20,331 nucleotides of DNA from Candidatus Heimdallarchaeota archaeon. Its GTDB lineage: Archaea > Asgardarchaeota > Heimdallarchaeia > Hodarchaeales > Hodarchaeaceae. The notes under the pieces are model-generated. The model saw nothing but the letters and a program-made list of their open reading frames with translations. It searched no databases and was not told the origin of the DNA. The stretch is from assembly GCA_019057635.1 (NCBI GenBank), contig DXJL01000139.1, positions 1-20,331 of the forward strand, read 5' to 3'. Below, one piece after another: positions 1 through 20,331 of this stretch; within the stretch, counting starts at the first letter, position 1, and every line of letters begins with the position of its first letter. The position numbers and the translations under genes are program-made.

Positions 1-1
1 A

Positions 2-379
2 GAAAAGCCTATACCATTAGGGCAAGTATATGAATTCCTTCAGTTGAGGGAAGAATCAGGTATTAATTATGTTCAACGTGTTACTGCACAACACGCAGAA
101 AATCTCTCAAGAGACGCTGCATATTCTGAAGAAGTCTTGGAAATGTTACAATCTGAGTTTGATTTAACAAGATTATTAGCTGTTCAAATAGTCAATTTAA
201 ATCCTAAAACCGCAACTGATGTAAAAGCGGTAACTAGAGATCGTTTAACTGATGATCAAGTTGAGCAACTATTGGAACGGTATTCAGGATTTGTTTTAAA
301 AGTTAAAGCAACAATGGAAGAGAGAAAAAGCGAAGAAGAAGAACCTACTGAAATTGACGAGATCTTTGAAGATCTATAG
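2..379 (+). CDS. rpoF: DNA-directed RNA polymerase subunit F (Rpo4), 5'-truncated by the window edge
   Basis: The frame is open from base 2 (EKPIPLGQVYEFLQLREESGINYVQRVTAQHAENLS...LAVQIVNLNPKTATDVKAV), matching the Rpo4/RPB4 pattern. The true start lies upstream of the window. Acidic C-terminal tail. Confidence 0.8.
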   Translation, partial: EKPIPLGQVYEFLQLREESGINYVQRVTAQHAENLSRDAAYSEEVLEMLQSEFDLTRLLAVQIVNLNPKTATDVKAVTRDRLTDDQVEQLLERYSGFVLKVKATMEERKSEEEEPTEIDEIFEDL

Positions 380-617
380 ATTTTCAATATTATTAAGTAT
401 CTCACCTTGTGTTCACTTTTAGATATTTATTTTTACTCGAATAGTAGATAGAGCTATTCAAAGAGTTCGAGTACATAATTTAGCCGCCAATGAGGCATTC
501 TCTTAGATTTAATTGATCTTACACCAGAAAAATTTAAATCGTTTAGAAGTTTAGATTGAAACGTGGCAAACTCATTAGACAGTGAATTAAAAAAGGGACG
601 TGGTCTAGATTGGTTTT

Positions 618-647
618 AATCGTATTTTTATTAAATACGTTGACCAA
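618..647 (+). other. tRNA-Pro D-loop intron (about position 20/21-21/22; boundaries +/-2 nt)
   Basis: About 30 extra nt between the D-loop GG and the 3' D-stem strand (ATGAT). Internal hairpin CGTATTT/AAATACG, and TTGGT(610-614)/ACCAA(643-647) pairing gives a relaxed BHB/BHL motif. Confidence 0.75.
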
Positions 648-686
648 ATGATTCTTGGTTCGGGACCAAGAGGCCGGGGGTTCAAA

Positions 687-717
687 ATCAGACAAGCAGG
701 AGGCTTTCTCATGAAAA
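687..717 (+). other. tRNA-Pro T-loop intron (59/60), 31 nt
   Basis: Canonical BHB: central helix TTCA(681-684)/TGAA(712-715), 3-nt bulges AAA(685-687) and AAT(716-718). Splicing restores the T-loop TTCAAAT. Confidence 0.9.
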
Positions 718-767
718 TCCCCCCGTCCCTATCTATTCACTTTAATCCGAGATTGAGATGAAATGTA

Positions 768-1310
768 CTGAAATCAATCCCCACTTATTCACAATGCTTA
801 CAGCTTCTATTTCAATTTTCAGTACCTAATAGAGTAATCACCCATTTATTCCTAACAACACAAACTGCTATGAAAATCACAAGAGCACTGAAAGCCCAGA
901 ATTATATAATCGACTGTAATCTGGTTTTAGCTGGGGCCATGCTTCATGATATTGGAAGATCACGATCACATAAGCTCGATCACGGGATAATAGGCGGAAA
1001 GCTCTTAAAAGAAGAAAGTTTTACAGCAGAACTAATAAGCATTATAGAAAATCATGTTTTTGCTGGTATTTCAAAAGAAGAAGCATTAGAATTCAATCTT
1101 CCAAATAGAGATTTTCTACCCCACTCATTAGAAGAGAAAGTAGTGGCTTATTCGGATAATATCTCAAAAGGCAACGCAATATTATCAACAGAACAGGTCA
1201 TTATACGATATTCTCGCCATTTAGATGAAAAACATTCAATTATTCAACGAGTTTGGGATTTACATAACGAAATTGAATCATTACTTGTCACCCAAGTAAA
1301 AAAGGGATAA
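768..1310 (+). CDS. HD-domain (HDIG) metal-dependent phosphohydrolase, TIGR00295-like; probable CTG start
   Basis: LHDIGRS and YSD motifs, plus LEEKVVAYSDN. The frame is open upstream of ATG870 to a TGA at 759 and encodes IPTYSQCLQLL...VITH, containing the first conserved His. CTG768 is the most plausible start. Confidence 0.8.
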   Translation: MKSIPTYSQCLQLLFQFSVPNRVITHLFLTTQTAMKITRALKAQNYIIDCNLVLAGAMLHDIGRSRSHKLDHGIIGGKLLKEESFTAELISIIENHVFAGISKEEALEFNLPNRDFLPHSLEEKVVAYSDNISKGNAILSTEQVIIRYSRHLDEKHSIIQRVWDLHNEIESLLVTQVKKG

Positions 1311-1312
1311 TT

Positions 1313-2308
1313 GTGACTGATCATAAAAACATAGAGGAGTTTATTTCATGGTTAAGGAAGAATAATAAGTCAATTATTCTTGCAATGCATAATCAGGCCG
1401 ATCCTGATGCTGTTGGATCTGCTATAGCTTTGATTCATTTAATAAAATACATAAATCCCCAGATAGAAGTTTCTGTTTATGATCCTGACCTTAGTGGACT
1501 CAGTCAGAAATTACTCCTCCATCTCGACTATGAATTACCAATAGTTTCAGAGTATGATATTTCTACACTCCTAATTCTTCTTGATAATCCATCTATCCCT
1601 CTTAAACTCAACCAACCAGAAAGAAAAAAAATTATTATTGATCATCATGTCAAACAGGAGATCAAAACCAAATTACTATTTGATATTCGGAAGAGGAAGG
1701 TTACATCGACTGCAGAAATCATTGTACTGATCTATCAGATTGGAAATATCCCTCTAAATGCAATTAGTGTTAAAAGTCTTCTTGCAGGGATTATTTTTGA
1801 TACTAGACGATTCCTTTATGTGAAGAATGAGCTTTTCAACAAAATAATATACTTATTACAGGACTACCCAACTGCTTACAGGGAACTACTACCTCTTTTC
1901 ACATCTACAAGGTCTCTTGATGAGCGTATTGCATGTATCAAAGCAGCACAACGAATGAAAAGAGTAGAAATAAAAAAATTTCAAATCTTGCTTTCTCACG
2001 TTAGTTCTTTTGAAGCTGCTGCAGCTAGGTCATTAATTTCTCTTGGAGGGGATCTATCAATTGTGGTAGCCAGGCTTTCAGATCATTCTCGAATAAGCCT
2101 TCGTGCGACATCCGAGTTTACAAAAACAACAAATATTTCCTTGGGACGAGATATCATCCCTCTTCTCATTGAGAGATTTGAAGGAACTGGTGGAGGTCAT
2201 GATGGAGCTGCAGGATACAATTCTTCAACACGAATGGATCTAAAATTAGTATTTGATTTTCTCTTACACAATCTTACAGATCTGATTAAGAAAAATGAAG
2301 AAAACTAG
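1313..2308 (+). CDS. DHH/DHHA1-family phosphoesterase (NrnA-like)
   Basis: HNQADPDAVGS, IIDHH, GIIFDT and C-terminal GGGHDGAAG motifs. GTG start 2 nt after the HD gene stop. Confidence 0.88.
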   Translation: MTDHKNIEEFISWLRKNNKSIILAMHNQADPDAVGSAIALIHLIKYINPQIEVSVYDPDLSGLSQKLLLHLDYELPIVSEYDISTLLILLDNPSIPLKLNQPERKKIIIDHHVKQEIKTKLLFDIRKRKVTSTAEIIVLIYQIGNIPLNAISVKSLLAGIIFDTRRFLYVKNELFNKIIYLLQDYPTAYRELLPLFTSTRSLDERIACIKAAQRMKRVEIKKFQILLSHVSSFEAAAARSLISLGGDLSIVVARLSDHSRISLRATSEFTKTTNISLGRDIIPLLIERFEGTGGGHDGAAGYNSSTRMDLKLVFDFLLHNLTDLIKKNEEN

Positions 2309-2330
2309 AACTTTTTTACTTTAAGGCATA

Positions 2331-2639
2331 TTAGATAAGCCACTCTGTTCGGAGGGGCTCAAATTCTTTGTTAGATACCTCGTACTTATCGTAGCTGTTT
2401 TTTTTTATTGCTATCTTAACAGCGAGGCTGTGCTTACACTGAAAGTAAGGATCTTTATAATAGCCTCTTTGAAATGCATAACATCTACACCAGACGGGTG
2501 TAACTAAATTCAAATAATCACGTGAAGTTCCAACAACCACCCACCGCTCACTATGACCATCAATTACATATTTTTTCACAGAATTTCGTTCAACAAGTCT
2601 TTTAGCTGCTTCTAATCGCTTAGTAAACGAAATGGACAA
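2331..2639 (-). CDS. Small SWIM zinc-finger protein
   Basis: CxC...CxH pattern (WCRCYAFQRG...QCKHSLAV) preceded by WVVVG...DY. Confidence 0.8.
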   Translation of the reverse strand: MSISFTKRLEAAKRLVERNSVKKYVIDGHSERWVVVGTSRDYLNLVTPVWCRCYAFQRGYYKDPYFQCKHSLAVKIAIKKNSYDKYEVSNKEFEPLRTEWLI

Positions 2640-3224
2640 CTAAATCTTCACCTGTTTAAGAATGAATTCCAATGCTGATAAAAAATTTGTCTTGTTTTCC
2701 AAATCACTTTTTAATTCCTTATCACGAGCATTAAAATCATCTTCTGCGAGTTCTTCAACATCTCTTCTAACAGTAAGCTCTTCAATTTGAAATTTCAACA
2801 CTTGGATTAACGGTTGGGTTTGTTGTCTCGCAATTTCCATTTTTTTCAGAAATACACTCAAATCCTGTGTTAATTTATTGAATTCTGTTAGGTATTCATC
2901 TTTTAAAGCTTGATAAACTTCTACCTGAATCGTCTTCCGTTTTTGATCAAGTTTTTCAAATCTTTCCTTGAGAATGGTCTGATTTTTAAAGTTCTCTATT
3001 AAAAGATTCGTCTCATCACTTGATTCACTCTTTTCCCTTTTTAGAGAAGATATTTCTTGTTTTAATTTCTCAATTTCTGTTTGTTTGTCAATTCCTTCAA
3101 TTTCTGTTTTAACAAGTAAAAGCTCATGTTCCTCTTGCAACTTAGATACTCTACTTTCTGATTTAAATTGCTCTGCTAGTTTGATAATAGCATCAGGGGT
3201 GAGATCTCCAATATTAGGTACCAA
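2640..3224 (-). CDS. Coiled-coil protein, CdvA-like
   Basis: Heptad-rich. Two helical-hairpin repeats (LDQKRKTIQVEVYQALKDEY; EELTVRRDVEELAEDDF) resemble the CdvA coiled-coil domain. Recognised by eye only. Confidence 0.5.
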   Translation of the reverse strand: MVPNIGDLTPDAIIKLAEQFKSESRVSKLQEEHELLLVKTEIEGIDKQTEIEKLKQEISSLKREKSESSDETNLLIENFKNQTILKERFEKLDQKRKTIQVEVYQALKDEYLTEFNKLTQDLSVFLKKMEIARQQTQPLIQVLKFQIEELTVRRDVEELAEDDFNARDKELKSDLENKTNFLSALEFILKQVKI

Positions 3225-3582
3225 AATTTTCTGCTCCTACTTAAACATCAAGATTAATTTTCAGGTAAAAGATCGCCAGATAAAATATAATACTTTCCTT
3301 AGAGGATCTAATGAAATTTCTCAAACAAGTCTAATCAGTTTTAAAATTGTTAAATGTCTGGAAAGTTTGGTAAATAAACTTAAAGATGGATTGGTAAATA
3401 ATGATAGATTGATTCGTCTTAGAATGAAAATTTGGATTGATTTTCGATTTTTAAGAGTAGGGTGGAACAATGTGATGTTAGTTTTTGAACTACGTCAGGT
3501 CGAAGAAAAAAAATCTTAAGACCCATAAATTGTGAACGGTTAGACTAAGGATTGATAAACAATCCCACAAGAAGGTTTGATT

Positions 3583-5367
3583 ATGTCACCAAATGCTCAA
3601 ATTGGAAAAATTACCAGGATTTCTGGCCCTGTCGTTGAAATTAGAGGGCTGAATAGCGCCAAATTGTATGAGATTGTAAAAGTTGGCGATGAACAGTTAA
3701 TTGGTGAAATTATTCGAATCAATCGAACTGAGTCAGATCATATCTCTACCGTTCAAGTTTATGAAGAAACCACAGGATTAAAACCCCGAGAACAAGCTTT
3801 CTCCACAGGGAATCCGTTAAGTGCAGAATTAGGTCCGGGATTACTAACGAAGATTTATGATGGTATTCAAAGACCGCTACCTGCATTAGAAGTTATAGCT
3901 GGTAATTTTATTACACGAGGTATTTCAACCACACCTTTAGATGAACAAAAAAAGTGGGAATTCATTCCTATTCTAGAAAATGGTGCTAAAATTTCTGGAG
4001 GATCCCATATTGGTGAAGTAAAGGAATCTAACGTTGTTACCCATAAAATAATGGTGCCCCCTGATATTAAATTAGGTACCCTTTCAAATCTTGCTGATCG
4101 AGGTAATTATACAATTATAGATGAAATCGGGCGGGTCAAAATCAATGGGAGTACCATTCCTCTCACTATGAAGCAATTGTGGCCAGTTAGAAGGCCAAGG
4201 CCTGTAATTCGAAAACTGGAAGCCACAATCCCTTTAATTACTGGACAACGCATATTTGACACGTTCTTCCCTATTGCCAAAGGTGGAGTGGCTGCAATTC
4301 CTGGAGGCTTTGGTACAGGAAAAACTGTTTCCCAACATCAGCTAGCTAAATGGTCTGATGCAACAATAGTTGTGTATGTTGGTTGTGGTGAACGTGGAAA
4401 TGAGATGGCTGAGGTATTAAAAGAATTTCCATCATTAGAAGATCCAAGAACTGGTGAAGAACTCATGAAGCGTACTGTTCTCATCGCAAATACTTCTAAT
4501 ATGCCTGTCGCTGCACGGGAGGCATCGGTATATTTGGGAATTACACTTGCGGAATACTATCGGGATATGGGTTTTGATGTTGCATTAATGGCTGATTCCA
4601 CAAGTCGATGGGCAGAGGCACTAAGAGAAATTTCGGGTCGATTGGAAGAAATGCCTGGTGAAGAGGGATATCCTGCTTATCTAGCATCACGAATTGCAGA
4701 GTTTTATGAGCGTGCAGGAAGAGCAGAAACATTATCTGGTCATACTGCAAGTATCTCCGCTATTGGAGCTGTATCACCTGGAGGGGGAGATTTTTCAGAA
4801 CCAGTTACTCAGAATACACTAAAAACTGTACGTGTTTTCTGGGCTTTGAGCTATCCTTTAGCTAGATCAAGGCACTTCCCGGCAATTTCTTGGTTGGAGA
4901 GCTATAGCTTATACATTGATTCTCTGTCAAATTGGTATCAAAATAATGTTTCAAAGGATTTCATACAGCTACGTGAAGAAGCAATGACTTTATTACAGAA
5001 AGAAAAAGAACTTCAAGAAATTGTTCAACTAATTGGGCCTGATGCTCTCCCAGATTCAGAGAAAATTGTTCTATTATCCGCGAAAATGATTCGAGAAGAC
5101 TTCCTCCAGCAAAATGCTTATTCAGATGATTCTTTCTGTCCTCTGGAAAAGCAATATGATATATTAAAACTGATTATGCAATTTTATTACAAAATACGTG
5201 ATAACTATAATGATGGCGTTCCTTTTGAGAAAATGACTTCATTACCAGTATTAAATGACATAGCAAAATTAAAATGGGCATTTGATGACGAATTCAAAAA
5301 AACTTACGAAACATGCAACAACTATATTCAAAATAAAATGGAACCTGATATCCTGGGGTTCGATTAG
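3583..5367 (+). CDS. atpA: A/V-type ATP synthase catalytic subunit A
   Basis: P-loop GGFGTGKT, GCGERGNEM, ANTSNMPVAAREAS, GEEGYPAYL. GAAGG lies upstream of ATG3583 (alternative start TTG3577). No intein (about 594 aa). Confidence 0.97.
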   Translation: MSPNAQIGKITRISGPVVEIRGLNSAKLYEIVKVGDEQLIGEIIRINRTESDHISTVQVYEETTGLKPREQAFSTGNPLSAELGPGLLTKIYDGIQRPLPALEVIAGNFITRGISTTPLDEQKKWEFIPILENGAKISGGSHIGEVKESNVVTHKIMVPPDIKLGTLSNLADRGNYTIIDEIGRVKINGSTIPLTMKQLWPVRRPRPVIRKLEATIPLITGQRIFDTFFPIAKGGVAAIPGGFGTGKTVSQHQLAKWSDATIVVYVGCGERGNEMAEVLKEFPSLEDPRTGEELMKRTVLIANTSNMPVAAREASVYLGITLAEYYRDMGFDVALMADSTSRWAEALREISGRLEEMPGEEGYPAYLASRIAEFYERAGRAETLSGHTASISAIGAVSPGGGDFSEPVTQNTLKTVRVFWALSYPLARSRHFPAISWLESYSLYIDSLSNWYQNNVSKDFIQLREEAMTLLQKEKELQEIVQLIGPDALPDSEKIVLLSAKMIREDFLQQNAYSDDSFCPLEKQYDILKLIMQFYYKIRDNYNDGVPFEKMTSLPVLNDIAKLKWAFDDEFKKTYETCNNYIQNKMEPDILGFD

Positions 5368-5370
5368 GAC

Positions 5371-6003
5371 ATGTTTCCTCTTGCGAAAGGACATGTACAA
5401 ATCACATTGGCATTAACGACATTACTTCCCATAGTTTTCTTTTATTCTCTTCTATACAATTGGTTAATCTTCTTAATTCCATTTAATGTACTGTTATTAG
5501 CAGGCCATCTCTATTTTTTCCGTGATCCAGCGAGAAATACCTTAAAACTTACTAATAATCTATTAGCTCCTGCTGATGGTAAAGTATATGAGATCTTACC
5601 GGAAGAAGGAATTATTAGGATACGAATGTCCTTATTCGATGTTCATGTTAACCGCTGGCCCGTATCAGGTAGAGTAACCGAAATTACCACTAAATCTGGT
5701 AAACACTGGCCTTTCCTTCCATTTATTCGTCGAGGAACGGATGAAAATTCAAAGAAAACAGTTAGTTTGACAAATGAATTTGGAACGTATCAAATCGTTC
5801 AAATTGTGGGTATGATTGCGCGACGATGTGTTATATACGCGAAGGAGAATGAGAATGTTGATCAGGGTGAACGAATGGGAATGATTCGTTATGGGAGTGA
5901 GGTAGATATTCACTTTCCGAGAGAGAAGTACGACATTGTAGTTCAAGAGAAAGATAGAACTCAGGCGGGAAAAACTGTTCTTGCACAAACTAGGAAAGGT
6001 TAG
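5371..6003 (+). CDS. psd: Phosphatidylserine/archaetidylserine decarboxylase proenzyme
   Basis: N-terminal TM segment, FFRDP, APADG, DVHVNRWP, and the self-cleavage motif YGSEVD (G|S pyruvoyl site). Confidence 0.9.
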   Translation: MFPLAKGHVQITLALTTLLPIVFFYSLLYNWLIFLIPFNVLLLAGHLYFFRDPARNTLKLTNNLLAPADGKVYEILPEEGIIRIRMSLFDVHVNRWPVSGRVTEITTKSGKHWPFLPFIRRGTDENSKKTVSLTNEFGTYQIVQIVGMIARRCVIYAKENENVDQGERMGMIRYGSEVDIHFPREKYDIVVQEKDRTQAGKTVLAQTRKG

Positions 6004-6011
6004 AATCCATT

Positions 6012-6743
6012 ATGACTCCTCTCAACAAGTATGCATTAGCTGCTCACATTTTCACACTTTCTAATGCCCTTGCAGGAATTATAGGGATAATTATTGCCGT
6101 TAATTATCCTGAAACGTTACCATTTGTCCCTTTACAATTAATAATTCTTGGAGCAATATTTGATTTTCTTGATGGATTCATGGCAAAGCGAGCACCGACA
6201 ACATCGACCTTTGGAGTGTATGCAGATTCAGTAAGTGATGTTCTCACCTTTGCCATCTTACCCGGGATTATGATTCTTCAAACCAACGTTATTGGTACGA
6301 ATGAACAAGGAATTTTTGGGTTAACCCCTTTATTTATCGCTGGTTTTTACACGATTAGTGGTTGGATCAGATTAATTCGTTTTGCGACGAACCCAACCTC
6401 CATCTATTATGAAGGCCTCCCTTCCCCTGCGGCGGCTTTGTTAATAGGGACTAGTGCGACGTTAGCTACATTACAAGATGCAGCATGGCTTTTTGCTGAA
6501 GATGGATTAATACTGTCTCTTTTAACGATAATGACTGGTTTTCTTATGATAGAAATTGTCCATTATCCTTCACCGAAAAGGGGACAACTTTCAGACACAA
6601 CATTAATTATTTTCGCAGGCCTTGTAGTCATTAGTTATGTATTTTTTCCAAATATTCTCACTTTGAGTATGATCTTATTTATTTCTCTACTCTATACGAT
6701 ATTTGGATCCATTTACCTTTATAGCACAAAAAAATCGGAATAA
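6012..6743 (+). CDS. pssA: CDP-alcohol phosphatidyltransferase, probable (archaetidyl/phosphatidyl)serine synthase
   Basis: DxxDGxxAxx...GxxxDxxxD motif (DFLDGFMAKR...FGVYADSVSD), RLIRF, EGLPSP, multiple TM helices, adjacent to psd. Confidence 0.85.
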   Translation: MTPLNKYALAAHIFTLSNALAGIIGIIIAVNYPETLPFVPLQLIILGAIFDFLDGFMAKRAPTTSTFGVYADSVSDVLTFAILPGIMILQTNVIGTNEQGIFGLTPLFIAGFYTISGWIRLIRFATNPTSIYYEGLPSPAAALLIGTSATLATLQDAAWLFAEDGLILSLLTIMTGFLMIEIVHYPSPKRGQLSDTTLIIFAGLVVISYVFFPNILTLSMILFISLLYTIFGSIYLYSTKKSE

Positions 6744-6769
6744 ATTTACCTTTATTGAAGGTTTCACAG

Positions 6770-8113
6770 ATGGAAATTCAAACAGAAAAAGGAAAAAATT
6801 TTGAAATAAGAGATACTTCCTTAGCTGAAGCTGGAAGAAAAAATATGGACTGGGCAGAAAGCCGAATGCCAGTCCTGAAACTGATAAAAGAGCGTTTTGA
6901 AAAAGAAAAACCCCTGAAAGGAGTAAGAATTGGAGCTTGTCTTCATGTTACCAAAGAAACATCTCAGCTTTGTGATGCTTGGCTTGCTGGAGGGGCTGAA
7001 GTATATCTGTGTGCCTCCAATCCTCTTTCCACACAGGATGAAATACCTGCCGCCTTAGTGGAGAAAGGAGTTCATGTGTATGCCTGGAAATTTATGGACT
7101 CCGAAGGTTATTACCGATCGATAGGCAATGTCATTGCTGCTCGGCCCCATATTACAATTGATGACGGAGCTGACTTGGTAAGTATTTTACATAAGCTTAA
7201 ACGTGGAGAAACGGATTCAGAGATTGAATTAGTTAAACAAGTAATCGGAGATTCTAAGGATATAATTGATGAAGTTTGGGGTGGAGCTGAAGAAACAACG
7301 ACAGGAATCATACGTCTCGAATCGATGGCTAAAGAAAGGGCTCTTTTATACCCAATAATGGCGACCAATTCCTCTCCCTGTAAAAATCTTTACGATAATG
7401 TATATGGTACAGGACAATCCACAATTGATGGAATTCTACGCGCTACTGCGGATTTAATTGCATCCAAAGTATTTGTAGTGGCGGGATATGGCCATTGTGG
7501 AAAAGGCGTGGCTATGAGAGCAAAGGGAATGGGAGCACGAAGAGTTATAATAACTGAGATTGAACCCCATGCAGCATTACAGGCAGTTATGGAAGGAATG
7601 GAAGTTATGCCAATGTTAGAAGCAAGTAAAATTGCTGATATAATTGTCACAACAACAGGAAATAGAGATGTTCTGAGTAAAGAGCATTTTAAAGTAATGA
7701 AAAATGAATGTCTAATCGCAAATTCAGGGCATTTCAATGTAGAAATCAATATTCCAGATCTAGAAGATCTCTCGGTAAAAAAGATTCAGATTCGACCGTT
7801 TGTAGAACAATTCGTTTTACCTGATAATAGACGAATCAATTTACTTGGTGAAGGAAGATTGATTAACTTAGCGGCGGCAGAAGGTCACAGCTCAGAGGTC
7901 ATGGATTTAAGCTTCTCTTTACAGGCTTTAGCAAGTGAACAAATTGTTAAGAATAAAGATAATATGGCAAAAATAGGTGGAAAAGTTCTTGAGATTCCCC
8001 CAGATATCGATAAAAATGTTGCTATCCTCAAATGTGAGGCCTTAGGGATAATTCTCGATGCATTAACTCCTATTCAAGAAAAATATTTAGCAAGCTGGAA
8101 AACAGGGACTTAA
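6770..8113 (+). CDS. ahcY: S-adenosylhomocysteine hydrolase (adenosylhomocysteinase)
   Basis: CLHVTKET, SNPLSTQD, EETTTG, DNVYGTGQS, NAD-binding GYGHCGKG, GHF. GAAGGT precedes ATG6770 (alternative start TTG6755). Confidence 0.96.
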   Translation: MEIQTEKGKNFEIRDTSLAEAGRKNMDWAESRMPVLKLIKERFEKEKPLKGVRIGACLHVTKETSQLCDAWLAGGAEVYLCASNPLSTQDEIPAALVEKGVHVYAWKFMDSEGYYRSIGNVIAARPHITIDDGADLVSILHKLKRGETDSEIELVKQVIGDSKDIIDEVWGGAEETTTGIIRLESMAKERALLYPIMATNSSPCKNLYDNVYGTGQSTIDGILRATADLIASKVFVVAGYGHCGKGVAMRAKGMGARRVIITEIEPHAALQAVMEGMEVMPMLEASKIADIIVTTTGNRDVLSKEHFKVMKNECLIANSGHFNVEINIPDLEDLSVKKIQIRPFVEQFVLPDNRRINLLGEGRLINLAAAEGHSSEVMDLSFSLQALASEQIVKNKDNMAKIGGKVLEIPPDIDKNVAILKCEALGIILDALTPIQEKYLASWKTGT

Positions 8114-8206
8114 TTAATTTCTGAAGAGCTGCAATATTATTTTTCCTCTAAACACCCACAGATAAGCCCTTTCTAAGCAGAAGAAACAAAGTAAAGAGAT
8201 TCAGCT

Positions 8207-9025
8207 TCAGGGAAGAGATTCAAGGATGAACTTATTAACCGCTGATCGTCCTTGATAACGTTTAACAGCCTTGACTAGTACATTCTGAAAGAATTTGACA
8301 CTTTTCTGATCAACATCGAATATTAGATCTCTATACGCAATTTTTTCCAGCACCAGTACCTCTGGAGGTGCAGAGGGAGGTTTATTTCTAGTTGAATGAT
8401 CATTCAGTAGGATAATTGTATCAGAAACAGTTAATTCAGTTGTTGCTACCTCTATAAGATGACCAATAATTCTACGTACTTGCTGCCATAAAAACGATCG
8501 CGAGGATATTCGTAGCTGTAGAATGTTTTCATCTAGCTGCAGGATCGAAGTCTCGGTAATGGTCTTCATTGTATTTTTAGGGTTTGTAGAGTCATTTTTC
8601 GCAAAGTTTCGAAAATCATGCGTTCCCTGGAGTGCATTGAAAGAGTGTTTCATTTGTTCTAAGTCATAATCATCATTAATCACTAGAAAATATGAATAAG
8701 TCCGTAATAATGCATCTTTTCGTGGATTAAATTCGTCAGATACGTTCGTTTTTCCAATTAGCTGTATTCCAGATGGTAAATAAGAATTGATTTCTGGAAT
8801 AATGGGAGAATTTATTGAGTCAAATGCTATCACTTGGCTCAATGCTCCCACCCCTCTATCTGTTCTACTCGCAAATGTAACTTCATTCTCTGATTGAATG
8901 AGCCTTGCTTTATGTAGACCCTTACAGACAACTGTAAATATGTTTGTAGTATCATGAAGTTGGTGATTAAATCCACTATAGCTATTATCTGGAATATACG
9001 CTAATCTTAGAGCATAACGAGGCAT
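8207..9025 (-). CDS. truA: tRNA pseudouridine(38-40) synthase TruA
   Basis: ASRTDRGV catalytic motif, GTHDFRNF, SFLWQQVRRI. Confidence 0.92.
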   Translation of the reverse strand: MPRYALRLAYIPDNSYSGFNHQLHDTTNIFTVVCKGLHKARLIQSENEVTFASRTDRGVGALSQVIAFDSINSPIIPEINSYLPSGIQLIGKTNVSDEFNPRKDALLRTYSYFLVINDDYDLEQMKHSFNALQGTHDFRNFAKNDSTNPKNTMKTITETSILQLDENILQLRISSRSFLWQQVRRIIGHLIEVATTELTVSDTIILLNDHSTRNKPPSAPPEVLVLEKIAYRDLIFDVDQKSVKFFQNVLVKAVKRYQGRSAVNKFILESLP

Positions 9026-9027
9026 CC

Positions 9028-10152
9028 TTAATCCTCGGCTGGAATGTTTTGCTGTTTCATGATAGCTGTAATTTGTTTTTGATTTGTTTTAAAGAAATCC
9101 ACCAGAAGAGCGTGTAAATTTGCTGGATCATTCATTGATACGAGATTAAAGGGATGAGTAGAAAAATTCTCCTTCCCAAAGGCTTCTAGTGCATCTTTTT
9201 CTATTTGATCAAATAAATCGGCCTTACTAAATAAAAGAAGAAGGGGAACATCAGAAAATTCGCTGATAATTTGGCTATAGAGATTAAGTTGAGCATTAAT
9301 TGCTTCTTGTTGAGTAAAATCAAAGATAAAGACAATGGCTGCAGCTAATGTCTTTAAGGCTGCTAAAGCACGCAATTCGATCTCATTCCGTTTATCTAAC
9401 GCGCGATCTAGGATTCCAGGAGTATCCACGATTTGACAAGGAATATGCGTGAGAGGTTCTGTATGTGAGGAAGAGGCATACACAGGGATTTCCAAGTGAC
9501 CAACCGTCGCTTCTTTTGTTGTAAAAGGATAAGCTCCGATTTCAGGAGTGGCGGATGTTACTCCGTTCACTAAAGAACTTTTTCCTACATTAGGATAACC
9601 AGCAATGCAAAGAGTTGGTTGTTCAAGATCAATTCCTGGCATTAAACGCATTTCTTTCCGAACTGACTCTAAATACTCAAGTCGAGTCTTTAACTTCTTA
9701 ATTACCGATTCAAAACGCCCAAATGCGGCTCTACGTAAATCTTTTGTCGCTAATATCGAGCTAGCGTGCCACACAGTTCCTATATACTCCCGCTTAATCT
9801 GCCAGATGAGATTTGCAGAACCTGATAATGATCCAAGTGTCTGCCGAATTTTATCTATGCTAAAGCTAATATCAAGGATTTCAACATAGAAATCAGGAAT
9901 ATATCCGTCTTGTAGAGTTGGAAATTCTTCCACAATTCGAAATAATCGCTCTCTTAATTGTCTTGAAAGAAGTTCTATCCTAACTGCTTCTTTCTTTCTG
10001 GCTTTACGAATTAGTGGTACAGATTTAGATGATCCAGACGTTCCACGTATTGAAGTCTTCATAACCGTATTATGAGACAGGGTAAACAACTCATCTGCAA
10101 AAGGGATGGGTTTTATTGCCCTGAAAGGATTTGTAGAAGGCACGGGAACCAC
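9028..10152 (-). CDS. NOG1-family (Obg-like) GTPase
   Basis: NOG1 N-terminal helical domain; G1 GYPNVGKSS, G2 YPFTT, G3 DTPG, RNEIE, G4 variant SKAD. Confidence 0.92.
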   Translation of the reverse strand: MVPVPSTNPFRAIKPIPFADELFTLSHNTVMKTSIRGTSGSSKSVPLIRKARKKEAVRIELLSRQLRERLFRIVEEFPTLQDGYIPDFYVEILDISFSIDKIRQTLGSLSGSANLIWQIKREYIGTVWHASSILATKDLRRAAFGRFESVIKKLKTRLEYLESVRKEMRLMPGIDLEQPTLCIAGYPNVGKSSLVNGVTSATPEIGAYPFTTKEATVGHLEIPVYASSSHTEPLTHIPCQIVDTPGILDRALDKRNEIELRALAALKTLAAAIVFIFDFTQQEAINAQLNLYSQIISEFSDVPLLLLFSKADLFDQIEKDALEAFGKENFSTHPFNLVSMNDPANLHALLVDFFKTNQKQITAIMKQQNIPAED

Positions 10153-10187
10153 TTTATTCTTGATAAGAGTAATTATAGAATTCTGCT

Positions 10188-10709
10188 TTAGTCCGTTGTC
10201 TGTTTTATTTCTTGAAGTCGTTTCAATCCATCGATATCAACAATTACTTTTTGTACACTTAGGGGTACTAAATGCTCCCATTTTGCACCCTCTATCATTA
10301 ATTGTCTTATGTTCGACCCTTTGTAGATGGATCTTTTAACAAGTTTGGACGATTTCACTTGATATCCAGCTTCAACAAAAAGGCGTTGAATCAAGCTATT
10401 ATTTGTAAAAACTATAGAGAATGAAGGAGTGAAGCTCTGTACATGACTTACCCAAACAGGATTGCGAAAAATATCGTAGACTGGGATACAGAAGATATTT
10501 TCAAGAGCAATCCTCTCCGTTTTCAGGGTCTCATGAATCATCAAAATTCGTTCTCCTGTAGTAAAGGGATCTGTTATGGTGTGTGATTGCTGGGCGCTTC
10601 CTATAACAATAATTAACTCGTCAACTTCTTCTAAGAGTGATTTTATTGTTTGAAGATGACCGAGATGGAATGGACTAAAACGTCCAACAAATAAGCCTCT
10701 GATCGTTAA
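10188..10709 (-). CDS. Nicotinamide-nucleotide adenylyltransferase (archaeal NMNAT/NadM); non-canonical start, position approximate
   Basis: Reading upstream of the ORF-track start gives RGLFVGRFSPFHLGH...IIVIGSAQQSHTITDPFTTGERILMI (HxGH motif). AGGAGG lies 8 nt upstream of TTA10709, and there is an in-frame stop at 10745-10743. Confidence 0.88.
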   Translation of the reverse strand, partial: LTIRGLFVGRFSPFHLGHLQTIKSLLEEVDELIIVIGSAQQSHTITDPFTTGERILMIHETLKTERIALENIFCIPVYDIFRNPVWVSHVQSFTPSFSIVFTNNSLIQRLFVEAGYQVKSSKLVKRSIYKGSNIRQLMIEGAKWEHLVPLSVQKVIVDIDGLKRLQEIKQTTD

Positions 10710-10729
10710 ATTTATTTCCTCCTTGTTGT

Positions 10730-11533
10730 TTAATTCTCCTTTTTACCGTCTTTACGTTCTGTTTTAGCTCGTAAAGCATCTTCTATTGAAATTTTCCCTA
10801 ATGCTACTTGTTCGGCTAGTTTAGAGTCTATTGTAAGATTGCCTGACAATTCTCGACTCCTGTTTTGAATTTCTTTCACACGACCAGGAGGAATTTCAGT
10901 TCTTACCATATGGGTTTTTGGTTGGCCTTCTCTAAACCCAATTGCAATGGCGGCTTTTTCATCGAGACTGAGATTCTGTTGAGAAGAGGTTGTTTTAACA
11001 TTGGTTGCGGCTTCATTAACGATTTCCAGATGAAAATTAGGAATGTTCTGGAACGCTTCAAAAATTCTATTAAATACTACTGTCGATATTGATATGGGTT
11101 TGTCGCCAATCCGTACGATTATTTCTTCTGATGGAAATGTCAAAAGAAAGCCCTGTATGGTATTATTCAAAGTTTCAAGATAAACTGTCTTCGCAGATAA
11201 TGTCATTCCATCACAAATTGCCGCAACACCTATTTTCTCTCCAGGATCAATTCCAATGAGCATCTTTTGGAAACAGGGTGATTGATGTCGAGCTATTAAT
11301 CCGATTAAGTTGGGGACTGTATCTACACCAAGATCTTCATATCTAAGATGAATCACACCATTATTACTTTGTTCATGGACATCTTCATCAGTTGTGATAA
11401 TTAAATCAAAGTGTTTCAGTGGTATTGGTTGATTTTCTGAGAAAAATTTCACTCTAAGAGATGTGTTTTGGCTTAACTTCAACAATTTGTAGTAAAAACG
11501 CATATTGTTTGTTCTAACTGCTATGACAGCCAA
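10730..11533 (-). CDS. Conserved archaeal protein with an RNase H-like (YqgF/RuvC-type) fold
   Basis: LIGIDPGEKIGVA, EIVNE and DEKAA acidic motifs; C-terminal PGRVKEIQNRSRELSG...LAEQVALGKISIEDA segment. Confidence 0.65.
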   Translation of the reverse strand: MAVIAVRTNNMRFYYKLLKLSQNTSLRVKFFSENQPIPLKHFDLIITTDEDVHEQSNNGVIHLRYEDLGVDTVPNLIGLIARHQSPCFQKMLIGIDPGEKIGVAAICDGMTLSAKTVYLETLNNTIQGFLLTFPSEEIIVRIGDKPISISTVVFNRIFEAFQNIPNFHLEIVNEAATNVKTTSSQQNLSLDEKAAIAIGFREGQPKTHMVRTEIPPGRVKEIQNRSRELSGNLTIDSKLAEQVALGKISIEDALRAKTERKDGKKEN

Positions 11534-11647
11534 AATATGACATCCATTATAGATAGTAGACCCTGATCTTACAGCCTATAATAATATATTCTGTGCAGAT
11601 TTCTTAATATTAGAGATACAAATTATCCACGTAGCGATGTATCAGTC

Positions 11648-12256
11648 ATGAATCAAGAGTTATCCCCGATTTTTCAAGCTAAGAATAAGGTCATTCATAT
11701 TTTCGGATTACCTGGTACTTATAAAACAGCTTTTCTTGTTCAAATTATCTGGCAAAAACTTAAAGAAGGGATAGATCAAATATTTTTGGTGGATGCTAGC
11801 GGTAATTTTCCCTATGTAAAATTAAAGCCTATAGAAGATCTTTTGTCTAATCTTATTGTCTTCCAACCTAAGTCATTGAAAGAAGAAGTACTGATTATTG
11901 ATGATCTCGAAATTAAGGGGGTTGCAGATAAAACCATACTTCTAATAGATGATATTTTTCATAGGATTAATCCAGAGGAGGAAAATCATCTTGAATCCTA
12001 TCTTTTAGCAATTATTCAAGCACTATCACAACGAATTATTTTTCCAATATTTTTAACAAACCAAGGACGAGGATTTGAGAATAGGATTCATCCGCTTAGA
12101 GCAACTCTTATGACGAGATATTTTGACACCCATCTCTTTTTTCAGAAATCAACAAGGAAAAATGTCATTCAAATCATGAAATTAATCAATGATAGACATG
12201 AGTTCTTAACTGAACTGCAAGTCGATCCTTCAGGTTTTTTTCCTGATATGTTCTGA
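11648..12256 (+). CDS. RecA/RadA-superfamily paralog (RadB-like), divergent
   Basis: HIFGLPGTYKT (degenerate Walker A), FLVDASGNF, ILLIDD (Walker B), FLTNQ. Core-only length of about 200 aa. Confidence 0.65.
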   Translation: MNQELSPIFQAKNKVIHIFGLPGTYKTAFLVQIIWQKLKEGIDQIFLVDASGNFPYVKLKPIEDLLSNLIVFQPKSLKEEVLIIDDLEIKGVADKTILLIDDIFHRINPEEENHLESYLLAIIQALSQRIIFPIFLTNQGRGFENRIHPLRATLMTRYFDTHLFFQKSTRKNVIQIMKLINDRHEFLTELQVDPSGFFPDMF

Positions 12257-12265
12257 AATCTTCAG

Positions 12266-14047
12266 TTATATGCGTCGTGCTTGTTTCAACATCTCTTGAT
12301 GCGTGATTCTAAAATAGGTTGGTCGTCCGTGAGCACATATATTTGGGTTTTCAGTCTTGGCTAAACGAGATAGTAATTCTTGAGTTTGGCGAAAAGATAA
12401 TTGATCTCCTGATCGATAAGAGGTATGGCAGGCGATTACACTCAAGATTTTTGTGATCTCATCCTGAAAGAGTGAGGTATCAATTTTTGATGAGAGTAAT
12501 TCAAAGAATGTTTCAATATCAGTTTTTGCTAGTATTTTGGGAATCCCATGAATTTCAATTATTTCATCTTGCTTTTTAGGAACTCGTATATCGAAACCCA
12601 AGTTTGAGAGCTGTGGTATGAGCTGCTCATCTACAGAACGCTTAGTGAGTTCAAATGGTTGCAAAAGAGTTTGGATAGAAACTTTTCCTAATTTATGAAG
12701 ATTTATCAAACGTTCGAGGTTTACTCTTTCATGGGCTGCGTGGAAATCAAGAACAACCAAGTCATGAGTTGTAACATCTTCTAAAAGTATGAATTCTTTT
12801 CCTAAGGGGCCTCGATACTTCAGATCTGCGCCAATTAGATCCAAGGTTTCAGCTTTTTTTATGACATCGCTGAATTTACGATGCATTAGCGGTTGATTAC
12901 TAAATTCTATCTCGGAGGGAAGTGATTTTGAATCAAGTTGTACTTGAGACGCTTTAATTGGACTTCGGGAAGGACGGGAATCTATCTTTGACAGATTTAA
13001 TTGACTTTGTCTCTTCTTGATTGATGAACGAGTAAGCTGGGGAACTAAATCACTGGTTTTAAGACAATGATTAACAGCACCATGTACTGCAGTTCGAAGC
13101 ATCTTTTCATCATAAAACAAAACTTCACGCTTTTGAGGGTGAATATTTACATCAAATTCCTCTGGATCTATATCTAAAAAAACAAATGCACAAGGAAATT
13201 CCCCTTTCATTAGATATTCGCCATATCCTTCTTCTAATGCTTCCTGTAAGATGTTAGAAAAAATACTACGTCCATTGAGATAGAAAAACTGAAATTTTCT
13301 GTTTCGTTTGTGATTCCCTGGCTTACTGATATATCCCATTATGGATATTTTATCGCGTCCTACCACTCCTAAATTTAATAGTCCTTGTACGAGTTCTGAA
13401 CCAAATACCTTCCGAATTGGGAGCAAATAATCAGTAGATCTGATAGTATGAATAAGTTCTTTGTCATCTGCCTTGAAGACGAATGAAATCTCTGGATGTG
13501 CAACTGCATATTGAGCAACAATATCATAAATGTAGCCTTGTTCGATATAAGATTTTTTTAAGAACTTCCTTCTTACAATGAAGTTGAAAAAGAGATCTTT
13601 TACCCGAATGATGGTTCCTGAAACCGCAAGAATGTCTTCAGATATGGAGATATTATCAACATCTCCTGAAACTTTCAATTTTGTAGCAATTTCTTCTTCG
13701 GCCCTTCGACTAATAATCGTAAATCGGCACACCGAAGCAATAGAATATAGCGCCTCACCACGGAATCCCATGGTATTTATTCTAGCTAGGTCTGCTTCAG
13801 ATTCAATTTTGCTTGTAGAATGACGTTTTATTGACAAAGGTAATTCATTTGCTGCAATGCCTTTTCCATTATCCCGGATCTCAATTAGATCTTTACCCCC
13901 TTCTATAATAGTTATAGAAATTTCAGTAGCTTCTGCATCAATTGCATTTTCTATTAATTCTTTGACAACAGAGACTGGACGTTCAATTACTTCCCCCGCA
14001 GCGATTTTACTTATGACCAATGGCTCAAGGAGTTGTATCTTTGGCAA
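12266..14047 (-). CDS. mutL: DNA mismatch repair endonuclease MutL
   Basis: KIAAGEVIERP, ELIENAIDA, GFRGEAL, DVNIHPQKREV. C-terminal endonuclease motifs DFHAAHERVNLE, ACH, CAHGRP. Confidence 0.97.
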   Translation of the reverse strand: MPKIQLLEPLVISKIAAGEVIERPVSVVKELIENAIDAEATEISITIIEGGKDLIEIRDNGKGIAANELPLSIKRHSTSKIESEADLARINTMGFRGEALYSIASVCRFTIISRRAEEEIATKLKVSGDVDNISISEDILAVSGTIIRVKDLFFNFIVRRKFLKKSYIEQGYIYDIVAQYAVAHPEISFVFKADDKELIHTIRSTDYLLPIRKVFGSELVQGLLNLGVVGRDKISIMGYISKPGNHKRNRKFQFFYLNGRSIFSNILQEALEEGYGEYLMKGEFPCAFVFLDIDPEEFDVNIHPQKREVLFYDEKMLRTAVHGAVNHCLKTSDLVPQLTRSSIKKRQSQLNLSKIDSRPSRSPIKASQVQLDSKSLPSEIEFSNQPLMHRKFSDVIKKAETLDLIGADLKYRGPLGKEFILLEDVTTHDLVVLDFHAAHERVNLERLINLHKLGKVSIQTLLQPFELTKRSVDEQLIPQLSNLGFDIRVPKKQDEIIEIHGIPKILAKTDIETFFELLSSKIDTSLFQDEITKILSVIACHTSYRSGDQLSFRQTQELLSRLAKTENPNICAHGRPTYFRITHQEMLKQARRI

Positions 14048-14051
14048 TTTC

Positions 14052-16796
14052 TTATTTCTCCTCGATTTTGTGTTCTAGCTTCTTTAATTCTTCGACGAGT
14101 TCCTCAAGCTGTTTTAATGCTTCTATCGGAGTTTTATAATTAACGTCGATACCTGTATAACTCTTAAGAAAGGCTAATATCGAAAATTTCAGACTTTTCA
14201 GCTCTTCTTCATATTTGTCCTTACTAATATTTTGAGAGAAGGCTTCAGCAAGTGATAATTGTCGTGGTTGTCCTGTTTTCTCTCCTACTCCTTTTGTCAT
14301 GGGTTTATGGCTGGAAGTTGACTCTAGTTCTAGAAGTTTCTTTTGGGCATTATAAATGACACTTTGAGGAACTCCAGCCATTTTAGCCACACTAATACCA
14401 AAAGAATGGTCGGTAGCACCCTGATGTAGTTTATATAACAACATTAGCTCACCATTACGCTCTTTGGCTGTAAGGTGGAAATTTTTAACTCTAGAGGAAC
14501 GTTCTACCAGTTCACTTAATTGATGGTAGTGGGTAGCAAACAGTGTTTTACATTTGATATTAACTACAATATGTTCAGCTATTGCCCAAGCCAGAGATAA
14601 GCCATCGAATGTACTTGTTCCTCGACCCACCTCATCTAAGATAACTAAGGAGTTTTCCGTTGCATTATGTAATATATGAGATGTTTCAAGCATTTCTAGC
14701 ATAAAGGTTGATTGACCAAACGCTAAACGATCAAATGCACCTACTCTTGTGAATATCTTATCAACAATCCCAAATTCAAACGATTTAGCTGGTACCCAAG
14801 ATCCTGTTTGAGCCATTAGTATCATTAAAGCCACTTGACGAATCAAAGTTGATTTACCAGACATATTAGGGCCTGTAACTATGTGGAGCTCACCTGCTTC
14901 TAGGAGAATAGAATTGGGTATAAATCCAGTATCGTGTTGTAGATGTTCCACAACAGCATGCCGTCCCTCTTGAATCTTAATTTTTGACCCCTTAATAATA
15001 AGAGGACGACAATAATTATTCTTCAGAGCAGTAGATGCAAAACAGGTCAAAACGTCTAATTCTGCTAATAAATCTGAAAACGATTTAACTTGAGTGAGAT
15101 TCTCTGATATTTTATCACGAACTTCACAAAAAAGATTATACTCAAGATCTATTATCTTTTCGTCTAAATTCAATATTTTTTCTTCAATTTCTTTCAATCT
15201 AGGAGTAATGAATCGCTCGGCGTTAACTAGCGTTTGACGGCGAGTATAATCAGAAGGAACCGCATCTTCCCCAGCATCCCTTAATTGAGCCTTAGTGGCT
15301 TCTATATAATAACCATGAACGGAATTATACCCAAGTTTAATGTTAAAAGATGTCCGGTTCTGTTCATGAACTTCGACCTCATCAAGGATAGCTTTCTGAT
15401 TAGTTTTTAACTCGTAAAGTTCAAATAATTCCTCATGATAATCTGGTTTAATGATGCCTCCCTCAGTAATTTTTATCGGAGGGTCATCTTGAATAGCATG
15501 TGTTATCAAGTTTCTAATATCAACAAGATCCGTAGATTCAAAAGAAACAATTTTATGAGTAATTTCACATTCCAATGGACTCTGTGAGAGGAAGTGCTGT
15601 ATCTCAAGACTGGCAATTAATGAATTCATTAGTGATGAAAGATCACGTCCATTTGCTGAATGATACTTGATCTTAGAGATAAGTCTTTGGAAATCAGATA
15701 TTGAGGCAATTAAATGGTTAATGTGGTCACAGACTTCGGGATTCGAGTAAAAAGCGTGTACCGCGCCCAAACGGGCATTAATGGAAATTTTGTCTCGTAG
15801 GGGTTGTAACAGCCACCTTCTTAATAATCGAGCTCCAGTACTGGAATGAATATCAGAAAAAACGGATAAAAGACTACCTGCAACTCGTCCATCAAAAGCA
15901 TTGCCAATTATTTCCAAATTACGTTGAGTGTTTGAATCCAGAATTAGAGAAGAACTATCGTCCAACAGTTTCATACTAGTCAGATTTGAAGGATAATCTG
16001 GTTTTAACATAGCTAAATGGGATATTACGGCGCCAGTAGCTCTAATTCCCTCTTCCATCAATGCACATCCGAAACCTGCGAGAGATTTAACTTGAAAATG
16101 ATCAAGAAGAGTTTCTCTAGCAGTTTGAAGATTGAACAGTGTTTCATTAACAGGAGAGATCATAGTATTGGATGAAAGGTTAATAACATTTTCAATTGAA
16201 AGTTGCAGATCCCCTCTCAGATTAGTTTCTGGTATAATAATTTCTTTGGGGTGGAATCGAGTAAATTCATCTTTAAATCGTTCGATAACATTTTTGTTAA
16301 TTTCTGATATCAACAATTCACCTGTTGAAATGTCAACGAGTGATAAACCAATATTTTTCTTACGTTCATTAATAACTAAACTTAACATAAAATTATTCAT
16401 TGTATCATCTAAAATTGAGGATTCAAAGACAGTTCCTGGAGTTACTACCCGTGTAACTCCTCTTTTAACAATTTTCCCTGACGGAAGCTTTTTTGCATCC
16501 TCTAATTGGTCAACTATGGCCACTTTATATCCATTATCAACTAGTTTCTTGAGATATGAATCGATTGCCTTTACTGGTACTCCTGCTAACGGTATTCTTG
16601 CGTTTCCACCCCCCATACTCCTAGAAGTAAGAGTAATATTTAATACTTTAGAAATACACTTTGCATCTTCATTGAAAGCCTCGTAAAAATCACCTAACTG
16701 AAAAAATACAATAGTATCTGGAAAATCCTTCTTGATATCCGCATATTGTGTCATTGCAGTGGTTTTTGTGCGGGGTTTAGAGCGCATTGAATTCAA
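14052..16796 (-). CDS. mutS: DNA mismatch repair protein MutS (MutS1 type)
   Basis: GDFYE mismatch-binding motif, GPNMSGKS, STFM, DEVGRGTS, FATHY, C-terminal HTH. Alternative start ATG16787. Confidence 0.97.
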   Translation of the reverse strand: MNSMRSKPRTKTTAMTQYADIKKDFPDTIVFFQLGDFYEAFNEDAKCISKVLNITLTSRSMGGGNARIPLAGVPVKAIDSYLKKLVDNGYKVAIVDQLEDAKKLPSGKIVKRGVTRVVTPGTVFESSILDDTMNNFMLSLVINERKKNIGLSLVDISTGELLISEINKNVIERFKDEFTRFHPKEIIIPETNLRGDLQLSIENVINLSSNTMISPVNETLFNLQTARETLLDHFQVKSLAGFGCALMEEGIRATGAVISHLAMLKPDYPSNLTSMKLLDDSSSLILDSNTQRNLEIIGNAFDGRVAGSLLSVFSDIHSSTGARLLRRWLLQPLRDKISINARLGAVHAFYSNPEVCDHINHLIASISDFQRLISKIKYHSANGRDLSSLMNSLIASLEIQHFLSQSPLECEITHKIVSFESTDLVDIRNLITHAIQDDPPIKITEGGIIKPDYHEELFELYELKTNQKAILDEVEVHEQNRTSFNIKLGYNSVHGYYIEATKAQLRDAGEDAVPSDYTRRQTLVNAERFITPRLKEIEEKILNLDEKIIDLEYNLFCEVRDKISENLTQVKSFSDLLAELDVLTCFASTALKNNYCRPLIIKGSKIKIQEGRHAVVEHLQHDTGFIPNSILLEAGELHIVTGPNMSGKSTLIRQVALMILMAQTGSWVPAKSFEFGIVDKIFTRVGAFDRLAFGQSTFMLEMLETSHILHNATENSLVILDEVGRGTSTFDGLSLAWAIAEHIVVNIKCKTLFATHYHQLSELVERSSRVKNFHLTAKERNGELMLLYKLHQGATDHSFGISVAKMAGVPQSVIYNAQKKLLELESTSSHKPMTKGVGEKTGQPRQLSLAEAFSQNISKDKYEEELKSLKFSILAFLKSYTGIDVNYKTPIEALKQLEELVEELKKLEHKIEEK

Positions 16797-16971
16797 TTCA
16801 CGTATTTTTCTGATATACTAAGTTTTAGCTAAATGGAAAATATTTAATCATAATTATTAAATCTTGCGTCTGATAAAGGGAAAATTACTCTTGTCCTTGA
16901 ATATCTCCTTAGGAATAAGTAAGGAACAAGAGAGATAGAAAAAATTTCAGATACTTAGAAAAAAAATCCTT

Positions 16972-17056
16972 GCGGGGATTTCCCAGCCTGGTCAAAGGAG
17001 CTAGGTTCAGGTCCTAGTCGTGTAGACGTTCGTGAGTTCAAATCTCACTCCCCGCA
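16972..17056 (+). tRNA. tRNA-Leu(CAG), intronless
   Basis: Acceptor GCGGGGA/TCCCCGC, discriminator A. Anticodon arm CTAGG-TTCAGGT-CCTAG, long variable arm, T-arm GTGAG-TTCAAAT-CTCAC. Confidence 0.96.
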
Positions 17057-17110
17057 TCCTTAACACATAATAAAGCCGAGGTAGCCAAGCGGTACGGCGC
17101 CAGACTCGAG

Positions 17111-17130
17111 TTATTGCAATATAACGAGAG
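17111..17130 (+). other. tRNA-Ser canonical anticodon-loop intron (37/38), 20 nt
   Basis: Central helix CTCG(17105-17108)/CGAG(17125-17128), 3' bulge AGA. Splicing gives the loop CTCGAGA. Confidence 0.88.
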
Positions 17131-17161
17131 ATCTGGTGTGCTCTGCACACGTGGGTTCAAG

Positions 17162-17192
17162 TTAAAGTATCGTCATTGATACTTCATGAAAT
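17162..17192 (+). other. tRNA-Ser T-loop intron (59/60), 31 nt
   Basis: BHB with TTCA(17156-17159)/TGAA(17187-17190), bulges AGT and ATT, inner stem AAGTATCG/TGATACTT. Splicing restores TTCAAGT. Confidence 0.9.
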
Positions 17193-17437
17193 TCCCACCC
17201 TCGGCGCTCCCTAGGTATTCGAGATACGATACTCGAAAAACAAACTTTGTTTTCTTGCCGTAAGGTAACACACTTAAGGGGCTTACAGAGACACCTTCTT
17301 TTGCATATATAAAGAAAAATCTTGGGTGAGCAGAAAAAACTCGGAAGAATTTCCCTGCAAAAATAACTAGGAGAAAATCCGAATAATCCAGATTAAAATA
17401 TCTTTATAAGAGAATTATTTAATTTATTACTACTACA

Positions 17438-18319
17438 TTGGTGATTGTTTTGGATATCGAAAATGCGATTTCAGAGATACAGGAGAAGTTTGGGGTAGTT
17501 GGACGAGTACGTACTCTTCGAAAACTCATCCTTGGCAAAATGGCAGGCAAGCATATCATAATAGAGGGACCAGTTGGGGTTGGAAAAACCACATTGGCCC
17601 ACGCGGTGGCAGCCTACTTTGATCAAGGATTTATTCGTATCGATGGGGATGAAAGATATACCGAAAGTAAGCTTGTCGGATATTTTGAACCCCCCCTCGT
17701 TGTAGAAAAAGGGTGGATTTGGGATGCGTTTGTACCGGGGCCCCTAACATTAGCAATGAAAAATGGTTCAATATTGTTTATTAATGAAGCAAATAGACTA
17801 ATCGAAGGAACACAAAATGTCCTATTACCGACCATGGATGAGGGGATACTCATTATACCTAAACTGGGATCAATAAAAGCTATTGAAGGATTTTTAGTTG
17901 TAGCTACACAAAACCCTGAATCTTATATAGGAACAACAGTTCTTTCAGAGGCTTTAAAAGATCGATTTGTATGGATAAAACTAGAACATCAAGGATATGA
18001 GCAGGAACTTGACATTGTTAAACAACAATCTGGACTGGATGAAAAGGATCTTTTGATCGGTGAAACGGCAACAAAAATAACTCGTGCAACTCGTAACCAC
18101 ACAGATATTCGAAGAGGTTCCTCCATTCGAGGTGCAATTGATTTAGCAAAAATTTTGAGTTTAGTTCAAAGCTTAACTCTTGAAACGGTTTCAGAATTAT
18201 CTATCATGACACTAGCAACAAAAATCGAACTGGAAGATGGTGTAGAGAGACCCATCGAAGAAATAATTCATGAAATCGTAGAAGCGATACTCTCTGGGGA
18301 TGAAGATCGTTTTTTATAA
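17438..18319 (+). CDS. MoxR-like AAA+ ATPase
   Basis: Walker A GPVGVGKT, FVPGPL, Walker B variant LFINEANR, ATQNP, LSEALKDRF (Arg finger), SIRG (sensor 2). Confidence 0.92.
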   Translation: MVIVLDIENAISEIQEKFGVVGRVRTLRKLILGKMAGKHIIIEGPVGVGKTTLAHAVAAYFDQGFIRIDGDERYTESKLVGYFEPPLVVEKGWIWDAFVPGPLTLAMKNGSILFINEANRLIEGTQNVLLPTMDEGILIIPKLGSIKAIEGFLVVATQNPESYIGTTVLSEALKDRFVWIKLEHQGYEQELDIVKQQSGLDEKDLLIGETATKITRATRNHTDIRRGSSIRGAIDLAKILSLVQSLTLETVSELSIMTLATKIELEDGVERPIEEIIHEIVEAILSGDEDRFL

Positions 18320-18344
18320 AAAAATCCCGAGTAGCCGCTCGGGA
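18310..18344 (+). promoter_or_regulatory. Candidate programmed -1 ribosomal frameshift signal
   Basis: T_TTT_TTA heptamer (18310-18316) in the AAA+ frame immediately before its TAA stop, then an 8-nt spacer and the hairpin TCCCGAG(18325-18331)/CTCGGGA(18338-18344). The -1 frame is the vWA frame. Confidence 0.72.
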
Positions 18345-19386
18345 ATATAAAAAGAACATTCGTCTCTTCGGTAGACTCAATATGGAGGATCTAGCTGATG
18401 CAGCTATTGCTGCTGGAGATGCATTACCAAAGTTGGATAATTTAGATATTGCTAGTATAGAGCGCTTAACTGAGTCAGCTATTGAACATGAAAATTTGCC
18501 AGCCTTGATGTCTCTCGCAAAAATCAATAAATATGCAGTCTCTAATAGTTTAAATCCAGATCGTCTGGTTTCACTAGGTCGAGTAGCTGGATCAGGAGGG
18601 GTGTATACTCCGAGATTATTCTTTGTGATGCGGGGTGTCATGGATAAGAAGCGTCGTAAGATCTTAAAACGCTTAACCCGTACATCAATCCTCAAATTAT
18701 CTTTGAGAATAGCCTCTGAAGGCCTCAGGGGAGATCTGCCAGTCAGGGGAGAATTTAAACCTGACTCCGACTTCGATTTAGAGGCAACATTGGAGCAAAT
18801 ATTGGAAAGATATCCCGCTGGTATCCCTAGACTCGTTAATAAAGATATAGTCGGAATAGAACGGCGTGAAAGAAAGAAAAACGGGGTATTGATCTTAGAT
18901 GCTAGTGGATCGATGATGGGAGAACGCAATATCAATGCAGCATTATCAGCGGCAGTCATGGCTTTTTCTATGCGTAAAGATCAGTTCGGAGTGGTAGCAT
19001 TCAACACCAAAGGGTTTCTTATAAAAGGAATCAAAGATGAACTTAAGATCGAAGAAATTATGGATAAAATCCTTGATTTAGAAGCAGTTGGATATACTAA
19101 TATTGAGGATGGACTACGACATGGTGCTATGCAGATCAAGACCATGAAATCCCGTTATAAATGGGCAATACTACTAACTGATGGTGCCTATAACAAAGGA
19201 GATGACCCTCGATACTTATGTCGGCAATTTGAAAAACTTCATGTCATTAATTTACCTGGAGGTAAAAAATGGGGTGAGAAAGTATGTCAAGATCTGGCTC
19301 GGCTGGGTGGGGGCCGTTATGTGGTGGTCCGCAATTATCATGAGGTACCTCGGGCATTGATGAAAATACTCAGAAGTCCCTGGTAA
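18316..19386 (+). CDS. vWA (MIDAS) domain protein, partner of or frameshift fusion with the upstream AAA+ ATPase
   Basis: MIDAS DASGS, GYTNI, LLTDG; DFDLEATLEQ motif. The first ATG is at 18382, but the frame is open back to 18304 (RSFFIKKSRVAAREYKKNIRLFGRLN). Confidence 0.88.
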   Translation: MKKSRVAAREYKKNIRLFGRLNMEDLADAAIAAGDALPKLDNLDIASIERLTESAIEHENLPALMSLAKINKYAVSNSLNPDRLVSLGRVAGSGGVYTPRLFFVMRGVMDKKRRKILKRLTRTSILKLSLRIASEGLRGDLPVRGEFKPDSDFDLEATLEQILERYPAGIPRLVNKDIVGIERRERKKNGVLILDASGSMMGERNINAALSAAVMAFSMRKDQFGVVAFNTKGFLIKGIKDELKIEEIMDKILDLEAVGYTNIEDGLRHGAMQIKTMKSRYKWAILLTDGAYNKGDDPRYLCRQFEKLHVINLPGGKKWGEKVCQDLARLGGGRYVVVRNYHEVPRALMKILRSPW

Positions 19387-19402
19387 GGACTTCAAATCAT
19401 AC

Positions 19403-20125
19403 TTATTCTTTTAGAAAATTTTCCAAACGATCAGGAAAGTTCGTTAAAATACCATCAACACCTAATGATATAGCGTGGTGCATATCAGATGGTTGATCGG
19501 CATAAAAATAGAATACGCGAATGTCGTGGTCATGACAGTCTTGGATGAAAGAAGGTTCTAAGGCTGCGTTACGAATCTGAGCTGTGCTTAGTTGAAGATC
19601 ACGTAACAAGTCAAAATAAATATCATTCTCTCGTTCTTTTTGTAATAATGCACAATCTAGGGAATTATCAAGTGCTTGAATTCTTTGGATGTTTTCGATA
19701 TGTCTAGCGGTGATAACCGTCCGTTTTTCTAAGTTATGTTTATGTATCAGTGAAACAATTGATTTTTCAAACCAGTCAGAGTGGATATCATAATACTTCA
19801 GTTCGATGTTAAGTTGAATGGAGGAGGGAATTATTAGTAAAACTTCTGATAGAGTAGGGATTTGTTCTCCTCGAAAACGTGAATGATACCAACTTCCAGC
19901 ATCTAAAGTCCGTAAGTACTTGAAATGTAATTCAGGGATACGTCCTTGTCCATTGGTTGTTCTTTCGATCCCTTGACGATCATGAAAAACCATGAGATGA
20001 TGATCAGAAGAAGGTTGGACATCAAATTCGACCATATCAGCACATTTCACTCCCTCATTAAAACAAGAGATGGTATTTTCAGGCGCTAAACCTGCTCCTC
20101 CACGATGAGCGATATTTAGAACCAT
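19403..20125 (-). CDS. Glycerophosphodiester phosphodiesterase (GDPD, UgpQ/GlpQ family)
   Basis: IAHRGGAGLAPENT, VEFDVQ, VFHD, NIELK, GVDGILTNFP. ATG20125 is a more plausible start than GTG20209. Confidence 0.93.
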   Translation of the reverse strand: MVLNIAHRGGAGLAPENTISCFNEGVKCADMVEFDVQPSSDHHLMVFHDRQGIERTTNGQGRIPELHFKYLRTLDAGSWYHSRFRGEQIPTLSEVLLIIPSSIQLNIELKYYDIHSDWFEKSIVSLIHKHNLEKRTVITARHIENIQRIQALDNSLDCALLQKERENDIYFDLLRDLQLSTAQIRNAALEPSFIQDCHDHDIRVFYFYADQPSDMHHAISLGVDGILTNFPDRLENFLKE

Positions 20126-20169
20126 GATCAAATTTGTCGGACACCTAGTATTTATCAATTTAGGCCTGG

Positions 20170-20176
20170 AAAAAAA
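20170..20176 (-). terminator. Possible oligo-T terminator for an upstream minus-strand transcript
   Basis: T7 run on the minus strand about 30 nt after a TGA at 20208-20206. Confidence 0.3.
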
Positions 20177-20205
20177 GGGGTTCAGTTTCATCACATTCGT
20201 CAATC

Positions 20206-20331
20206 TCACCGCTCTCTCTGCCTCAAGGTCACAAAGGTGAGTGTTCCTGTAAGGAGTGGAAATTGCCGATTATACCGTGGCTCGGAAGATTCTTCAGTGT
20301 TTTCATCCTGCTTCCCAAGTGGTTCCAATTG
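20206..20331 (-). CDS. Possible 3' end of a gene entering from beyond the window
   Basis: Open frame ...ENTEESSEPRYNRQFPLLTGTLTFVTLRQRER* (acidic linker, hydrophobic stretch, basic tail). It could instead be non-coding. Confidence 0.25.
   Translation of the reverse strand, partial: QLEPLGKQDENTEESSEPRYNRQFPLLTGTLTFVTLRQRER

Follow-up and report, generated by a model that had tools for sequence, protein, structure and literature searches.

Comparative evidence for a programmed -1 ribosomal frameshift between the AAA+ and vWA/MIDAS halves of a NorQ/NorD-like ATPase gene in a Candidatus Heimdallarchaeota archaeon

Certain pairs of open reading frames raise the question of whether they are two neighboring genes or the two halves of one. 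The pair considered here comes from Candidatus Heimdallarchaeota archaeon (Heimdallarchaeia; Hodarchaeales), in which the frame of a MoxR-class AAA+ ATPase ends on a heptamer of the slippery type, while the frame one base back runs on, without interruption, into that of a vWA/MIDAS protein. The original prediction, made from the DNA alone, was that a single mRNA yields both a free AAA+ protein and an AAA+-vWA fusion by programmed -1 frameshifting. The stretch of DNA analyzed, hereafter the window, comprises 20,331 nt of contig DXJL01000139.1 in assembly GCA_019057635.1.

The -1 frameshift signal of retroviral gag-pol consists of the heptamer U_UUU_UUA, a spacer, and a stem-loop, and the heptamer of the window is identical to the HIV-1 site. 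Like the arrangement proposed for the window, gag-pol combines spacer and stem-loop and makes a shorter and a longer protein in constant proportion. The window differs in that it holds an archaeal cellular gene, with a zero-frame stop abutting the heptamer, and there is no homology between the two.

Anatomy of the junction

The features of the junction are collected in Table 1. The AAA+ frame closes with CGT TTT TTA TAA, so that the protein ends in ...EDRFL-stop. The -1 frame starts at 18304, directly after a TGA (18301-18303), and is free of stops up to the ATG at 18382, upstream of which no GGAGG-like motif is present. If read from one half into the other, the predicted fusion would measure 293 + 22 + 334 = 649 aa.

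Table 1. Coordinates of the features at the AAA+/vWA junction, numbered from the first letter of the window.
Feature	Position	Strand	Description
Zero-frame ORF, MoxR-class AAA+ ATPase (Pfam AAA_5)	17438..18319	+	293 aa, TTG start
Slippery heptamer U_UUU_UUA	18310..18316	+	X_XXY_YYZ phase with the AAA+ frame
Zero-frame stop TAA	18317..18319	+	abuts the 3' side of the heptamer; first 3 nt of the spacer
Spacer, heptamer to hairpin	18317..18324	+	8 nt
Predicted stimulatory hairpin	18325..18344	+	7 G+C-rich pairs plus a U-G pair, loop AGCC
Linker, -1 frame only, 22 codons (IKKSRVAAREYKKNIRLFGRLN)	18316..18381	+	no ATG, GTG, or TTG
vWA/MIDAS part, 334 aa from a non-conserved ATG	18382..19386	+	helical domain, then vWA fold with DxSxS...T...D

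The arms of the stem are TCCCGAG (18325-18331) and CTCGGGA (18338-18344), and the U-G pair 18332/18337 closes the AGCC loop. RNAfold predicts exactly this 8-bp hairpin, with a minimum free energy of -13.4 kcal/mol and a z-score of -3.9 over a 50-nt stretch; for the region 18305-18385 the z-score is -3.03, and only one of 200 shuffled sequences folds equally well. The anatomy first described for this site (the phased heptamer at the stop, the 8-nt spacer followed by the GC-rich stem, and a -1 frame open for 22 codons ahead of an ATG with no clear Shine-Dalgarno sequence) is therefore correct in each of its parts. The heptamer by itself is within chance: among the roughly 5,800 codons of long ORFs in this AT-rich window there are 44 in-phase X_XXY_YYZ heptamers (Y = A/T). 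What makes it significant is where it lies and that it is conserved.

The original prediction would have been overturned by an indel in the T6 or A7 run, and it withstood that check. Independent DNA data (X2 and X3/X4) give contigs in which both runs are free of indels, and a contig of the RNA library X6 bridges the junction without an indel or an added letter. The check is limited to short contigs, and X3, X4, and X6 leave large parts of both ORFs without cover. In addition, the X3 and X4 pieces are identical and possibly belong to one data set, X6 may contain DNA and does not show transcription, and contig data cannot reveal minor RNA species. The A7 run was also considered as a slippage site and rejected, since a ribosome in the zero frame meets the stop before reaching it and relatives do not conserve it.

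Conservation of the junction in relatives

A search for related loci found 81, of which L060, L062, and L096 were dropped (contig ends, no AAA+ half). In the 78 that retain both halves, the vWA frame lies in the -1 phase 69 times, in the +1 phase nine times, and never in frame with the AAA+ half; in all of them it opens 5' of the AAA+ stop, with an overlap of 13-118 nt. The same picture extends to 15 further families of the phylum, where 19 of 20 loci are in the -1 phase and one is in the +1 phase. Related genomes are not independent samples, which applies to the phase counts and to the junction counts alike, and duplicate junction sequences were counted once in the fold, start-codon, and heptamer counts.

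Among 90 unique junctions from across the phylum, 80 are in the -1 phase, and 63 of these 80 have a canonical in-phase heptamer. The motifs are UUUUUUC (23), UUUUUUA (22), AAAUUUU (7), GGGUUUU (4), UUUUUUU (4), AAAUUUC (2), and AAACCCU (1), and in 53 of the 63 the heptamer runs straight into a stop. The remaining 17 lack a canonical heptamer, and all read U_UUU with a stop either immediately after it or one codon further on. The +1-phase groups have a T6 run too, as TTT TTT CGG/CGA. Among the 19 unique junctions at the genus level, U_UUU_UUA is unchanged in every one, including the synonymous sites of CGT-TTT-TTA, and 24 of 25 third positions upstream of it are variable. The conservation of phase, heptamer, and spacer expected of homologous pairs is thus borne out, and comparison establishes, as far as sequences alone allow, that selection acts on the recoding architecture.

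The linker tells a similar story at the level of codons. In the 19 genus-level junctions, its variable sites by position in the -1-frame codon number 8, 7, and 20, each out of 22, so that the segment upstream of ATG 18382 is kept as protein, as had been proposed; its translation in the -1 frame is to this extent established by comparison. Both halves of the gene are under purifying selection. The column of ATG 18382 reads CTG, CTA, TTA, ATA, or TTG in orthologs, and in 13 of 74 unique junctions, six of them among the 18 of the group to which the window belongs, the stretch ahead of the conserved region offers no ATG, GTG, or TTG. The vWA frame thus passes the test of being translated from the slip site and of lacking a conserved start of its own. 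A large Heimdall clade does keep an ATG preceded by GAGG at the aligned position, and some independent initiation of a vWA-only product cannot be excluded in the window, since ATG 18382 is present there.

Further evidence comes from proteins in which the two halves are joined outright. Homologs fused in frame are common (333 proteins at E <= 1e-10), and the closest among the matches listed are 62-66% identical, 647-655 aa long, and contain the linker motif IRLFG(K/R) within a single chain, the motif IRLFG being internal to the continuous chain of the fused orthologs P0002-P0005. The search for such orthologs, suggested along with the original prediction, was successful, and the fused polypeptide can be regarded, on comparative grounds, as the conserved functional unit. 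It had also been stated that MoxR ATPases and their vWA partners are normally separate genes; this stands for NorQ/NorD and CbbQ/CbbO, whereas for the family considered here in-frame fusion is the usual form in other archaea. In an AlphaFold model of one fused ortholog, the position of the slip site starts a disordered linker (residues 295-317) just past the last AAA+ helix. A tree of the AAA+ part places the frameshifted form within the in-frame fused form, although it is a quick search covering 59 of 120 listed fused proteins. Orthologs of the vWA part occur in 149 of 251 sampled Asgard genomes, nearly all as a split open frame of about 360-400 aa; among the genomes sampled, in-frame fused ones are confined to one family.

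The evidence for the hairpin is of a different kind. Compensatory changes in the stem had been put forward as a check of the hairpin, and they are borne out only in part. In alignment A2 one pair (27-36) covaries, as AU13/GU2/GC2, and five of the ten pairs never vary. The stem is conserved in sequence; formally, covariation within the genus is not significant, as 92 of 500 shuffles score as high. For this reason the structural support rests on folds across lineages and on the invariance of synonymous sites. With respect to the latter, only TCC and CGG of the 22 linker codons have an invariant third position, and both lie in the arms of the stem. As for the former, of 63 unique -1 junctions, 39 fold as well as the top 10% of windows taken from the locus they belong to, and 26 have a z below -2. 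The other 24, about a third, rank above 0.10, lack a notable hairpin in the 50 nt analyzed, and come mainly from one Heimdallarchaeaceae-like clade. Hairpins at the equivalent place in distant lineages, 5-9 nt downstream of the slip site, are unrelated in sequence, an example being the 9-bp stem of L059 and L121. None of nine junctions in the +1-phase group reaches z < -2. A search of Rfam matched no family; its sole hit (E 0.97) is a chance one, well under the gathering score.

Ribosomal slippage and other explanations

We consider it likely that the junction is a programmed -1 ribosomal frameshift site within what is functionally one NorQ/NorD-like ATPase gene. The comparative evidence supports this reading strongly, and there is no experiment, peptide, or ribosome profile. 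Most ribosomes would decode CGU UUU UUA, meet UAA, and release the 293-aa AAA+ protein, the proposed termination product of the cassette. A fraction would pause over the hairpin starting 8 nt downstream, and the tRNA-Phe in the P site and the tRNA-Leu in the A site would slip back by one base, U_UUU_UUA being the proposed site of this tandem slippage. Translation in the -1 frame would then go on across a flexible linker of 22 codons and through the helical and vWA/MIDAS domains, so that the fusion would measure about 649 aa and have the junction ...EDRF-L-IKKSR... The two products of the original prediction are supported by comparison in this way, with no experimental measurement of either; that the slippage is ribosomal, and that the hairpin and the adjacent stop stimulate it, is our inference.

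The same T6 run could serve the RNA polymerase instead. One U added during transcription would give an in-frame fusion mRNA, one U lost would do so in the +1 lineages, and decoding would be normal. The site is indeed a homopolymeric U6 run, the protein product would be nearly identical, and the presence of T6 runs at both -1 and +1 junctions would fit a single mechanism of U insertion and deletion. Because of the U6 run, and because both phases occur at U runs, transcriptional slippage remains a live alternative that is not fully excluded, even if we regard it as improbable. However, many orthologs have T4 only, or GAT TTT CAT TAA, G_GGT_TTT, A_AAT_TTC, or A_AAC_CCT, whereas a polymerase needs a much longer run to slip efficiently (on the length requirement, compare PMC1088944). 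Moreover, the motif always lies in the phase of tRNA slippage, and the distance of the downstream hairpins is the geometry of ribosomal -1 frameshifting. The X6 contig, with no inserted letter, weighs weakly against it, since contigs drop minor variants.

Oligo-T runs serve as termination signals in archaea. Heptamer and hairpin could on that account be a terminator or attenuator, or simply a coincidence, between two ordinary genes, the vWA protein being made from ATG 18382 or by re-initiation. An ATG does exist at this place, the large Heimdall clade conserves it with its GAGG, and MoxR ATPase and vWA partner are separate genes in NorQ/NorD and CbbQ/CbbO. We nevertheless find this explanation very hard to sustain: the 22 codons before the ATG evolve as -1-frame coding sequence and contain no start codon, close relatives have CTG, CTA, TTA, or ATA in the ATG column, 13 of 74 junctions are without any canonical start, the IRLFG motif recurs inside fused orthologs, and the phase is never zero and never random (69, 9, and 0 of 78). 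The possibility of an indel in a truly fused gene, or of a pseudogene, prompted by error-prone T6 and A7 homopolymers and by the existence of fused orthologs, is effectively refuted by the out-of-frame layout of 78/78 related loci from many independent assemblies and 20/20 further loci, by X2 and X3/X4 contigs that match the junction without gaps, and by the purifying selection on both halves.

Protein identity, known systems, and the paralogous cassette

The preferred reading, a ribosomal frameshift within one gene, requires a view of what the gene encodes. The AAA+ half scores 66.1 bits against Pfam AAA_5 (cutoff 22), and its best single-domain match among PDB sequences is NorQ, with 50.5 bits. 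The vWA half exceeds the Pfam cutoffs of VWA_2, VWA, and VWA_CoxE, and its MIDAS residues D173, S175, S177, T239, and D267 are the same in all 15 sequences compared; its profile gives only weak matches, to generic vWA proteins, when compared with PDB sequences. Fold comparison, done on the fused ortholog P0002 and not on the window's own protein, gives a TM score of 0.86 by target with NorQ 9qh9_C (rmsd 2.8 A, 266 columns), 0.78 with CbbQ 6l1q_A, and 0.59 with chain 9qhe_G of the NorQD complex. The window protein is NorQ/NorD-like, of the MoxR class that combines AAA+ and vWA/MIDAS, and not ChlD. Nothing near the locus in the window encodes cNOR, Rubisco, or another client.

Three other identities were tried and rejected. 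For the ChlD/BchD/CobT medium subunit, the score for the ChlI-type AAA+ module remains below cutoff (PF01078, 17.6 vs 20.3), as do those for the whole-protein models (TIGR02031 BchD-ChlD, 26.7 vs 499.55; TIGR02442, 28.7 and 27 vs 779.45); the fused homologs likewise fall under the ChlD family cutoffs, and the 20-kb window has no chelatase context, including ChlH/CobN or tetrapyrrole pathway genes. GvpN fails its equivalog cutoff (TIGR02640, 86.2 bits vs 266.8), and the name "GvpN" given to homologs in the sources is therefore loose. Midasin is the top PDB sequence match by summed score, at 109.5 bits; this total adds matches to as many as six AAA modules, of which the highest-scoring reaches 28.8, and a specific kinship with midasin/Rea1 is rejected. 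Midasin/Rea1 and VWA8 do resemble the window in combining the AAA_5 family with a C-terminal MIDAS/vWA domain. The suggested echo of these eukaryotic proteins is nonetheless weak, because the best single module of midasin scores below NorQ, the folds match NorQ/CbbQ, and the window protein has one AAA module vs the six tandem AAA_5 modules of midasin; among the listed fold matches of the fused-ortholog model there are no midasin chains.

The closest published parallel is found in the chelatase genes. In these genes the ribosome shifts by -1 where the AAA+ half meets the vWA half, with an efficiency of 10-63% in E. coli reporters (Antonov et al. 2013, PMC3711429), and fs-chlD genes give a small AAA+-only subunit by termination and a medium AAA+-vWA subunit by programmed frameshifting, with cases in archaea (Methanocaldococcus, Methanococcus) and bacteria (PMC3711429; Kuznetsov et al. 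2022, PMC9227772). What fs-chlD shares with the window is a shift at the domain boundary, usually by -1 but in some cases by +1, AT-rich slippery sites with downstream RNA structure, annotation as two adjacent genes, and in-frame fused homologs elsewhere. The differences concern the AAA+ module, which is AAA_5 (NorQ/CbbQ/GvpN-like) in the window and ChlI-type in fs-chlD, and the slip site, which in the chlD genes tested is a poly-A of 9-11 A and in the window U_UUU_UUN with adjacent stop and hairpin. Unlike fs-chlD, the arrangement of the window is spread widely through the sampled Asgard phylum, in two paralogous families. The layout, in short, parallels the published chlD frameshift in another family.

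With regard to NorQ/NorD and CbbQ/CbbO, the best fold matches of the fused-ortholog model, they have a MoxR-class AAA+ and a vWA/MIDAS protein as the window does; however, theirs are separate genes with their own starts, those of the window would be joined by recoding, and those of other archaea are fused outright. Programmed frameshifting is barely documented in archaea: according to a 2021 review, the one experimentally demonstrated -1 case is Saccharolobus fucA1 (PMC8211752), which has a different heptamer, restores a single enzyme with no added domain, and has no homology to the genes of the window. In the literature searched, frameshifting is nowhere connected with Asgard, Heimdall, or MoxR-vWA genes, although archaeal fs-chlD lists, which lay outside the search, could overlap; a preprint on Heimdallarchaeota photosynthesis mentions neither chelatase nor frameshift.

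Against this background, the depth of the comparative evidence is unusual: about 90 distinct junctions from many Asgard families have the same site, with different slippery motifs, hairpins that share no sequence, a +1 variant, and another cassette in a paralogous pair. These junctions amount to a natural mutational series for frameshifting by archaeal, eukaryote-like ribosomes. They also call for a correction of annotation, as the loci in Heimdallarchaeia and related MAGs are called two genes, an AAA family ATPase and a start-less vWA protein, and their fused, -1, and +1 forms mark how gene structure has evolved in the lineage closest to eukaryotes. If little or no frameshifting takes place, another account will have to be found for a vWA frame that is conserved without a start.

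The purpose of the frameshift, as we infer it, would be to hold constant how many subunits of a hexameric ring carry a vWA part and how many are free, a testable idea on MoxR-vWA subunit stoichiometry that parallels chlD. The NorQ hexamer binds one NorD monomer, and a frameshift rate near one in six could produce a ring like NorQ6:NorD1 out of a single gene. A broader view, which we hold only tentatively and which may well be wrong, is that of an ancient, duplicated Asgard recoding switch, kept across changes of heptamer, hairpin, and direction, that sets the ratio of AAA+ to MIDAS adaptor. Its direction would have changed between -1, +1 at UUU_CGG/CGA, and reversion to the in-frame form, and the second paralogous family would be its duplicate. 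This family also counts in favor of the frameshift itself, apart from the broader view: it is represented in the window's genome by another AAA_5/vWA pair with a cassette of its own, consisting of A_AAA_AAC, a stop, and a GC hairpin. In this genome and its relatives (L132 and L133, having no match to the paralog, were left out of the set), the -1 phase is found in 18/18 loci, which carry A-rich heptamers, a stop, and a conserved GCGGGAC/GTCCCGC hairpin.

The AAA+/vWA junction and its proteins

The junction between the AAA+ and vWA genes of the window is probably a site of programmed -1 ribosomal frameshifting, which we regard as the best explanation for its layout. The original prediction had described a slippery heptamer in phase, a stop, a spacer, a stem, and an open -1 frame; this description proved accurate in every detail, and its coordinates were reproduced.

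Features of the AAA+/vWA junction in the window
Feature	Position	Strand	Remarks
AAA+ ORF	17438-18319	+	293 aa; ends CGT TTT TTA TAA
Slippery heptamer T_TTT_TTA	18310-18316	+	X_XXY_YYZ phase; stop immediately 3'
Spacer		+	8 nt between heptamer and hairpin
Hairpin, 8 bp	18325-18344	+	TCCCGAG/CTCGGGA plus U-G pair; loop AGCC
-1 frame	opens at 18304	+	22 codons up to ATG 18382
vWA ORF	ATG 18382, end 19386	+

Taken alone, the heptamer is unremarkable, because the AT-rich window holds 44 in-phase slippery heptamers in ~5,800 codons of long ORFs. The predicted hairpin has z = -3.9 (50-nt window) and the region 18305-18385 has z = -3.0. No ATG, GTG, or TTG occurs in the -1 frame within the linker codons that precede the vWA start.

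The upstream ORF encodes an AAA_5 (MoxR-class) ATPase (Pfam, 66.1 bits) that scores far under the cutoffs of the GvpN and chelatase models, and the downstream one a protein whose vWA domain keeps its MIDAS motif intact. Among solved structures, the best single-domain match of the ATPase is NorQ (50.5 bits); midasin has a higher total (109.5 bits), but this total adds up repeated AAA modules. The AlphaFold model of P0002, an in-frame fused ortholog (mean pLDDT 85), has four parts, i.e., an AAA+ module (1-289), a disordered linker (295-317), a helical domain, and a vWA fold. Fold comparison places it nearest to NorQ (TM 0.86 by target) and CbbQ (TM 0.78), and one chain of the NorQD complex matches it as well. 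Judged by this predicted layout and its disordered linker, the frameshift site would fall exactly on the domain boundary, at the beginning of the flexible linker. By analogy with chlD and with the NorQ6:NorD1 subunit ratio, we infer that the function may be to fix the ratio of free to MIDAS-bearing subunits within a hexamer.

The Walker B box of the window ATPase (17760-17790, residues ~110-120) reads ...ILFINEANR, with Asn-Glu at the place where Asp-Glu is the usual form; both residues are invariant among 60 fused homologs (N121 and E122 of P0002). The window DNA is archaeal, and the neighboring genes encode A-type ATPase subunit A, S-adenosylhomocysteine hydrolase, a NOG1-type GTPase, MutL, MutS, and a GDPD phosphodiesterase. 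The MutL and MutS of this archaeon are bacterial-type, lie back to back on the minus strand (12266-16796), and are divergent from the AAA+ gene, with 640 nt (16797-17437) in between.

Conservation of phase and signals

Among close relatives (36 junctions with at least 80% identity, 19 unique), heptamer and phase are unchanged in all 19, and CGT, TTT, and TTA show no change at their synonymous third positions, against variation at 24/25 third positions just upstream. Variable sites in the linker number 8/22, 7/22, and 20/22 by -1-frame codon position, a pattern that, on sequence comparison, we read as the signature of -1-frame translation. Only two third positions of the linker are invariant, in TCC and CGG, both in the stem arms. 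The stem covaries only weakly within the genus (one pair AU13/GU2/GC2, five invariant pairs), and formal scoring of the covariation gave an equal or higher value in 92 of 500 shuffles.

Orthologs of the vWA protein occur in 149 of 251 genomes of the phylum sample, with open frames of ~360-400 aa nearly everywhere and fused ones (668-732 aa) in one family only. From species-representative genomes, 80 loci were added to the window, and both halves are present in 78 of these 81: the phase is -1 in 69, +1 in nine, and in frame in none, and the vWA frame opens 13-118 nt ahead of the AAA+ stop in every locus. Twenty loci from 15 further families gave 19 in -1 and one in +1. With duplicates counted once, 80 of 90 junctions are in -1 phase; a canonical heptamer in phase occurs in 63 of the 80 (seven kinds) and is followed directly by a stop in 53. 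The 17 others all have U_UUU and then either a stop or one codon plus a stop, an order that would permit P-site slippage. Hairpins of unrelated sequence lie 3' of the site in most clades, and upon folding of 63 -1 junctions, z was below -2 for 26, and 39 ranked in the top 10% of local windows.

One Heimdall clade has little downstream structure. In this clade without a clear hairpin (L063-L075, L081, L089, and L097), a purine tract (GAGGGAGGAG or GAGGAGGGGGA) coding for LEEGG lies a few nt 3' of the stop, and an ATG preceded by GAGG is kept ~60 nt downstream; the vWA part may have two expression modes there. A 61-64% identical ortholog on a short contig (L019/L057, 2.8 kb) retains T_TTT_TTA with a weak hairpin (z -0.7); its AAA+ half matches in two different frames, reflecting either an additional frame break or an assembly error.

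Beyond the window, its genome has a paralogous AAA_5/vWA pair (L022:2230-2300; G000 contig C72, ~72,810-72,880). The two frames of this pair overlap by 13 nt in -1 phase; an in-phase A_AAA_AAC is followed directly by a TAG stop and then by a GC-rich hairpin, and the -1 frame lacks a start codon for its first ~55 codons. This layout is kept in 18/18 related loci, and the stem GCGGGAC/GTCCCGC is nearly invariant.

Junctions in +1 phase (L083, L092, L093, L098, L100, L102, L108, L111, L118, and L157) are common to one Heimdall family, apart from L157, which belongs to another family of the phylum. Their site, AAG TTT TTT CGG (CGA in L157), is a candidate for a +1 frameshift that took over from -1: the slip would take UUU to UUC while the A site holds a rare Arg codon. 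CGG accounts for 4.6% of the Arg codons of these loci, although the ORFs counted include some spurious ones. Outstanding downstream structure (z < -2) was found in 0/9, and in the six codons ahead of the first ATG, variable sites by +1-frame position number 2/6, 3/6, and 6/6, which are small numbers.

Other explanations of the junction

Transcriptional slippage at the U run is improbable: it would account for both phases at U runs, but fits poorly with sites that have only T4 or are not homopolymeric, with the tRNA-slippage phase of the motif, and with hairpins at the spacing of frameshift signals. Contig evidence says little on minor RNA variants.

That the two are ordinary genes, the vWA gene having its own start, is hardly credible given the coding pattern ahead of ATG 18382 and the lack of conservation of this ATG: relatives have CTG, CTA, TTA, ATA, or TTG in its position, and 6/18 junctions of the window's group lack a canonical start altogether. 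Still, some independent initiation in the window's genome cannot be excluded. An artefact or pseudogene is effectively excluded; an assembly indel, which the original prediction accepted as a possible refutation, is ruled out because contigs of the independent DNA runs X2 and X3/X4 (X3 and X4 being possibly one data set) and a contig of the RNA library X6 (18254-18453) cross the junction with no letter gained or lost.

Precedent and ancestry of the proposed frameshifting

Frameshifting between AAA+ and vWA halves is already known: it is published for chelatase genes, methanogens included (PMC3711429), and in both -1 and +1 forms. A 2021 review still counts one demonstrated archaeal -1 case (PMC8211752). 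The Asgard AAA_5/vWA family scores below the cutoffs of the ChlD and ChlI models, has different signals, and is widespread across the Asgard genomes sampled; a literature search that did not extend to Antonov 2020 or to supplements gave no report of frameshifting in it.

A search for longer proteins returned 333 in-frame AAA_5-vWA fusions (E <= 1e-10), some with source names from Bathyarchaeia, Nitrososphaerales, Methanomethylicia, Njordarchaeales, and Promethearchaeota. The nearest ones (62-66% identity, 647-655 aa) carry the IRLFG(K/R) linker motif inside a single continuous chain. A quick tree, built on the AAA+ part only, gathers the frameshifted forms into a single well-supported clade of 86 rows (-1 in 62, +1 in nine, 15 fused). 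The clade is nested among fused forms, and at least five state changes are required. On this comparison, what is conserved as a functional unit is the fused polypeptide, with the frameshift a derived means of additionally making the AAA+ part alone. Four loci (L055, L073, L098, and L056) come from MAGs labelled Thorarchaeota, Bathyarchaeia, or Hermodarchaeota, and their genes stand among Heimdall/Hod sequences in the tree, which suggests mislabelled or mixed bins.
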